From an uncultured Thermoplasmata archaeon (GTDB lineage: Archaea; Thermoplasmatota; Thermoplasmata; UBA10834), in contig CAVRDX010000001.1 in assembly GCA_963719945.1 (NCBI GenBank), positions 842,199 to 906,198 of the forward strand: a stretch of DNA of 64,000 nt. The letters are read 5' to 3'. Of the stretch, positions 1 to 64,000 are shown in pieces (the stretch's first letter is position 1; each line of letters begins with the position of its first letter). Position numbers and translations under genes: made by a program. The notes below the pieces were generated by a model, which was not told the DNA's origin, searched no databases, and worked only from the letters and a program-made list of their open reading frames with translations.

Positions 1-1
1 C

Positions 2-562
2 AAATTATCCACCGACTCCGACGATGCATACTCTGAGGTCTACCCGCTCGTACTGAACAACTCGCAGAATGCCACGATGAACGTAATGATCGAGTCGGCT
101 TCGAGCACTCCCATCGGCAACTACACGGTATCGATCGAAGGATCGGCACCGGCATCTGAAGAAGTAGCAAGCTATACGGGTTCAATGGACTTCCACTTCG
201 ATGTCATCCTGCCATCATTGACATTCTCGCTGCAGGACGACGGACAGACGGTACCGATCGGATCCAGTGGCAATTATACGATCCAGGTCAACAACACTGG
301 CATCGTTGATGTCACGATAACCATATCCGTAAGAGACCTGCCAGCATATGTCGCTGCGGTGATCGGCGTTGTCGACTCAGAAGAATCGACCTGGACCTCA
401 ACAAGCTTGGAGGTCACGGTCCCTGCGGAGGGAAACATCACACTCATAGCCGAGTTCATCGTATTGAATGATGCAACCCCGGGAACACAGTATGCAACTA
501 TAGAATCGACCTACCAGGACTTGCTGCTCGAAGAGACGATCATATCCATTGTAATCGAATGA
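2..562 (+). CDS. C-terminal part of a secreted or surface protein with Ig-like (CARDB/NEW3-like) domains; 5' end outside window
   Basis: Frame is open from base 2; beta-rich, acidic, several N-x-T sequons (NAT, NYT, NNT, NIT); V-x-N-T-G and ATPGT motifs. Confidence 0.6.
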   Translation, partial: KLSTDSDDAYSEVYPLVLNNSQNATMNVMIESASSTPIGNYTVSIEGSAPASEEVASYTGSMDFHFDVILPSLTFSLQDDGQTVPIGSSGNYTIQVNNTGIVDVTITISVRDLPAYVAAVIGVVDSEESTWTSTSLEVTVPAEGNITLIAEFIVLNDATPGTQYATIESTYQDLLLEETIISIVIE

Positions 563-564
563 TC

Positions 565-1557
565 TCAGAGACGCTCGAGGATCGAGAAATATCGGGTCAA
601 TGAACGATGCACCCATAGAGGATGCGTTTCCACCGTCGCAAATCCGTCTACAGATGAGATCATAGATTCTTCCGGTTTGGCGAGTACCACGCGTGAACCC
701 CGTTCAATTACTTCTCCGAAGGACGCGACTGATCGGGCAAACAACGAATCGAGGCTTTCCCCGTTGGTGCTTGTGGAACGACCATATGGAGGGTCGGTTG
801 CGATACCATCTACAGGACCGACGACATCTCTCAGATGGCCGACATCGCATACGAAGAATTCCGCACTTACGCCCAAATGAGCCATGTTCTCCTTGGCTCC
901 AGATATCATGTCCTCTGACAGGTCTGAACCAAGTGCGTTCTGACCAGCTAATGCAGCCTCAGTAACGATAGCGCCCGTCCCGCAGAACGGATCAAGGACA
1001 GTCCCTCCATCTCCGACACGAGTGAGATTGACCATCGCCCTCGCGAATTTCGGATGGACCGAGATGGGATATGTGAAAGGGAGGTATCTGTTCTTGCGCC
1101 TCTCGAACGAGGGACGATCAATCGAGCCAAGCAGCCGTCCCATGTACAATCGATTCGATGAAACGATTCGAAGCTCGGATCGAGGGGAGTGTAAATCGAC
1201 GCCCCGGCCCTTGCCGATTATCCCCCCGATCCTGCGGGACAGTTCCTGCAGATCAAGTCCTTCCTTGGGCAGGCCCACCTTGGTCGCCCTCACCCGGATA
1301 GGACCCTCGACTTCGGTCGCCTCCGCCAATGCATCGATATCCGCAAGGTCAGAAGATCCCTTGAACTCGGATATGTGATGGCATAGCGCGAGCCTATCAA
1401 CCAAGCGCTTGGGATCAGCACACGTTTCCAGCACCAGTATGCCGTCATCCTCTGCTATCACTCGAGGAGGATCTGAGTCCATGATCGAGGCAACAGCCTT
1501 TGCCTCTGAACGGGCGAGAGACTCGCATTCCAGGGACAGCTCGAACAGCAGCTTCAC
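565..1557 (-). CDS. tRNA (guanine(10)-N2)-methyltransferase, Trm11/Trm-G10 family (THUMP + SAM methyltransferase)
   Basis: VLDPFCGTG SAM motif, TDPPYGRS motif, HPKFARAMVNL and C-terminal HRSLTR. Confidence 0.85.
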   Translation of the reverse strand: MKLLFELSLECESLARSEAKAVASIMDSDPPRVIAEDDGILVLETCADPKRLVDRLALCHHISEFKGSSDLADIDALAEATEVEGPIRVRATKVGLPKEGLDLQELSRRIGGIIGKGRGVDLHSPRSELRIVSSNRLYMGRLLGSIDRPSFERRKNRYLPFTYPISVHPKFARAMVNLTRVGDGGTVLDPFCGTGAIVTEAALAGQNALGSDLSEDMISGAKENMAHLGVSAEFFVCDVGHLRDVVGPVDGIATDPPYGRSTSTNGESLDSLFARSVASFGEVIERGSRVVLAKPEESMISSVDGFATVETHPLWVHRSLTRYFSILERL

Positions 1558-1596
1558 GCATCTGCCAGATGCGCACGTATGCTTTAATCCTTCGAC

Positions 1597-3060
1597 CTAG
1601 TCAGATATCCCGCCCTCTGAGACCATGAACACTGCCTCGGCCTCCGGCAGGTTGGGTGAGTCGATGAGTCTGGCGATCCTCTTGCCGCCTTTGCTCTTGC
1701 GCAGGTATATCCTGAATGTCGCGGTGTGGCCCACAATATGACCGCCTATAGGCCTCGTCGGGTCTCCGAAGAACGCGTCAGGTTTTGCGGACACCTGGTT
1801 GGTGACCGCTATCACCGAGTTGTTCAGATCTCCGAACCTCAGAAGGTCGTGCATGTGCTTGTTCAGCATCTGCTGTCTCTCCGCAAGCGCACCCCTACCT
1901 ATGTATTCCGCGCGGAAATGCGCGGTCAGAGAATCGACTACGAGCAGACGGACAGGGTATTCCTTTGATAGTTCAGTCGCCTTGTCGACCAATAGAGTCT
2001 GATGGTGGCTGTTGAAGGCCCTCGCGACATGTATCTTCTTCAAGATCTCTTCGGGGTCGAGGTCCTGCGCCTCGGACATCTGGACGATCCTCTCCGGCCT
2101 GAAGGTCTGCTCCGTATCTATTATCATTGTGTGACCATCCAACCCCCCGTCTTCCACGGGCTTCGTGGTGTTCACAGCCAGCTGATGACAGAGTTGAGTA
2201 TTGTGAAGCACCGTTGGAAGATTGCCCCCTATGAACGAATGCGTCTTCGGGACGACGAGGTCGTACACATAATCTTCGTGAATGAACGGGCGCACTGCTC
2301 TGATCTCGTCCCATGAAAGAAGGTCCCGACGCTCGATGAATCCATCATCATCGTAACAGTCCTTGCTCGCTGGAGTCGCGATGAGATCTCCGGGCCTCAG
2401 TGCGGAAGTCGGAGTCCACGCTATATCACTATCCCTCATCGCAAACAACCTATGGGGACCCGTGAGTTCCAGCACTCGCCCGCCCTGGGTGACTACCTCG
2501 AACATGCGGGATACGCGTTCGCGATATATCGCCGCAGCGGGCACCTTCGCCAACGCGCCTTCAGACAGGCTGGGCACGCGGATGTCGTCCAGCGACGCCA
2601 TCTCGCCGGAATCGAACGGCCTCGATCTATCGCTCGCGTAGCGTTCGTACATCCTAGCAATCGATTCGACACGCACAGTGTCCGAGCAGGAGTATACCAG
2701 CTCGGTCTGGCCTGAGACGCACTTGCCTGATCCGAACTCGCCGAAGAACTCTGTGATGGCGCGACTCTCGAACCCGCCACCCATCAGCTCGTCCAATGCC
2801 TTCGAGTTCGAGCCTAGCTTGGAGATGCTCTTCCTGCGCTCGAGGAGGATGTCCCCTGTCTCGAATCCGCCCACATCGGCAGCTTTCTTGGCGGCCGCGA
2901 TTATCTTTGCGGCGGTGGACTCCCCTATCTCGGCGACCTCTGCCAGGTTCTTAGGTGAATCTACGGCAATCGTCATGACATCTGTATAGCCCGCCTCTCT
3001 GAGCTTCTCAAAGATCGCTGGGCCGACACCAGGAAGCTTTTCGATATCCTCCTCGGACAT
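1597..3060 (-). CDS. radA: DNA repair and recombination protein RadA, interrupted by an intein
   Basis: N-terminal HhH (LPGVGP), Walker A GEFGSGK/T split by an intein, [25 protein letters not shown]; start taken at ATG 3060. Confidence 0.97.
2200..2721 (-). other. Mini-intein (174 aa, no homing endonuclease) in the RadA P-loop
   Basis: Starts CVSGQT right after GSGK; block B TGPH; block F YVYDLVV; ends LHN followed by +1 Thr. Confidence 0.95.
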
Positions 3061-3232
3061 AGTGATCAAACACCTTCTGAATCAAAACCAGCTGGACTGT
3101 TTATAAGCATATTGATTGGAGGTATGCGAAAATGGTCGCATACCATGTGCCGTGGGTCGGTCCAGTCATCTTGAATACGTTAGAAATGGTCACCGAAAGG
3201 TATTAAACCAGATTCGTTCTTCGAGGGAAAGA

Positions 3233-3979
3233 ATGGCCAAGAAGAGGAAGAAAGAGGAGAAAGAGGAATACGAGTTCAAGCCTCCTACATTCGATGAGAA
3301 GGAGTTCCTGCAGAAGGAACTCCGAGACACGAGGACCGTGCTGTTCACTATCGGATATGGCGCGCTGGCCGGACTCATCGCAGGACTGATATCCGACTTC
3401 AACCAGGATCTCGTGTTCATCGGTTTGATCATAGTCATAGCCGGTCTGGTCTCCCTCAAATACTTCTACTCGGTGATCAAGGTAGATACATCCCAGTTCC
3501 AGAAGAAGAACTGGGCGGGCAATGTTGTGTGGTTCTTCTTCACGTTCCTGGCCATATGGGTGCTACTATTCAATTTTCCGTTCGCTGACCATGCAAACCC
3601 TTCGGTCAGGGATGTGGTCGTCTGGGTCTATGACGGGGACAGCTACACTGCGGTCGACTACAAATATGTGGACTCGTCCGGAAGCTATGAATGGGTACCA
3701 AGGGACGATGTCATACTCAGCACCCTTGTCCATGCATCATCCAACTACACGGTCAATATAACCGCCAGGATAGCTGATAATGGCAATCTAGCATCGGCGA
3801 GGATCGTCATCGGCAGCGGCACATACGTTCCGATGACCTACGAAGGGAATCACAGATATGGGTATCAGATAGATGGTGCCGACCTTCCTTCTGGCGGGCT
3901 GTCATTCTCGATCGAGGCAATTGACGAAGTCGATAACATCACCATCTTCGAGCCTGTCTCTGCGATACCTGTGGTCTGA
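3233..3979 (+). CDS. Hypothetical membrane protein (3 TM plus extracellular beta domain)
   Basis: ATG 3233 follows TATA-like TATTAAA at 3201; charged N-terminus then three hydrophobic segments. Confidence 0.7.
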   Translation: MAKKRKKEEKEEYEFKPPTFDEKEFLQKELRDTRTVLFTIGYGALAGLIAGLISDFNQDLVFIGLIIVIAGLVSLKYFYSVIKVDTSQFQKKNWAGNVVWFFFTFLAIWVLLFNFPFADHANPSVRDVVVWVYDGDSYTAVDYKYVDSSGSYEWVPRDDVILSTLVHASSNYTVNITARIADNGNLASARIVIGSGTYVPMTYEGNHRYGYQIDGADLPSGGLSFSIEAIDEVDNITIFEPVSAIPVV

Positions 3980-4002
3980 TGAACCCACGATGGGAACACT
4001 CA

Positions 4003-5337
4003 TCATTCATCTCTTTCCCAGGGCATGCGATCGTCAAAGTGTTGCGTCAGCGCCGCCATATAATCTTTTGATGCGAGCGTCTTGCCGCTGACGACCGAGA
4101 TATCATCCAGCTTCTTGACGTCCTTGCCCAGCCTCAGGTTCCTTATATTGCTCCGAAGGATGGCATCGGCGCGGGTGAACTCGCGCTTCACATGAACGAA
4201 CCATCTGCCGTCTTCGATATACGGCTCAGAGAGTCCGCTCGAGCGCCACTTCTCCAGAAACTCGGAAGCGTTCTCAGAATACTCCGGCGGCCCTTTGTGT
4301 ACCCTCATATCCTGCAGCCTGCTCGACGAGAGCTCGATGAGAAGATCCACTCTACTATCCTGGACGAAGACTGATGCCTTCTCCACCTCGAAATCGTTCC
4401 TCTTGAGCAATGATTCTGCAGCGACCAGCGATTTCCTCAACTGAGGGTACAGGACATCGTCGATGAGGTCCAGTTTGGGCATGCTGATGGCCACCATCTC
4501 GTCTAATCTCTTCCCTGCCACCTTCATAAGCCTATCGGATCGCCAGGTCTTCCGCTCAGCGGGATAGAAGAATCTTGCAGAGGGATGGCCCATGTACTCC
4601 CTGCTGGCCCTGACGAAGCGGACCAGAGACTCGAGCGAGACCGCAGATGCCACGTTCCTGCCATGGTCGACCGGGTCAATGAACGTCAAAGGCTCCCTGA
4701 AGGGTTCCCCTGAGTGTTCAGACAACTCGATATGCTGTCCCGAGGTCCATCCCGTCGCCGACTCGAGCACCTCACGGAAGCCTCCGAAGCGAATGATCAG
4801 CAGTTCGCACAGATAGCCTGAGAAGCCCTGGACCTTCGCTTCGGCACCGTAGCACTCTATCCCTTTCATGAACCGCTTCAGAAGGCGGACCTGGTCGGTC
4901 TGCTCCTTGGACAGATTGTCATTTATGAACCTCGTATGGAATGGCGTGCGGTCGACCGCGCTCATCTTCATCCTGGTGTCGCGTATCTTGAATGCTGGAA
5001 CGAGGTCCACCTGGAACCCCATGAAATGCCCTCGCACGTAAGGGTGCTGCGCATAGTGCTCCCTCCCGGTGATGACATTCCTCGCGATCTCCAGCCCCTT
5101 CTCCTTGAGCGTCTCCAACGGGGTGCTCTCCGGGAACAGCATGAACAGGTCGATGTCAGGGTCCTTCAGATGGGTCCCCTTGGCCACAGAGCCTACGAGC
5201 ATGACCTCGATGTGCGCGTGTCTTCTACGCGCCTCGTTCAGAACCATCTCCGTAAGCTCGCTGGCGGCATCATGTACCTTGCGGTCCTGGACCGCAGTGG
5301 GCCTGCACTTCGTAAGGATCTCCGTCTCGATGGACAT
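4003..5337 (-). CDS. cca: CCA-adding enzyme (archaeal class I)
   Basis: GSVAKGTHL..DIDLF nucleotidyltransferase motif, SAVDRTPFH, GFSGYLCELL, DPVD..RNVA. Confidence 0.95.
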   Translation of the reverse strand: MSIETEILTKCRPTAVQDRKVHDAASELTEMVLNEARRRHAHIEVMLVGSVAKGTHLKDPDIDLFMLFPESTPLETLKEKGLEIARNVITGREHYAQHPYVRGHFMGFQVDLVPAFKIRDTRMKMSAVDRTPFHTRFINDNLSKEQTDQVRLLKRFMKGIECYGAEAKVQGFSGYLCELLIIRFGGFREVLESATGWTSGQHIELSEHSGEPFREPLTFIDPVDHGRNVASAVSLESLVRFVRASREYMGHPSARFFYPAERKTWRSDRLMKVAGKRLDEMVAISMPKLDLIDDVLYPQLRKSLVAAESLLKRNDFEVEKASVFVQDSRVDLLIELSSSRLQDMRVHKGPPEYSENASEFLEKWRSSGLSEPYIEDGRWFVHVKREFTRADAILRSNIRNLRLGKDVKKLDDISVVSGKTLASKDYMAALTQHFDDRMPWERDE

Positions 5338-5478
5338 TGCCCAGTTATTGGCCCATGAGATAATAAAGAGAGACGGGCGACCCCGATTGAAAATTCTTTA
5401 ACGAATATCGGACCTGCATGAATCATGCACATTCGTGCCCTATCGTTTTGTCACAAAATCAGGATGGAAAGGAAGGAT

Positions 5479-5557
5479 GGTGTCTTTCGGTCGGTGTGGT
5501 GGGGATTGTCAAAACTTCTTGCTTAGGAGGAAAGTTGAGCCACCAACCTAAGACACC
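5479..5557 (-). ncRNA. Candidate structured small RNA
   Basis: TATA box at 5580-5586, long terminal stem GGTGTCTT/AAGACACC plus GGTTGGTG/CACCGACC with a G-U pair on the minus strand, downstream pyrimidine tract; no ORF. Confidence 0.55.
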
Positions 5558-5650
5558 GAAAATAGCCTAGTCGAGACGGTATATATGAGCGTTTCTGCCA
5601 TACTTACCCAGATAGGCCGGGATTAGTATCGAAAGGATGTATTTCGTATG

Positions 5651-6007
5651 TCAGAGGCCGTCCCTGATAGTGGACGACTGGATATTTGAGGCGGATATCG
5701 AATCCTCGAGTTCCTTCAGGTGGATTTCATCGATCTCTGATACGCTTACGAGTTCCGTATTCGTCCCTCCGAGATACAACACTACGACGATTCTTCCGTT
5801 CGAATATAGTTCAGCGAATCCGAAATCGGAAGCCGGGGCCCACATGTTCCTCCTAAAGGACAGCGAGCATGCTGACGCTATGCTTTCGAACAGAGGGACC
5901 AACTCCCTCGGTGCCTCGTCGGTGCGGATGATCGCCAAAGTCATCGCCGATTTCATGCAATGAGCGCTTATCTCGGCGATTTCGTGGTCCGCCAATTTGG
6001 CTGGCAT
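5651..6007 (-). CDS. Hypothetical protein
   Basis: 118-aa ORF filling the intergenic space; no recognised motif. Confidence 0.5.
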   Translation of the reverse strand: MPAKLADHEIAEISAHCMKSAMTLAIIRTDEAPRELVPLFESIASACSLSFRRNMWAPASDFGFAELYSNGRIVVVLYLGGTNTELVSVSEIDEIHLKELEDSISASNIQSSTIRDGL

Positions 6008-6273
6008 CAGCCGCGCCTATCCCGCGGATGTTAGATAATCCTTCCGCAGGAAGGGCATACACAGATTCTGGACGATGTCTCAAGATTTAATATCCCAAAC
6101 CGCAATCACGCGATTCAAGGGGATGGGGTCACACAATGTGTTCTGATAGAGATTGCCAGATATTCCGAGGGATGATCATCGCATGCGACCTGTGCATGAA
6201 GAACGACAAGAACGGTTCCCAGAATGCCGTCGCCGGCATTCCGGATGAGAGGACAAGCGCTCGGATGCTTTGA

Positions 6274-7086
6274 TCACTTCTCAGGCGACAGCCTTATCCT
6301 GTCGCTGACCTCGATGCCGTCCTTCTCGAACTCGAGGCACATGAAATCGCGGGCGGCGACCGTCCTGACGCCAGAGCTGTTCTCGATCCATTTGGCCTGT
6401 GTCTCCGGGTTCTCCTGTATCACGCGCATGCCGAAGTGCGTGATGACCGCCATCTCAGGACGTATCTTCTCGATGAGGTATCCAGCATCCTCGGTGCTCA
6501 GGTGGTGCGGTATCCTCTGCCCGAGCGGGCGCGTGACGCACGCTATGAGTATCCTGCACTTCTTATGGGCCTTGATGACCTGCTCCAGGAGCTGCGTGTC
6601 CGATATGTATGACACGATACCGCCGGAGGTCTGTATCCTGAACCCCACAGAGCTCGTGTCGGAATGAGCCGACGGGGTCGCCCATACCTCGAACGGTTTC
6701 AGTGTCATCTTGGAGAACGGCTCCATTATCTTGACATGCTTTGGCTTGGCCAGATGATACTTGGATATCGCAGGGCCAAAACCGCCGTCGCCTTCGATGA
6801 CGCTCCTGCTGCCGATCAGTATGCCCTGCTTCCTGGTCCCGCCCTCGGTCATCGCCTCGATGAGTATCTCCGCGTCCATGTAATGGTCTGGGTGGCAATG
6901 GGATACGAGGATGGCATGGGTCTTCATAGGGTCTAGCCCTATCGAACGCATTTGCACCAGGGCTCCAGGACCCGGATCGACATGCAGGTTCCTCTCGTCC
7001 TCTATATATATGCCGCCCGTCGCCCTGGCCTGATAAATCGTAGCGAACCGTCCTCCGCCAGTCCCCAGAAAAGTGATACGTACCAT
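6274..7086 (-). CDS. MBL-fold metallo-hydrolase
   Basis: FLGTGGG, DPGPG, SHCHPDH metal motif, SDT, THFG. Confidence 0.9.
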   Translation of the reverse strand: MVRITFLGTGGGRFATIYQARATGGIYIEDERNLHVDPGPGALVQMRSIGLDPMKTHAILVSHCHPDHYMDAEILIEAMTEGGTRKQGILIGSRSVIEGDGGFGPAISKYHLAKPKHVKIMEPFSKMTLKPFEVWATPSAHSDTSSVGFRIQTSGGIVSYISDTQLLEQVIKAHKKCRILIACVTRPLGQRIPHHLSTEDAGYLIEKIRPEMAVITHFGMRVIQENPETQAKWIENSSGVRTVAARDFMCLEFEKDGIEVSDRIRLSPEK

Positions 7087-7146
7087 GACTGACAAACCTT
7101 AATGCTTGGTCCCTTTAATACCCTTCCGCAGCCAGAGGTGAGCCAT

Positions 7147-8436
7147 CTGTCGACCCTGATCAAGAACGGAATCGTCGTGACCCAGAATGCGAGCAGGCAG
7201 ATACTGAGAGGAGATGTTCTCATCGACGGGGACAGAATAGTCCAGGTGGGAAAGGTGGACCGAAAGGCAGATGACATCCTGGACGCCAGCGGATGCATCG
7301 TTATGCCCGGGCTCATCAACTGTCATTCGCATGTCTCGATGGCGCTCATGCGCAGCGTAGCGGACGATGTGAAGCTAGAGGGGTTCCTTGCGCGCACATT
7401 CGCAGTAGACTCCAAACGCACGGCGGAAGACGTCGGCATCGGAGCGAGTCTGGGATGCCTCGAGATGGCGAGGACCGGCACCACGACTTTCCTGGACATA
7501 TACTATCACCAGGATGTAATTGCGAAGAGCGTCGAAGAGGTCGGGATAAGAGGATATCTGGGATGGGCTGTCCTGGACGAGCAGTTCACCACGCAGGATG
7601 GTGTGCCGGTCGAGAACTGCGAGAAGTTCATACGAGGCCATGAGGGAAGGAAGCTCATCACCCCAGTGGTAGCGCCTCAGGGCGTCTATGTCTGCTCAGA
7701 CGAGACGCTAATGAAATCAAAGGAGCTCGCAGCCAGGACCAAGACCTTCTGTCACTTTCACTTGTCCGAGACGAGGTACGAGGTGTACGAGTATCAGAAG
7801 GTCAAGGGGAAGAGACCATGCGATCATCTCGCAGACATGGGCTTCTTCTCGAAGGGGGATGTCGCCGCCCACGGAGTCTGGCTCACGATCAACGAGATAA
7901 GGAAGCTGGCCAAGGCCGGAGTGGCAGTCGCCCATTGCCCCACATCCAACATGAAGCTCGCGAGCGGGGGAGTCGCACCCCTTCCAGAGATGTTCGAGAA
8001 CGGCGTCACCGTCGCCTTGGGCACGGACGGATGCTCGTCAAACAACGGGCTCGACATGTTCCTGGAGATGAAGTTCGCATCCCTCATGCACAAGGCGCAC
8101 AAATGGGATGCGTCCGTGCTGCCTGCTCAGAAGGTCCTCGATCTCTCGACCATAGACGCGGCCAAGGCATTGGGCGCGGAGAAGGATCTTGGCTCGATCG
8201 AACCTGGAAAGAAGGCGGACATCGTCATAATCGACTGCGACACTCCAGGCATGACGCCCACCACTCTAGACAACGCTGTCGCGAACCTCGCCTACGCATC
8301 TGCCGGCTCGGCGGTCAGGGATACGATAGTAGATGGAAGATTTGTGGTGCTCAACCATGAGGTCGTGACGGTCGACGAGAAGAAGGTGCTTCAGAGCGCC
8401 CGAGAGGCGGCAGAGGACCTGCTCTCAAAGTGTTGA
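7147..8436 (+). CDS. Amidohydrolase, MTA/SAH/5'-deoxyadenosine deaminase family
   Basis: PGLINCHSH, HLSET, AHGVW, HCPTSNMKL, LGTDG; start placed at CTG 7147 after SD GAGGTGA (GTG 7138 is the alternative). Confidence 0.85.
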   Translation: MSTLIKNGIVVTQNASRQILRGDVLIDGDRIVQVGKVDRKADDILDASGCIVMPGLINCHSHVSMALMRSVADDVKLEGFLARTFAVDSKRTAEDVGIGASLGCLEMARTGTTTFLDIYYHQDVIAKSVEEVGIRGYLGWAVLDEQFTTQDGVPVENCEKFIRGHEGRKLITPVVAPQGVYVCSDETLMKSKELAARTKTFCHFHLSETRYEVYEYQKVKGKRPCDHLADMGFFSKGDVAAHGVWLTINEIRKLAKAGVAVAHCPTSNMKLASGGVAPLPEMFENGVTVALGTDGCSSNNGLDMFLEMKFASLMHKAHKWDASVLPAQKVLDLSTIDAAKALGAEKDLGSIEPGKKADIVIIDCDTPGMTPTTLDNAVANLAYASAGSAVRDTIVDGRFVVLNHEVVTVDEKKVLQSAREAAEDLLSKC

Positions 8437-8492
8437 AATGGATAGAAAGCAAGGGGTTTAGCGGAAAGGGTTTGACTCCTCACCAAGAAGAC

Positions 8493-9614
8493 CTATTCGT
8501 CGTCAACCGCCTTCTGGCCGACCCTTGCCATCTTGTCCTTCTTGGCGATATCAGCGATCTTCTCGGCATCGATCTTCTCCTGGATCAGAACATCCTCGAT
8601 GGCTTTCATGTCCCTTCGGAGTTCCTCCGGCTTCGGGATAGGACCGAGGACGTCGTCGGCCTTGCCTACCGATCGCTCAATGTCTGCGATGTTCGAGACC
8701 TCACGCTGCGGGGTGAGACGACCTACGCCCAGGTACTCGGAAACACCATCCATAAGTCTCGTCATCTCGAACGGGAAGATGATCTTGGTCGCCTGTCCGT
8801 TGCTCAGATGCTTGAGGGCCTCAAGGGACAGCACGGTCAATGCTTTCGAGTCGAGCGGGGCTGCACCGACGGATATCACCCTCAGTTTCTGGGCCTCACC
8901 CTGAGCCTCCAGTATTATCGCTAGCCTGGCGCCTTCGGCCTCGAGTATCCTCGACTGCCTCAGGCCTTCGGCCTGCAATATGCGGGATTGCTTGTCACCC
9001 TCGGCGTTGAGGATAGAGGCGCGCTTCTGGCCGTCCGCCTTCAGGATCGCCGCCCGCCTCAACCTCTCCGCGGATGTCTGCTCCTCCATCGCATCCTTGA
9101 CCTTGCCTGCGGGGTCGACCTCTCTGATCTCAACCGCCTCGACCTTCACGCCCCACTTATCAGTGGCCTCGTCCAGAACGTCCCTCAGGTGAGTATTGAT
9201 CCTCTCCCTGTTGGAGAGTATCTCATCCAGCTCCATGTCACCGATGACGGATCTAAGGGTTGTCTGCGCGAGGTAGATGGTCGCTGTGCGATAGTTAGTG
9301 ACCTCGAAGAACGCCTTCTTCGGGTCGATGACCTTGATGTAGATGATTGCATCGACGTTCGTAGGCGAGTTGTCCTTTGTTATGACCTCCTGCCTCGGGA
9401 CGTCGAGCACCTGGGTCCTCAGGTCGATCTTGATGACCTCGTTTATCAACGGACGGACCCAATTGAAACCCTGGTCCAGTATCTTCATGTACCTACCCAG
9501 GCTCATGTAGATACCCTGCTCGTACGGTCTGATGATCTTGATCCCGTTCGTCAATATGACCAGGGCTACGATGACCATCAGTATGACGAATGCTATGATT
9601 GTCCCTACTGCCAT
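8493..9614 (-). CDS. SPFH/band 7 (stomatin-like) membrane protein
   Basis: N-terminal TM, QEVITKDN, AQTTLRSVIG, AERLRRA and AEG repeats. Confidence 0.93.
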   Translation of the reverse strand: MAVGTIIAFVILMVIVALVILTNGIKIIRPYEQGIYMSLGRYMKILDQGFNWVRPLINEVIKIDLRTQVLDVPRQEVITKDNSPTNVDAIIYIKVIDPKKAFFEVTNYRTATIYLAQTTLRSVIGDMELDEILSNRERINTHLRDVLDEATDKWGVKVEAVEIREVDPAGKVKDAMEEQTSAERLRRAAILKADGQKRASILNAEGDKQSRILQAEGLRQSRILEAEGARLAIILEAQGEAQKLRVISVGAAPLDSKALTVLSLEALKHLSNGQATKIIFPFEMTRLMDGVSEYLGVGRLTPQREVSNIADIERSVGKADDVLGPIPKPEELRRDMKAIEDVLIQEKIDAEKIADIAKKDKMARVGQKAVDDE

Positions 9615-9656
9615 TCCAAATCCTCCTCCAATATCGATATTACATATTCAGAAGGC

Positions 9657-10127
9657 TCACTTAGCCTTCTCGACTACCTCGGGCAGCTCCTCCACTACCA
9701 CATGGACGCCCATGCTGTCCCGAACGATGACCTTCTTCCCAACAGGGATGACCTTCGGCGACGTGGCGCTCCAAGTGTCGTTGGCCACGCGCACCTTGCC
9801 CTTCAACGAATCCGGAAGCACCTCCCTCTCAACGATGCCCACCTTACCGATCAGCGATGTCGCGACGGTGGTCTCAGGGGGTCCGGGTGGGGCCAGGTTC
9901 TGGTAGAGCTTGATCGTGACCAGTGTCATCGGCACCAACACCACGAGTGCCAGGACCGGTGCGTACCAGGTGACCAGCCAATCGGGATACAGCAATCCCA
10001 CGCCACCTAGGACGACGAGTACCGTCGCCGGCACGATTATGAATGACCCTGGCGACATTGCCTCTGCCAAGAGCATGAAGATTCCCACGACGAGAATTAC
10101 CAGAGCCAATTCGAATTCGATGGCCAT
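9657..10127 (-). CDS. NfeD-like protein (stomatin partner)
   Basis: Hydrophobic N-terminus, LIGKVG..GKVRV..WSA OB-fold; directly upstream of the SPFH gene. Confidence 0.88.
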   Translation of the reverse strand: MAIEFELALVILVVGIFMLLAEAMSPGSFIIVPATVLVVLGGVGLLYPDWLVTWYAPVLALVVLVPMTLVTIKLYQNLAPPGPPETTVATSLIGKVGIVEREVLPDSLKGKVRVANDTWSATSPKVIPVGKKVIVRDSMGVHVVVEELPEVVEKAK

Positions 10128-10224
10128 ATTCAACAACACTTCATTGTGCCTATATATTGTTTATGTAGGAAAACCAGAACGGCACTTCCGCTGAGATCAA
10201 ACGATTTCGAGAGGGTTCACACCA

Positions 10225-10602
10225 TCACCTAAGTCTCATCCTGGCGACATGGTAGCACCAGAGGCCGTGTCTCCTAAGCGCGTCATTAGTGTTCTCGGGT
10301 GTGACTCTCTGAGGCTCCGTCCTGTATTTCAGGACGTCCTCGATGGGATAGCCGATGTAATCCGAGAGCTTCAGAAGGCGCTCGTAAGGGAACGGCTGCT
10401 CACCCACGAGTATCTGGCGCACGCTCCAGCCGGGGTGTATCCTCGAGCGGTACCCCATCTCTCTGGCGAGTCGGTTGATGCTTCCAGCCTTCTCGATCCC
10501 AGTCTTGATTAAAAACACTCGGAACGACGATGCTATCCAAACGCGCGCATCGTTGGCCTGAGCCCTAATGTGTCTACCGCCATATACGTCCGCGGGACCC
10601 AT
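10225..10602 (-). CDS. Hypothetical protein with HTH-like segment
   Basis: GSINRLAREMGY resembles an HTH; upstream TATA-like ATATATAA. Confidence 0.6.
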   Translation of the reverse strand: MGPADVYGGRHIRAQANDARVWIASSFRVFLIKTGIEKAGSINRLAREMGYRSRIHPGWSVRQILVGEQPFPYERLLKLSDYIGYPIEDVLKYRTEPQRVTPENTNDALRRHGLWCYHVARMRLR

Positions 10603-10760
10603 GTGAGGGCACTATTGCAATCATTCATTATATATCTCTGCCTGAGATGTACATCACACTCGCGGTACGTACCAATTTATTTGGTCGTTAATCTAGTACA
10701 GTTATCAAACTATGCATCATTTATCAGTATTGGCACCGTTATAGTTGATGAGGAAAGACC

Positions 10761-11183
10761 ATGACTGTTTTTTCGGACAGGATCAAGCTGCAGACCAAGG
10801 CTCGCGACGACATCGTCGACATCACGGGTAGCGTGCAGGAGATCGTTACGGAGTCCAAGGTATCGGATGGCTTGGTGTGCGTGTTCGTCGCAGGCTCCAC
10901 CGCCGCCATAACCACGATAGAATATGAGCCTGGATTGGTCATGGACATCCATAAGGCGATGGACAGGCTGTACCCCAAGGACGAGGAATACGAGCATCAC
11001 AACCGATGGGGTGACGGCAACGGACATTCGCACGTTAGGGCGTCATTCATGGGACCGTCGTTGACGGTCCCAGTCGAGGACGGGAAGCTCATACTCGGGA
11101 CCTGGCAGCAGATCGTTTTCCTTGAGCTGGATGTGAGGGCCAGAACAAGGGAGATCGTCGTCAAGGTTCTAGGAGAACCTTGA
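10761..11183 (+). CDS. YjbQ/UPF0047 family protein
   Basis: GSTAAITTIE, NGHSH, LGTWQQI motifs. Confidence 0.92.
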   Translation: MTVFSDRIKLQTKARDDIVDITGSVQEIVTESKVSDGLVCVFVAGSTAAITTIEYEPGLVMDIHKAMDRLYPKDEEYEHHNRWGDGNGHSHVRASFMGPSLTVPVEDGKLILGTWQQIVFLELDVRARTREIVVKVLGEP

Positions 11184-11241
11184 AGTCGACCATTTCGACA
11201 TGGGCGCAAGCATATTATAGATGAGACCGTTGGCCTGCACT

Positions 11242-12477
11242 ATGCCGATCGAGTGTGAATTCCTGGGCGGTGGCGATGAGGTCGGAAGGCTCGGGATATA
11301 TCTGAAGAAGGAAGGAGCGCGCATGCTCTTCGACTACGGCATGACGGCGGCGGACCCGCCGAAATACCCGAAGCCTGCGCCACCGATCGACCGTGTATTC
11401 CTGACACACTCGCATCTGGACCATTGCGGTATGATACCGTGGCTGACAGCACGATACGACATCGACATAACTGCCACCAGGGCGTCCAAGATGGTCGGTC
11501 AGCTCCTTATGGAGGACAGTATCAAGGTCGCTGCTTCCGAAGGGTACCCGGAGATGTACGGGAAGGGCGAGGTCAGGATCGCATCTAGGAGATTCAACGA
11601 CATCACTTTCGGAGAGGAGGTGGTCGTCGGTTCCACTCATATCACCGCGCACACGGCCGGACACATCCCGGGTGCGACCATGTACGAGATAAGCGGCAAG
11701 AGGACCACGCTCGTGACAGGTGACCTCCACACGATCGACACCCGCCTGGTGGGCGGAGCGAAACCCGTCAAATGCGACAACCTCATCATGGAATCCACCT
11801 ACTCGGGCAGGAACCATCCGAACAGGAACAAGACGGAGTACGAGTTCATCAAGAAAGTCCACGAGGTCGTAGACCGGGGAGGGAAGGCGATCGTGCCTTC
11901 GTTCGCGGTCGGCAGGACCCAGGAGATACTATTGCTCCTGAAGGACAGCAAGCTCGAATACTGGCTCGACGGCATGGGCAAGTCCGTGAACAGTATCTAC
12001 CTCGACAACCCCGAATATGTGAAGTCGGTCAAGAGGCTGAGACAGGCGATCACGAGGACCAACGAGGTCAGGAACTACAAGGCCCGCGAGCGGGCGCACA
12101 AGGGCCAGGTGATCGTGACCACGAGCGGGATGCTAGACGGAGGGCCTGTGCTCGGGTACGTCGAAGGGGTCAGGAGCGATCCGAAGAGCGCCATATTGCT
12201 CACTGGCTATCAGGTCGATGGCAGCAACGGCAGACAGCTGCTGGATACGGGCACGATGGAGTTCCAGGGAGTCACTGAGAAGGTGGCGTGCGAGGTCGTC
12301 AAATTCGATTTCTCTGCCCATGCGGGACACGACGACCTGTTCAAGTTCGCCAAGGAGTGTTCCCCGGAGAAGATAGTCCTGTGCCACGGGGACAACAGGG
12401 AACCGCTCGCTGAGGACCTCACCAAGGAAGGGTTCGAGGTACTTCTCCCGAAGGACGGCGAGAAGTTCAAGCTCTGA
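11242..12477 (+). CDS. beta-CASP metallo-beta-lactamase ribonuclease (aCPSF-like, no KH domains)
   Basis: THSHLDH, AGHIPG, MESTY, FAVGRTQE, SGMLDGG, FSAHA, HGD. Confidence 0.92.
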   Translation: MPIECEFLGGGDEVGRLGIYLKKEGARMLFDYGMTAADPPKYPKPAPPIDRVFLTHSHLDHCGMIPWLTARYDIDITATRASKMVGQLLMEDSIKVAASEGYPEMYGKGEVRIASRRFNDITFGEEVVVGSTHITAHTAGHIPGATMYEISGKRTTLVTGDLHTIDTRLVGGAKPVKCDNLIMESTYSGRNHPNRNKTEYEFIKKVHEVVDRGGKAIVPSFAVGRTQEILLLLKDSKLEYWLDGMGKSVNSIYLDNPEYVKSVKRLRQAITRTNEVRNYKARERAHKGQVIVTTSGMLDGGPVLGYVEGVRSDPKSAILLTGYQVDGSNGRQLLDTGTMEFQGVTEKVACEVVKFDFSAHAGHDDLFKFAKECSPEKIVLCHGDNREPLAEDLTKEGFEVLLPKDGEKFKL

Positions 12478-12526
12478 ACCTATGGATGAAAGGATTATTA
12501 GGGGTCATATCTCTACGACAGAATGC

Positions 12527-13351
12527 ATGAGGTCCAAGATCCACGAATACCTGCGAGAGGACATCGGGTCAGGTGACATCACATCCGAGCTCCTCATACC
12601 CCCGGATCAGAAGGCTCGGGGTAGGATAATCGCGAAGGAGCGGTGCATCCTTGCCGGAGCCGCAGAGGCGTCCGAGGTGTTCAAGGAGCTGGGCGCTAAA
12701 GCAGTGATGCGCAGGAGCGACGGCGCCCCGGTCAAGAAAGGGGATTTCGTGCTGAGCGTGTCTGGGCCTGCGAGGTCCATACTCGCGGGCGAGAGGTTGG
12801 CACTGAACTTCCTGATGAGGATGAGCGGCATAGCCACAGTCACGAATGAGTTGCTGGAGAAATGCCGTGCCAAGAACCCGCACATCAGGATAGCCGCGAC
12901 GAGGAAGACCACGCCTGGGTTCAGGGAGTTCGAGAAGAAAGCAGTGGTCCTCGGAGGCGGCGACCCGCACAGGTTCGGGCTGAGCGATGCGATCCTGATC
13001 AAGGACAACCACATCATGCTGGCAGGTAGTGTCAAGGAAGCGCTCAGGAGAGCCAGGAAATCGAGCTTCACGAAGAAGATCGAGATTGAGGTCGAGAACG
13101 AGAAGGATGCGTTCACTGCGCTGGATGCAGGAGCGGATATCATAATGTTCGACAACTTCTCACCTTCCGATGCGAGAGCCCTGTACATGGTGTTGAAGGA
13201 CAAGTGCCCCGACATAATCATCGAGGCTTCGGGAGGCATGAAGCCAGACAACATAGCGCTCTACGCGGACGCCGCGGACATCATATCCGTTGGCTGGTTG
13301 ACCCACTCCGTCAGATCCATAGACTTCTCGATGTCCGTCGAGAAGGTATAG
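12527..13351 (+). CDS. nadC: Nicotinate-nucleotide pyrophosphorylase (quinolinate phosphoribosyltransferase)
   Basis: TRKTTPG, HRFGLSD, IKDNH, EIEVE, DIIMFDN, EASGG. Confidence 0.96.
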   Translation: MRSKIHEYLREDIGSGDITSELLIPPDQKARGRIIAKERCILAGAAEASEVFKELGAKAVMRRSDGAPVKKGDFVLSVSGPARSILAGERLALNFLMRMSGIATVTNELLEKCRAKNPHIRIAATRKTTPGFREFEKKAVVLGGGDPHRFGLSDAILIKDNHIMLAGSVKEALRRARKSSFTKKIEIEVENEKDAFTALDAGADIIMFDNFSPSDARALYMVLKDKCPDIIIEASGGMKPDNIALYADAADIISVGWLTHSVRSIDFSMSVEKV

Positions 13352-13400
13352 CACAGAGCACAGGTTTTTCTAGACGCCGATTGCTCCATGTAGTGTTAGC

Positions 13401-14099
13401 ATGGATGCGAAACAGGCATGGGGAGCGTTCTCCCTGATACTCGTCCTAGCGGTGGTCACTGTCGCAGCCATGCTCATCAGCACAGGACGCAACTCATATC
13501 AGATATCCGCGTTCGCAGCCATCGTGTTGATGGTATACCTCTACATATTGTACAAGAGGTACCACATCGAGGTCGTGACCGAGGGTGATGTCCTCCTGTT
13601 CAACGATGAGGACGACCTGAAGATCCTGTGCGAGATATACGGACTAGGTGATTCCGGCAGAGCATACATAAACAGACAAAGGCTGCGCAATTTCGCGAGG
13701 GAGAACAAGGACACGGACTTCGTCTGGATAGCTCCCGGGTTCGTACATTCATTCAGCTCGGCGCTGGAGGTCGAGTTGCCCGCAGAAGAGGCGAAGGAAC
13801 TCAGCGTGCCCGATCTGATCAAGCGGCTGGTGTCGGATGCGCCATCCAAGGACAGGCTCACGAGTCCCCTCACATGGGGTGTATCCAGGGATTCCAAGAG
13901 ACTGTCGACCATTGATTCCTGTCCGGTCTGCGAGGCCGATGTGAAAGGATCGACCGGAGTATGCAAGGAATGCGGCGCAGACCTCGAATTCTATTCGGTC
14001 CTGGCGGAGTCGAAGCTGGGCAGAAGGCTCCTGTCGGCGAAGGCAGTGGCGGGCAAGAGGAAGCTTAGATATTCGGTCGCCATGATACCGGACAAGTGA
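13401..14099 (+). CDS. Hypothetical 2-TM protein with C-terminal zinc ribbon
   Basis: Two N-terminal hydrophobic helices; CPVC...CKECG. Confidence 0.7.
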   Translation: MDAKQAWGAFSLILVLAVVTVAAMLISTGRNSYQISAFAAIVLMVYLYILYKRYHIEVVTEGDVLLFNDEDDLKILCEIYGLGDSGRAYINRQRLRNFARENKDTDFVWIAPGFVHSFSSALEVELPAEEAKELSVPDLIKRLVSDAPSKDRLTSPLTWGVSRDSKRLSTIDSCPVCEADVKGSTGVCKECGADLEFYSVLAESKLGRRLLSAKAVAGKRKLRYSVAMIPDK

Positions 14100-14111
14100 G
14101 GAGGCAGGCAG

Positions 14112-14285
14112 TTGATCAAGGACGAGACTTGTCAGATATGCGGGAAGCCAGCAAAGAGATTCCTGTTCGCAGCCTTCGTTTGCGATGACGAGAAATGCAT
14201 CGAGAAGGCTCGCATTGATAGAGGAGGACCAGGCGGCCATAAGAAGCAGGATTTCCTGAAATTCTCGCGAGACGATAAGTGCTGA
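14112..14285 (+). CDS. Small Cys-rich protein (57 aa), not in ORF track
   Basis: SD GAGGAGG then TTG; MIKDETCQICGKPAKRFLFAAFVCDDEKCIEKARIDRGGPGGHKKQDFLKFSRDDKC. Confidence 0.65.
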   Translation: MIKDETCQICGKPAKRFLFAAFVCDDEKCIEKARIDRGGPGGHKKQDFLKFSRDDKC

Positions 14286-14331
14286 CTGCGCCTGGAGAAG
14301 TATTATACGACTATCATCATTCCCTGGACCC

Positions 14332-15489
14332 ATGAAGGGAAGTGCATTTGCGGGTCTCATGTTGATCGAGACCATGCTCGCATTCGGCAACACGTTTGCC
14401 GCATCCTTCAGCATGATCTACCTCTACAACGAGCTCGATATGCCCTTGTGGTCTGGGCCGATCTACATCTGCCTGGGCTTCGCGATATCCGCAGTCATCA
14501 GCCTCTGGATGTCGCGTAGGCCGAGGATGGATCCGAGGAACGCCATAATATTCGCGCTCGCTTGGCTGATAATAGAATACTCGCTCTTCCTAGTGGTCCA
14601 TAACGGCTGGATGATCGGCCTGCTCGTGGGCATAGCCTTCGGGATATACTATCCGTTCTTCTGGACGCCCATCAACATGCTGATGGCGCAGATGACCGAG
14701 AAGAACGACCGAGGGGTGAAGTACGGCGCGTTCTTCTTCGTCTGGCCCCTGGCAGGATTCATAGCTCCACTCCTTGGCGGCATCGTGATCAGCTTATGGA
14801 ACTACAGGATCCTGTACCTGGTCGGAATCGCGATCATATCGTTGACGGCACTGCTCGTGGTCGCGTATAGGAACCATATACCAAAGGACCAGGTCATGAA
14901 GATACGAATGGAGGCTGTCGGGCGCAGGAATGTCATCGCACTCATCGGCGAGGGGGGGTTCGAAGGGATATTCTGGATAGATGTCACGCTCGTAGCCTAC
15001 ATGTTCTCCCAGGACGAGGTCTCGCTTGGAGCGCTGTTCTCCCTATTCGGGCTCTGCGCAGGCATAATGGGAATCATCCAAGGGAAGGTGTCTGATAAGA
15101 TCCAGAACAGGTCATTCTTCCTGAAGCTGAGCGTGATCGGTTCGATCCCGTGCATCTTATTGATAGCGTTGGTGACCAACATGGACGAGTTCATCCTGGC
15201 AAACGGACTCCTCGAGTTCGCATGCTTCGTCCTCCCGGTCTTCATGTTCGCGATACTGACGGACACCATGGAAGATAAGAAGAACGATTCAGTCATCACC
15301 AGGGAATACATACTCGACATCGCAAGGGCAGGGGCCATAGGACTCCTGATGCTGGTGATCTACCTTGGAGTCTCACCGCAGGAGGCATTCCTTCTCGCCA
15401 TACCGTTCCTGATACTCATGCTTCTCGCGAAGGAGAAGAAGAAACATGAAGAGACGGCTCATGAGAGTATCATCGACAAGAACCAGTAG
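14332..15489 (+). CDS. MFS transporter
   Basis: About 12 hydrophobic segments, GKVSDKI loop motif, IAPLLGG. Confidence 0.85.
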   Translation: MKGSAFAGLMLIETMLAFGNTFAASFSMIYLYNELDMPLWSGPIYICLGFAISAVISLWMSRRPRMDPRNAIIFALAWLIIEYSLFLVVHNGWMIGLLVGIAFGIYYPFFWTPINMLMAQMTEKNDRGVKYGAFFFVWPLAGFIAPLLGGIVISLWNYRILYLVGIAIISLTALLVVAYRNHIPKDQVMKIRMEAVGRRNVIALIGEGGFEGIFWIDVTLVAYMFSQDEVSLGALFSLFGLCAGIMGIIQGKVSDKIQNRSFFLKLSVIGSIPCILLIALVTNMDEFILANGLLEFACFVLPVFMFAILTDTMEDKKNDSVITREYILDIARAGAIGLLMLVIYLGVSPQEAFLLAIPFLILMLLAKEKKKHEETAHESIIDKNQ

Positions 15490-15944
15490 CCCAAGACGAC
15501 GAATATTCCGGTGACGATTATTCCGACAGCCGCTGCCCACTTGCCGAAATCGTCTCTGATGAGGTCGTCACCCGCGAGCATGAACATCGGACTCAGTATT
15601 ATGTCTGGACGGTCGAGCGTTGTGAGCATACGTGGGTCCGATCCATAGGTCTTAACATACCTCTTCTTGAAGCCCACGAACCGGTAGTACATGCCCCACG
15701 AGAACGCGATGAAACCCAGCAGTACGAACACCACGGACATCGTCTCGCTGTCCAGTATCATCGCGATTATCGACAGGAAGAAGCCGACGAAGAGCGCAGC
15801 GATGCCTAGAGCGAAGGCGACTATGCCTATCGCCCTGTTCTGCATGAGAAGGAAGTGCCGTGGGTCCACTGGCCTCTGGTTTCTGGAACGGTTGATGGCC
15901 CGATCGGACGGGCGATCCCCTGGTGGTGGCGATGTCTCGGTCAT
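15459..15944 (-). CDS. Hypothetical membrane protein (3 TM)
   Basis: Three hydrophobic segments. Confidence 0.6.
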   Translation of the reverse strand: MTETSPPPGDRPSDRAINRSRNQRPVDPRHFLLMQNRAIGIVAFALGIAALFVGFFLSIIAMILDSETMSVVFVLLGFIAFSWGMYYRFVGFKKRYVKTYGSDPRMLTTLDRPDIILSPMFMLAGDDLIRDDFGKWAAAVGIIVTGIFVVLGYWFLSMILS

Positions 15945-15951
15945 GAACTCA

Positions 15952-17172
15952 TCAATCCTTGCAGGCCGATGCGACCAGCTCCATGAGATCGGTCATCTTG
16001 AGCCTGGAACCTCTTGCGTCAATCGAGGTCTTCAGGCTCTGATAACAGAACGGGCAAGAAGTGGTCAGAATATCCGCACCAGACGCCTCGGCATCGTCTG
16101 TGCGCAGGTCAGATATCTTCTGCGCGAGGTCTGGAAATGCGGTCTTGACGCCGCCACCGGCTCCGCAGCATCTCGACTCCGATCTGTTCCGCTCCATCTC
16201 GACGAGCTCGAGCCCGGGCACATATCTCAGGATCCTCCTCGGCTCCTCGTACAATCCGTTGTGTCGGCCGAGGTGACATGGATCGTGGAATGTCACCTTC
16301 TGATCGATCCTCTTGTCGAGCACCAGCTTTCCGGAATCGAGCAGCTCGTTCACCATCTCGGTTATGTGCATCACCTTCGGCTGCACCTTGCCGATCTTCG
16401 GATAATCCTGACGGATAGTCTTGTAGCACCCAGCACAACTCGTGACGATGATGCTCGGAGAGGCCCTCTCGAACATCTCGATGTTCTTCTCGGCCATCTT
16501 GCGCGCATTGTCGATCAAACCTGTCCTCAGAAGAGTGGAGCCGCAGCATCCTTCCTCGTTTCCGAGGGTCCCGAAATCAACCTTCGCCTTGGAGAGTATG
16601 CGCGCCGTGTTGAGAGCCATCTCCTTGATGTTGGGATCATAGGCTGCCGTGCACCCAACGAAGTAGAGCACCTCGCACTTCTCCTTCAATACATCCTTGA
16701 CCTTGATATCCTTCTCGAGTCGACGAGCCCACCGGGAACGCTGAGTCCTGGGCTGCATCCACGGATTATCGTAGTTCTCGATGCTCTTAATCAACTGGTC
16801 ATGCTCGGGCATAGGTCCGAGACCGTTATGGACCAAGAACTCCCGCATGTTCTCCCACATCTCGATAGTATCCAGATGCGCCGGACACACCGTCTTGCAC
16901 TGCCCGCAAATCGTGCACTCATATGCTCGCTTGGATAATTCGGCCAATTGATCCTGAGGTATCTCCTTCGGACCGAACAACTTGGCCTTCAGCCCGTACT
17001 GCGCTTTGTAGAACTCCCTGAGCCTCAGTATCTTGCCCCTCGGCGTGACGAACTCGTCCTCCTGCGCTTCACCGCCCGTGGGGCATGTGGTCGTGCACTC
17101 GCCGCACCGAGTGCACGCATCGTACCTGATGAGCGAGAGCACATCCAGCTTGGATATGTCCAGCTCCTTCAT
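15952..17172 (-). CDS. HdrD/GlpC-like Fe-S oxidoreductase (2x[4Fe-4S] plus two CCG domains)
   Basis: CTRCGECTTTCP, CTICGQCKTVCP, GC..CCG..SCAGC, HDPC..CCGAGGG..SCPFC; start MKELD overlaps the upstream stop. Confidence 0.9.
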   Translation of the reverse strand: MKELDISKLDVLSLIRYDACTRCGECTTTCPTGGEAQEDEFVTPRGKILRLREFYKAQYGLKAKLFGPKEIPQDQLAELSKRAYECTICGQCKTVCPAHLDTIEMWENMREFLVHNGLGPMPEHDQLIKSIENYDNPWMQPRTQRSRWARRLEKDIKVKDVLKEKCEVLYFVGCTAAYDPNIKEMALNTARILSKAKVDFGTLGNEEGCCGSTLLRTGLIDNARKMAEKNIEMFERASPSIIVTSCAGCYKTIRQDYPKIGKVQPKVMHITEMVNELLDSGKLVLDKRIDQKVTFHDPCHLGRHNGLYEEPRRILRYVPGLELVEMERNRSESRCCGAGGGVKTAFPDLAQKISDLRTDDAEASGADILTTSCPFCYQSLKTSIDARGSRLKMTDLMELVASACKD

Positions 17173-18083
17173 GCGCTCCCCTCCTTGTCGGTCATCATGC
17201 GTTCCAGTTCGATCGCGATCGGGGTCGCGATCATGTGGAAGAGCTTGCTGAACGGTATGTAGGCGATCAGGAGGGCGCTCATCACACCATGCACGAGCCA
17301 CGCAGCATCGTACCAGTCACCGCTCGAAGCTGGCACCAACAACGAGAACGCATACCCGACGAACGAGTATTCTACATTCTGGTCATGGCCAGGTATGCCA
17401 CCTGCAATACCCATGCCTTCGAGTATGAACCCACCCAGAACGACTGCTAACAGGAACAGGATTGATGCGGCGTCGGGAAGCTCGGTCCTCACAATCTTGG
17501 GCTTCAGAATCGACCGTCGGATAGCTGCCAGGACCAGGCCGATAAGCATCATCAGACCTACGAGGTCGAAGCCGAAGTCACGCAGCCATAGTTTGGCCCA
17601 GCCAGTCTCGTCAATCATAGGTTGATATCTTAGGATGTCCAGCGAGAATGTGACTATGAGATCGAGAATGAACATTAGTATGAATCCGCCCAGGATCATG
17701 ATGTGCATGAACCATCGTGAGACGCTCCTTTCCTTCAGCTTGGACAGATAGAGAGCATCCATCAGGAGAGAGCGCGTGGCCTTCATCAAGCGGCCGTGAA
17801 CCAAGGAGACAATGGCGAGCTTGGCGAATCCCATGAGCCTACGCTCGGGAGTGGTGGTCAGACCTTTTCCTCGCATCCACATGAGGAAGTTGTAGAGAGT
17901 GCCGAGCAAGAACACCACGACGCTCAGCACTATCACGACAAGGAACAGGGACAGGTAGGTCCGGTCGCGTACGTACACCGTCTCGTACGGCAGGAGAAGG
18001 ATCACGGCGCAAAGCAGCACGATGAATGAGAAGAACGGCACGTACAGAGTCGCCCTCTCGCTCAGGTATCCGTCCGTTGCCAT
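17169..18083 (-). CDS. HdrE/NarI/DsrM-like heme b membrane subunit
   Basis: Multiple TMs, RWFMH, WLVH and IPFSKLFH His motifs; coupled to the HdrD-like gene. Confidence 0.85.
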   Translation of the reverse strand: MATDGYLSERATLYVPFFSFIVLLCAVILLLPYETVYVRDRTYLSLFLVVIVLSVVVFLLGTLYNFLMWMRGKGLTTTPERRLMGFAKLAIVSLVHGRLMKATRSLLMDALYLSKLKERSVSRWFMHIMILGGFILMFILDLIVTFSLDILRYQPMIDETGWAKLWLRDFGFDLVGLMMLIGLVLAAIRRSILKPKIVRTELPDAASILFLLAVVLGGFILEGMGIAGGIPGHDQNVEYSFVGYAFSLLVPASSGDWYDAAWLVHGVMSALLIAYIPFSKLFHMIATPIAIELERMMTDKEGSA

Positions 18084-18118
18084 CGCGGCTCTAATCAGAT
18101 TCGGGCGATATATATTCG

Positions 18119-19213
18119 TTACCTTCTGGAGGAGAAGTGCTCGTTGACCGTCAGTCTTGCGGCCTCGACCAGGTTCGACGGGGCGCTTTCGACCTCCTGC
18201 GCGTTGCTTGATGACGATTCGAGTATCTCGTCTCTGGCGATCCCAAGGAGACTGTCGACCCGATCTGATACGGATCCATCGATACTTGCTTTCCTGATCT
18301 CGATCGCATTGAGGAGTTCCATGAGTCGGCCGCCGTCCCACAACTTCGAACCGACGACGAACGACCTATGCTCGAGGCCCAGAATGGCCACTTTAAGATC
18401 GGCGATCGATCTGTCAAGATTCGTCTTCCGTTGCTCATGGGTACGAGTCGATTTGTCATTACCAGCCATGTGCATAAGGTCGAGCATGACATCGTTCGCT
18501 TCCGGGAAATCGGGATGCTCGAGATGAGGCCCGAGCAATAACAGCTCTCCTGATCCGAAGCGGCATCTTATGACGGCAGGTGCGCGGTCCAATACATTTC
18601 TCACCTCGTCATGCGACATATTCATCGTGGCTTGCTCTGCCATTCCAGCATATCTGATCAAGACTTCGTCATCATCCGGCTCAGTGAATACCGGTCCTCC
18701 GTACAATGGGGCGACCATCGAAGAGCCGTTTATGTCCAATAGGACACTTCCCCGTACAGGATGGAATATGCTGCAGCTTCCGTATCGCACGGCATATCTC
18801 GTAGTCGATGATTCGGCCATAGAAATGCCAGGTCGGATGTTGGTGATCCTGGTCTTCGAGATGTTGAACTGCTGAAATGGGGGTATCGAAGAGGGCAGCG
18901 GAAGATAGGCGCCCGCGCATATGCCTATGTACTGACCGCCGCTTCGGATGAATCCCTTCAGGTTTGAGAAACCTTTGCCGTTGAGGGCTTCCGCGATCTC
19001 AAAGCCGTCGCCCCCGGATATGATCACTCTCGAATAGGAACCTTCGATATCGCGCTGAAGATCGCTCTCGCTCGCGAACACTACGTTGAATATACCGCGA
19101 TTCTCGAACAGGTCCGCGAGCCATGTCCAAGAGTGCGAGGAACCCGAGCCCGCGTAGACCATTGTGCTGCGACTATTCCTGGGCACGAACACCGAAATGC
19201 TCCCTGGGCCCAT
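18119..19213 (-). CDS. BPL-N domain (class I glutamine amidotransferase-like) protein
   Basis: ISGGDG, GGQYIGICAGAY nucleophile elbow, YGGP, GPHLE; start uncertain. Confidence 0.8.
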   Translation of the reverse strand: MGPGSISVFVPRNSRSTMVYAGSGSSHSWTWLADLFENRGIFNVVFASESDLQRDIEGSYSRVIISGGDGFEIAEALNGKGFSNLKGFIRSGGQYIGICAGAYLPLPSSIPPFQQFNISKTRITNIRPGISMAESSTTRYAVRYGSCSIFHPVRGSVLLDINGSSMVAPLYGGPVFTEPDDDEVLIRYAGMAEQATMNMSHDEVRNVLDRAPAVIRCRFGSGELLLLGPHLEHPDFPEANDVMLDLMHMAGNDKSTRTHEQRKTNLDRSIADLKVAILGLEHRSFVVGSKLWDGGRLMELLNAIEIRKASIDGSVSDRVDSLLGIARDEILESSSSNAQEVESAPSNLVEAARLTVNEHFSSRR

Positions 19214-19294
19214 AAAGGGAGCGCAGAACACTGGCCCGAGCTTGGGGGCATAGAAAGTGTTATAGAACCCCTTGCCTTATCTCGCTCCCCACAA

Positions 19295-19395
19295 GGGCCC
19301 ATGGTCTAGCGGTTATGACACCTGCTTGACATCGCTTTTCCTCCGGGAAGGCGTCAAATTGCAGGTAATCACCGGTTCGAATCCGGTTGGGCCCA
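19295..19395 (+). tRNA. tRNA-Val(GAC) with 28-nt intron at position 37/38 (19332-19359)
   Basis: Acceptor GGGCCCA/TGGGCCC, anticodon stem CCTGC/GCAGG, GAC at 19328-19330, TTGAC/GTCAA bulge-helix-bulge pairing, GGTTCGAATCC; CCA not encoded. Confidence 0.95.
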
Positions 19396-19600
19396 CTATC
19401 TTCCTTCTGGCTATTTTCCAATCAGGGTCTTTTTGTACCGGGATATGAACCTTTTCATCGCCTTTCCTCGTGAAATCGATGGTTCAGGTTGCAACGCATG
19501 CAGAACCCGACAGACTGGCTGATTTCTATCGCAGGAAATTGACGACGATCTGGACCCCTTCTCAGCTTCTTTTCCTGCTATTGCTACAGAGGAATTAATG

Positions 19601-19624
19601 GGTGGACCGAAAGGGATTTGAACC
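19601..19624 (-). repeat. tRNA-Ala-like 3' fragment (att-like)
   Basis: Minus strand GGTTCAAATCCCTTTCGGTCCACC = T loop plus acceptor strand with U70; near-identical copy at 59056. Confidence 0.7.
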
Positions 19625-19679
19625 TCTGAAGTGCCAGTGTGTCAAGACTCGGATTCAATCAACGGGGAATTGGCCGGAG

Positions 19680-19862
19680 CTAACCCCCTTTCTTTTCCTT
19701 CAAATTCTTGTTCGGAGTGAAGATTCCAGCAGATGAACTAATCAAACCGATTCCGATAATGCCCACAACAGCTGCCACACCAGGTTCAATCTTACCCATC
19801 AACAATAGCCCTGAAGCGATTCCACAAATCACCAATCCAGTGATGAAAAGAATCTTAATCAT
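19680..19862 (-). CDS. Small 2-TM protein (60 aa)
   Basis: Two hydrophobic helices; preceded by the conserved cassette promoter. Confidence 0.65.
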   Translation of the reverse strand: MIKILFITGLVICGIASGLLLMGKIEPGVAAVVGIIGIGLISSSAGIFTPNKNLKEKKGG

Positions 19863-19882
19863 TGCCAGTCCCTCTCTTGGTC

Positions 19883-19937
19883 GAATCGCCTCAGGTGGTT
19901 TAAGGGTTTCTCCGGAGTCCCGCTCCTATGGCATTTT
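19883..19937 (-). repeat. Cassette arm plus promoter repeat, copy A
   Basis: + strand GAATCGCCTCAGGTGGTTTAAGGGTTTCT...CCGCTCCTATGGCATTTT matches the 59-63 kb copies. Confidence 0.75.
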
Positions 19938-20029
19938 CCGAGGCGAGGCTCAACCCCCCCCCCCCTTCCCTGTTTTCAGAACGGTACGAATTCTTATCTA
20001 TGAAGAACTCGATGAACAAAACGAAGGAA

Positions 20030-20374
20030 ATGATGCTATATCTGACAAGCTACAATCTGAAAGATGGGCGTGCTGGGGAATACTCTGCTTGGGTGAAGAA
20101 GAACAAGAAGAGCATACAGGACCATGCACCTCCGGGATGGAAGTTTCGCGGGATTTATGGATCTGTTCTGGGCTTTGGTCGGTATGATGTCACCGAGATA
20201 TGGGAGCTCAGGAAGTACGCTGACTTCGACACCTTCCGCGACTGGGACGACAAGGTCAGTCTCCGATTGCAGGCGGAAGCGCAAGACTTCATGCTACCCG
20301 GGGCGAATGAATCGACATTGCTTAGAGAAGTCAGCGATGTTGTGGTCATCGATCACAAGAAGCCGAAGAAGTGA
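20030..20374 (+). CDS. Hypothetical protein, possible dimeric alpha-beta barrel fold
   Basis: ATG 20030; GWKFRGIY...DVTEIWE..YADFD pattern. Confidence 0.65.
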   Translation: MMLYLTSYNLKDGRAGEYSAWVKKNKKSIQDHAPPGWKFRGIYGSVLGFGRYDVTEIWELRKYADFDTFRDWDDKVSLRLQAEAQDFMLPGANESTLLREVSDVVVIDHKKPKK

Positions 20375-20403
20375 ATCTAGTCGTCCTAAACCTTTTGGTC
20401 TTT

Positions 20404-20421
20404 CCGCCCCTATGGCCTTTT
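20404..20421. repeat. Cassette arm repeat, copy B
   Basis: CCGCCCCTATGGCCTTTT. Confidence 0.75.
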
Positions 20422-20756
20422 GCGCGCTCTCAGATGCGGTTCGAGGCGGGATTCGCCAAGACCGAATAACGACCGGTTCCAACGTCGTTGTCGCGACCGG
20501 TTACGACCTATCGTGACGCTCTATCGTGAAACACGATCTTCAAAGAGCTGTACTGGCGCCACCTGCTCGTCTGTAGCTCGTCTCATCTCGTGAGAACGGT
20601 GCGAGTGCCGGCACGCGCTTCGGACGCCTATTGATGCAAGGAATCATGAAGAGGAACAAGAAGGAGGAAAAGAAAAAGATCAAGAGGTTTCTCGGACTGG
20701 CCTTCTGCTATCGATAATGAATTAGAATCCGAGCCGCACTATCTGGCCGCGCACGA

Positions 20757-20807
20757 GTTCAGGCCCGGTTGGGCCCACTACATCTTATCTGGCTAAATTC
20801 TAATCAG
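20757..20807 (+). repeat. Copy 1 of tRNA-Val 3' end plus trailer (att-like)
   Basis: GTTCAGGCCCGGTTGGGCCCACTA...CTGGCTA...AATCAG versus tRNA GTTCGAATCCGGTTGGGCCCACTA...CTGGCTA...AATCAG. Confidence 0.85.
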
Positions 20808-20913
20808 CGTTTTGGGTTTTTCGCAACAGGTGCTTCCCAGGCTGTCGCATGAGGGAGAACGCGGGTTCGAATTTAATCAGTGACAGAGCGTCTATATTAC
20901 CACGGACACCATT

Positions 20914-21525
20914 ATGGGTCCGAGGGGAAAAATGGCGGGGTCGTCGGGAAACTCGAAGAGCAGTGTAATTCTGACGTTCGTCGCAGTGTTCTTCGTTATG
21001 GCATCAGCATGGATGACATGGTACACCATCTCCAACGAGCATACGACTGTGTCCGAGTATTGGCTGGACCACTTCGATCCGGAATGGGGCAATTATGGAG
21101 TCGAGACATATGACATCTATGACCAGGTTGACGAAGTGATGTTGGGACTGAAGTTTTTCACCATTCTGTGGTTCCTTGCAGCTCTATTCTTTGTGGGTCA
21201 AATCATGACAGACAAATCCGGTCCTATCAGGGAAATCATCGCGGGTGCAACTCCTATTGCTTTGGGCATTGGGATGCTGGCATACTTTGCACTAGCGTTC
21301 CCTGGAGCTTGTCCTTCACCGTTAGTCTCAGGATTCTTTTCGAGCACAACGGTCGGCGGCGTCGTGTATACAGGAAGCCCCGGAGGAGGATTTTATCTGG
21401 TTGCAGTAGCCTGTGTATTTCAGGCATTGGCAGTAACGCTTCGTTTCAAATCAGTCTTCTCAAAACCGCGTTCGCCTGAACCCACCGCATGCGAGGCTCG
21501 CGTTGGCACGGAACCCCCGAAGTGA
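20914..21525 (+). CDS. Hypothetical 4-TM membrane protein
   Basis: Four hydrophobic segments; sole gene between two att-like repeats. Confidence 0.75.
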   Translation: MGPRGKMAGSSGNSKSSVILTFVAVFFVMASAWMTWYTISNEHTTVSEYWLDHFDPEWGNYGVETYDIYDQVDEVMLGLKFFTILWFLAALFFVGQIMTDKSGPIREIIAGATPIALGIGMLAYFALAFPGACPSPLVSGFFSSTTVGGVVYTGSPGGGFYLVAVACVFQALAVTLRFKSVFSKPRSPEPTACEARVGTEPPK

Positions 21526-21663
21526 GCTGCATCATATCCGACGGATCAGACCTAATGAAATTTCGTGCAGAGAAGGTTTGAGGAAGGAAAGAAGAAAATG
21601 ATCTGCTGCGTTCCACCTCGAAATCCCCAGATTGCAGATTAGATTACAGCTAGTGTGCCCTAC

Positions 21664-21685
21664 TCGAATCGGGTTGGGCCCACTA
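21664..21685 (+). repeat. Copy 2 of tRNA-Val 3' end (att-like)
   Basis: TCGAATCGGGTTGGGCCCACTA, 21/22 identical to 19377-19398. Confidence 0.88.
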
Positions 21686-21927
21686 CATATTCTTGCCAGA
21701 TAATGGACTACAGGATTCAGACCGCATGATTTCGCATACTTCGAAGTCTTGAGCCTTTATGCTGAATGACGCTTGGTTCGGGACCAAATAGACCCACTCT
21801 TGAGACGTTTTGAATACATAGAGAATGCGAGCCGAGAACCATGGAATTCAAGACCATTCCACGATGGTCGTATGTTTCGATGCAAATAGAGGCACATTAA
21901 TGCACAACAAGTGATAGGGAATCGACA

Positions 21928-22467
21928 TCAAATCACAAGATCATCCCATATCTCAAGGAACCCGTCAGTCAGGCTTGTCAGCTGTGGATTGAATCGCAAT
22001 AGTATCTTCTCGATTCTTGCGGGATCAGAAATGAGATACTCAGAAGTGTTGCCATTCCTGGAAACCACACCGACTGCAAGGAGTTTCTCAAGGTGGTGAC
22101 TAACCGTGGATGGTGATTTCCTGACGCCATGAACAATCTCTCCGTGAGTCATAGCTCCATTCCTCAGGATTAGAATCGTGATTCTGAACGGGACCCGTTG
22201 CCTCAGAAGACTTACAATGCGCTTATCAGGGGCACTGAAATGGCTCCAGTCTGCACCAATGGCGTCCCTCGGAAAGTAACGCTTGTACTGTCCATCCTGA
22301 ATGGAATATACAAGCTCGCGCTTCTCAAGATAAAGGAGATGATAGTCGACCAGGTTCGCGGAGAGTCTGACCTCCCTGCCAATCTCCCTGAGATGCATGC
22401 CAGGATACTTGCAGACTGCATCGAATATCCGGCGACGACTATCCAGTTCAAGCGCGAGCTCGTTCAA
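21928..22467 (-). CDS. Double winged-HTH transcriptional regulator
   Basis: PGMHLREIGR..LVDYHL and KSPSTVSHHLEKL; SD GGAGG before TTG. Confidence 0.85.
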   Translation of the reverse strand: MNELALELDSRRRIFDAVCKYPGMHLREIGREVRLSANLVDYHLLYLEKRELVYSIQDGQYKRYFPRDAIGADWSHFSAPDKRIVSLLRQRVPFRITILILRNGAMTHGEIVHGVRKSPSTVSHHLEKLLAVGVVSRNGNTSEYLISDPARIEKILLRFNPQLTSLTDGFLEIWDDLVI

Positions 22468-22477
22468 GAGAAACCTC

Positions 22478-22738
22478 CTAGGGTTTCAATGTCGCCAGAA
22501 AGATTGATGCAAGAATGCCAATATCCAATAGCCCAGATGTAATCCATAGGTTGGTATCATTGAGGACGTCGGTGAACAACTGGACGGACAACAGAATACC
22601 TTTCGCGAAGAACAACATGAATGCGAAAACAATCAGCAGAGTCTTCGATTTCCCAGATTCTCTAAATGCCTTGGCCGCAATGATAGCCAGTGTGAGCGAG
22701 AAGATCACGATAAACGCATAGACCAAATTCTCAAGCAT
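22478..22738 (-). CDS. Small 3-TM protein co-transcribed with the regulator
   Basis: Three hydrophobic helices; SD GGAGGAG. Confidence 0.75.
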   Translation of the reverse strand: MLENLVYAFIVIFSLTLAIIAAKAFRESGKSKTLLIVFAFMLFFAKGILLSVQLFTDVLNDTNLWITSGLLDIGILASIFLATLKP

Positions 22739-22775
22739 AGAAACTCCTCCATATCAAGGGGAATGTGGTTGCTCC

Positions 22776-23792
22776 TTAATGATTCCTTGAGCTACGATCA
22801 CGTTTCACAAATGCAATGGACATAACAACGATACCAGAGGCTACTCCGAGACCAGACAGATAGAGCACTGGATCTGGACTTAGATCATCTGAATCCGAAT
22901 AGTAGGTCATGTTGCTTCGAACCTTGAAAACAACATCCTGGATCAGAGTATTCGCCTTCGGATAGGACAACGTGAGATTTCCTTCATCCCAACTACCTGC
23001 GGCTCCCAATCCTATTGTGCTGCCATCAACGCACATGCTATTCCTCCACTGGATAGACCCGCCTGCGAAAGGCTGAGCTGTCGTTATGTTCAATAATATG
23101 CCAGTATTAGATTCAAGATATGACATTCCCGCGCTTGACTGGGACCGGATCAATATCCTTACTCCAATCGCATTGCTCTCATCCGAGAAGTTGTAACGCG
23201 AGATTCTCAGACTCATATGAATCTCAGTTGGATCAATATCACCGCCTAAAGTGAAGAACACATAATTCGAATTTGTGACGAAGACCAGCGTAACCAGCCC
23301 GTCCTCGGATATTGCAGTGTAGGTGGTTCTAGTTCCCCAATCCGGCGTATTCTCGCATAATGGTTGGGACAGTGTGAATCTCTCATTCGAGATATCAACG
23401 CTGGAGATCACAGAGTCCTCAGGACCAAAGGAAGTGCTTCCATTGTTCTGGAATTCGAAGACCGACAATATCGAGAAACTCATGCTCCAATTTAGCGGGC
23501 CAGGCACATAGATACCGTTGGCCAATTCATTGAAGTCGCTGGGGATCAGAATAGGGGAGCTTTGACGGATATAATCGATATCGAAGGTCCCATCAGAAAA
23601 TGATGCGAGAAATGCATCAGGACTATTGGATTTTGACTGTGTCGATAATGCATAGAACTCGTCTGAAGTTGAAACAGCAACGCCAGATCGTCCTGCAGGC
23701 AGATCACTCGCAGCAACCGAGCAGGATACCATGATAAGAACTGCCATTGTAACAACCGACATGCAGCCAAATGCCCCATTTCTTCGAACCAT
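22776..23792 (-). CDS. Secreted protein with C-terminal membrane anchor
   Basis: Signal-like N-terminus, Ser/Asn-rich beta region, DP motif before a C-terminal TM and basic tail; start uncertain. Confidence 0.7.
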   Translation of the reverse strand: MVRRNGAFGCMSVVTMAVLIMVSCSVAASDLPAGRSGVAVSTSDEFYALSTQSKSNSPDAFLASFSDGTFDIDYIRQSSPILIPSDFNELANGIYVPGPLNWSMSFSILSVFEFQNNGSTSFGPEDSVISSVDISNERFTLSQPLCENTPDWGTRTTYTAISEDGLVTLVFVTNSNYVFFTLGGDIDPTEIHMSLRISRYNFSDESNAIGVRILIRSQSSAGMSYLESNTGILLNITTAQPFAGGSIQWRNSMCVDGSTIGLGAAGSWDEGNLTLSYPKANTLIQDVVFKVRSNMTYYSDSDDLSPDPVLYLSGLGVASGIVVMSIAFVKRDRSSRNH

Positions 23793-23991
23793 ATATAACA
23801 TGAAAAACAGGGGGCTCGTGAATATAATACGGTTATTGGACAACGGTCGAATTCGAACGAACTTGATAGGCTATATGAGCGACCCTTCACGCGAATATAT
23901 TCGTTTGATAGAAATATGAAAGGGTTTATGGGCTGGCCCTGGAAATTCAGATTGGATTGGAATCAAAAATACACTGCCTGGCCTACGGTTT

Positions 23992-24042
23992 GTTCAGGCC
24001 CGATTGGGCCCACTATAGCCCTTCCAGCCATTTTTCAATCAG
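23992..24042 (+). repeat. Copy 3 of tRNA-Val 3' end plus trailer (att-like)
   Basis: GTTCAGGCCCGATTGGGCCCACTAT...TTTTTCAATCAG. Confidence 0.85.
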
Positions 24043-24223
24043 ACGGTATCGCGCGCCGAGAAGAATGACTATTGCGCATTCATCGTCCATAGCGCTTGGA
24101 GACCCTCAGACAACTCCTGACGTCGGCTATCTCGTCGGACCATTCAATCTGAATCATTGTCCAGATCGCAGCGTTTCGAGAAATGATCCTGGCACGCCAA
24201 TAGGAATGCTGAGCCCATTCTTC

Positions 24224-24958
24224 TCAATTCCACCAGTGGATATCATCATTCAACTCTTCGCTATGCCAAGAATAGAATTTGCCATCGTGCAGCGCGCAAC
24301 TATACTCGCCCCAATATGCGTACACCGACTGAGGTGGCGCATAGACGAGGGCAAATCGATAGATGACATCGTTCCAGATAGATGGTGATTCGAAGAGAAT
24401 ACTATCCCCTTGATTGAATTCCCCATCCCCGATGATATCGGTAATGATGAAACTATGGATATCGGCAGATACTTGCGTTCCTGAACTCAGCATTTCTTGA
24501 ATTGTGAGATTCGCAAGAGGAAATACGGTATATCCGATTGCACCATCGCTGATTGCCCCGCAATAACATTGCATATATGTGTAGTTAGTAGCGATGGACG
24601 GATCCAAATTCGAGACCCATTCAATTCCTTCATCGGTCAGGATTAGTGGCGTATCTTCGGAGGGATATGGTGGCCAAATGTAACTCTCAAGGTTCCATGA
24701 ATATGCGAGAATGCAGCTCAGCACCAACATGGCAGCGATTGCGAGAATAATAGTCCGTCGAGGACCACTCTTCAGATTCTCTCGGATGAATTCACGAATG
24801 ACTTCGGTGTCAGACATCCGTTTCTGAGATGATTCATTCGTCACAAATAGGAGCGCGCCGCATGATATGCAGAACTCCATAGCATCATGATTCTCAGTAG
24901 CGCATCTCGGGCACTTTATCAGACTTCCCACAACCGTATGTGGAATGTCATCGAGCAA
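24224..24958 (-). CDS. Zinc ribbon, TM and extracellular domain protein
   Basis: CPRC..N....FCISCG, one TM, DIIGDGEFNQGD; start uncertain. Confidence 0.75.
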   Translation of the reverse strand: MLDDIPHTVVGSLIKCPRCATENHDAMEFCISCGALLFVTNESSQKRMSDTEVIREFIRENLKSGPRRTIILAIAAMLVLSCILAYSWNLESYIWPPYPSEDTPLILTDEGIEWVSNLDPSIATNYTYMQCYCGAISDGAIGYTVFPLANLTIQEMLSSGTQVSADIHSFIITDIIGDGEFNQGDSILFESPSIWNDVIYRFALVYAPPQSVYAYWGEYSCALHDGKFYSWHSEELNDDIHWWN

Positions 24959-25087
24959 TATCTTCTTTTCTCTCTATCTGTACCAAAGAGAGTGGCTCTG
25001 ATCATCAACTGGTTCACACCTATCCCAGTTCGCGCACACATTCTCGATTGTGGCTGCGGAATCCCACAAGAAAGGAGATATCCATCC

Positions 25088-25603
25088 ATGATAGTACAGG
25101 AAGATGCGATGGAAGACACAATCACGTGCCCAGCCTGCGGCACATTAATCAGGTCGGATTCAACGTTCTGCAGATCCTGCGGAAAGTCGATCAGGAAATG
25201 CCCGAGCTGCAGCTCCATCATCCTTGAGGGGGTCATGTTCTGTCCGAATTGCGAGACGCCGCTTTTTCAGACAAATGAACATTCGGAGACTTCACCGCAG
25301 AATGTCGATTCGGAGACTACACACCTCATATGGGAAGGGGTTCCGTTTTCCGGGCTGCAAAAGACATCCCAGACCAAGCGCCAGTGGAGGATAACAGTCG
25401 TGATATTCGCGACATACGCGATCGCCTGTATATTGATGATCGCATGGATCATGCTGAAGAAATCCACTGAAGACGTGTGCTGTATCTCGGGGTTTGTCAT
25501 CGGATTGGCATTCTTCAGTGCATTCACCTTGTGGGTCAGATATTGGGTTGGTCGAAGCGGGGCTGAACACGAAGAGCGCAAGAAGTGGAAAGATCCATTG
25601 TAG
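25088..25603 (+). CDS. Double zinc-ribbon protein with 2 C-terminal TMs
   Basis: CPACG/FCRSCG/CPSC/FCPNC; SD AGGAG before ATG 25088. Confidence 0.75.
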   Translation: MIVQEDAMEDTITCPACGTLIRSDSTFCRSCGKSIRKCPSCSSIILEGVMFCPNCETPLFQTNEHSETSPQNVDSETTHLIWEGVPFSGLQKTSQTKRQWRITVVIFATYAIACILMIAWIMLKKSTEDVCCISGFVIGLAFFSAFTLWVRYWVGRSGAEHEERKKWKDPL

Positions 25604-25707
25604 GCAAATTGAGCCACCGCACAGCCTACGACTTCTCGTGTCGGCGGGAGATACGATTCAGCCATGAACGCACAGGTTGAATCCTTCCAAGAAGATCAGG
25701 CGATGAT

Positions 25708-26223
25708 TCAGAGGAAGATGCTATCGAGTTCCTGCAGACTCGCGGTATCGCATATCTCTTCCGCGAACCGTACATGCTCCTCATTAGCCGACGCCACGCC
25801 CCCTTTTAGCAGGTAGGGACGGATGTCCCAGTCAGGAGCGCTGAAGTAAGTCGCCAGCACACACCCGCTCGCACTAAGCCCCACAATCACCAGAGCGTCA
25901 CATCCTTCTTTCTTGAGCATAGCTCCAAACTCGGGATTGCCAAAGGCGCTCGCATGAAGCTTCGTGGCCTTCAGGTCGGTCTTCTCGATCTTGACCGTCT
26001 CCGGGACTTCGAAACGTCTTGTCCCTGGCAGCAATCCGTCCTCCTTATCCTCGGTATATCCCACGACGATAGGGAACTTGTTCCTTCTGAACCAAGCGAT
26101 CGCGTCGTTGATGACATCAAGGCGCATCTCCACGGACTTCCTCAAGTCCTGGTTGCTATCAGGGTCGTACAACCAGACATTCTGTATATCCTGGACGAGT
26201 AATGCGGGTTTCATTTCACTCAT
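25708..26223 (-). CDS. Isochorismatase-family cysteine hydrolase
   Basis: ALLVQDIQN, K..ASAF, VGLSASGCV (D-K-C triad). Confidence 0.88.
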   Translation of the reverse strand: MSEMKPALLVQDIQNVWLYDPDSNQDLRKSVEMRLDVINDAIAWFRRNKFPIVVGYTEDKEDGLLPGTRRFEVPETVKIEKTDLKATKLHASAFGNPEFGAMLKKEGCDALVIVGLSASGCVLATYFSAPDWDIRPYLLKGGVASANEEHVRFAEEICDTASLQELDSIFL

Positions 26224-26378
26224 CCTTGAAATGCGTCTGCCATTAATATTGATTATTGATATGTCTGGTCAGGCAATAGTCGCATCTCAATTGAGGAAAA
26301 GAGGAGACGTCCAGACGATACTCGTTTTACTAACATGAGCATGCTCATGACTTCAATTGAAGATAGAAATTGCAGCCG

Positions 26379-27437
26379 CTAACAATTGATATCCCTTCTA
26401 TAGAGAGAGATAACGGTTATGCCAACCAATATGCCTGTCAGTACTGCCAGGAATAATGCACTCAGCAATGGATCAGGATAAAATTCATAATACGGGACAG
26501 ACCCGTTCAGATCGATGATATCCTGAGGATAGTCATCGAGAAGAAGCGATCGATTGATTGTCTCCGCAGCGAATGATGGTAGGAACCATGGTTTGACACC
26601 ACCTGAGATTAGAATCTGCTGAAGGATCGGAAACAATGCGATGAGGAGCAGAAAAGCGAATACGATAGATCCTGTTGAATTCTTCGAAATAGAACTGATG
26701 GCATAGGCAAAGGCCAGGCATGCTGCGAAATATAGCAATGACAATGCCAACGAGATCAGAAGGTAATCAGGGAGAGTCCCGAGCCCAGAGTATATTAGAG
26801 CAGACATTGCCAGATAGAATGAGACGATTGCCACTATTCCAACCATCAGGCTTGCGATGAATTTGCCAATCACGATAGCGATTCGTTTCACAGGATTCGG
26901 ATATACAAGATATGCAGTTCGATTCTGTATCTCGCCTGCGAGCGAATCCGAGCCAACGAGAATCGCGATTATCACAATCATATAAGGGAGAATGATCATC
27001 AGCTTATCGGCCATTTCGATTGGATAGTACCCCCAATCATAGGTGACTTCGAGCATATTATCACTGAGGTCTGATTTAAACAATATCGGACCATCTGCAT
27101 ATAGCCAATCATCTACTGAAATCAGAGTGCCGTTGAGCCTGATTTCGATGCTCTCTGGAAAGATCCGCCAATTGAGATAATAGATCATTGAATGATATCC
27201 GGTGGAGTATTCGCTCTCAACAGGAGCAGGCATTATGAATTCGACAGAGTGACCGGAATACTCGTCGCCAAATGCAAGAGGCAAGTAGTACAGCATCAGG
27301 ACGATACCGACGGAAAGTGCCATGATTGAGACGAACCTGAACCCTTTGATATATCTGATGAGTTCGAGACGGGCAATCACAGAGATCTGTGCCAAATCGG
27401 AGGGAACTCTTGATCCAGGAACCTTCCGGTCAGTCAT
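26379..27437 (-). CDS. ABC-2 type transporter permease
   Basis: AGEIQNRT..YPNPVKR..IGKF motif; multiple TMs. Confidence 0.88.
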   Translation of the reverse strand: MTDRKVPGSRVPSDLAQISVIARLELIRYIKGFRFVSIMALSVGIVLMLYYLPLAFGDEYSGHSVEFIMPAPVESEYSTGYHSMIYYLNWRIFPESIEIRLNGTLISVDDWLYADGPILFKSDLSDNMLEVTYDWGYYPIEMADKLMIILPYMIVIIAILVGSDSLAGEIQNRTAYLVYPNPVKRIAIVIGKFIASLMVGIVAIVSFYLAMSALIYSGLGTLPDYLLISLALSLLYFAACLAFAYAISSISKNSTGSIVFAFLLLIALFPILQQILISGGVKPWFLPSFAAETINRSLLLDDYPQDIIDLNGSVPYYEFYPDPLLSALFLAVLTGILVGITVISLYRRDINC

Positions 27438-28383
27438 ACTGCTCAGCCTCCGACTCGGCGATCCTGTCGAGGTATATGCTCTCGAGAGAGGGACCGCGAG
27501 GGACGAACGAACTGACGGATAATCCCAACGACATCAATAAGCGCAAGATATTGTGCCTATTCGCAACATCTCCGTTCGAGCAGCTGATCCTGAATATCGT
27601 CGGAGACAACGATTCAACGGAGATAATCCCGTCCAGCTCATTGATTCGGCCTCGAACTTCAGGAGATGGAGCGGTGGCGAATTCGACTTCGATAATGCAG
27701 GATTTAGATATCTGTTTTAGATTCTCGATGTCATCATAGAGAAGGAGCCGCCCATGATCGATTAGCGCTATGGAATCGCATATCTCCTGCACCTCATTCA
27801 GCATATGGGAGTTCAGGAGAATCGTGATCTTCATGGATCTCAGAGTCTTCAGGATTCCCCTGATGTGAACCATACCAGTCGGGTCGAGCCCGCTCGTGGG
27901 TTCATCGAGAATCAGTACGGTAGGTTCGTGAAGCAATGCCTGAGCAAGGGCCAGTCTCTGCTTCATCCCCTTTGAGAATCCGCCCACCCTCGAATCTGCC
28001 CTATCCGACAGCTTGAATTCTTTCAGCAATTCGGTTGTTCTGCTACGGATGAGGACATCATCCATACCTCTGAGCTGGCCAAGGAATCTCAGAATCCTCA
28101 CAGGTGTGAGCTGAGGGTAGAACTCAGGGCTCTCAACGACCGAACCTACATCGGACAGAGCAACCTTGGGTTCCTTCCGAACCTCGATGTCATTGATATA
28201 CGCAGTCCCTGAGGTCGGCGAAACCAGATTCGTCAGTATCTTGGCGGTGGTCGTCTTCCCCGCTCCATTCGGCCCGAGAAATCCTAAGACCGAACCATGA
28301 GGAACATTCAAAGATAGATGATCGACGGCGACCAGCGATCCAGAATATACCTTCGTCAGATTCTCTATCCTTATCGAACCCAT
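27430..28383 (-). CDS. ABC transporter ATP-binding protein
   Basis: GPNGAGKT, FSKGMKQR, LILDEPTSGLD. Confidence 0.95.
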   Translation of the reverse strand: MGSIRIENLTKVYSGSLVAVDHLSLNVPHGSVLGFLGPNGAGKTTTAKILTNLVSPTSGTAYINDIEVRKEPKVALSDVGSVVESPEFYPQLTPVRILRFLGQLRGMDDVLIRSRTTELLKEFKLSDRADSRVGGFSKGMKQRLALAQALLHEPTVLILDEPTSGLDPTGMVHIRGILKTLRSMKITILLNSHMLNEVQEICDSIALIDHGRLLLYDDIENLKQISKSCIIEVEFATAPSPEVRGRINELDGIISVESLSPTIFRISCSNGDVANRHNILRLLMSLGLSVSSFVPRGPSLESIYLDRIAESEAEQYD

Positions 28384-28650
28384 CCCATCAGCCCGAGATA
28401 CATGCCTTGAGCTACATGAGAGCAACATCGTGAGGATATTATGCTTTCGGGATGTAGATTCCAGGGACTGGGAAGTGCTAGCCCTTGCATCAGGATTCTG
28501 AGGAGAATCCTGTGTAGATCGAAGGCGTTAGAGCATGATGATTTTAGATTGAAAGTCCCGAAAGAATCATATCGCGCGATTGTGCTATTTGACCTCGGTC
28601 AGCGTCCGATCTTCGACCTTTGGGGGGGTCTGATTAGACGCTGAGGGGGA

Positions 28651-29886
28651 ATGACAAGAATGAGGAGTGGTTCGAGTTTAGGAGCGGTAGCGGTCCTTGT
28701 GATCATGCTCGCCCTAGGCCTTTCTTCACCGATGTCTGCGGGCGACGGCGAGAAGGCCTGGACGGTTATGATATACCTGGACGCGGACAACAATCTCGAA
28801 GACGCTGCATGGATGAACATGGAGTGGCTCGAGAGTGTTGGGTCGGATGAGAATGTGAACTTCTTGGTACTGTTGGATACGCTCTCAGGCAAGACTGACC
28901 TCCTGTATGTGGAACACGAAGTGTCCACACCAGTGGGGAAGGACTATGGCTATCCAAAAGAAGAGAATATGGGAGATCCTGCGGTGCTTCAGAAGTTCAT
29001 AGAGATCGGCATCGAGGATTATCCTGCGTTGTACTACGCGGTCATCCTGTGGGATCATGGTGGCGGATGGAGAGGAATCTGCTGGGATGATTCATACGAG
29101 GAAGACACAGGAATAGAGGATTGCATCACGATGTCGGAGATGAGAGAGGCGTTCGCAGGCGCTTGCGATGCAAAGGATGAGATCATAGACATCGTCGGAT
29201 TCGATGCATGTCTGATGGCGATGCCTGAGGTATCCTACGAGTTGAGAGACTACGCAAAATACGTCATATTCAGCGAGGAGACGATCTACGGAACCAGCTT
29301 CCCGTACGAGATGATTGCGCAGGACCTCGTGGACGAGCCGACGATGGACCCACTGGCATGCGTCAGAATGATGGCCGAGGATTACAGCGAATTCTATCTG
29401 ACCAACAACGGGTACCCGGACTGGACGATCAGCATCATGGACATGGATTATATGAGTGAGGTCACAGCGGCTGTGGACTACCTCGGGGAGGAGCTCCTCG
29501 AGTCCCTGCCATACTACTTCAACGCTTACCAGAACGCGAGGGTCATGTCTGACGAATACTACTACTTCTACAACATAGATCTGCGCAACTTCGTGGACAA
29601 TCTGTTGGTGGACCCAGTCATCAAAGACAAAGGCATCAGGGAAGCCGCGATGCAAGTGGATAAGGCGATCGGTGACAGCATAATACTGTGCCTGAACAGC
29701 TTCCACAACCGCGATTCCGAAGGTCTCGCAATATACTTCCCATACGCGCCTGGAAGCACTATTGCAGGCCTGAAGCCCGAGTATGAAGACATATCCTTCG
29801 CGAAGACGGGTACCAGCTGGTACGACTTCGTCGAGGCGTTCTCCAAGTTCACGGGACGCGCATGGGGAGGGGCGAAATTCGCCTAG
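28651..29886 (+). CDS. Secreted clostripain-family (C11) cysteine peptidase
   Basis: Signal peptide, WTVMIYLDADNNL, WDHGGG (His), GFDACLM (Cys), GLAIYFP. Confidence 0.92.
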   Translation: MTRMRSGSSLGAVAVLVIMLALGLSSPMSAGDGEKAWTVMIYLDADNNLEDAAWMNMEWLESVGSDENVNFLVLLDTLSGKTDLLYVEHEVSTPVGKDYGYPKEENMGDPAVLQKFIEIGIEDYPALYYAVILWDHGGGWRGICWDDSYEEDTGIEDCITMSEMREAFAGACDAKDEIIDIVGFDACLMAMPEVSYELRDYAKYVIFSEETIYGTSFPYEMIAQDLVDEPTMDPLACVRMMAEDYSEFYLTNNGYPDWTISIMDMDYMSEVTAAVDYLGEELLESLPYYFNAYQNARVMSDEYYYFYNIDLRNFVDNLLVDPVIKDKGIREAAMQVDKAIGDSIILCLNSFHNRDSEGLAIYFPYAPGSTIAGLKPEYEDISFAKTGTSWYDFVEAFSKFTGRAWGGAKFA

Positions 29887-30030
29887 ATGAGCCCATGGAA
29901 ACCGGTCAAACCATTTCCATCACTTTTCCATCATGAACAGGTTTCAATCGATATTCGGGATAACCTGAAAATGCTTTCATGCGCATGATATGAAAGAGAT
30001 GATTCGGAAAGACCCTAGGAGGGCTTTCGT

Positions 30031-30510
30031 ATGAGTGAGATAGCGACATTTGCAGCGGGGTGCTTCTGGGGCGTCGAAGCAATATTCAGAAAGGTCCATG
30101 GAGTCATATCCACCCGTGTCGGATACACGGGTGGGAAGACGGATCGGCCTACATACAATCAGGTCTGTTCGGACAGCACAGGCCATGCTGAAGCGGTCGA
30201 AGTCGAATTCGATCCGAGTATGGTCGCATACGGTCATTTGCTGGAGATATTCTGGGACATGCACGACCCGACTACCCTGAACAGGCAGGGACCCGATAGA
30301 GGGACGCAATACAGGTCAGCCATATTCTTTCACAATCCGGAACAGAAGAGGCTAGCCGAAGAATCTCTGAGCGCGCTCGCGCGATCAGACCGATTCACTC
30401 GGAGGAAGATAGTGACTGAGATCGCGGAAGCGGAAGTCTTCTGGCCTGCAGAGGAGTACCATCAACGGTACTTCGAGAAGACTGGAAGAAACAGTTGCGG
30501 GATCCATTGA
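30031..30510 (+). CDS. msrA: Peptide methionine (S)-sulfoxide reductase
   Basis: GCFWG, GYTGG, GHAE, AEEYHQ. Confidence 0.97.
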   Translation: MSEIATFAAGCFWGVEAIFRKVHGVISTRVGYTGGKTDRPTYNQVCSDSTGHAEAVEVEFDPSMVAYGHLLEIFWDMHDPTTLNRQGPDRGTQYRSAIFFHNPEQKRLAEESLSALARSDRFTRRKIVTEIAEAEVFWPAEEYHQRYFEKTGRNSCGIH

Positions 30511-30623
30511 TGCCCTATGTGCATGCCATTTTGACTATCTTTGTTCAGAAAGAACTATTTGACTGATGCTTTTAACCCTGGCAGAGGCATGCCGATTCAG
30601 CCTACTGACGGATTCGAGGCCGT

Positions 30624-32417
30624 TTGATGTTCAGTGACATCCAGAAATCATTGCGAGGCTACATTCGGAGCGAGTTCCTGGGAGAATACGCCAGGCTCAA
30701 CATAATCGCGGCCATGATCGGAGCATTTGCCGCGCTCATCGCAATAGGTTTCAGATGGCTCATCCTGGCATTCCAGGAATTCTTCTTCGTTGGCGGAAAC
30801 CCATTGAACAACGAACTCGGGCTCTGGGTCTTCGCGGTCCCCATGATTGGGGCGGTGTTCGTCGGCATGATCGCCTACTGGCTCGCACCTGAGGTCAAGG
30901 GGGCAGGCGTGGCAGAGGTCATGCGAGGCCTGATGGCGGACAAGGGGAGGTTCAGGGCGAGGGTGCCTGCACTCAAGGCGCTCGCTTCCGCGATCACGCT
31001 TGGTTCGGGTGGCTCCGCAGGCAGAGAAGGGCCGATAGTCCAGATAGGGGCGTCCTTCGCGTCAGTGGTCGGTCAGAAGTTCAAGATGACCACGACCGAG
31101 GTGAGGATAATGGTGGCTTGCGGTGCAGCTGCGGGTATAACGGCCACGTTCAACACTCCCATTGCTGGTGCTGTCTTCGCACTCGAGCTGCTTCTGCTGG
31201 AGTTCAGGACGAGATCGTTCATCCCACTCGTCATATCGACGGTGTTTGCGACACTCGTCTCGAGAGTGTTCCTAGGCGACTATCCCACCTTCTCGGTCGA
31301 ATTGACATACTCGCTCGTGAGCCCTTACGAGCTAGCGTTCTATCTGGTGCTCGGGTTGCTCGCAGGGGTCGTTGGAGTAATATTCATCAAGATGCTCTAC
31401 AAGATGGAGGACGTGTTCGATGCGCTCTCAGTGCCAGGCTATGCCAAACCGGTCATAGGCGTCGCGATGGTAGGCGCCATCGGTCTGTTCTATCCGAGTG
31501 TGTTGGGCGTCGGATATGATACGGTAACAGCAGCACTCAACGGACACCTCGACCAGCTGTTCGACGTCAGGATGCTCGGACTGTTCGTCGTCGTTGTGCT
31601 CATACTCAAACTTATTGCCACATCTCTGACGATATCATCCGGGAACGCAGGTGGCGTATTCGGCCCGTCATTGTTCCTTGGTGCCATGCTCGGTGCAGCA
31701 TTCGGGATTGCTGCCAACCAGTTCTTCCCGAACATGACAGCGGAGTACGGCGCATATGCGCTCGTCGGAATGGCTGCGGTATTCGCGTCCACCGCAAGAG
31801 CGACTCTAACAGCCATATTGATGCTGTTCGAGATGACATCGAGCTACGAGATCATCCTGCCCCTGATGTTCGCGTGCGTCGTCAGCGATGCCGTGAGCAG
31901 CATGCTGTCCAAAGAGACGATATACACTGCGAAGCTGGCCAAGCAGGGGATACGGTATGTCCATGATCTATCGGCGAACATATTGGAGGCCGCGAAGGTC
32001 AAGGAGGCGATGGATATCAAATTCGTCTCGCTGGCCCCGGACACGCCACTCAGGAAGGTCGTGGACCTTCAGCTCTACAGCGGCAAGAAAGGATATCCAG
32101 TGGTCTCATCAGATGGCAAGTTAAAGGGCATAGTCACTCTGACGGACGTGCGGAAAGCATTCGAGAGCGGCAAACAGGATTCGACCGTGAGCGACATCAT
32201 GACCAAGAGGATAGTGACCGTGTATCCCGAAGAGACGCTTCAAGTGGCGATGGAGAAGATGGTCCTGAGGAAGATAGGTCATCTGCCAGTGGTGGATCCG
32301 GCCAAGCCTAACAGGATCATCGCCATGATAGATAGGGAAGCCATCCTTGACAGGTACAGAGGCGTCCTGGCAGAAGAGGTATCGGAGGAGTCCCTCCAGG
32401 GCAGACTCATGGAATGA
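30624..32417 (+). CDS. ClC-family chloride channel/antiporter with two CBS domains
   Basis: GAGVAE, GREGP, FNTPIAG, GGVFGP, IYT; C-terminal CBS pair. Confidence 0.93.
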   Translation: MMFSDIQKSLRGYIRSEFLGEYARLNIIAAMIGAFAALIAIGFRWLILAFQEFFFVGGNPLNNELGLWVFAVPMIGAVFVGMIAYWLAPEVKGAGVAEVMRGLMADKGRFRARVPALKALASAITLGSGGSAGREGPIVQIGASFASVVGQKFKMTTTEVRIMVACGAAAGITATFNTPIAGAVFALELLLLEFRTRSFIPLVISTVFATLVSRVFLGDYPTFSVELTYSLVSPYELAFYLVLGLLAGVVGVIFIKMLYKMEDVFDALSVPGYAKPVIGVAMVGAIGLFYPSVLGVGYDTVTAALNGHLDQLFDVRMLGLFVVVVLILKLIATSLTISSGNAGGVFGPSLFLGAMLGAAFGIAANQFFPNMTAEYGAYALVGMAAVFASTARATLTAILMLFEMTSSYEIILPLMFACVVSDAVSSMLSKETIYTAKLAKQGIRYVHDLSANILEAAKVKEAMDIKFVSLAPDTPLRKVVDLQLYSGKKGYPVVSSDGKLKGIVTLTDVRKAFESGKQDSTVSDIMTKRIVTVYPEETLQVAMEKMVLRKIGHLPVVDPAKPNRIIAMIDREAILDRYRGVLAEEVSEESLQGRLME

Positions 32418-32432
32418 TTCCGAAGACGCATC

Positions 32433-34520
32433 TCACTTAACCTTCGATTTCCTGGCGATGATCTCCTTCAGCTCGGAAAGGTCCTGACCGGAGCTAACCG
32501 TATGAGTGATATTACCCGATTCATCGCGCATATAGGTGTTGTGCCAGGATATCTCTCTGATCGCACCACCCTTCGTCATTATCTTGTCCACGACATGTTC
32601 GTGTTTCGCAATATTTCCGCTGATTATAGCTGAGAATATCTCATGCACATGTTCTCTCGATTCTGGGGGAAGGAAATTGTCGAACCAGTTCTTTCCGACC
32701 AACTCTGACTCGTCATAGCCCAATATCTCGCAGCCCTTGCGATTTACCTGAGAGACCGTCCCGTCCCTGTTGATGATGACGATCATCACATTGACGGCCT
32801 CCAGATGATTCCTGGCCGCGTCTCGCTCCTGCTTGAGTTCTCGACCGATCTGCTCGCGATGAAGCGTTTCACCAATCTTGCGAGCGATTGCCTGGACGAG
32901 TCGCACTTCATCACGGACGATCGAATCCGAACCCGCCCATTGAGCTTCCGCGAGATAATACACATCGATGCGTCCAATGGTCATTCCAGACAGGACTATA
33001 TCCGAAGACATCACGTTTGGAGTCTCCTTGAATCCCTCTGAGGAAAACACCTCATCACGGACGATTATTCTGATTGATGGACTCTCGTACCTCTGCAATG
33101 CGTCTGTGAGAGCATCGACGACTCCGGTGCAAAATCGCATCAAGTCGAAATCATCCTGGTAGTTCAGCTCAGAGACCGCGTACACGCACGTGAGCTCATT
33201 CATCCTCCGCGTCAAGTCGAGAGTCCTCTGGTTCAGTCGGTCTTCAACATCATATGCATCCAGGGCGTATGATATGTCGGAAGCGATCTCCGTCAGTAGC
33301 CCACGGTCATCTTCGACGAAATGATCAGGTTTCTTGGAGTACAGGTTAAGGGAGCCTATCACATGGCCCTTTCTGCGCAAAGGAATCGCTGCCAATGAGC
33401 TATAGCCGAGGGAGCGGGCCAACTCTGGCAAGTGCGCATGATTCTTGATCTGCGCTCTAGGACCATGAATGACGATTCGATCCTCAATTATTGCCGAAAT
33501 CAACGAACCTGGCCCAAGCGGATCACCATCTAGAGGGGCCCTGAGCTTGGATATATCAGGATTATCAGCCGGAGCCCAAGCCTCAGGAACTACGACATGC
33601 GAAACGGAATCGACGAGACCAACCCATGCTAGATCGAATTTTCCAGAATCGATTGCGACCTTGCACATTCTTGGGAACAATTCATGGGCACTCTTGCTGC
33701 GGACAATAGATTCATTGACTTGGCTCAGGAAGGCATACATCCGGTTCATGCGCATCAGGCCGTGCTCTGTCTCCCGAAGATGGGTTATGTCGATGAAAGG
33801 ACAGGTGAGCAACTTCATTGATGGGAGGAACCGAGGACGAGCTATGACCAGAGCCTTGGACCCATCTGGTCGCTTCAGCCATACCTCATAGCTCTCAGGA
33901 GCGTTTGCAGGGTTTTTCTTGCGAGTCTCGAAGTTGTCTCGGACTCTGTCCATTGAACTCTCGTCGACGAAGACGGTCCACATCTTCCCCTCTACATCCG
34001 TCTTCTTGAACCCAGACAAATCTTCGAACTCTCTGTTTACCACGACGATTCTGCCCTCGATATCGGTTACTATCATGGCAGAACCGGAGTTCTCGAAGAT
34101 TCCACGGTATCGTTCTTCGCTCTCGGCCAATGCGACTTCCGCAACCCTCCGACCTAACAGTTGCTCGATCATATTGGATAATTCCGCGAAAAGTGCCTTC
34201 GTATCCGCACCTTTCTGCAGATAGAAATCTGCCCCAAGGTTGAGTGCCTCGATGGCGACCTCTTCACGACCCTTCCCAGTGAATACGATGAAAGGCGTGT
34301 TGTCCCCCTGCTCTCGAAGAATCTTCAGAAACTCAAGACCATCCATTACTGGCATCTGATAGTCGGAAACGATAGCGTCATACTTGCGGGAAGGAATCTT
34401 GTCCAGAGCGGCCTCTGCGGAATCTGCTATGTCGATCTCGTAGCCATTAGAACGGCTCAAGTAGCTCCTTGTCAGATCAAGGAATGCAGGTTCATCGTCT
34501 ACGCAAAGGATGACGGCCAT
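32433..34520 (-). CDS. Receiver-PAS-GAF-PAS signalling protein without output domain
   Basis: VDD, SDYQMP, FTGKG, YLQK receiver; two PAS and one GAF pattern; no H-box or ATPase. Confidence 0.88.
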   Translation of the reverse strand: MAVILCVDDEPAFLDLTRSYLSRSNGYEIDIADSAEAALDKIPSRKYDAIVSDYQMPVMDGLEFLKILREQGDNTPFIVFTGKGREEVAIEALNLGADFYLQKGADTKALFAELSNMIEQLLGRRVAEVALAESEERYRGIFENSGSAMIVTDIEGRIVVVNREFEDLSGFKKTDVEGKMWTVFVDESSMDRVRDNFETRKKNPANAPESYEVWLKRPDGSKALVIARPRFLPSMKLLTCPFIDITHLRETEHGLMRMNRMYAFLSQVNESIVRSKSAHELFPRMCKVAIDSGKFDLAWVGLVDSVSHVVVPEAWAPADNPDISKLRAPLDGDPLGPGSLISAIIEDRIVIHGPRAQIKNHAHLPELARSLGYSSLAAIPLRRKGHVIGSLNLYSKKPDHFVEDDRGLLTEIASDISYALDAYDVEDRLNQRTLDLTRRMNELTCVYAVSELNYQDDFDLMRFCTGVVDALTDALQRYESPSIRIIVRDEVFSSEGFKETPNVMSSDIVLSGMTIGRIDVYYLAEAQWAGSDSIVRDEVRLVQAIARKIGETLHREQIGRELKQERDAARNHLEAVNVMIVIINRDGTVSQVNRKGCEILGYDESELVGKNWFDNFLPPESREHVHEIFSAIISGNIAKHEHVVDKIMTKGGAIREISWHNTYMRDESGNITHTVSSGQDLSELKEIIARKSKVK

Positions 34521-34681
34521 CCACTTCCTCCCACAGGTATTACAGTGGGCAGAGTATTTCTAATTCATGGCGAAATAAGAACAAATCAGTCAAATCTAAA
34601 ATCAGAGGCGACAAAAAATGCTGATTGTCAAGTCATCCTGAGGAATATTTGCCAATGCAGATTAGAAGTCACTCACAATTG

Positions 34682-36088
34682 TCAGTTAGCATGAGCATGG
34701 TCATGCTCAGCCTGGAAATTCACGGGCTGCAACCTGCCGAAAGCTGCTGCGAGCACTTCGGATAGAGTGGGATGTATGATCTGCGCACGGGCGAGCGGGG
34801 CGTATGTCTGAGATTCGGAGACCATCAGGTTGACGACCTGCTGTATCAGGATTGCTGCCTGAGGACCCACTGCAGTCGCACCGAGTATCCTGCGGGTAGG
34901 ATATTCGACCATCACCTTGACGAAGGCGTCCTCGTCGCCGTAGGCGAAACCCATGGCAGTATCATGATACTTGGCAACTCCGACCATGACCTTCCTGCCC
35001 GCGACCGCCTCCTGCTCGGTCATTCCCACCTGACCGACCTGAGGATTGGTGAATACCGCATGAGGGACCGCATGGAGATCCAGCGCACGCTTATCCTTCG
35101 AGTATAGGTTGTGGCCGACTATCGATGATTGGTAGTTCGCGGTATGCCTGTACATGTTCCGTCCAAGGGCGTCTCCGAGCGCATAGATGCCCGGCTTCGA
35201 TGTTTCAAGATACTGATTGGTCTGAACCCAGCCGCGTTCGTCCGTGTGTACCCCCGTGTTCTCTGGCTTGAGCCAATCGGAGTTCGATCTGACACCGGTG
35301 GCAACGAACAGGTGCTGAGCATCGATAACGCGTTCGTGCTTCCCGTCAGAATCACGCACCTTCACGGAGATGGATCCGTCATGACCTTCGACGGAAACGG
35401 TATCAGTCCCCGTATGGATCTCGACATGTCTGGAAAGCCTCTTCTTCACGAGCGCGCTCGTCTCCGGTTCCTCGTGTGGAAGCAGGACGGGGTTGCGGCC
35501 GATCATGACGACGCGTGTGCCGATCGCAGAGAAGAAGTGGGCGAATTCACAGCCGATGTAACCGCCGCCCAATATGACGATGCTCTCAGGCTGCTCCTCG
35601 ATATCATATATCGTTCTGTATGTGTGATATTTGACCTTGTCAAGCCCGGGTATCCTCGGTATGCTGGCCCTCGCACCCGATGCGATGACTATCTTCTGTG
35701 CACTGATGGTCTCGTCGCCCACCTTGAGGGTGTAATCCGATACGAAGCTGCCGATGACGCTGTATAGATCGACGCCTGAAGTCGCCTTGACTCCGTGTTC
35801 CATCTCGTGCCTTCCGCTCAGGACGATATCCCACATCCTTTTCTTGATAGTCGGGAAATCAAGCTTGTCCAGGCGCAGATGCACCCCGATGCTGGCGGCA
35901 TCCTCTGCCTCACGGATCACATCCGCCGCATGTATGAGCACCTTTGATGGTATGCACCCCCGGTTCAGACAGGTGCCGCCGAGCGGCCCTTCCTCGACGA
36001 CGGCCACCTTCTCCCCTCTCTGGAGTGGGAGGTCCACTACGTTCATCCCTGCCCCCGATCCAATCACAATCAGGCCATACTCCTTCAT
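34682..36088 (-). CDS. Dihydrolipoamide dehydrogenase-like flavoprotein disulfide reductase
   Basis: IGSGAG, GGTCLNRGCIPSK, GGGYIG, YALGD, HPTLSE. Confidence 0.9.
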   Translation of the reverse strand: MKEYGLIVIGSGAGMNVVDLPLQRGEKVAVVEEGPLGGTCLNRGCIPSKVLIHAADVIREAEDAASIGVHLRLDKLDFPTIKKRMWDIVLSGRHEMEHGVKATSGVDLYSVIGSFVSDYTLKVGDETISAQKIVIASGARASIPRIPGLDKVKYHTYRTIYDIEEQPESIVILGGGYIGCEFAHFFSAIGTRVVMIGRNPVLLPHEEPETSALVKKRLSRHVEIHTGTDTVSVEGHDGSISVKVRDSDGKHERVIDAQHLFVATGVRSNSDWLKPENTGVHTDERGWVQTNQYLETSKPGIYALGDALGRNMYRHTANYQSSIVGHNLYSKDKRALDLHAVPHAVFTNPQVGQVGMTEQEAVAGRKVMVGVAKYHDTAMGFAYGDEDAFVKVMVEYPTRRILGATAVGPQAAILIQQVVNLMVSESQTYAPLARAQIIHPTLSEVLAAAFGRLQPVNFQAEHDHAHAN

Positions 36089-36177
36089 TCGGACACCCTG
36101 GACCGTCAACGCGATGGTGAGCCATTAAACTTCTCGGCAATAGCGTCGAAAACTGTCATATCGCATGGTCGCACCAT

Positions 36178-36444
36178 TTGAATAGTATGCTCACGATATC
36201 TGGATTAGGTGATTTTGTGGGGAGAATCGATCTGCCAATGCCCGAACTAGGGCGTGGCACTCAATTTCTTGATGCATCAGCCGATGATCTGCAGGCGAAG
36301 ATACGATCGAAAGTGCCTAAACAGTACAGGAGTTCTGTTGTGGTCAGGCCGTTCAAGAGGAGGGGTTCTACGGGCCTGTCAGTCGAATATGAGGACATCA
36401 TCGAGGCCGAGGTCATGGCCGCCATCGAGAGCAGGTTTGGCTGA
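36178..36444 (+). CDS. Hypothetical protein
   Basis: Short ORF; probable start GTG after SD GGTGA. Confidence 0.55.
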   Translation: MNSMLTISGLGDFVGRIDLPMPELGRGTQFLDASADDLQAKIRSKVPKQYRSSVVVRPFKRRGSTGLSVEYEDIIEAEVMAAIESRFG

Positions 36445-36493
36445 ACGTCCGCCTGTTCAGATGCGATATTGCAGATACATTTAATGACAGGAC

Positions 36494-36709
36494 TTGCGAT
36501 TAATGCAATCCAGGATGTCGACCCCAGTGCCCCGAACACCCGTACCCAGAAAGCTGACGGAGAAGGAGATGGCCCTGATCAGGGACCGCGACGACAGGCT
36601 TGAGCGGTATGTCAGGACGGCTCAATTCATTCAGTCGAAGTGGTTCATGCTGATAGGGACCGCCGCGATAGTCGTCTTCCTGCTAATGATCTATCTTGTG
36701 TCAAGATGA
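36494..36709 (+). CDS. Small protein with C-terminal TM
   Basis: Hydrophobic C-terminus; start uncertain. Confidence 0.6.
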   Translation: MRLMQSRMSTPVPRTPVPRKLTEKEMALIRDRDDRLERYVRTAQFIQSKWFMLIGTAAIVVFLLMIYLVSR

Positions 36710-36713
36710 TGAC

Positions 36714-36824
36714 TCACTTCTTCTTGTGGATAGGGCAGGTGTAACCCAGCTTGCAGTACCTGCATTTCTCCTCGGGCGTCGGGGGTATCACCTTTCTCAA
36801 TCGGCCATACTTACGCCTGGGCAA
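36714..36824 (-). CDS. Micro zinc-finger-like protein (36 aa), not in ORF track
   Basis: TTG start; MPRRKYGRLRKVIPPTPEEKCRYCKLGYTCPIHKKK; upstream TTTATGTA. Confidence 0.55.
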   Translation of the reverse strand: MPRRKYGRLRKVIPPTPEEKCRYCKLGYTCPIHKKK

Positions 36825-36883
36825 TGTCTACCACGGGTCGATAGGAACGCGGCCATCATACATAAAATCAGTCAGGGGTCCGT

Positions 36884-39034
36884 TCAGGGCGCCCTCGGCA
36901 ACGATATGTTGAACACACAGCCTTTGGAAGGGTCACCGGGCACCATGTCCGTGATCCACATGCTCCCGATGTAGCGTTCCGCGATGGCTCTCGAGGTCGC
37001 CAAGCCCATTCCGAAGCCGCCCGATAACTCAGATTTGGCGGCCTTGGTCATCCGCAGCACCTCCCGCTTGAGATTGTCGGGAATGCTTCTGCCAGGCTGA
37101 GATATCTTGATCCACCACATCTCGTTTCTGCCCTCGAGTCTGGGCTCCACGTGTACAAGGAGCCTGACCGGGTCCTGTCTCGTGGACCTTGCCGCCGTGA
37201 CGAAGAGGTTCACGAAGAGACCTACGAGGAGATCGTCGGCCATCACACGGACCGGTTCTCCTGAGTTCCGAACCTCGATATCCAACGACTTGTCGTGTAC
37301 TCTGCGCTTGGTCTCGCTGATGGCGCGGTGCATCGCATCCTCCAGATTGAGCGGCATGATCCTGACCGAACCGTTGTGCCGCACCTTGTGCATGGTCCGC
37401 ACCATGTCCACCATCTGCATGATGTTGTCCATCTGAGACGAAATGGTCTTGACGGCAGAACCGATCTGCGGATCGAGGTCCTTCCTGGCGCCTATAGAAT
37501 CGATGTACGCAATCATGGGGGTCGTATAATTCGCGATGTCATGGGTCATCAGGTCCATGTACAGCTCCATCTGGTCCCTTGTGCGAGAGACCACTTTCAG
37601 GAGCTGTGCATTCTCCATGGCCACCGCCGCGTGGTTGGCGAACATCGTGGCCACCTCAAGGTCCTCCTTCGAGAAGGTGTCTGGAGGATATTTCGTGAGC
37701 TCGATAACCCCAAGGACATCCTTCCGGCCGAGGATAGGGATCACGAGCATACGACAGTGCATCACTGGAGTCCCGGGGATCTGGTCCCCCCTGGGGTCAT
37801 CCTCCGTGTCCAGGATGATCTCCGCCTTCTTCGTCCGTGATACATGACCGATATAACCCACATCGACCGGGAAGTTCCTGTCCTCCATTATCTCGGAAGC
37901 GTACGGTCCGGTCGCATATGCCGGATTGCAGACGTTCCTGCTCCAATCGAACACATAGAATGAGAGTTCGTTGCACGGGATGAGTCCGGACATCTTGTCG
38001 CCTATGATCCTGAAGACCTCGCTGGATTCTATCTCCTGCTGCAGGCTGGCAGCAGTCTCTATGAGGACCTTCTGCGCCCGCGACATCATGCTCATCCGCT
38101 CGAACATATCGACGTTGTTGATGAGCTTCATCACGTCCACGCCGATCTCCTCAGCAAGGCTCACTTCGTCCGATGTGAACGGGCCAGGCCCGGTATTGTC
38201 TCCGATGAAGAGTAGCCCCTCGACCTCGTTTTCGTGAATCAACGGAACGGCGATGCAGTGCTCGAAACTGAGATTGCCCAGGATCTTCTTCTTCTGCAAA
38301 GGGGACCAGTGATTGGATATGCATGTCTTCGTCGTCTTCTGCTCGATCGCCTCCGCGGCCATGGTGAATCTGTTCAACGAGACCATCGTGCCACGCGAGA
38401 GCACCACGCCCTTCGCTGCACAGCTCAGACAGATCATATCGTTGGCGTCCTCCAGCAACCTGAAGACTGAGACGAAGTCAGCATCGAAGTAATCCATGGC
38501 GTTCATGCAGAACTTGGCGAAAGCATGGTCGAGCTCCGACCGTACGCCAGGGGTCGATGACATACAGTTGATCAGAACTGATTGAAGCTGTGTATATTCA
38601 CCCATCAATACTGAGGTTTCCAGTACGCCTAGGTCCACTATCGAGCACACTTGTTCCTTGGCCACATCCTTGGATTCGGACGGGACCTTGGCATCGACGG
38701 TGTCATAGAGCACCTTCCGCAGCGCATGCTGGTTCATGACCACGCTGCTCAGGTCAAGCGTGCGCAGATGCTCTGACCTCAGAGCGCTCCTGAGCGATTT
38801 CCTGGCCTTCGATGACGATGGGTCGGTGGCATATTCGATGAGGGAGTCGAAGTAGTTCCGGAACCTGTCGCTCCTCACGCTCACTGGCGATGTGAACTCG
38901 GAGACCTTTGAGAATGGGACGCGGTTTATCTCCGATACCCACGCGTGGACTATGTTCTCGGACTCATTCCTCAATATACCGATGAGCGGCCCAGAACCCA
39001 AAGGCTGAGATGCAGCTCCAGATTTATGATGCAT
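36884..39034 (-). CDS. GAF-GAF sensor histidine-kinase-like protein with degenerate ATPase domain
   Basis: Two GAF patterns, H-box THDIAN, GFGMGLA; N-box and G1-box altered. Confidence 0.85.
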   Translation of the reverse strand: MHHKSGAASQPLGSGPLIGILRNESENIVHAWVSEINRVPFSKVSEFTSPVSVRSDRFRNYFDSLIEYATDPSSSKARKSLRSALRSEHLRTLDLSSVVMNQHALRKVLYDTVDAKVPSESKDVAKEQVCSIVDLGVLETSVLMGEYTQLQSVLINCMSSTPGVRSELDHAFAKFCMNAMDYFDADFVSVFRLLEDANDMICLSCAAKGVVLSRGTMVSLNRFTMAAEAIEQKTTKTCISNHWSPLQKKKILGNLSFEHCIAVPLIHENEVEGLLFIGDNTGPGPFTSDEVSLAEEIGVDVMKLINNVDMFERMSMMSRAQKVLIETAASLQQEIESSEVFRIIGDKMSGLIPCNELSFYVFDWSRNVCNPAYATGPYASEIMEDRNFPVDVGYIGHVSRTKKAEIILDTEDDPRGDQIPGTPVMHCRMLVIPILGRKDVLGVIELTKYPPDTFSKEDLEVATMFANHAAVAMENAQLLKVVSRTRDQMELYMDLMTHDIANYTTPMIAYIDSIGARKDLDPQIGSAVKTISSQMDNIMQMVDMVRTMHKVRHNGSVRIMPLNLEDAMHRAISETKRRVHDKSLDIEVRNSGEPVRVMADDLLVGLFVNLFVTAARSTRQDPVRLLVHVEPRLEGRNEMWWIKISQPGRSIPDNLKREVLRMTKAAKSELSGGFGMGLATSRAIAERYIGSMWITDMVPGDPSKGCVFNISLPRAP

Positions 39035-39255
39035 GGTGGATTTATTCTCCTCCAGTGTGTAATGTAAGAGGATTCGTAATATGGCACTCAGGGAATATAT
39101 CGCTTTGGTCCTTGGTGCGTACTACGTGAAACCATGCCCAACACCGTAATCATTTGACCAGTTTTTAATCGACAATATCAGATAACGTTTCCCTTTAGGT
39201 CAAATATCCTTATATTCGGGCACCCAATAGCACGCTCCAGAGTGGTGTATTAAGG

Positions 39256-40278
39256 ATGCCCACACAACATGCTCCGGTCAAGACCATGCTTCTGACAGGG
39301 AAGCAGGTCATGAAGCTCCTGGACATGAAGGACGTACTCGCAGCCGTCGAGAACGCCTTCAAGCACAAGGGGCTTGGAAAGGTTCAGATGCCGCCAAAAG
39401 CCTATCTTTTTTACGAGAAATTCGACGGCGACTTGAGAACGATGCCCTCGTATGTGGAGGACATGGATGTATCGGCTGTCAAGATCGTGAACGTGCACCC
39501 GCAGAATGCGAAGAACCACGGCATGAGGACCGTCATGGCCCTCCTTGTCCTGGTGGACCCGCACACGGGCGCCCCGCTCGCAGTCATGGACGCAACTCAC
39601 ATCACCGACATGAGGACCGGTGGCGCGAGCGCGATAGCGTCCAAGTACCTTGCAAGGCCGAATCCGAAGATCGTAGGAATAATCGGCGCAGGCAACCAGG
39701 CGAAGACGCAGATGCTCGCGTTGATCACCCAGTTCGGCTCGTTCGACCAGGTCAAGGTATACGACCTGTACCCTGACAAGGCCAAGGAACGCGTCAGGGA
39801 GTTCAGGCGGAAGTACAAGGAGAACGTTCCGAAGATCAAGGCAGTGGCAACCGCCAAGGATGCGGTCGTCGACTCCGATATAATCGTCACATGCACATCG
39901 TCCCGCGCACCCATCGTCATGGACGAATGGGTCAAGGACGGAGCACATATCAACTGCATAGGCGCGGACGCGCCCGGGAAGCAGGAGATGGACCCGAAGG
40001 TGCTCAAGCGTGCTTACCTGGTAATAGACGACTGGGAGCAGGCCAGCCACTCGGGAGAGATCAACGTGCCCCTCACCAAGGGAGAGCTGACCCGTGAGGA
40101 TGTCAATGCCGAGATAGGAGAGGTCGTCGCTGGGCTCAAGACGGGCAGGGCGAACGACGAGCAGGTGACCGTATTCTGCTCGACTGGCCTCGGCGTACAG
40201 GATTCCCTGACCGCGAAGATCGTCTACGACATCGCGAAGAAGCAGGGGATCGGCCGTTCGATGCAGATCGTCCTGTGA
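39256..40278 (+). CDS. ala: Alanine dehydrogenase, archaeal ornithine cyclodeaminase/mu-crystallin type
   Basis: MPPK, GDLRTMP, KIVNVHP, TDMRTG, GAGNQA, GADAPGKQE, HSGEINV. Confidence 0.88.
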   Translation: MPTQHAPVKTMLLTGKQVMKLLDMKDVLAAVENAFKHKGLGKVQMPPKAYLFYEKFDGDLRTMPSYVEDMDVSAVKIVNVHPQNAKNHGMRTVMALLVLVDPHTGAPLAVMDATHITDMRTGGASAIASKYLARPNPKIVGIIGAGNQAKTQMLALITQFGSFDQVKVYDLYPDKAKERVREFRRKYKENVPKIKAVATAKDAVVDSDIIVTCTSSRAPIVMDEWVKDGAHINCIGADAPGKQEMDPKVLKRAYLVIDDWEQASHSGEINVPLTKGELTREDVNAEIGEVVAGLKTGRANDEQVTVFCSTGLGVQDSLTAKIVYDIAKKQGIGRSMQIVL

Positions 40279-40523
40279 ACCGACAACGGCGTAGAAGCCC
40301 CGCGTGTCTTCGAAAAACCTTCAACCCCTTTCCCTTGTTTTCATCTTTTCTGCCACCGACCTCCGGTTCGACTGGAACTCATAGCCAGTGTCAGAGAAAT
40401 GGATACCGTTAAGTGCGCACAATGGGATATCGCGCAACATCCTTGCGGACGACCCAATGAACTGATTCTTTCGGATGGGAGACTGCGGGATAGAGCGGCA
40501 AAGATGTTTAGGGGGAATGTGAA

Positions 40524-41663
40524 CTGAGAAAGAGCGTGATAGGGATAGCTGCGGCGATGCTGATGATCCTGCCCGCGCTGGTGTTCGCGACACCCGTGCG
40601 TGCAGAGGGAGACGCATGGACCGTGATGGTCTACATGGATGGGGACAATAGCCTCGAGAGCGCCGTCCCTGTGGATCTGGGAGAACTGGAAGCCGTAGGC
40701 TCGACCGCGGACGTGAACTTCGTCGTCCTGGCGGACACGCTGGATGGTCCAGCGTATCTGTACTATGTGAACCAGGGTGGCTCGACCGTGATAGCTTCGT
40801 GGGGTGAGGTCAACATGGCCGATCCCGCGACCCTGACGAGGTTCATCACGGACGCGAAGACGCTGTACCCGGCGAACAACTACGCGCTGGACTTCTGGAA
40901 CCACGGAGGAGGCATCATGGGCGTCTGCTGGGACGACACGTCCGGCGACAAGCTCACCATGCTCGAGATGAGGACGGCGATCGTGAACGGCGGCGTGAGC
41001 TTCGCGAACGTCTGGTTCGACGCGTGCAACATGGCGCAGGCGGAGATCGCCCACCAGTTCCAGGGATACGCCAGCTACATAGTGTTCAGCGAGCAGACCG
41101 TTTGGGGACAGGGCTTCCCGTACGACGCAATCGCGACGCAACTAGTAGCAAGCCCGGCGATGGACGGCAGGACTTTGTCGCTGATCGCGGCGGACGAGTT
41201 CACGGTGTTCTATGCGGATCTTGGGTGGAACACGTGCACGATTAGCGTGTACGACATGGCGTACCTGACGACTGTGTCCGGAGCAGTGAATACTTTCGCC
41301 AGCGCGATGGTCTCGACGATGAGCCTGTACTACAAGACGTACAAGTCCTGCAGGGGTTCAGCCGAGGCGACAGCCGGAGCTGTCGATCTGATGGGCTTCG
41401 CGCAACTGGTGTCCGTGAACACGAAGCTCAGCACGACCGTGAGGAGCGCCGCGAGCGCGACTGTGACCGCCGTGGACCTGGCAATCATCTACGAGTGGCA
41501 CTCGAAGGACTGCGCGGGCATGAACGGCCTCGGGATCTGGTACCCGACGAGTTCCGTATCGTACTACTGGAGCGCGTCGGTGGAGACCATGTACCGCGGG
41601 ATGCTGTTCGACACGGCCACGGGCTGGGCGAACTTCCTGGACGCGTACTACAACAAGGGATGA
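40524..41663 (+). CDS. Secreted clostripain-family (C11) peptidase
   Basis: WTVMVYMDGDN, WNHGGG, FDACNM; start placed at CTG 40524 (track start GTG 40536). Confidence 0.9.
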   Translation: MRKSVIGIAAAMLMILPALVFATPVRAEGDAWTVMVYMDGDNSLESAVPVDLGELEAVGSTADVNFVVLADTLDGPAYLYYVNQGGSTVIASWGEVNMADPATLTRFITDAKTLYPANNYALDFWNHGGGIMGVCWDDTSGDKLTMLEMRTAIVNGGVSFANVWFDACNMAQAEIAHQFQGYASYIVFSEQTVWGQGFPYDAIATQLVASPAMDGRTLSLIAADEFTVFYADLGWNTCTISVYDMAYLTTVSGAVNTFASAMVSTMSLYYKTYKSCRGSAEATAGAVDLMGFAQLVSVNTKLSTTVRSAASATVTAVDLAIIYEWHSKDCAGMNGLGIWYPTSSVSYYWSASVETMYRGMLFDTATGWANFLDAYYNKG

Positions 41664-41860
41664 ACGCAGTTGGACAAACCCTTTCCCCATTTTTGATCAT
41701 TCGATGCTCGGGCAAGCATACTGACCGTCGAGTACTTTCATGAATGAACTATAAGTCTAAAATGCTAGACATACGATGTGGGGGGTTATCCGGTCTTTCG
41801 AGCAGGTCAGTATTGCGCTCGAGACCTGGGAATCAAGAGATTGATGAGGGGGGAAAATAT

Positions 41861-43012
41861 CTGAGAAAGATAGCATTGGCATCATTGATGGCCGTGTTGA
41901 TCGTGGTACCCGTCATGCTTGTCTCCGCGCCCGCACGTGCGGACGTGGTTCCGGACAGCTGGACGGTCATGGTCTACATGGACGGTGACAACAACGTGGA
42001 ATCGTACGCGCTCAGAGACCTTGCGGAACTCAAAATCGTTGGGTCCAGCGACAATGTGAACTATGTTGTCCTTCTGGACACGCTTGAAGGCCCCGCGGAC
42101 CTCCTGTACGTGAACGAGGGAAGCACGACGGTCTTACAGGCGTGGGGAGAGGTCCCGATGGACGACCCGGCGACCCTGACGAGATTCATAGACACGGTCG
42201 AAGCTCTCTACCCGGCGACGAACTACTGTCTGGACATATGGGACCATGGCGGTGGCATCGCAGGCATATGCTGGGACGACACTTCAGGCATGAGCCAGTG
42301 CCTGACGATGGCCGAGCTCAGGACAGCGCTGGTCGATGCAGATTGCGTGTTTGACTCGATCGTGCTCAACGCATGCGTCATGGCGCAGGCAGAGGTCGCG
42401 CACCAGATGAACGGGTACGCCGATTACATGGTCTTCAGCCAGCTGAACATGTACGCCCTCGGGTTCCCGTACGACATCGTCGCAGCCAACCTGAACGCCG
42501 AGCCGACGATGGACGGCAGGGCGCTCTCGTTGATGATGGTGGAAGAGTACACTGTATACTACCAGGCGATAGGCTACAAGGATGTCACCATCAGCGTGTT
42601 CGACATGGCGTATCTCGGAGGACTCGCGAACGCGGTCAAGGACTTCGCGAGCTCACAGATAGCGGCCATGGGCACATACCAGAAGGGATTCAAGTTCGCG
42701 AGGATGGACACCGAATCGGCGTCCAACGCGGCTGACATCATCGGGTATGCCGAGAACGTCATCGCGAGCGACAAGATCCTCGACCAGAACGTGAAGAATG
42801 CGGCTCAAGCGGTCATATTCGCTGTCGATGCGGCTATCATAGCTGAATGGCACAGCAGCGATGTAGAAGGCATGAACGGCCTGGGCATCTGGTTCCCGAC
42901 CAAGTCCGTGACATACTACTGGGGCGACACCTACGAAGCCAGGTACAGGGCCCTGACATGGGATGCGGCCACTGGTTGGGCGAACTTCCTCGATGCGTAC
43001 TACGCGAAGTAA
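41861..43012 (+). CDS. Secreted clostripain-family (C11) peptidase, tandem paralog
   Basis: WTVMVYMDGDN, WDHGGG, LNACVM; start placed at CTG 41861 after SD GAGGGGGG. Confidence 0.9.
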   Translation: MRKIALASLMAVLIVVPVMLVSAPARADVVPDSWTVMVYMDGDNNVESYALRDLAELKIVGSSDNVNYVVLLDTLEGPADLLYVNEGSTTVLQAWGEVPMDDPATLTRFIDTVEALYPATNYCLDIWDHGGGIAGICWDDTSGMSQCLTMAELRTALVDADCVFDSIVLNACVMAQAEVAHQMNGYADYMVFSQLNMYALGFPYDIVAANLNAEPTMDGRALSLMMVEEYTVYYQAIGYKDVTISVFDMAYLGGLANAVKDFASSQIAAMGTYQKGFKFARMDTESASNAADIIGYAENVIASDKILDQNVKNAAQAVIFAVDAAIIAEWHSSDVEGMNGLGIWFPTKSVTYYWGDTYEARYRALTWDAATGWANFLDAYYAK

Positions 43013-43075
43013 GGCCCAGATCGCGACAGACCAAAACCCTTTTCGAAACCCATTTTCCCACCATACTCTTTTTAG

Positions 43076-45429
<2,354 letters not shown>

Positions 45430-45436
45430 CGAAGCA

Positions 45437-45892
45437 TCACTCGACCTGGAGCGCAGCCTTTGAGAGTGTGTAGTGCCACGTCTCTGGGATAACGCCTTCC
45501 CGCTTGTAATACTTCACGAGCCTGCGTATCTTCGATTCTATGAGCATCAATCCTCGGGCGTTGTGAAGGTCCTTCTTGTTGGTCTTCAGGTGCCCGCTGA
45601 GAGAGACTGCCCCGCGCATCAAGCAGGCCAGATCCTCTGGCAGCTCGAACTTGATGCCCTTCTCGGTGCATATCTCCTTCATGCTCATCCCGGTCGCGAG
45701 CCTCACGTTCGGTATGGCGTGCTGGTCTCTGAGGATAAGGCCGATCTTGGCCATAGAAACGCCTTCGCCTGCCATCTTGGCCACAAGTTCCTTGATCTCT
45801 TCTGGCGACTGCTGAACCCATGTGGGATTCTTTGCCATCACGGGGCGCTTCGAACCCGAAGACCCCCTTCTGCTGCTGTGCATCCTTGACAT
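45437..45892 (-). CDS. rps15: 30S ribosomal protein S15 (uS15)
   Basis: MSRMHS..RGSSGS, IGLILRDQH, LPEDL, ESKIRRLVKYYK. Confidence 0.97.
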   Translation of the reverse strand: MSRMHSSRRGSSGSKRPVMAKNPTWVQQSPEEIKELVAKMAGEGVSMAKIGLILRDQHAIPNVRLATGMSMKEICTEKGIKFELPEDLACLMRGAVSLSGHLKTNKKDLHNARGLMLIESKIRRLVKYYKREGVIPETWHYTLSKAALQVE

Positions 45893-45908
45893 CGTCGATC
45901 TACTCCGA

Positions 45909-46316
45909 TTATGGTTTGACCTGTGGCGAGGCAGTGCCGTTTATACCCTTCCTTCTTTTAAAGCTTTCTACCGTTCCGCTAGCAATGGCCACCATCTCCC
46001 TGTATTCCACCGCGGGGAACGACAGGTCGTTCGGAAGCTGCTCGAATGCCCTCACCTCGACTATCTCGTGCGGTCGGGTGCAGGTGGGATTTCCATCGGC
46101 GATGCCTGCGAACACGGTGCCTCCGTCGACCGCTATCGCACCGGCGATGGTCAGGGACATGCCGGTCTCCTCGAGGAACTCGCGTTTCGCTGCTGCCTCC
46201 GGGGTCTCGCCAGGTTCGATCCCACCACCGGGCATCTCCCACGCCCGTCGGCTGTGCCGTACCATGACGAACGAATCATCGATGAACGCGATGACATACA
46301 CGAACGGCTCGGCCAA
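45909..46316 (-). CDS. NUDIX hydrolase
   Basis: [24 protein letters not shown] Nudix box. Confidence 0.93.
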
Positions 46317-46322
46317 AGGATA

Positions 46323-46997
46323 TCACGCCTCTATGATGAAGGCTGCGTGGTCTTTTGAGTAATCGTCGAGCCTCATCATGGCCTTGATCGTCATGCCTTT
46401 CGACAAGAGCTCCTTCCGCACCTCTTCGTACACGGACCCGGGATCCCTGTTGACGTCCACGCTCCTGGACTTGATCATCAGTATGCCACGCTTCGCGCCG
46501 AAGTGCTTCATGTTGCGTACGAATATCTCCGCCTGGTCCCTCTGTGCGATATCCTGGTAAATGAAATCCACATCTTCGACCATGTGTGCGTAATCCTCCG
46601 GCCTTGAGGCGTCCGCCATGATAGGCACCATGTTCTTCCTGGTCTCGCACACGCCCACCAAGTCCCTGAACGACCGTTGTGAGAACTCCACGCAGAAAAC
46701 GAATCCATCCTTCACGATATCGGACACGTGCGACGCGGTGGTTCCGGACGCTGCCCCGAGATAGAGCACCCTGGAAGAAACCTCCAGCCCGAAATCCTTC
46801 GCCCCCATGAGTATCATCGCAGCCAGCTTGGATCGGTCAGGGTCCCACGCCCTGTACTGGGTCATCCCGAACTCCACCAACCGCTCGCCATACACGCTCT
46901 TGTCTAGCGCGCCGTTGATGGTCACGAGGGTTCTGCCAGTCGTGTACGCTCCGGGAACTCCGTCGACCTGTTTGAAAGGATTTTGGAATGTGGCCAT
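46323..46997 (-). CDS. flpA: Fibrillarin-like rRNA/tRNA 2'-O-methyltransferase
   Basis: VYGE, YRAWDPDRSKLAA, VLYLGAASGTT.SH, YQDIAQ. Confidence 0.96.
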   Translation of the reverse strand: MATFQNPFKQVDGVPGAYTTGRTLVTINGALDKSVYGERLVEFGMTQYRAWDPDRSKLAAMILMGAKDFGLEVSSRVLYLGAASGTTASHVSDIVKDGFVFCVEFSQRSFRDLVGVCETRKNMVPIMADASRPEDYAHMVEDVDFIYQDIAQRDQAEIFVRNMKHFGAKRGILMIKSRSVDVNRDPGSVYEEVRKELLSKGMTIKAMMRLDDYSKDHAAFIIEA

Positions 46998-47057
46998 GTA
47001 AAGGCCTATGCACAACCAAATAAAAGAGTTATATGCCAAACATCATACAATCATGCG

Positions 47058-47540
47058 ATGGCGGAAGAGGACCTCAAGGAGCAGATAACCTCGCTCTCGC
47101 AGAAGATGGAGAGCCTGGAAGAATCTGTGAGGATGGTCGCTGGACCGTACTCGCAGCTCGTGGAATACATCGAACGGTTCCAGAAGATCTCCTCGAGCTA
47201 CTTCCGCCTGATAGACCTCTATCAACGGTACGGCGAGATATCCCCCGACCTGCTGGTGCCTGGGGTGAAGGATTCCATATCGAAGGAGGTCGTCAAGATA
47301 CTCTTCGAGAGGGACGGGCAGAACATATCACAGATAACCGAGAAGCTCAAGGACAGGAGGGGGAGCTCCTCGCGCAGGATCGTCAGGGAGCGTCTGAAGA
47401 TGCTCGAGGCGAAGGGCGTGGTCCAAGCCAAGGGGAGCTCGAGGGCGAAGACCTACTGGCTCACAGAAGAGTATGTGAAGAAATGGTACGACCTGCTCGG
47501 TGTCGGGTCAGGGAAGCCCAACGATGGCAAGAAAGATTGA
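47058..47540 (+). CDS. Winged-HTH transcriptional regulator with N-terminal coiled coil
   Basis: NISQITE...SSRRIVRERL..LE.KG. Confidence 0.75.
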   Translation: MAEEDLKEQITSLSQKMESLEESVRMVAGPYSQLVEYIERFQKISSSYFRLIDLYQRYGEISPDLLVPGVKDSISKEVVKILFERDGQNISQITEKLKDRRGSSSRRIVRERLKMLEAKGVVQAKGSSRAKTYWLTEEYVKKWYDLLGVGSGKPNDGKKD

Positions 47541-47633
47541 GTGTCGGCCACTTTTTTCCAGTCGAGTAATATACTGATATCAATCATTATTAGACCACAA
47601 TGGGCAGGAGAATGCTCAGAATAGGTGACCAAA

Positions 47634-47978
47634 ATGGGAGATGACATGAGCCCGCAAGAGATCAAGGAGCTCCTGCAGGCAGTAGGGACTGAGATACCGA
47701 AACTGATTGAATCGATCATGAAGACTATGTACAACGCGGAGAACGCCGATAACATGGCGAAGGCCGTCGCGCAGTTCTACAAGTCCATGAAGGACGCGGG
47801 GATGGACGACAAGCAGGCATACGACCTGACCCAGCAGTTCATGTCCAGCTTCAACCTCGGCGGGATCATATCGAAGGCGATCGACAGCGGGGACGACACC
47901 GAGGGCTTGTCGGAAAGGATAGAAGAGATGGAAGAGAGACTCGAGAAGAGGCTCAAGAAGCTGGATAAGGATGACTGA
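47634..47978 (+). CDS. Hypothetical helical protein
   Basis: SD GGTGA; FYKSMKDAGMDDKQAYDLT. Confidence 0.75.
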   Translation: MGDDMSPQEIKELLQAVGTEIPKLIESIMKTMYNAENADNMAKAVAQFYKSMKDAGMDDKQAYDLTQQFMSSFNLGGIISKAIDSGDDTEGLSERIEEMEERLEKRLKKLDKDD

Positions 47979-48252
47979 GATGGACAAGGACAGAGGGGAT
48001 CTGCCGAAGATCGTCGCCACGGTCGGCGTGAAGGTCCCTGGGCTGATGCTGAGGTTCGGGGTCGCATACCTGAGGATGAAGAGAGACTCGAACAGAGCGT
48101 CCAAGAGGTTCACTAGCAGGTTGGAGCGTGAGGGCATACCCCCGGAGCTTGCGAAGAAGCTGGGGGAGTCCTACGGCTCCGAGCTCAGCATCAGGAAGAT
48201 CTTGTCCGGAGGGAAAGGCCTCTCACTCGTATCTTCTTTCAAGGATCGGTAG
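47971..48252 (+). CDS. Hypothetical protein
   Basis: Overlaps the previous stop; LEREGIPPELAKKL. Confidence 0.7.
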   Translation: MTEMDKDRGDLPKIVATVGVKVPGLMLRFGVAYLRMKRDSNRASKRFTSRLEREGIPPELAKKLGESYGSELSIRKILSGGKGLSLVSSFKDR

Positions 48253-48291
48253 CTGAGCCAGGAAAATAATATAGTCGTAGCGTCTGATACG

Positions 48292-49071
48292 ATGGTTGTG
48301 AAAGCCGTCCTGAACAAGATCGCGAACGAGATAATGGAGAAGTACCGCGGGCTGCCAAAGGATTTCGCAGGGCACATAGCGGTCGGCAAGGGCGCGAGCG
48401 GTTCCGACACGTCCAAGATAGACAAGTTCGCGGAGGACGCCGTCTTTGAGTTCCTGGACAGGGAGGACGTGAAGATAAACGTCCTCAGCGAGGAGATAGG
48501 GTTCGTAGACAGGGGAGCCGATAAGGTGCTCATCCTGGACCCTATAGACGGCACTGTGAACTGTGTTCGGGGCATTCCGTTCTTTTCCATATCGATGGCA
48601 GTCGCCACCAAATCCATGAGCGACGCCGACCACGCACTCGTGAAGAACCTGTACACGGGCGACACATACTACGCACGGAGAGGAGGAGGCGCGGACCTGA
48701 ACGGACACAGGATAGGAGTCTCGAAGTACAACAGGAACGATTCCGTGTTCCTCATGTTCGACGGCAGGGATGCAGCGCCCGAATCGGCCAAGGTGAAGGA
48801 GCTGGCTACAAGGGTGCGTACGATGGGCTGCGCGTCCCTGGAGATGTGCCTCGTGGCGCAGGGCGCGGTCCAGGCGCATTACATGAACTGCCTGAGACAC
48901 GAGCGTAAGATCAGGATTGTGGACATCGCCGCGAGCACGCTCATACTGCGCGAAGCCGGTGGAGACGTGTGCGACCTGAAAGGTAAGAGGCTGGACATGG
49001 AGCTTACCCTGGACGACAGGAGGAATTTCCTCGCGTACGGGGACCCAAAGATCAAGGAGCTGGTCTTGTGA
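48292..49071 (+). CDS. Inositol monophosphatase/FBPase-family phosphatase
   Basis: SEE, LDPIDGTVN, DIAA. Confidence 0.92.
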   Translation: MVVKAVLNKIANEIMEKYRGLPKDFAGHIAVGKGASGSDTSKIDKFAEDAVFEFLDREDVKINVLSEEIGFVDRGADKVLILDPIDGTVNCVRGIPFFSISMAVATKSMSDADHALVKNLYTGDTYYARRGGGADLNGHRIGVSKYNRNDSVFLMFDGRDAAPESAKVKELATRVRTMGCASLEMCLVAQGAVQAHYMNCLRHERKIRIVDIAASTLILREAGGDVCDLKGKRLDMELTLDDRRNFLAYGDPKIKELVL

Positions 49072-49895
49072 GAATCGGTATTGTAGGCACTCCCGAACTC
49101 GAGAATTTCAAGGGCGTGGCAGAGAAGGTGTTGAAGGAGCTCAAGGGCCAAGACATCGTGTTCGAGGAGAACACCGCGAAGGCGCTGGGAAAGAAAGGGA
49201 TACCATTGGGCATAATCGATGCCGACTTCCTCATATCCATAGGCGGGGACGGCACCATATTGAGGACTCTTCAGAGGAGCAGCCTGCCCATCCTGGGCGT
49301 GAACGCGGGCGTGCTCGGCTTCCTGACGGAGATAGAGCCCAAGGAGATACCGGCGTCGTTCAAGCAGCTGCTCAAGGGAGAGTTCACGGTCGAGAAGAGG
49401 GCGAAGCTCAAGATCGTATGCAACGGAAAGAGGCTCATGGACGCCACGAACGAGGCGGTCATACATACGGCACATATCGCGAAGATGCGGCAGTTCGTGA
49501 TATCCGTTGATGGCATGCCCGCGACGAGCATGCGCGCAGACGGCATCATAATCGCCACAGCAACCGGCTCGACCTGTTACGCGATGAGCGTCGGCTCGTC
49601 TATCATAGACCCGAGGGTGCAGGCTCTCGTGATAGCGCCTATCGCGCCGTTCAGACTATCCGCCCGGCCGCTCGTGGTCCCTGCCAAGAGCCATGTGGCC
49701 GTGACGGTCCACGACCCTATGCCTTGCATCATGGTGCTGGACGGACAGGAGGAGCAGATGTTGACGGGCAAGGAGAAGATGACTTTCACATCGTCCGAGC
49801 ACAACGCCAAGTTCGTGATACTCCGGAGCGAGTTCTACAAGAACCTCGAGGAGAAGCTCATGGCATCCTCACCGCTTGTAGGGCACAGACATTGA
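49068..49895 (+). CDS. nadK: NAD kinase
   Basis: GGDGT, GVLGFL, NE, DG...TATGST.Y.MS. Confidence 0.94.
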   Translation: MRIGIVGTPELENFKGVAEKVLKELKGQDIVFEENTAKALGKKGIPLGIIDADFLISIGGDGTILRTLQRSSLPILGVNAGVLGFLTEIEPKEIPASFKQLLKGEFTVEKRAKLKIVCNGKRLMDATNEAVIHTAHIAKMRQFVISVDGMPATSMRADGIIIATATGSTCYAMSVGSSIIDPRVQALVIAPIAPFRLSARPLVVPAKSHVAVTVHDPMPCIMVLDGQEEQMLTGKEKMTFTSSEHNAKFVILRSEFYKNLEEKLMASSPLVGHRH

Positions 49896-49907
49896 CGACA
49901 TTATAGA

Positions 49908-50456
49908 GTGGTTCATGAGATGCGCACGCTAGCAGTGACCGCCAACAGGTTGCCATATCCGAAGATATGGTTCGTGATCAGCACGATCGTGATCGCGATC
50001 ATCGTATCCGCCATGATATACCTGGCGTTCGATTCGCTCGAGACTTTCACCAGGTACTTCTGGATAGCCGCAGCGATACTGGTCGGCGTGCCTCTCTTCC
50101 TCTTGCACATACCACCGATATTCACGGACCACTACCAGGGAGAGAAGGGATTGAGGCTCAGGATGGGGCTGTTGATGAACTCCACGGTACCGTATGATTG
50201 GATCAAGGGAGTATCGGACGCCACAGTCAGGTTCGGAAGCGTGAGGATAGGCATCGGCGTGAAGTACGCCCCCAAGCTGAAGACAGTGTTCGTCACATCA
50301 TCCTTCGACGACCTCGTCACTCTGCACCTGGACGGACCGAGGAACCTCGGAGGCATCATGAGGCCGGATGTGGAGAAGATAATCTTGAGCGTGAAGGACA
50401 AGGAGCATTTCGTATCATCGGTCAAGGCAAGGGCGGGCATAATCGAGGAGGAATGA
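49908..50456 (+). CDS. Hypothetical 2-TM protein with PH-like C-terminal region
   Basis: Two TMs then a beta-rich domain; operonic position. Confidence 0.7.
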   Translation: MVHEMRTLAVTANRLPYPKIWFVISTIVIAIIVSAMIYLAFDSLETFTRYFWIAAAILVGVPLFLLHIPPIFTDHYQGEKGLRLRMGLLMNSTVPYDWIKGVSDATVRFGSVRIGIGVKYAPKLKTVFVTSSFDDLVTLHLDGPRNLGGIMRPDVEKIILSVKDKEHFVSSVKARAGIIEEE

Positions 50457-50860
50457 GCACGCCGCTGTTCGACTTCACGAAGAATAGGCAGCAGGTCAAG
50501 TCCATCAGGAAGCGTACCCTGAAGATGATACTGGAAGCGTCCAAGTCCAGCTATCCCAACGAGTTCGGGGCGATCCTGAGAGCGGAGAAGGGCGTCATCA
50601 CCGAACTCATACTGCTGCCGGGCACGATATCCGGTGAGAGGTCCGCGCTTTTCAAATTGCACATGCTGCCCGTTGATTCATCAGTCGTAGGCACTGTGCA
50701 TTCGCACCCCTCTGGTAGCTGCAGACCTTCGGATGCTGATCTTGACCTATTCAGAAGGTTTGGATACTGCCACATAATCGCGTGCGAGCCATATGACATG
50801 AAGAGCTGGGCGTGCTACGACGGCTTTGGCGACAGAAGACCCCTTGAAATCGTCAAGTGA
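50453..50860 (+). CDS. JAMM/MPN+ metalloprotease
   Basis: PNE, HSHPSG..RPSDAD; ATG 50453 after GAGGAGG. Confidence 0.92.
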   Translation: MSTPLFDFTKNRQQVKSIRKRTLKMILEASKSSYPNEFGAILRAEKGVITELILLPGTISGERSALFKLHMLPVDSSVVGTVHSHPSGSCRPSDADLDLFRRFGYCHIIACEPYDMKSWACYDGFGDRRPLEIVK

Positions 50861-50872
50861 GCGTGGGTCGGG

Positions 50873-51352
50873 TCAAGCCGGGCGCTTGAAGATATAGTTC
50901 AGCAGCAGGTATCGGTCCGGCTTCTTGGTGTTGACAAACACTGCGACTTCTTCCCCCAGGGATATCTTCTTCTTGTACAAGGGGAGCAATCCGATGATCG
51001 TCTTGCTTGTCGTTATCTCCCGACCCTCACAGGCATATGTGATCTTCAGCTCCACGGAATCACCGACTGCTTCGATATCGACCACTCGTCCACGGAGTTC
51101 GATACCGTTGTTCAAGAGTTTTGACCAAGTCATGTATCGCCAGACAAACAAGCCGACATTGGCAATGCTAATGAGCGAGAATATGAACCCAAGATACTCA
51201 ATATCCTCAGGTGTCATCTGTTCTTCAGCAGGAATCGTAGGATCGTCCGTGGCCCATAGGGACATCACCAGGAACAATGCCCATATCATGATGATCACGC
51301 TGATAGCCGAGATGATAAAAACATCCCTTATCATCAGAGATCCTATCTTCAG
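50873..51352 (-). CDS. DUF3592-like membrane protein
   Basis: Two TMs, GRVVD, GEEVAVFVN..KP; start uncertain. Confidence 0.6.
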   Translation of the reverse strand: MKIGSLMIRDVFIISAISVIIMIWALFLVMSLWATDDPTIPAEEQMTPEDIEYLGFIFSLISIANVGLFVWRYMTWSKLLNNGIELRGRVVDIEAVGDSVELKITYACEGREITTSKTIIGLLPLYKKKISLGEEVAVFVNTKKPDRYLLLNYIFKRPA

Positions 51353-51461
51353 TTCTCTGCCACCCAGGTAATCCAACTGCAAACGAATGCACCCACCTAT
51401 TATCCGGCGGGAATCGGTAATGGTGATAATATACTTCGTCCAAGGCACGGCATATCAGGAC

Positions 51462-52688
51462 TCAGAACACCTTGCTCCGAGGAGAAATGGTACCCCTCGC
51501 ATTGGCTCCCATGCCTATGAAAGAATTCTCTCCGATGATCGTGCCCGCATCGATGGTCGCATTGATGCCAGTCTTGACATCATCGCCCATAATGACCCCG
51601 AGCTTCCTCCGACCCGAGCCGATCTTCTTGCCGTTGATGACGACGTACACTTCCTTCTCATCCAGCCGCAGGTTCGCGACCTTCGTGCCCGCGCCGAAGT
51701 TGCATCTCTCGCCTATGACGCTGTCGCCCACATAGCTCAGGTGCGGTATCTTCGTGGAATTCATGATGACGGAGTTCTTGACCTCTGCGGAGTTGCCCAC
51801 TTTGCACCCATCGCCTATGGAAGTGCTCGGCCTGAGATACGCGTTCGGGCCTATCACCGTGTTCTCCCCGATCACGACCGGGCCGACGACATAGCTGCCA
51901 GCGAGTATCTTGCTCCCGGCACCGATCTGCAACGGACCTTCCACAGTCGCCTTCTCGGACACTTCACCATCGATCTTCGTCTCGAGACCTTCCATCAGTA
52001 TCCGGTTGGCCTCCAGTATGTCCCATGGCCTCGCGACATCTATCCAATCGCCCTTGAGCATGTGAGTATAGATATGACTCTTGGACATGAGTATCCTGAA
52101 CGAATCGGTTATCTCGTACTCCCCACGGACCGACTTCTTCGTCTCGGCTATCGCGTCGAATATCTGTGGCTCCAGTATGTATGCGCCCGCGTTGACCATA
52201 TTCCCTTCGGGCACCTCGGGCTTCTCCACAATGTCCATGACGACGCCGTCCTCTACCTTGATGCACCCGTACCGTCTGGGATCAGGCACTGATGCCAGAG
52301 CCATCACGGAACCCTTGACCTTGAGGTGATGTTCCATGAGTCCCTTGACCGATTCCTTGGTCAGGACGACATCCCCGTAAAGACAGAAGAACGCGGAGTC
52401 GACCTTGTTCTTGATCATGCCTATGGCATGGGCCGTCCCGAGACGCTCCTTCTGCTCGACATACTCCACCCGTATGCCGAACTCCGAGCCGTCCCCGAAA
52501 TGCTCCCTGATCCTTCCGGCCTTCCAGCCTATGAGCAGTATGATGTCCTTGATGCCTGCGCTCTTGAGCGCGTCTATGTTATGCTCCAGGAACGGTTTTC
52601 CCGCGACCGGCAGCAAGGGCTTCGGAATGTTCGATGTGAGCGGGCGCATGCGCATGCCCTCGCCCGCGGCTAGTATGTATCCCTTCAC
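51462..52688 (-). CDS. glmU: Bifunctional sugar-1-phosphate nucleotidylyltransferase/acetyltransferase (archaeal GlmU)
   Basis: LAAGEG.RMRP, PKPL, EKP, hexapeptide repeats, HLSYVGD; GTG start after GAGGTG. Confidence 0.92.
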   Translation of the reverse strand: MKGYILAAGEGMRMRPLTSNIPKPLLPVAGKPFLEHNIDALKSAGIKDIILLIGWKAGRIREHFGDGSEFGIRVEYVEQKERLGTAHAIGMIKNKVDSAFFCLYGDVVLTKESVKGLMEHHLKVKGSVMALASVPDPRRYGCIKVEDGVVMDIVEKPEVPEGNMVNAGAYILEPQIFDAIAETKKSVRGEYEITDSFRILMSKSHIYTHMLKGDWIDVARPWDILEANRILMEGLETKIDGEVSEKATVEGPLQIGAGSKILAGSYVVGPVVIGENTVIGPNAYLRPSTSIGDGCKVGNSAEVKNSVIMNSTKIPHLSYVGDSVIGERCNFGAGTKVANLRLDEKEVYVVINGKKIGSGRRKLGVIMGDDVKTGINATIDAGTIIGENSFIGMGANARGTISPRSKVF

Positions 52689-53989
52689 TTCACACACCTC
52701 TTGACAGCATCGTTTATGACCTTCATTATGTCAGCGGCCCTTTCGGGCTTTCTAGCCTCTGCGAGCATGCGTATCTTGGGCTCGGTGCCCGATGGGCGTA
52801 CCAACGCCCATCCGTCCTCGAACTGCAATCGGAAGCCGTCCACGGTCAGGAGTTCCTCGCACTCGATCGCACGCATCTCCTTGGACAGACGCGATATCAC
52901 GGAGGCTTTCTGACTCACCTCGAAATCGATCGCCTTCCTGAGGGTCGGATACTTGGGTATGGATTTCCTCAGCTCTGACAGCTTCTTCTTGGAGGCTATC
53001 TCCACGATCTTAGCAGCCGCCAGTATGCCGTCCGGACAGTATGATTGCTCGGGGAAGATCCAAGTACCAGAAGGTTCGCCTCCGAAATCCGCCCTGATAC
53101 GCTTGACCTCCTCGCTCACGAACACGTCGCCCACGCGCACGCGCGTTATCTTAGCGGATATGTAATCGTCGATGGCCATCGATGCATCCACCGTGACGAC
53201 CGCCTTCTTCTTCGCGTACCGTTTGGCGAATAGTGCCAGGAGATGATCCCCGCCAAGGAATACGCCCTTGTCGTCGATGGCGACCATCCGGTCAGCATCC
53301 CCATCGTGGGCGATGCCGAGGTCCGACTTGGTCGATACTACCGTGTTCTTGAGATCCGTCAGGTTCTCATCGGTGGGCTCCGGCATCCTTCCAGGAAAAT
53401 GACCGTCGGGATTGGAATTGATGGTGATGACCTTGCAGCCCATGCGCTGGAGCACGAGCGGAGTGATGTTGAACGCTGGGCCGTTCGCGCAATCGACCAC
53501 GACCTTCAACTTCGCGTGACCGACGCCCGCCAGTATCCTCTCGAGATGCCGGTCAACGGCATCCATCATGATATGGCTCGTGCCGACCTTGTCCCAGGAT
53601 CTGCTCTTGAACTTGTTACTCGCAACCAGCTTCTCGATCTTCTTGGACTGTTCGGCCCCGAACCCCATGCCGTCCGGGTTCCACAGCTTGATGCCCGCAT
53701 ACTCCGGTGGATTGTGACTAGCTGTCAGCATGACACCGCAACTCATCTCTCGCGCAGCCTCAGCCAAGGTAGGTGTGCTGACGATACCTGCCGAATACAC
53801 ATCGCACCCGCAGGCCATCAGACCGCTCGAGACCGCGGCCTCCATCATAGGGCCAGATGTGCGCGAGTCCCTTCCTATTACTGCACACTCCGCATCGCAA
53901 CCGACTGCCATACCTATCGCCATGGCGAGCTCTGGAGTCATTTGACTGTTGACCAGACCTCGCACGCCAGATGAGCCGAAGAGCGACAT
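52685..53989 (-). CDS. glmM: Phosphoglucosamine mutase / phosphohexomutase
   Basis: FGSSGVRG, TASHNP, DGDADR, GGEPSG, RPSGTEP. Confidence 0.92.
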   Translation of the reverse strand: MSLFGSSGVRGLVNSQMTPELAMAIGMAVGCDAECAVIGRDSRTSGPMMEAAVSSGLMACGCDVYSAGIVSTPTLAEAAREMSCGVMLTASHNPPEYAGIKLWNPDGMGFGAEQSKKIEKLVASNKFKSRSWDKVGTSHIMMDAVDRHLERILAGVGHAKLKVVVDCANGPAFNITPLVLQRMGCKVITINSNPDGHFPGRMPEPTDENLTDLKNTVVSTKSDLGIAHDGDADRMVAIDDKGVFLGGDHLLALFAKRYAKKKAVVTVDASMAIDDYISAKITRVRVGDVFVSEEVKRIRADFGGEPSGTWIFPEQSYCPDGILAAAKIVEIASKKKLSELRKSIPKYPTLRKAIDFEVSQKASVISRLSKEMRAIECEELLTVDGFRLQFEDGWALVRPSGTEPKIRMLAEARKPERAADIMKVINDAVKRCVK

Positions 53990-54086
53990 AGGATCCTCTC
54001 GTTGTCCGAATGATGTACTCGGATATATTACAGATACGTACCATCGCTGATGTCCAGCGAACGTGACTGTAGGTTCCAGGCCGCGA

Positions 54087-56210
54087 TCATTCCTCCGGCG
54101 GCTCCTTGTCCGATGCGTCGCTCTTCACGTCCGCGACCTCCTTGCGAATGCGGAGGTACATGACAGACATCAGGACGGCCAACGCCGCGAACACGGCAAG
54201 GGCCACTATCAGCATCAGGTTCTGCGATTGGGCATCGTCCAGTTCCTCGCTCGTTCCCGTCTGCTCGTCCTGGAGTGCGGAGAGATCGTCAAGGGCATCC
54301 TCCAATTCCGCCTCGGCAGCGGTCAGGTTGAGCAGAGCGTCATCCAGCTGTTCCTGGAGAATATCCCCGTCGTCAAGAGCGGCCGTCAGCAGCGTCTGGA
54401 CCGAGACCAGGTCCGCAAGGGCTTCGTCAAGCAGGTCCTGAGCGGCTGTCAGGGATGCAAGGGCATCGTCAAGGTCGTCTTGGACATCAGCGAGTTCTGC
54501 TAGAGCCGCATCCAACTCATCCTGGGCAGCAGTGAGGTTTGCAAGAGCGTCATCCAACTGGTCCTGTAGAGTCGCCAGCTGCTCCTCCAGGGCCGGAACG
54601 GGATCGACGTATGTCACACTGATCGAGACACTCGCAGAGTTGTTCGCGGCATCGGTTGCGATCGCAGTGATCACGTTCGTGCCTTCGACCAGCGCGACAG
54701 TGCAGACGAACGAACCGTTGGACTCGACCCCGATGAGCAGACCGTTTACGCGTAGAGTCACGTCCGGCTCCGTAACACCCGACACGAACACGTTCCCCGT
54801 CTGTGTCGTGAACCCGTCAGAAGGGCTGTCGATAGTGATGATCGGTGGCGTGATGTCAGGAGATAGGTACTGGTTGGCCCATATGTTGCTCCGGATACCG
54901 TCATACTGCGCCCATACGGCGAATACGTTGCCTAGCCCGTCCACAGCAACCCTCTCGTACGATGCAGACTCCGTCTCGCTGGATGAGACCGCCTCGGCAG
55001 CTCCCCAGCCTTCTCCTACGACGTACCTGCTCGAAGATACGAAGTTGCGCACGCCGTCCGACTGAAGCCACAAAGCGGTGGCGTTACCCGAATGATCGAC
55101 CGCCAGCATGGGAATCCAGGCACTCAACTCGTCAGTCTCGACCAGCTCGGGAACTCCCCAGCCTTCGTCGACGACGTATCGGTTGGACCATACGTCATAG
55201 GCGGATCCAGCCATCTGCATCCACACGACCAACGCGTTCCCGTACCCGTCATTCCCCACTCGAGGCCCGGTTGAATCTCCCGAGTCATAGTCCTCTATCA
55301 GCACTGCGGTCCCCCAGCCCTCGCCGACTACGTAATGGTTCGACCACACGTCGTAGATGCCATCGCCCCATTGATACCACACTGCTGTCGCATTACCGGA
55401 TGGGTCGATGGCCACGTTGGCTTGTTCGGCGTACCCCAAAACGTCGGCCGAGATGATCTCTGCAATGCCCCAGCCCTCACCGACGACATATCGGCTTGAG
55501 GATATGTTGTACCATGCCCCTTCCCACTGGGACCAGACGGCGACCACTTCACCGTTATCGTTGGTGGCCAGGTCGACCGAGAAGGCGTCTTCCACGTAGG
55601 ATTCTATTTCCTCAGCCACTCCCCAGCCTTCGCCTACGACGTATCGGTTAGACCATATGTGGCCGTGGCCGCTGTCTACCTGTTCCCACACAGCAGTCGC
55701 ATTGCCAGACGCATCGACGACCACATGAGCGAGACCTGCTTCCTCGGAATGAGTCTCTATCGGTTCCGCAGTGCCCCAGCCCTCACCGACGACGTATCGG
55801 TTCGACCAGACATCGTTCTTGAAATTGACGCTGTCCCACTGCTGCCACACAGCGATTGCGTTGCCCGACCCATCGACCCCCACATGAGGGTAGAAGGTCT
55901 GTTCGGTATCGGTGGAATCGAGACGCTCAGCATGTCCCCAACCCTCATCGAGGACATATCGGTTCGACCATACGCTGTGCCTGAAGCCGTCCCATTGCTC
56001 CCACACGGCGAATGCATCCCCATTAGGGCCAGCGGCTATCTGAGGAGGTTCGGAGCCTCCAGCGTCATTGTACTCGATCAACTCGGCGTCGCCCCAGCCC
56101 TCGTCCGGGTCGGCCCCTGAGCTGTATTCAGATGCGACGCTCACAGATATCAGACACAAGGCGATGAAGATGCAGTAGACTATTCCCAGAACACTTCTCA
56201 TTCGAATCAC
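54087..56210 (-). CDS. Cell-surface protein: signal peptide, about 8 tandem 51-54-aa repeats, Ig-like domain, coiled-coil stalk, C-terminal TM
   Basis: Repeated WSNRYVVGEGWG, DITPP..TIDSP Ig motif, LDDALAxLTAAQ repeats, TM then basic residues. Confidence 0.88.
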   Translation of the reverse strand: MIRMRSVLGIVYCIFIALCLISVSVASEYSSGADPDEGWGDAELIEYNDAGGSEPPQIAAGPNGDAFAVWEQWDGFRHSVWSNRYVLDEGWGHAERLDSTDTEQTFYPHVGVDGSGNAIAVWQQWDSVNFKNDVWSNRYVVGEGWGTAEPIETHSEEAGLAHVVVDASGNATAVWEQVDSGHGHIWSNRYVVGEGWGVAEEIESYVEDAFSVDLATNDNGEVVAVWSQWEGAWYNISSSRYVVGEGWGIAEIISADVLGYAEQANVAIDPSGNATAVWYQWGDGIYDVWSNHYVVGEGWGTAVLIEDYDSGDSTGPRVGNDGYGNALVVWMQMAGSAYDVWSNRYVVDEGWGVPELVETDELSAWIPMLAVDHSGNATALWLQSDGVRNFVSSSRYVVGEGWGAAEAVSSSETESASYERVAVDGLGNVFAVWAQYDGIRSNIWANQYLSPDITPPIITIDSPSDGFTTQTGNVFVSGVTEPDVTLRVNGLLIGVESNGSFVCTVALVEGTNVITAIATDAANNSASVSISVTYVDPVPALEEQLATLQDQLDDALANLTAAQDELDAALAELADVQDDLDDALASLTAAQDLLDEALADLVSVQTLLTAALDDGDILQEQLDDALLNLTAAEAELEDALDDLSALQDEQTGTSEELDDAQSQNLMLIVALAVFAALAVLMSVMYLRIRKEVADVKSDASDKEPPEE
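55000..56110 (-). repeat. Intragenic tandem repeat, period about 153-162 bp
   Basis: CCCCAGCCYTC...GACGTATCGGTT recurs near 55003, 55156, 55312, 55468, 55621, 55774, 55936 and 56092. Confidence 0.85.
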
Positions 56211-56542
56211 TTCCGTTCATTCCAACAATCACCAGAGCCGACCGGCAACTGCCCCGGATACGAGACGCAATCGCAATCAAGTCAGATGAACCTTTGCGCT
56301 GTCAGTAGGGTTCCGGCACGACCGAAACAGAGGTTCGAAAGTCTTCCGAAAGGATGCCGGAAAAAGGGCAAAAACAGAGCCAGATTCACTGGCTCTGCGA
56401 GGCAACATCGTCAAATCCCGGTGAGCCAGATAGGCTCATTTGACGAGCCAGCATGCGCAAAGTGTTATATATCGCAGATTATGATACATATCTGGACTAT
56501 GCCTGGACGGCATATCCAGAAAGGACAAGGAGGAACACACAA

Positions 56543-56776
56543 ATGGTTATGGAGCCCATAAGTGTCGACAAAGCGATGGAAATCGCAAAGAAGAAGGGTA
56601 TCAAGCCCGGCCGTGTCAAGGACACAAAGGGAGTTCAGTTTACCAAGGGAAGGAACCCCCGCCTCGAGATCATCGACTGGGATGAGTTCAAGGCAACCCT
56701 TTCGAAGAGGAAGCTCGCAGTCTTTGAGAGCGGCGGCTGGATGAAGATAATGAAGGCGCCGAAGGGCAAGAAGTAG
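56543..56776 (+). CDS. Small basic protein
   Basis: TATA TTATATAT at 56465, SD AGGAGG, Lys-rich 77-aa product, pyrimidine terminator. Confidence 0.8.
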   Translation: MVMEPISVDKAMEIAKKKGIKPGRVKDTKGVQFTKGRNPRLEIIDWDEFKATLSKRKLAVFESGGWMKIMKAPKGKK

Positions 56777-56941
56777 GCACTTCACCTTCTGATCAAACCC
56801 CTTACTAATTCCCTTAACTTTTCTATCCTGGATGTCTGAGCTGCAGCGCCGTCTGGCGACATCCAGGAATCATTCCTGATCGGATACTACATAGACTGTC
56901 GTCAGAGAAGCTTTTTCACAGAACCAAATGATTACCTGGGC

Positions 56942-58186
56942 ATGAGCGCGGTCATCAGTGAGCATCAGATTTCTAAGAAGATATCCGACCCGGCGTACTC
57001 GAAGTGGGTCTCTAAGACATTCCCAGCGCTGAAGGGGAACGTGTTCCTTGGCTCCGCGGGCAGGGGACCGATGCCCATCACCACCGTCGTGGCGATGGAG
57101 AAGCTGGTGAAGAGCTGGAGGATGAGCATCACCAGGGACAAGACCGAGGACGAGATAACCGCGGACTTCAAGAAAGAGGCTTCGCTCCTGATAGGAGCGC
57201 AGACGAACGAGGTGGCGTTCGTTCCGAGCACCACGTTCGGCATCAACATGTTCGCAGGCGCGGTCAAGTGGAAGAGGGGGGACGAGATAGTCATATGCGA
57301 TGTCGAGTACCCCGCGAACGTGTTCCCGTGGGCCCTGGCTGCGAGCCAGGCAGGCGCGAAGCTCGTCACTGTCAAATCAAGAAATGGAATCGTCGACGAG
57401 AAGGACATCGAGAAGGCGATCACAGACAAGACCCGCTTGGTCACCATGAGTCACGTACAGTTCGGCACCGGGCAGAAGATGCAGGTCGACCGTGTGGCTG
57501 AGGCGTGTGAGAAGCACGATGCTATGCTGTTCCTTGACTCTATTCAGGCGCTTGGGGCAGTTAAGTTCAATGTCAAGAAGAAGAACATCTCCGGCCTGTG
57601 CGCGGGTGGATACAAATGGATGCTGGGGCCAGTAGGTTCTGGGATACTATACATTTCGAAGGATATGTTGACACAGATGAAACCTCAGTGCGTATCGTGG
57701 ACCGCCCTGGACGCCGAGCAGAGGAAGGAGGCGTGGCAGAAGGTCGTGCTCGGAGGATATCAGGCAGAGAACCACATCAACCTCGGTAAGGACATAGGCG
57801 TGTTCGAGGCTGCGAACGAGTGCATGGTGCAGGAGAAGGGGTTGACGGAGTCCGTCAAGTTCCTGAGGTCGCTGGGACTGGGGGACATCGAGGGAAGGAT
57901 ACACGATCTGAACGATCATCTGCTAGAGCAGCTCGATTCAAAAGGGTTCGAGGTCGTGACCCCAAGGAGCCGCTCCCGGAGAGCGGGAATAATCGCGTTC
58001 TGCGGGAAGGAGAAGGTTCATTCCATGGACGTGGAGGCTGAGATCCTCAAGGAGCTAGGGAATGTCAAGGTGGCCATCAGGCAGGGTGTGTTCAGGACGG
58101 GAGTGCACTTCTTCAACTGCAAGGAAGACATCGATAAGGCCGTCTCGAAATTGTCGAATATCTGCCAGAAGAGAGGTCTCATTTAG
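56942..58186 (+). CDS. Class V PLP-dependent aminotransferase-fold enzyme
   Basis: EYPAN, SHVQF.TG, DSIQ, GYKWMLGP; no SufS/IscS catalytic Cys motif seen. Confidence 0.88.
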   Translation: MSAVISEHQISKKISDPAYSKWVSKTFPALKGNVFLGSAGRGPMPITTVVAMEKLVKSWRMSITRDKTEDEITADFKKEASLLIGAQTNEVAFVPSTTFGINMFAGAVKWKRGDEIVICDVEYPANVFPWALAASQAGAKLVTVKSRNGIVDEKDIEKAITDKTRLVTMSHVQFGTGQKMQVDRVAEACEKHDAMLFLDSIQALGAVKFNVKKKNISGLCAGGYKWMLGPVGSGILYISKDMLTQMKPQCVSWTALDAEQRKEAWQKVVLGGYQAENHINLGKDIGVFEAANECMVQEKGLTESVKFLRSLGLGDIEGRIHDLNDHLLEQLDSKGFEVVTPRSRSRRAGIIAFCGKEKVHSMDVEAEILKELGNVKVAIRQGVFRTGVHFFNCKEDIDKAVSKLSNICQKRGLI

Positions 58187-58293
58187 GGTTCGTGGCATTC
58201 ATCTAGACCAGATGGCTCTGTTTCCTGCAAGACCTTGCCATTGAGGTGGAGACAGAGTTATTTATACGGCAACCATAATCACATCTTCCCAAA

Positions 58294-58378
58294 GCAGGGA
58301 TAGCCAAGCCTGGTCAACGGCGCTAGATTCAGGGTCTAGTCGTGAAGGCGTTCGCCGGTTCAAATCCGGCTCCCTGCA
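58294..58378 (+). tRNA. tRNA-Leu(CAG)
   Basis: GCAGGGA/TCCCTGC acceptor, CTAGA-TTCAGGG-TCTAG anticodon arm, long variable arm, GGTTCAAATCC; upstream TTTATA. Confidence 0.96.
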
Positions 58379-59055
58379 CTTTGCCGATACTGGCTTTTCG
58401 TCAATCAAGGGTTTTTAGCTACGAGCTAAACTCCTTACTCCTTTTTTATTCTGCAACCAGGATTTCATGTGAAACCGGCCCCAAATCGCCCTGCAGGGAT
58501 GATCCGTCTTTTCCCTCTATTATCCCTCTCGAGACCGAGAGGCATCCGAGACGGACCCGAGAGGGAACGCGCAGAGATCGTAATTGCAGAGCCGGAAATC
58601 CCTCTCTCGTCCCTCTTCTTCCCTCTTTTCGGGAGAGTATCAAATTTCCGTGTAAAAGACGGATGTTCTACGTGAGGAAGCGCACTCCTATCGATACAAG
58701 CGCGATTATCACGCTCGCAACCACAACAATAATCCAAAACCGCATTCGCACTCTGCGATTGTTTGCCAACACGGATACGGGCACATTCCACCACGCAAGG
58801 ATATGCCCTCCATCAAGGAGCGGCCTGTCCCTATAGGACCCCCCGCTCCATCCATCTGCCTTTCTGATATGGACAGATCCCGCCGTCTCTGATGGAGCTT
58901 ATCGTAGTCGATGAGGACCTTCGACTCGATAATCATCTTCCCGCGGGAGGACTTCCTTGTCCGTTCCTCAGGTAGCATGTCATCATAGTATTCTCTTGCC
59001 TGATTAAGCAGTTAACTCAGGAATCCCAATCCGATAGAGTTCTAATCGAAATGGA

Positions 59056-59079
59056 GTGGACCGAAGGGGATTTCAACCC
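59056..59079 (-). repeat. tRNA-Ala-like 3' fragment (att-like)
   Basis: Minus strand GGGTTGAAATCCCCTTCGGTCCAC. Confidence 0.7.
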
Positions 59080-59211
59080 ACATTTTCGACTGGCTCGGCT
59101 GAAAAAGGTACATAGTCCTTCCAGAAAGGCATCTCGGGAAGGGTAACGAAAAGGAGGGGTTAATTGCCCCTCGCCTAACCCCTTCTCTTTCCCAATAATC
59201 CGCTAATTTCA

Positions 59212-59361
59212 TTAGGAGAGAATAGCAAAAAGCACTATCGCCACAATCGGCCCTACAACTCCGACCAGAAACATCAGCACATATTGCAGATTGACATCCT
59301 TAGTGAATCTGTTCTTCACCCCCGCTGAGGTTCCGTCATTCGTCGGTATATCCCTGGCCAT
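59212..59361 (-). CDS. Small single-TM peptide (49 aa), not in ORF track
   Basis: MARDIPTNDGTSAGVKNRFTKDVNLQYVLMFLVGVVGPIVAIVLFAILS; SD GGAG. Confidence 0.55.
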   Translation of the reverse strand: MARDIPTNDGTSAGVKNRFTKDVNLQYVLMFLVGVVGPIVAIVLFAILS

Positions 59362-59414
59362 CGACTCTCCGTCAAGTGATGAGATTCTATGGGCATACGC
59401 TTTTCGGTGGCATC

Positions 59415-59441
59415 CCGACTCTATGGCCTTTTCTCACGAAT
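59415..59441. repeat. Cassette arm repeat, copy C
   Basis: CCGACTCTATGGCCTTTTCTCACGAAT. Confidence 0.7.
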
Positions 59442-59654
59442 GACAATAAGAATATTCACGCACGAATATAAATTGACCCTGTGGGATTAGGAATCACAAG
59501 ACTAACTGGCTCACACCCCAAAATGCCCTTGTTAGGGCATCTTCGCCGAGGAGACGGATTGAAAGATAGACCAAAACCCGTTGTTCTTTTAGAGGGGTAT
59601 ATGCCCCTCATCAAACCCCTTCTTTTTCCTCCAGCTCAACGGTCGCCCAGCATT

Positions 59655-60077
59655 CTAGTAGCTGAGCTGCCATCCAACACTGCCGAGTGGGAATATGTTG
59701 ATCTGCAGTACCTGTCCATCGCTCAGTAGATACGGACACACCAGATCTTGTCCTGGCAAGACATCATATCTGAACATGATTGCCGCCGCATCGAATCCGT
59801 TGAACTTGTGAATCTCACTCCCATTGGATGCCAGCGTCCCACTGGCCAACATCACTCCTGTGTGGGCGTAATAGATCTCATACTGGACATCGTTTGGATA
59901 GCTCAGGCTGTCGACCTGTATCGTGGCTTTCTCCACGAACACATCAGTATAGAAGTACGCTAGTGCAAGTGATGCCAACACAATCACAGCAATCACCGCT
60001 GCAGCCAGCTTGACCGATCTGGACTTGCCCTTGTCAGTGAAGGACTTCCTGTTTTCTGCGATGTCAATCTGCCCCAA
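59655..60077 (-). CDS. Single-TM protein with extracellular beta domain
   Basis: TTG 60077 after GGAGG and the cassette promoter; the longer track ORF overlaps another gene. Confidence 0.7.
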   Translation of the reverse strand: MGQIDIAENRKSFTDKGKSRSVKLAAAVIAVIVLASLALAYFYTDVFVEKATIQVDSLSYPNDVQYEIYYAHTGVMLASGTLASNGSEIHKFNGFDAAAIMFRYDVLPGQDLVCPYLLSDGQVLQINIFPLGSVGWQLSY

Positions 60078-60097
60078 TGCCACATCCTCCAATGTCC

Positions 60098-60127
60098 GAA
60101 TCGCTATCGGTGGCTTAATGGCTTCTC
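60098..60127 (-). promoter_or_regulatory. Cassette promoter repeat
   Basis: Minus GAGAAGCCATTAAGCCACCGATAGCGATTC (BRE-TATA-like). Confidence 0.75.
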
Positions 60128-60439
60128 TCATCCAGATGGTTTGCGCCCGCATCGAGGGCAGTAGACCGCATCGGGTGCTTGGGGCGAACCACAGTATGAG
60201 CAGAACGACCCTTGACCAATTGGCTGTTGGGAATGGATTAGTCCCTGGGGTTGATAACCTTGATTGGGTGGCGGTCCATATTGATACATAACCGTAGGTG
60301 GTTTCTCGCTCTGCACAAAGCCGATTATCATAATGACCAACCCGACAATTACGAGTATCCCTCCCAAACAGCAGAGCCATCCGAAAATGATCCCGACAAC
60401 AATTAGGACTAGGCCAATCACCACTGTGTTGGTTTTCAA
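60128..60439 (-). CDS. 2-TM protein with C-terminal zinc ribbon
   Basis: TTG start, 2 TMs, Pro/Gln linker, FCSYCG..YCPRCG. Confidence 0.75.
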   Translation of the reverse strand: MKTNTVVIGLVLIVVGIIFGWLCCLGGILVIVGLVIMIIGFVQSEKPPTVMYQYGPPPNQGYQPQGLIHSQQPIGQGSFCSYCGSPQAPDAVYCPRCGRKPSG

Positions 60440-60473
60440 CCACCGACACCAGAGGCGGATTGATCCTGGGCAT

Positions 60474-60503
60474 CTTAAGGGCTTCTCTTCTGCCCCTATG
60501 ACC
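60474..60503 (-). repeat. Cassette arm plus promoter repeat, copy D
   Basis: + strand CTTAAGGGCTTCTCTTCTGCCCCTATGACC. Confidence 0.7.
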
Positions 60504-60613
60504 ACATCTCACAATAAGCCACCACTGTGCATCCTATCGAATGTGATATGTAATCAGTGAGCGACCTTCAATCGGGAGATGTGCAAGCTCGGGCGTGAAA
60601 TCATATTGTTATC

Positions 60614-61147
60614 TCAAGACGGCACGTCCCACCTTGACTCCATTGTGATCCTGGGCGGCAGCCTCTTCACTAGCAGTTCTCTTATGACTGCTGCGTACTC
60701 GGAGAGAAGCTCATTCCACCTCCGTATCCACTGTGACTGTCCTTCAGACATCCCCTCGACTAGCAACCTCTGCTTGATGTACAGATTGGCGTCGATAGCG
60801 ACGGTAAGCTTCTTCGGCTTCTCTCCCTCTGCACAATGTGATATCCAGAGTCCCAGCTTGTCGTATGTCCTGTTCGGCTGCACCGGAGGGGCGTAGAATC
60901 GCAGATTCCTCACGGTCGAATAAGGTATTACGATGGTTCCGACCTGCGCCGCTAGTCTGTCCGCATCAGTCACTCTGTCTATTGGTTGCGAGTGTATCTT
61001 CTCAGGCCAATTCGGTCTGTTCGCCTTGGAAACCTCGACGAGGAGGAAGCTATTGCGAGTAATGACAAGATCATAGGTTTTGTGAGTGAACCAGCTATAT
61101 GAGGCGATTACGCCCCTGACCACCGGATCGTCGTCCTCGTTCGCCAT
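60614..61147 (-). CDS. Hypothetical protein (PH-like pattern)
   Basis: YDLVIT..SFLLV and IPYSTV; own promoter. Confidence 0.7.
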   Translation of the reverse strand: MANEDDDPVVRGVIASYSWFTHKTYDLVITRNSFLLVEVSKANRPNWPEKIHSQPIDRVTDADRLAAQVGTIVIPYSTVRNLRFYAPPVQPNRTYDKLGLWISHCAEGEKPKKLTVAIDANLYIKQRLLVEGMSEGQSQWIRRWNELLSEYAAVIRELLVKRLPPRITMESRWDVPS

Positions 61148-61156
61148 TTCTGTTCC

Positions 61157-61186
61157 GAATCGCTCTCGATGGCTTAAGGCCTTCTC
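61157..61186 (-). promoter_or_regulatory. Cassette promoter repeat E
   Basis: Minus GAGAAGGCCTTAAGCCATCGAGAGCGATTC; its TAA is the stop of the upstream gene. Confidence 0.78.
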
Positions 61187-61638
61187 TCATCTGAAGGAGG
61201 AGGATTCGGTAAATGGCCGCCTGGACTGATAGATAGAATCCTTCCGAGAATACCCGCAGGCTTCTGACGGTATCCTACTCCAATAGGGTAGACCAGACTT
61301 ACCAACACAATGACTGCGCCAACGAGTGCCAAATATGGGCCAATCCCTGAAGGTAGTTTGCCGTCGGTGTTAGAAATGAAGGCCGATATAAAGAGAGGAA
61401 CCCCGACGATCTGCATTACCCCTCCCAGAGGCGATATGAAAGCTACAACTGCTCCAATCAGGCATAGAATGGCTGGAAGCCAAAAATCCGATGAGCTTTC
61501 AACTTGATTGTAGACGTCTATCAGGTTCATCTCCCTGCTCCAGAACATGAAGCCCACAGTAATCCAAGTAGAGAAGACCGCAACCACGCCGATAACCGCA
61601 CCCACTATGCATAGTATGTTTAGACGCACTCTTGCCAT
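61174..61638 (-). CDS. 4-TM membrane protein, paralog of the 63432 gene
   Basis: LNILCIVGAVI..W and SPLGGVMQIVG match VNLLCLLGAVI..W and TPLGGIPQIVG. Confidence 0.8.
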   Translation of the reverse strand: MARVRLNILCIVGAVIGVVAVFSTWITVGFMFWSREMNLIDVYNQVESSSDFWLPAILCLIGAVVAFISPLGGVMQIVGVPLFISAFISNTDGKLPSGIGPYLALVGAVIVLVSLVYPIGVGYRQKPAGILGRILSISPGGHLPNPPPSDERRP

Positions 61639-61653
61639 TTCGTACCGCCCTCA

Positions 61654-61702
61654 TAATCGCTCTCAATGGCTTAAGGGCTTCTATCCGCCCCTATGGCATT
61701 TT
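61654..61702 (-). repeat. Cassette arm plus promoter repeat, copy F (closest to consensus)
   Basis: + strand TAATCGCTCTCAATGGCTTAAGGGCTTCTATCCGCCCCTATGGCATTTT. Confidence 0.8.
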
Positions 61703-61789
61703 TCCAAAATGAGATGGCCGAAGTCAGATCCTCTCCATGGCAAGTGCGCACAAGTCCACTTGGTCACCAGATAATTCAGGGTGACTAGA

Positions 61790-62359
61790 CTACCTAATCA
61801 TCCTGTCAGCGATGGCCTTGCCAATAATATCCCGTGCCTCTGGAGGTTCCAGCCGTCTACACTGTTTCAGGCTGAGTGAATCCACTTCGAACATCTTGTC
61901 GTATGTGCTTTTGTATCCTGAATACTCACCCGAAAAGCTCACTTCAAGCATCTGAATGAACACGATATTCACTACCGAGCAGGTCGCGATTGAATCAAGG
62001 CTCGAAGAGATGAATATCTCAGGATTTGGCTTAAAACCAAATTTCTGCCTTGCGAGAATGAATCTCTGGTTCGTGATTAATACATAGCAACCAAATGACC
62101 AACTCTCTTCGTTGGATCCCTTGATGAGGAATTCCAGAAGGTTTCTCTGTCCGCCATCTCTTCTAGAGACGTTGCAATTCGCACTCCACATGCAGACGAT
62201 CTTCTCATCAGCTCTGAGGCCAAACAATGTTCCACATTGTGTAAACTGTGAAGAGTCCTCTGTTAGTTGTCTTTGTTCCTTGATTGTCCCAGCGCATGTG
62301 CCGCAATACATAACGTAATCAGGGTTCTCAGCACCGCACCTTGGGCACTTCACGGCCAT
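61790..62359 (-). CDS. Zinc ribbon plus PH-like domain protein
   Basis: CPRCG.EN....YCGTC; VLITNQRFIL. Confidence 0.75.
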   Translation of the reverse strand: MAVKCPRCGAENPDYVMYCGTCAGTIKEQRQLTEDSSQFTQCGTLFGLRADEKIVCMWSANCNVSRRDGGQRNLLEFLIKGSNEESWSFGCYVLITNQRFILARQKFGFKPNPEIFISSSLDSIATCSVVNIVFIQMLEVSFSGEYSGYKSTYDKMFEVDSLSLKQCRRLEPPEARDIIGKAIADRMIR

Positions 62360-62371
62360 TTCTCCATGTCC

Positions 62372-62451
62372 AAATCGTTTTCGACGACTTAATTACTTCT
62401 CTTCCGCCCCCATGGCATCTTCTCATGAATGGTGGACCCTGTGGGGAAACC
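62372..62451 (-). repeat. Complete unit, copy G: tRNA-Ala-like 3' end, arm and promoter
   Basis: Minus GGTTTCCCCACAGGGTCCACCA-TTCATGAGAAGATGCCATGGGGGCGG-AAGAGAAGTAATTAAGTCGTCGAAAACGATTT. Confidence 0.72.
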
Positions 62452-62584
62452 TAGTGGAGCTAGCCAGCAAGTCGAGGTTGTCTGTCAATCAACGGTGATC
62501 GTACTCGGACCCAAACCACTTAACCATTATCAAGATAGCGAGACGAACCATCTCCCTTTAGACGCATTCAGTTCTTGCGTTAGG

Positions 62585-62857
62585 CTAGTCAGCCCTAGGG
62601 GTCATCATTCTGGGCAATATCATGAGAGTGAGTGAAACGCTGACTGCTATTGAACCAATGGCAACCATGAGAACGCCTGCCACAATTCCTTCTCTGTTAG
62701 GAGGCATGAGGAAGTATCCACCATAATCATCGCCGACGTCGTCGATTGGAATCCCGAGCCCTACAGCGCTGCAATTCCAGATTGCAAGAGTCCCAAGGAC
62801 TATAAGCAGCACTCCAACCGCTGCTCCTCCTGCTAACAGCACTAACTTACGCTGCAT
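62585..62857 (-). CDS. Small 2-TM protein
   Basis: Two hydrophobic helices; own promoter. Confidence 0.7.
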   Translation of the reverse strand: MQRKLVLLAGGAAVGVLLIVLGTLAIWNCSAVGLGIPIDDVGDDYGGYFLMPPNREGIVAGVLMVAIGSIAVSVSLTLMILPRMMTPRAD

Positions 62858-62875
62858 TTTCCCACACTCGCTTCA

Positions 62876-62905
62876 GAATCTCCTTTAATGGCTTAAGTGC
62901 TTCTC
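62876..62905 (-). promoter_or_regulatory. Cassette promoter repeat H
   Basis: Minus GAGAAGCACTTAAGCCATTAAAGGAGATTC. Confidence 0.72.
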
Positions 62906-62924
62906 TTGATCAATGGCGTATTCA

Positions 62925-63395
62925 TCAGAGATCATCTTCCCTAGACACAACGCCATGTACCATTACAATCAGACCGATAATGGCGACCACAAGGGATAAT
63001 GCTTGGATGATAGGGTCAATCGAATGTGTCACTGTCTCGTAGTATCCCATGCCCATGTAGACATCGTGCCAGACTTGTTCAGTCCAGGTGTATGTAATCG
63101 CCCAGTAGAACACGCCGAAGAATACGGCAGCTACAAGACCTCCTCCTAAGACATGGTTCGTTCTGATTCTCAGGGGTTGAGGCGACTGACGGTCGCTAAG
63201 GGCCGAAGGGCCATTTTCCATCATGCGTGGGGACAGAGCTTTGCCGCAGCCGCCGCAAAACTTCACATTTAGGTTGTTGATGAAACCACACATCGAGCAT
63301 CGAATAGCGACCGCTCCAACGTCCAGATGGTTTCCGCACTGCCCACAAAATTTGAGCCCCCACGAATTCTCTGCTCCGCAGTTCGGACACTTCAT
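62925..63395 (-). CDS. Double zinc-ribbon protein with 2 TMs
   Basis: MKCPNCG..FCGQCG..CSMCG..FCGGCG; SD GGTGA. Confidence 0.78.
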   Translation of the reverse strand: MKCPNCGAENSWGLKFCGQCGNHLDVGAVAIRCSMCGFINNLNVKFCGGCGKALSPRMMENGPSALSDRQSPQPLRIRTNHVLGGGLVAAVFFGVFYWAITYTWTEQVWHDVYMGMGYYETVTHSIDPIIQALSLVVAIIGLIVMVHGVVSREDDL

Positions 63396-63431
63396 GACAA
63401 CATCACCTACCTGATACCAGCTTTTCACGCT

Positions 63432-64000
63432 CTACCTATATGCACTCCACGTCAGCAACTTGGCTGCCAGTGTGGGTTCCTGGTCGCGACTATATCCTGT
63501 ACCGACGGGCTCAAGGAAGCTCAGTATTACGATTCCTGCAGCTAGCAGAGCAATAACGACTCCTATCCCTGGGATGAGGTCATGTTCGGGAATTCTACTG
63601 GTCAGTACTGTCGATACAAACCCAACAGATCCGACTATTTGGGGAATCCCGCCTAATGGTGTGAGAAAAGACAATACAGTTCCGATGATGAAGAGAGTAA
63701 CTGAATACCGAAAGCTGTCAGGAAATTCGCTGCCGCCTGCCAGAGGTTCGTCGAAATCGAATGCTCCGATGCCTATCTCCTCTCCCAGGCGGTCGGGAGT
63801 TATCGCCCAAGGAAGAAACAGCGCAACCACTGCAATTACGGCACCCAATAGACACAGCAAATTGACTCTGAGCTTATACGGTGGACCTCTTGAAGGCGCC
63901 TGCACTTGTTGGTATTGCATGGGCTGAGCTAGCATCGCACCACACTCTCCGCAGAATCGCATTTCTTCAGAGTTATCCGTTCCACAGTTCGAACACTTCA
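63432..64000 (-). CDS. Zinc ribbon plus 4-TM protein; start just outside window
   Basis: Frame open to the edge: KCSNCGTDNSEEMRFCGECG, then a TM domain paralogous to 61174-61638. Confidence 0.8.
   Translation of the reverse strand, partial: KCSNCGTDNSEEMRFCGECGAMLAQPMQYQQVQAPSRGPPYKLRVNLLCLLGAVIAVVALFLPWAITPDRLGEEIGIGAFDFDEPLAGGSEFPDSFRYSVTLFIIGTVLSFLTPLGGIPQIVGSVGFVSTVLTSRIPEHDLIPGIGVVIALLAAGIVILSFLEPVGTGYSRDQEPTLAAKLLTWSAYR

Follow-up and report, generated by a model that had tools for sequence, protein, structure and literature searches.

Downstream of the tRNA-Val(GAC) gene of this Thermoplasmata genome lies what is probably a row of tandem remnants, each flanked by att sites and devoid of an integrase, of elements that integrate at tRNA-Val. 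It resembles the CIMEs (cis-mobilisable elements) of bacteria. Within the window, i.e. the whole 64-kb stretch of DNA that was analysed, we take the repeated tRNA ends to be attachment sites left by repeated site-specific integration at this gene, since the arms beside them match those bordering integrase-bearing elements at tRNA-Val genes of relatives. That the array was built in this way is suggested by the sharing of units 1 and 3 with other genomes, by an integrase-gene stump in unit 2 and by the homology of the arms to integrase-bearing elements. The units would be decayed or hybrid derivatives of such elements, and neither one mini-element family nor an integron, and units 1 and 3 have evidently moved between species as integrase-less units.

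The tRNA-Val(GAC) gene and its 3' end copies

The tRNA gene at which the array starts contains a 28-nt intron and scores 58.2 bits with Rfam RF00005. ARAGORN missed it at default settings and found it with introns allowed (anticodon gac, i(38,28)). The gene upstream of it belongs to the BPL_N family.

19295-19396, + strand: tRNA-Val(GAC), intron after position 37 (Rfam, ARAGORN); its last 15 nt, 19383-19397, form the putative recombination core (attL)

The first-pass annotation had described three tandem copies of the tRNA-Val 3' end, a homology continuing past the end of the tRNA and a likeness upstream of copies 1 and 3, and an alignment of the junctions confirms all of these. A 12-base core is found exactly four times in the window, always on the + strand (19387, 20769, 21674 and 24004), while dinucleotide shuffles yield a mean of 0.18 occurrences and none of 100 shuffles reaches four. 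The centre of the core, 8 nt long, is palindromic. If one mismatch is allowed, the 15-mer of the tRNA end is located at 19383, 20765, 21670 and 24000, i.e. it recurs three times past the tRNA on the same strand, with 1382, 905 and 2330 bp between the starts, and a further, decayed copy at 21786-21797 adds to the three recurrences noticed earlier. Past the core, at a distance of 8-10 nt, a 19-nt arm motif can be found at 19407, 20789 (3 mismatches) and 24024 (4 mismatches). The GC content of the units is 0.46-0.50 and that of the flanks 0.55. The division of the island into three units of 0.9-2.3 kb holds as to the three core copies, but the third unit is in fact composed of a 114-bp mini-unit and a 2.2-kb three-gene unit, separated by the decayed core.

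The genome is a metagenome-assembled genome and repeats could in principle confuse the assembly graph, so that strain variants with one unit each might have been chained by the assembler at the short repeat. This is hardly conceivable, as the exact stretch common to the core copies is just 12-22 nt long with differing flanks, as the array is located inside a 906-kb contig and as similar arrays of several units are also present in complete genomes of a single contig and in metagenome contigs assembled independently.

Variation among relatives starts at the tRNA end

Repeated integration at tRNA-Val(GAC), as proposed earlier, agrees well with the comparison across relatives, in which variation starts at the last bases of the tRNA and the content differs from the tRNA 3' end onward, unit by unit. 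In nine congeneric species the sequence diverges from the first bases past tRNA-Val(GAC), and in a sister genus the isochorismatase gene directly follows the tRNA. Moreover, genomes differ in whether they contain unit 1 or unit 3 as a whole, the boundaries lying exactly at the repeats.

Unit 1 is shared by two species

19398-20764, + strand: unit 1, 1.4 kb, integrase-less, with hybrid ends (99.65% identity to G005:C2)
19407-19574, + strand: A2-type arm module of ~165 nt, P' side of unit 1 (copies elsewhere 75-92% identical)
19601-19692, - strand: putative nested tRNA-Ala(TGC)-type att half-site, consisting of a tRNA-Ala 3' end copy (19601-19629) and an A1-like arm
19680-19862, - strand: ORF of 60 aa, membrane-like
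19928 or 20000 to 20374, + strand: ORF of 124/148 aa
20664-20779, + strand: A1-type P arm of unit 1 with core copy 1 (20765-20779), matching the G022 island

The match of unit 1 in the sister species G005 extends over 1412 bp with five differences, one of them in the T-loop of the tRNA, left of the crossover, and the host flanks of the two species are 89.5% identical at the DNA level and 86-90% at the protein level. In G005 the unit is solitary and resides at another valine tRNA gene, tRNA-Val(TAC), between two cores; the repeats mark its exact ends, and past the distal core there is a trailer of the host type.

The ends of unit 1 are hybrid, the left arm being of the A2 type and the right one of the A1 type. 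The A2 module recurs at many loci in at least 10 related genomes, where a tRNA-Leu(CAG)-like core in inverted orientation usually adjoins it. In inverse orientation the module serves as the P arm in G010 (L024, near 10003) and is also found just past the stop codon of an integrase gene on contig 2 of the source genome. The A1 arm with its core (20664-20779) matches the att at the distal end of a 13-kb island of G022 (L063) with 96.5% identity over 115 bp, and its motif layout is common to the attR of a 27.8-kb element of G018 and to eight other distal att sites. Between the two arms, the 29 nt at 19601-19629 match the tRNA-Ala(TGC) 3' ends of six relatives at 93% and also match the tRNA-Ala(TGC) of the source genome itself (C1:84877-84904). 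An RNA gene at 19600-19700, tRNA or other, was rejected, as this region has no Rfam match at E <=1 and contains the tRNA-Ala 3' end copy instead.

The ORFs of unit 1 have no match in Pfam, PHROG or NCBIfam, and for the 124-aa protein one homologue (67%) was found among the genome contigs, in a non-tRNA context. Searches for exact matches only, with an internal word of unit 1 in metagenome and viral contigs and with its P arm in metagenome contigs, returned 0 hits.

Unit 2 retains the end of an integrase gene

20780-21669, + strand: unit 2, 0.9 kb, consisting of an A2 arm, an integrase-gene stump and one membrane protein gene
about 20808-20868, - strand: integrase-gene stump, last ~22 codons with a 1-nt frameshift (DNA homology to the G010 and G012 integrase ORFs)
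20914-21525, + strand: gene for a 203-aa multi-pass membrane protein
21628-21684, + strand: palindromic P arm of unit 2 with core copy 2 (21670-21684); the left arm is a degenerate inverted core copy

The three units had been described as holding 2, 1 and 3 cargo genes and no integrase. No integrase gene is indeed present in the array, as determined by a PF00589 search of the genome, but unit 2 contains the ~22-codon remnant of one. The segment 20765-20868 is 91.5% identical to positions 10020-10124 of L024 from G010, and the stump can be aligned with integrase ORFs of G010 and G012 at their 3' end, i.e. with the tail past the catalytic Tyr, the homology ending short of the Tyr codons. The stump was recognised by DNA homology to relatives only and not by tblastn, which, run with three related integrases, reached no E better than 0.13 between 19000 and 31000 and detected no integrase remnant in units 1 and 3. 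Stumps comprising 28-140 C-terminal residues of an integrase are located beside cores in at least eight related arrays. Based on the integrase-gene 3' end in unit 2 and on these stumps of relatives, unit 2 would be the deletion remnant of an integrase-bearing element, an origin that the first-pass annotation had set against its own reading and that is plausible for the other units; for units 1 and 3 we infer decay from the arms alone.

The palindromic arm of unit 2 includes an inverted 14-mer of the core with 3 mismatches at 21664 on the - strand, and arms of this type also occur in G001, G005 and G020.

The mini-unit, unit 3 and the outer block

21685-21797, + strand: cargo-less 114-bp mini-unit, an A1 P' arm fused to a degenerate P arm, ending in the decayed core (21786-21797)
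21798-24014, + strand: unit 3, a three-gene operon on the - strand followed by an A1 P arm and core copy 3 (24000-24014)
21928-22467, - strand: gene for a 179-aa double winged-helix ArsR-type regulator (Pfam HTH_5, HVO_0163 N-terminal HTH)
22478-22738, - strand: gene for an 86-aa membrane protein
22776-23843, - strand: gene for a 355-aa secreted or anchored protein
24015-24042, + strand: A2-like trailer after core copy 3, 86% identical to the trailer directly after tRNA-Val(GAC) of G005
24043-25665, no strand assigned: outer variable block with two zinc-ribbon membrane protein genes (24224-24958, - strand; 24887-25603, + strand; Pfam zinc ribbon)

The mini-unit aligns column for column with a succession of tRNA core, 114 bp and second core in G022 (L063) and in the metagenome contigs L122 and L124. 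In the latter two, which stem from far more distant organisms, unit 3 and the mini-unit are found together at tRNA-Val(GAC), bounded by the same cores. Positions 21924-24014 match L122 (6842-4747) with 80.9% identity over 2100 bp, and the similarity stops exactly at the distal core. The unit 3 proteins are 81-87% identical to those of the distant metagenome genomes, as compared with 40-69% for adjacent core proteins, although this higher identity could partly result from constraint instead of transfer. Among 45 other genomes of the family that were searched unit 3 is absent, nothing better than 28% identity being obtained.

The A2-like trailer has counterparts after the tRNA in G001 and after unit 3 in L124. 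The outer block beyond it is missing from G005 and G006, and one of its genes has a 55% homologue in G010 that adjoins the conserved flank; within 24043-25665 there is no distal att and no core copy with up to 3 mismatches. The end of the island, formerly placed at 24042, has to be shifted outward, as the variable region extends to about 25665 and probably to about 30020. By PHROG, NCBIfam and Pfam, the ArsR-type regulator and the zinc ribbons are the only recognisable cargo families.

Arm types and integrases

The ends in the array are of at least three types (A1, A2 and the palindromic third one), and these arms border integrase-bearing elements of up to 27.8 kb at tRNA-Val genes of relatives. 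In the complete genome G018 the gene for a 405-aa integrase (L061, 8252-9466) is located in the attL of the 27.8-kb element, at a distance of 40 nt from the tRNA-Val(TAC) core, and the A1 P arm of copies 1 and 3 shares the motif layout of the attR of this element. A 393-aa homologue of this integrase (69% identity) is placed likewise at tRNA-Val(GAC) in G043 (L119, 654-1832), and an integrase-encoding element of G012 also has arm sequences in common with the repeats of the array. Hence, the view that all units belong to the same family of mini-elements finds no support in the light of the different arm types, the integrase-bearing relatives, the hybrid ends of unit 1 and the integrase stumps in unit 2 and in related arrays.

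In the SSV-type (suicidal) system attP lies inside the integrase ORF and integration splits the gene. This type was rejected for the elements of the relatives, whose integrase ORFs are whole and stop 34-60 nt outside the core. A transposon or MITE reading was rejected as well.

A search for the cognate integrase, as suggested earlier, revealed no intact integrase of A1 type or A2-Val type either in the source genome (completeness 87%) or in G005 (65%). In the source genome the contig-2 integrase (C2:21651-22745) comes closest, with 35% and 49% identity. Its arm motif is of the A2 type, as is the case for the P' arms of units 1 and 2. Its core, however, corresponds to the end of tRNA-Leu(CAG) and not of tRNA-Val, and this integrase was set aside as candidate for the cognate enzyme.

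A scenario in which the units are inert fossils only, i.e. each unit is the in-place remnant of a separate full-size integrase-bearing element, immobile since the loss of its integrase, would also fit the truncated integrase gene in unit 2, the integrase stumps of different lengths that adjoin cores in many relatives and a source genome without cognate integrase. We consider this unlikely, as unit 1 exhibits the same 1.4-kb integrase-less structure and the same hybrid ends at two tRNA-Val genes of two species with 99.7% identity, which makes independent identical decay implausible, and as unit 3 and the mini-unit have the same boundaries in distant genomes but are missing from the closest relatives.

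Proposed mechanism

Taken together, we favour an array of att-flanked remnants whose members may still be mobilised. The attP of elements with a tyrosine integrase of 365-405 residues, consisting of a core identical to the last ~15 nt of tRNA-Val between roughly palindromic arm motifs, would recombine with the 3' end of a tRNA-Val gene, and integration would restore the tRNA and leave a second core copy at the far end. Newcomers would use the intact tRNA and displace older units outward, giving, from the tRNA, the order unit 1 (newest), unit 2 and mini-unit with unit 3. The integrase genes might have been lost by deletions and by co-excision of neighbouring elements, which would result in hybrid ends. 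As both att sites survive, a unit may remain excisable and re-insertable, the integrase being provided in trans or by an adjacent functional element that was lost later. Here, we infer the acting integrase, the excision and circle steps and the vehicle between cells.

One may go further and regard the units as part of a general gene-exchange system of Thermoplasmata. Integrase-less units of kb size would then circulate between species, each type of their modular arms (A1, A2 and others) being able to combine with various tRNA cores, and would be inserted behind many tRNA genes by integrases acting in trans, as a functional archaeal counterpart of integron cassette traffic and not as debris; this we regard as rather unlikely.

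Mobile integrons carry intI, attI and the promoter Pc at their head, followed by promoterless cassettes in one orientation, each closed by an attC hairpin. The array resembles them in its succession of small cassettes that end in a recombination site. Small units with intact cargo ORFs, perfectly kept 12-nt cores and arm modules that recur at many loci might thus be taken for a capture platform of the integron kind, where purpose-built mini-cassettes with their own docking sites are slotted in at tRNA genes by a host-resident recombinase for adaptive shuffling. That is very unlikely: neither a recombinase nor a common promoter adjoins the array, its cargo genes lie on both strands, its arms are those of ordinary integrase-bearing elements, one unit has an integrase pseudogene end and the unit ends are of mixed types. 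An integron proper was rejected, as there is no intI, attI or common promoter Pc at the head of the array, where the BPL_N-family gene is located instead, and as its sites are tRNA-end cores with arms and not attC hairpins.

Relation to known systems

Our preferred reading of the array as a row of remnants makes it an archaeal example of a process by which genomic islands are already known to be built. The CIMEs of the ICESt1/ICESt3 family of streptococci have lost their integration genes and kept attL and attR (Pavlovic 2004, Bellanger 2011, reviewed in PMC5704250), and the model developed for them comprises integration, decay and further integration at the retained att site, the composites possibly being co-mobilised (PMC5704250). 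The units of the array likewise lack integration and transfer genes, have kept attL and attR and are arranged in tandem at the 3' end of the target gene. In contrast to CIMEs, the host is an archaeon, the units measure only 0.1-2.3 kb, the integrases belong to uncharacterised Thermoplasmata families with roughly palindromic arms and mobilisation is deduced from comparative data. We know of no conjugation in the archaeal host.

Integrated elements of archaea that depend on tyrosine recombinases reside at tRNA genes, may occur in tandem at one locus and may lose the integrase after integration (PMC8371274, citing Krupovic 2010/2019, Badel 2019). The array shares the tandem arrangement at a tRNA and the lost integrase with them; such elements have been described as proviruses or plasmids several kb long from Thermococcales, Methanococcales, Sulfolobales and Thaumarchaeota (PMC8371274). 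A limited literature search yielded no description of kb-sized integrase-less units common to several Thermoplasmata species. In Prochlorococcus, islands beside tRNA genes contain partial tRNAs and fragmented integrases, and successive integrations displace older elements (bioRxiv 10.1101/2020.12.28.424599), which is mirrored here by the position next to a tRNA, the integrase fragment and older elements pushed outward. Tycheposons possess their own integrase and replication modules, and integrase-less island material has no clear boundaries (bioRxiv 10.1101/2020.12.28.424599), whereas the array units lack their own integrase and keep precise att sites.

The array extends the model of accretion and cis-mobilisation from Firmicutes to archaea and adds no new principle. 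Nevertheless, the locus illustrates with clear resolution how the small genomes of uncultured Thermoplasmata acquire accessory genes, and it is datable, with the presumably newest unit by the tRNA and older units further out. It also suggests that units without an integrase are still able to pass from species to species and from one isoacceptor tRNA gene to another. Should the responsible integrases be identified, such arrays could mark recent gene flow, and the short att sites, i.e. a 15-nt core with arms, could serve as genetic tools in archaea.

Results

The 1.78-Mb genome from which the window derives (four contigs, 87% complete, uncultured Thermoplasmata archaeon) carries an intron-containing tRNA gene that is found by Rfam (58 bits) and by ARAGORN, by the latter only if introns are allowed:

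19295-19396, + strand, tRNA-Val(GAC) with a 28-nt intron

As noticed in the first-pass annotation, the 3' end of this tRNA recurs in tandem, with three downstream copies on the same strand. The exact 12-nt core is located at 19387, 20769, 21674 and 24004 (0.18 matches expected) and a 15-mer with at most one mismatch at 19383, 20765, 21670 and 24000, the core spacings being 1382, 905 and 2330 bp. The gene blocks bounded by the cores, i.e. units 1, 2 and 3, have a GC content of 0.46-0.50 as compared to 0.55 in the flanks. The similarities said to extend around the copies are confirmed: 8-10 nt past the core, a 19-nt motif is found behind the tRNA, copy 1 and copy 3, and copies 1 and 3 have an upstream arm of ~70 nt in common. 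The core centre (19388-19395), a stretch of 8 nt in the acceptor stem, and its copies are perfectly palindromic. Some relatives contain inverted core or arm copies (G042:C17 6850(+)/9279(-); G001:C16 177-279), and recombination at the core in either orientation, resulting in inversions, may be possible.

Across the family's 46 genomes the core frequently occurs in same-strand pairs or triplets spaced by 0.75 to 28 kb, and an alignment of 60 such core junctions revealed that the arms left of the distal cores belong to few types. The A1 arm, in which four blocks at about -70, -48, -24 and -10 relative to the core are conserved, is carried by copies 1 and 3. It also marks the distal end of a 27.8-kb element of G018, a complete genome. 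At its tRNA-proximal end this element has the A1 blocks in mirror image, together with an intact tyrosine integrase of 405 aa, whose stop lies 40 nt from the tRNA-Val(TAC) core, and a 393-aa homologue (69% identity) has the same placement at tRNA-Val(GAC) in genome G043. The A2 arm, i.e. the 19-nt motif and ~50 more bases, lies on the tRNA-proximal side of units 1 and 2 and trails copy 3; in the related genome G010 its inverse forms a P arm. A2 is also located directly behind the stop codon of the genome's sole non-Xer integrase (contig 2, 365 aa), which is 33% identical to the G018 enzyme, and in G010 and a further relative, G012, A2 arms beside the Val core overlap the 3' ends of integrase genes whose products are 46-49% identical to the contig-2 enzyme. 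A third family, type B, has other arms and serves tRNA-Ile(GAT) and tRNA-Val genes. As the arm types match those of integrase-bearing elements in relatives, the repeats in the window are att sites, and they stem from at least two integrase lineages, each with an attP that is roughly palindromic about the tRNA-end core.

In agreement with the first reading, no integrase was found in the array. The genome encodes a XerA-like enzyme (C1:430395) and the contig-2 enzyme, and the core beside the latter is the 3' end of another tRNA gene in the window:

58294-58379, tRNA-Leu(CAG), followed by an A2 arm

The contig-2 enzyme thus belongs to a tRNA-Leu element. Apparently this integrase-bearing element resides at tRNA-Leu(CAG), with one part at the end of contig 1 (58380-64000) and the other on contig 2. 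At C2:21651-22826, the distal junction right after the intact integrase consists of an inverse A2 arm and 20 nt that reproduce the tRNA-Leu 3' end exactly. An intact integrase of the A1 type or of the A2 tRNA-Val type is present neither in this genome (87% complete) nor in that of the relative G005 (65% complete), and within the genus Val cores are adjoined by integrase stumps only.

Over 1412 bp, unit 1 and its borders (19368-20779) share 99.65% identity with G005 contig 2; between the flanking host regions of the two species, identity is 89.5% at the DNA level and 86-90% at the protein level. In G005, unit 1 is solitary behind tRNA-Val(TAC), with a core copy on each side, and unrelated host sequence comes after it. 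Of the five differences between the two copies one lies in the T-loop of the host tRNA (19379), left of the crossover; the others are three substitutions and one length change in a run of 12 C. The base after the core is element-type at the proximal and host-type at the distal G005 junction, which places the exchange inside the 15-nt identity block. Thus, judged from sequence comparison, unit 1 has evidently moved recently, as an integrase-less unit, between species and between isoacceptor genes. Since neither genome contains an intact Val-type integrase, we infer that the moving enzyme was supplied by an element since lost or unassembled or, alternatively, by a resident enzyme that shares its arm specificity.

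Unit 1 is a mosaic, in which a nested half-site of the tRNA-Ala(TGC) type, on the opposite strand, and two small ORFs lie between an A2 and an A1 arm module; every part is found separately elsewhere in the order. Such hybrid ends would be the expected product of two neighbouring elements being co-excised via their outer att sites. The nested half-site (19601-19692, - strand) comprises a copy of the tRNA-Ala(TGC) 3' end and an A1-like arm; this ~95-nt piece recurs in many relatives, in some of them beside tRNA-Ala or tRNA-Pro genes, which shows arm modules paired with more than one kind of tRNA core. The 12-C run (19954-19965) is located in the 5' part of the ORF at 19928-20374, and its length difference of one base relative to G005 shifts the frame of the N-terminal extension, leaving a shorter ORF from 20000 untouched.

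The first ~100 nt of unit 2 (20765-20868) are 91.5% identical to G010. In the alignment they cover the final integrase codons of G010 and G012, i.e. the tail past the catalytic tyrosine. In the window this tail contains a 1-nt frameshift, and the similarity stops short of the tyrosine codons. Unit 2 is thus a deletion derivative of an integrase-bearing element. C-terminal integrase stumps of 28 to ~140 residues adjoin cores in at least eight related arrays; integrase decay from the 5' side, with retention of the arm overlapping the 3' end, is therefore the rule.

The 355-aa protein of unit 3 has homologues in metagenomes. On contigs L122/L123 and L124/L125 the three genes of the unit directly follow tRNA-Val(GAC), and the upstream neighbours are those found in the window (BPL_N, a NarI-like gene and a CCG-domain gene). 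The tRNA core is followed there by 114 bp, a slightly degenerate second core, the three genes, an A1 arm and a core. The window has this layout past copy 2, the second core being decayed at 21786-21797. The third unit, initially regarded as a single one, is thus bounded by repeats as described, but consists of a 114-bp mini-unit, also present in G022, and a three-gene unit. The match between 21924-24014 and L122 (80.9% identity) ends exactly at the distal core; the three unit proteins are 81-87% identical and adjacent core proteins 40%, 58% and 69%. Unit 3 is absent from the closest relatives G005, G006 and G010, and a search of the family's 45 other genomes gave only two, weak homologues (27-28% identity). 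On contig L126 the operon is present without any att site, i.e. this cargo exists outside such units, too. Taken together, mini-unit and unit 3 probably entered or were exchanged as one att-bounded block, and units 2 and 1 were inserted later, between this block and the tRNA. An age order with the youngest unit nearest the tRNA fits integration at the intact tRNA.

Variation begins at the tRNA end: in nine congeneric species the upstream genes are kept (72-92% DNA identity) and divergence starts at the first bases past the tRNA. In a sister genus the isochorismatase gene (25708-26223 in the window) lies within ~35 nt behind the tRNA, and conserved downstream genes restart at ~30020. Judged from these breakpoints, the inserted DNA spans 19398 to at least ~25665. 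The block at 24043-25665 is variable too, as are the genes that follow it up to 30020, and no att copy bounding them was found in the window. On metagenome contig L124 isochorismatase is itself flanked by two core copies, so that the gene that elsewhere appears as the tRNA's 'native' neighbour may be old cargo, and the whole stretch to ~30 kb is probably an old array with decayed outer sites. The L124 interval (2744-4798) contains an ACT-domain gene in addition to isochorismatase.

Discussion

Repeated site-specific accretion at tRNA-Val, the central proposal of the first-pass annotation, is upheld by the arms of the att sites and by the unit-wise comparison of relatives, and mobility of individual units is evident from unit 1 at tRNA-Val(TAC) of G005 and unit 3 in L122. 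A single family of purpose-built mini-elements is not supported, in view of arms of at least two integrase lineages and the truncated integrase of unit 2.

The array fits the three-step model of cis-mobilisable elements (CIMEs), i.e. integration, decay to an att-flanked remnant without integration genes and further integration at the retained att site, with transfer of composites being possible (PMC5704250). Tandem integration and integrase loss are on record for archaeal elements (PMC8371274), and Prochlorococcus has islands with partial tRNAs and integrase fragments (bioRxiv 10.1101/2020.12.28.424599). A limited literature search found no description of such units in Thermoplasmata. To these systems the locus adds comparative evidence for integrase-less units that moved between species (unit 1 also between isoacceptor genes), a truncated integrase documenting origin by decay, and an age order along the array. 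An integron was rejected, as intI, attI and Pc are missing, the cargo is encoded on both strands and tRNA-end cores serve as the sites; an SSV-type system was rejected because the integrases of the relatives are whole and located outside the core.

Distant homologues of unit 3 and unit 2 cargo proteins are encoded at most 300 bp from tRNA-Ala genes at two loci of other genomes, L083 (G021:C63) and L089 (G001:C60), and these accessory genes seem to travel generally in tRNA-linked islands. A ~35-nt motif ending in a start-codon-like ATGGC occurs only seven times in the genome (19905-19940, 20389-20424, 59415, 61685, 62404, C1:479408 and C1:88202), always within tRNA-linked islands. It resembles a promoter with a leaderless start that the element family has in common, although it may have a role in recombination. 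Within unit 1, the 124-aa gene has a copy on either side.

Follow-up and report, generated by a model that had tools for sequence, protein, structure and literature searches.

Small integrase-less units at tRNA-Ala-derived sites in a Thermoplasmata island: a case for tandem accretion

Nine minus-strand genes beside tRNA-Leu(CAG)

We analysed a window of 64,000 nucleotides from an uncultured Thermoplasmata archaeon (genome G000), the end of which is also the end of its contig (C1, 906198 bases). A variable island starts 3' of tRNA-Leu(CAG) in this window: homology to the congeners G006 and G010 stops at or just past the 3' end of that gene, and homology to G005 stops past it, at 58626. As a first-pass annotation had reported, the array consists of nine ORFs, all on the minus strand, in blocks delimited by an 18-nt box, hereafter ARM. 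Their products carry a zinc ribbon, a membrane region or both, or else match nothing in Pfam.

58294..58379, plus strand: tRNA-Leu(CAG) (ARAGORN and Rfam)
59212..59361, minus strand: G9, 49-aa membrane-like ORF (ORF search; no significant Pfam match)
59655..60083, minus strand: G8, membrane-anchored protein of ~142 aa, putative GTG start (ORF and Pfam search)
60128..60505, minus strand: G7, membrane protein with C-terminal zinc ribbon (ORF and Pfam search)
60614..61147, minus strand: G6, 177 aa, no family match (ORF and Pfam search)
61174..61638, minus strand: G5, 154-aa membrane protein, paralogue of G1 (35% identity)
61790..62359, minus strand: G4, zinc ribbon and possible bacterial PH-like domain (ORF and Pfam search)
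62585..62857, minus strand: G3, membrane protein, 90 aa (ORF and Pfam search)
62925..63428, minus strand: G2, membrane region and double zinc ribbon (ORF and Pfam search)
63432..63998, minus strand: G1, membrane region and zinc ribbon, first few codons lost at the contig end

Most cassette products are unrelated to one another when compared, and cassette content varies among congeners although the flanks are 92–94% identical. The G1 orthologue in G005 has 191 aa; beyond it lie four further promoter-headed genes, with neither a tRNA-Ala nor a recombinase within 3.6 kb. No intact tRNA-Ala heads the array in our genome, where the contig stops; the array adjoins no tRNA-Ala and bears ARM boxes together with promoter-like blocks (PROM). 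Similar arrays stand at tRNA-Leu(CAA) and tRNA-Arg(TCG) in the same genome.

The earlier observation that no recombinase is visible in the array holds: none of the nine products is one by Pfam search, and the window has no match to tyrosine (PF00589, PF16795) or serine (PF00239) recombinases. The trans-acting recombinase that had been proposed for a tRNA-Ala site is not evident in this genome, in which a 44-aa integrase remnant (C1:85044-85175) adjoins tRNA-Ala(TGC). The whole genome (87% complete) encodes two tyrosine recombinases, both outside the window, one Xer-like (C1:430308-431030) and one an integrase of tRNA-Leu(CAG) type (C2:21636-22748). Homologues of the latter (32–38% identity) abut tRNA-Ala cores in G006, at L034:4557-5861 and L035:10663-11601.

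tRNA-Ala cores, their conserved arms and occupied sites

The window contains three real tRNA-Ala 3' fragments, all co-oriented on the minus strand, with a conserved non-coding arm (el) upstream of each. They mark the distal ends of three candidate units, U1, U3 and U4, which we describe below together with U2.

59056..59079, minus strand: tRNA-Ala(TGC)-type core, T-arm and acceptor 3' strand, distal end of U4 (23 of 24 positions match tRNA-Ala(TGC) 50-73)
59080..59200, minus strand: elA, conserved non-coding arm upstream of the core, with terminator-like hairpin and T-run
59475..59488, minus strand: tRNA-Ala(CGC)-type core, the final three bases missing, distal end of U3 (14/14, tRNA-Ala(CGC) 57-70)
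59489..59634, minus strand: elB, second conserved-arm subtype (copies elsewhere in the genome and in relatives)
61706..61724 (approximate), minus strand: possible decayed TGC-type core and flank, U2/U3 boundary (weak; 16/19 columns, three gaps)
62429..62445, minus strand: tRNA-Ala(CGC)-type core with encoded CCA, distal end of U1 (62432-62445 matches tRNA-Ala(CGC) 60-73, 14/14)
62446..62521, minus strand: third arm type, upstream of the core (matches in G005 and G009)

The tRNA-like end noticed earlier at 62372-62451 is thus a genuine tRNA-Ala(CGC) 3' end with its CCA, and the fragment at 59056 is equally real; the core at 59475-59488 is an addition to that list. The decayed junction trace that had been suggested after 61685 is plausible from its matching columns, but its gaps leave it weak.

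The arms are conserved well beyond this genome. elA is up to 92% identical to copies from other genera, and 24 copies were aligned. Five elB-type copies occur in this genome, including C1:86227, 87224, 90836 and 711820, and others in G005, G006, G010 and G013. With the third arm, window positions 62402-62521 are 80% identical to G005:C1:64927-65048, and 62432-62521 are 84% identical to G009:C147:117-206. Across the family we counted 41 el copies from 20 loci. ORFs that span the arms are not conserved as coding sequence, because single-base indels separate the copies. An SSV-type element, with a self-partitioning integrase, was rejected on this ground and because PF16795 has no match anywhere in the genome.

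The conservation across genera of a non-coding element of ~150 nt, which still has a hairpin resembling a T-arm, an acceptor strand and the encoded CCA, might suggest that el arm and tRNA-like end together form a small structured tRNA-like RNA, the arrays being clusters of its genes. We consider this highly implausible. RNAalifold finds almost no shared structure (–2.4 kcal/mol for elA, with a 3-bp T stem only, and –8.2 kcal/mol with one hairpin for elB), the 5' acceptor strand is missing, and the Rfam matches in 18000-64000 are two true tRNAs only.

The junctions in relatives are instead those expected of att sites. All four types occur: empty tRNA, tRNA followed by box, el and core followed by native flank, and el and core followed by box. 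CCA, linker and ARM follow 13 of the 41 el copies, and the native tRNA flank CCTAYGCRTAGCCAGACA follows four. In the window, the core at 62429..62445 leads through the linker ttcatgag into the next ARM, a tandem, attP-like junction. In L152, L041 and L141 an ARM lies 8–16 nt after intact tRNA-Ala(TGC) and tRNA-Gly(GCC) genes, and at least 17 junctions in all link ARM physically to a tRNA core with the spacing conserved.

A complete unit is present on the metagenome contig L152, which reads tRNA-Ala(TGC), CCA, tttctgag, ARM, ORF, hairpin, elA, core; it measures 1.6 kb and carries one 445-aa ORF and no integrase. In G005, two single-gene units, each terminated by elA and core, stand between tRNA-Ala(TGC) and a displaced core copy; the ~16 bases directly after that copy agree with the native flank. 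The same site is empty in our genome, where the native flank directly follows the tRNA; upstream flanks of the two genomes are 87% identical, and homology is not retained beyond the native flank. The comparison genomes are mostly incomplete MAGs, and repeats in such genomes are easily misassembled. The junction classes and this insertion polymorphism bear out the earlier proposal that small integrase-less units enter tRNA-Ala sites. Judged by these sequence comparisons, the att repeat is the tRNA-Ala core with its conserved ~130-nt el arm upstream, and not the 18-nt box.

The ARM box and its promoter-like block

59415..59432, minus strand: ARM, differing from the family consensus at two positions (the linker cattcgtgag and, after the core, a 32-nt insertion come before it)
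60095..60132, minus strand: PROM, BRE/TATA-like GAGAAGCCATTAAGCCAC ... GCGATTCGGA, upstream of G8
60474..60507, minus strand: decayed ARM (5/18 mismatches) and truncated PROM
61154..61191, minus strand: PROM upstream of G6
61651..61702, minus strand: ARM (61685-61702) directly followed by PROM (61651-61688)
62369..62421, minus strand: ARM (62404-62421) and diverged PROM (62369-62406)
62873..62910, minus strand: PROM upstream of G3 (contains a G005 homology breakpoint, at 62890)

The 18-mer of the first-pass annotation matches the window at 59415 (three mismatches), 61685 (none) and 62404 (two), and also at 19920 and 20404, five matches where shuffles predict 0.05. Of the four copies it had placed in the array, these first three are good. 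The fourth, at 60490, is weak and decayed, with 6/18 mismatches to that 18-mer and 5/18 to the family consensus AAAAGGCCATAGGGGCGG, although in its context it is homologous, with 76% identity over 38 nt to 62388-62425.

A scan through the genome and its relatives, one of the checks then recommended, found ARM in 35 of 46 family genomes at 5–60 copies each, against 0–1 for a reversed control pattern. Most of these copies lack any tRNA fragment, which argues against the box being a tRNA-derived att arm. Its 18–24 nt are nearly invariant, with genus-specific variants.

Could ARM and PROM simply be the shared promoter of locally duplicated small membrane and zinc-ribbon genes, with the tRNA fragments as unrelated scars? 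The two lie 0–2 nt apart in most PROM-bearing copies (7 nt at 19920). Five PROM blocks each precede a gene in the array, as do ~11 genome-wide, and they are promoter-like by sequence. G1 and G5 are paralogues, several products have zinc ribbons, and ARM tends to be co-oriented with the gene downstream: a co-oriented ORF starts within 75 nt of 58% of copies, the figure being 36% for the opposite direction and 25% for positions drawn at random. The mutually unrelated products and the variable content between near-identical flanks speak against it, as do the patchy distribution within genera (no ARM in G004, 18 in G010) and the conserved joining to tRNA cores. Some ARMs also have no co-oriented gene behind them; because that gene is on the opposite strand in L152, L025:5657 and L029:8054, ARM is not always a promoter. 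We regard a plain regulon as quite unlikely.

A second alternative makes ARM a site-specific recombination site for cassettes, the tRNA core plus ARM being attI-like and a dedicated recombinase acting in trans. Up to 14 co-oriented ARMs are packed into 9.5 kb, separated by single genes that are unrelated to each other, and the distance from ARM to core is fixed for at least three tRNA species even where the cargo gene has the opposite orientation. The el arm itself contains an ARM-like box, GAGATGCC. Cassette homology stops exactly at ARM edges: G020 and G055 share, at unrelated loci, a 260-nt cassette with 96% identity, and their homology there extends no further than the two ARMs. Of 152 internal homology breakpoints, 45 fall within 25 nt of an ARM (4% expected), an enrichment of ~7-fold. 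The recommended comparison of cassettes between relatives showed variable content and breakpoints often at ARM. However, homologous recombination equally predicts breakpoints at identical repeats of 18–24 nt, and BLAST alignments extend into conserved boxes by construction. ARM has neither dyad symmetry nor a conserved hairpin, none of the arrays examined has an IntI-like gene nearby, and no recombinase covaries with ARM number: G055 has 41 ARMs and an integrase fragment only, G010 has its 18 and no integrase match, and G004 has two integrases and no ARM. The adjacent PROM and the BRE-like 5' half of ARM, which matches the AAAGG(C) purine run found ahead of the TATA box in tRNA genes of this genome, suit a transcriptional role. 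We think this alternative unlikely.

By its position, ARM is the att-proximal end box of a cassette, and most likely a protein-binding site that doubles as an upstream promoter element. Its near-identity across dozens of copies would also make it a breakpoint for recombination, by which cassettes are shuffled among arrays.

Comparison with known systems and a model for the array

Integrons, which have been reported in Archaea too (bioRxiv 10.1101/2022.02.06.479319; PMC9668308), share with this array the co-oriented single-gene cassettes separated by a recurrent site, and an order that differs among relatives. The first-pass annotation had proposed that the array works like one. Each defining integron feature that we looked for proved absent: there is no IntI gene (no PF00589 match in the window), no attI and no common Pc promoter, each cassette instead having, by sequence, its own promoter, with five PROM blocks inside the array. 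Nor are there attC-type imperfect inverted repeats, as that annotation had itself noted, since ARM lacks dyad symmetry and the el arms lack a conserved fold. The recurrent site here is a tRNA 3' end with arms, as in a phage-type attP.

A closer likeness at the level of the cassette is to the PeSL 'mobile regulatory cassettes' of T4-type phages (PMC2839356, PMC4122927), where a conserved promoter (and terminator stem-loop) flanks each of the small genes, mostly of unknown function, in hyperplastic regions, and exchanges between genomes break at the motifs. By sequence, our array likewise appears to have a promoter-like motif flanking small ORFs and breakpoints at that motif. The present case differs in lying on a cellular archaeal chromosome, in a motif resembling the archaeal BRE/TATA type with an 18-nt upstream box, and in the joining of that motif to tRNA-derived att cores.

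We believe, with a probability of about 0.6, that a hypervariable island, only part of which is visible here, lies downstream of tRNA-Leu(CAG) and has grown by accretion in tandem, very small integrative units that lack an integrase being added one after another. These would belong to a family of Thermoplasmata elements that target tRNA-Ala 3' ends. In gene orientation, a unit would start with a linker and ARM, usually with PROM 0–2 nt on, continue with one to four cargo genes for small zinc-ribbon or membrane proteins, and end with a hairpin and T-run, the el arm and a copy of the tRNA-Ala T-arm/acceptor core, so that the attachment site of the circularised unit would read el, core, CCA, linker, ARM. 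Four such units may be present: U1 ending at 62432, U2 near 61706, U3 at 59475 and U4 at 59056. U4 (59056-59474) and U3 (59475-61705) each end in el and core and start with linker and ARM; repeats at both ends are not clean in U2 and U3, the trace at 61706 being weak. One- or two-gene cassettes with their own promoters had been predicted; the PROM blocks agree with this, but U3 has four genes and internal PROM blocks. The units may have been moved in trans by the one family of tyrosine integrases that lie beside such cores in relatives, and U1–U4 appear partly decayed and are probably immobile here, since the genome retains no tRNA-Ala-type integrase. That ARM number does not follow the presence of this integrase family speaks against the model.

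Such a history has its closest precedents in the CIMEs and tandem accretion at tRNA genes of streptococcal ICEs and IMEs (PMC5704250), and in archaeal elements that have integrated in tandem at one re-used site (PMC6563490). There too the integrase is lost or was never present while att sites are kept, successive insertions at a tRNA 3' end give head-to-tail arrays with copies of the tRNA end between them, and the related integrases are tyrosine recombinases. The array is a small-scale archaeal version of this known island build-up and not a true integron; because it matches the tandem accretion of CIMEs, the earlier term 'undescribed system' was too strong. Our units differ in being far smaller (0.4–3 kb, often a single gene), in their stereotyped ends, one a promoter box and the other an arm of ~130 nt, in their occurrence at several tRNA species and away from intact tRNAs, and in their uncultured Thermoplasmata host, with mobilisation in trans presumed. 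U3 and U4 have att sequences at both ends and no genes for integration or transfer. The tRNA 3' end recurs as a direct repeat in the three window cores and, as clean tRNA and core pairs, in L152 and G005, and the occupied site of G005 and the empty one of our genome part at the core.

Genes, boxes and tRNA fragments of the array

The array at the right-hand end of the window had been described as nine small genes, divided by an 18-nt box (ARM) and punctuated by tRNA 3' ends. All nine minus-strand ORFs (G1 to G9) were confirmed, and encode zinc-ribbon and/or membrane proteins, or proteins without a family match. The ARM was matched five times in the window, against 0.05 expected: three times in the array, at 59415, 61685 and 62404, and twice outside it, at 19920 and 20404. 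The copy placed at 60490 is homologous in its context but is decayed, with 5 of its 18 positions mismatched to the family consensus AAAAGGCCATAGGGGCGG. Searching the array by BLAST with the tRNAs of the genome revealed three genuine tRNA-Ala fragments, all on the minus strand, and two of these adjoin a conserved non-coding arm of ~130 nt (elA and elB).

tRNA-Ala fragments and el arms in the array
59056-59079, minus strand: tRNA-Ala fragment, TGC type, 23/24 identical
59080-59200: elA, conserved ~130-nt non-coding arm, upstream (in gene orientation) of the core at 59056-59079
59475-59488, minus strand: tRNA-Ala fragment, CGC type, 14/14 identical
59489-59634: elB, conserved ~130-nt non-coding arm, upstream (in gene orientation) of the core at 59475-59488
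62432-62445, minus strand: tRNA-Ala fragment, CGC type, followed by CCA, 14/14 identical

As the first-pass annotation had reported, no recombinase was found among the window genes; a search for a serine recombinase found none, and one for an SSV-type split integrase gave no match. Elsewhere in the window, Rfam detected an intron-containing tRNA at 19295-19395 (plus strand) that ARAGORN had missed, and shortly downstream of it lies a tRNA-Ala(TGC)-type 3' fragment (19602-19629, minus strand, 26/28). The ARM boxes at 19920 and 20404 are near this fragment, one of them accompanied by a BRE/TATA-like promoter block (PROM) and a membrane gene of ~55 aa. A predicted surface protein of 707 aa, with about ten WSNRYVVGEGWG motif repeats and a C-terminal membrane anchor, is encoded at 54087-56210 (minus strand).

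The el arm, the tRNA core and their junctions

Judged by sequence, the real att-type repeat is the el arm joined to the tRNA core, the copied T-arm/acceptor 3' end of tRNA-Ala, and PROM belongs to a separate repeat system. The elA and elB arms are related to each other, and elB has four additional copies in the genome under study (G000). Altogether, 41 copies of elA/elB were gathered from 20 family loci, with identity across genera of up to 92%. A structured RNA was ruled out, there being no shared fold and no Rfam family, as were coding remnants of an integrase, given single-base indels among the copies and no similarity to integrase 3' ends. Because the absence of a shared fold and the indels exclude RNA and coding functions, we read the el arms as DNA sites. 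For annotation, a tRNA fragment with a conserved arm of ~130 nt marks a cassette end, and the 18-nt box a cassette start.

The 41 copies fall into three classes. In 13 the core is followed by CCA, tttcttgag and ARM, in four it is followed by CCTAYGCRTAGCCAGACA, and the remaining 24 diverge immediately past TCCA. CCTAYGCRTAGCCAGACA is the native flank, because it is also found downstream of the intact tRNA-Ala(TGC), tRNA-Ala(CGC) and tRNA-Gly(GCC) genes of G000. On other contigs, ARM lies 8-16 nt past intact tRNA-Ala(TGC) and tRNA-Gly(GCC) genes. Taken together, the el-copy classes and the intact tRNAs provide every junction type: empty site, attL, attR and tandem (attP-like).

A whole unit is present on a metagenome contig (L152), and reads tRNA-Ala(TGC), CCA, tttctgag, ARM, a 445-aa ORF on the other strand, a hairpin, elA and core; it spans 1.6 kb, with a single ORF and no integrase. 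The congener G005 carries two units of one gene apiece between tRNA-Ala(TGC) and a displaced core. Both units end in elA and core, and the initial ~16 flank bases behind the displaced core are those of the native flank. The tRNA-Ala(TGC) of G000, with an upstream flank 87% identical to that of G005, has the native flank directly behind it and no unit.

The shared downstream flank, CCTAYGCRTAGCCAGACA ... TTTTCAAT, occupies C1:84905-84945 at tRNA-Ala(TGC), C1:480058-480098 at tRNA-Ala(CGC) and C1:300015-300054 at tRNA-Gly(GCC). A looser CTGGCT-TTTTC-AATCAG-GGG motif follows other family tRNAs, and the el arms carry a GCCAG box ~20 nt upstream of the core; this flank/GCCAG motif may act as a terminator or belong to attB. 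The region G000:C1:479081-479425, some 0.7-1 kb past tRNA-Ala(CGC), carries ARM and PROM, then a small gene and an elA-like arm. At the end of that arm a variant core, AATTCCAATGAGTCGA, adjoins an ARM-like box; five loci of relatives share this core.

The ARM box and the PROM block

PROM is a 38-nt block, GAGAAGCCCTTAAGCCAT-cgagaGCGATTCgga, followed by a G-rich stretch and ATG, with five copies in the array; it heads ~11 small genes across G000. PROM is a putative core promoter, with ARM as a candidate upstream element. In most copies accompanied by PROM, ARM precedes it by 0-2 nt (7 nt at 19920), and the 5' half of ARM is similar to the purine run ahead of the TATA boxes in G000 tRNA genes. 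An alternative TFB as the reader of ARM was rejected, since each of five family genomes, ARM-rich or ARM-free, has one TFB gene.

In 35 of 46 family genomes ARM is present 5-60 times, where a reversed control pattern gives 0-1, and it is also found in >120 metagenome contigs; a genus-specific variant exists, the two forms reading GGCC...GCGG and G[C/A]CC...GAGG. Copies may be densely packed and co-oriented, as in the family genome G055 with 14 of them within 9.5 kb. A co-oriented ORF follows 58% of copies, a share that drops to 36% when the opposite direction is taken and to 25% for random positions. ARM number showed no correlation with integrase presence, and a viral origin was set aside, as IMG/VR holds no exact match. 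Most copies in the family-wide scan have no tRNA fragment, and a tRNA-derived origin of the box is not supported.

We read ARM as an att-proximal end box that probably also heads the cassette promoter; its reader may be a recombinase, a transcription factor or both. It remains beside the core where the cargo gene is reversed (L152 and two further loci, L025 and L029). A 260-nt cassette, 96% identical between unrelated loci of G055 and another family genome, G020, has limits that coincide exactly with two ARMs, and 45 of 152 internal breakpoints of inter-genome homology fall ≤25 nt from an ARM, against 4% expected. On an otherwise unrelated metagenome contig (Ga0123353_10047867, L079:785-910), the ARM 18-mer recurs without mismatch in five tandem 27-nt repeats, framed each time by a short inverted repeat, ACCGCCC...GGGCGGT; this may be coincidence, or the motif may serve another purpose there.

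The tRNA-Leu(CAG) island, integrases and known systems

Contig C1 terminates at the last base of the window (G000:C1:842199-906198), in an assembly of 1.78 Mb, four contigs and 87% completeness, and G+C drops from ~0.55 to 0.49-0.50 across the final 6 kb. The contig end (63998-64000) cuts G1 a few codons in. Because the break falls just short of the PROM expected there, assembly probably halted at this repeated promoter; comparison of the G000 contig ends found no overlaps. Among the comparison genomes, mostly incomplete MAGs in which repeats may be misassembled, homology of the congeners G006 and G010 to the window ends at the 3' end of tRNA-Leu(CAG), and that of G005 at 58626, restarting only at 62890, within the PROM of G3, past 8.8 kb of unlike content. 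The G005 array continues with four further genes, each headed by PROM, and neither a tRNA-Ala nor a recombinase was found in it before a switch to bacterial-like sequence. This G+C-rich stretch (L023/L024, G005:C1, ~511600 onward), with MerR-like, heavy-metal-associated domain, PIN toxin and resolvase-like genes, could reflect chimeric assembly or inserted foreign DNA.

G000 has two tyrosine recombinase genes, one Xer-like and one integrase, the only non-Xer, at C2:21636-22748. A 21-nt tRNA-Leu(CAG) 3' fragment (C2:22807-22827) lies 59 nt past this integrase in the same orientation. Close homologues are convergent with an intact tRNA-Leu(CAG) in six Thermoplasmata MAGs, including G006, where the integrase occupies the site orthologous to the island start. 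C2 also bears co-oriented PROM genes, and the DNA past its tRNA-Leu fragment is itself accessory; C2 may be the far part of the tRNA-Leu(CAG) island, or an inversion may have occurred. The integrase family has a wide distribution that includes many C-terminal remnants. Paralogues of 32-38% identity adjoin tRNA-Ala cores in G006, and a 44-aa integrase remnant lies beside tRNA-Ala(TGC) in G000.

In our reading, the array consists of four units (U1 to U4), partly decayed, that belong to a tRNA-Ala-type mini-cassette family and lie within the tRNA-Leu(CAG) island. The units may be mobilized in trans, and ARM and PROM are putative promoter elements. The wider reading, to which we give roughly three chances in ten, is that family Thermoplasmata run their own integron-like cassette economy: each single gene would travel with a portable promoter and a phage-type site of ~200 nt (el, tRNA core, ARM), trans-acting, tRNA-specific tyrosine integrases would capture such genes at several tRNAs, and reshuffling among arrays would follow at the invariant ARM. 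The comparison with a working integron, drawn at first sight, did not survive, and the array differs from integrons in lacking IntI, attC and Pc. In archaea, tyrosine-recombinase elements reuse an integration site in tandem (PMC6563490); bacterial cis-mobilizable elements (CIMEs), which the present array resembles, lack an integrase but retain att sites, at which incoming elements accrete (PMC5704250); and in T4-type phages promoter-terminator motifs mediate small-ORF shuffling (PMC2839356). Against these known systems, the size of the units, their uniformity and their spread over several tRNAs are unusual.

If the units truly moved in trans, they would be the smallest archaeal integrative elements known (one gene, promoter and att site), and would explain how uncultured sediment Thermoplasmata acquire and trade the many 'dark matter' genes for small membrane and zinc-ribbon proteins that occupy their variable islands. 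The el-core-ARM site and the adjacent integrases form a recombination system open to direct test, and the invariant ARM/PROM may offer a portable promoter to a lineage without genetic tools. A like design is found in G000 at tRNA-Arg(TCG), and at tRNA-Leu(CAA) (G000:C1:139110-157855), where eight direct repeats, 1-7.5 kb apart, combine a 16-nt tRNA 3' end with an arm of ~95 nt that differs in sequence from elA and elB.
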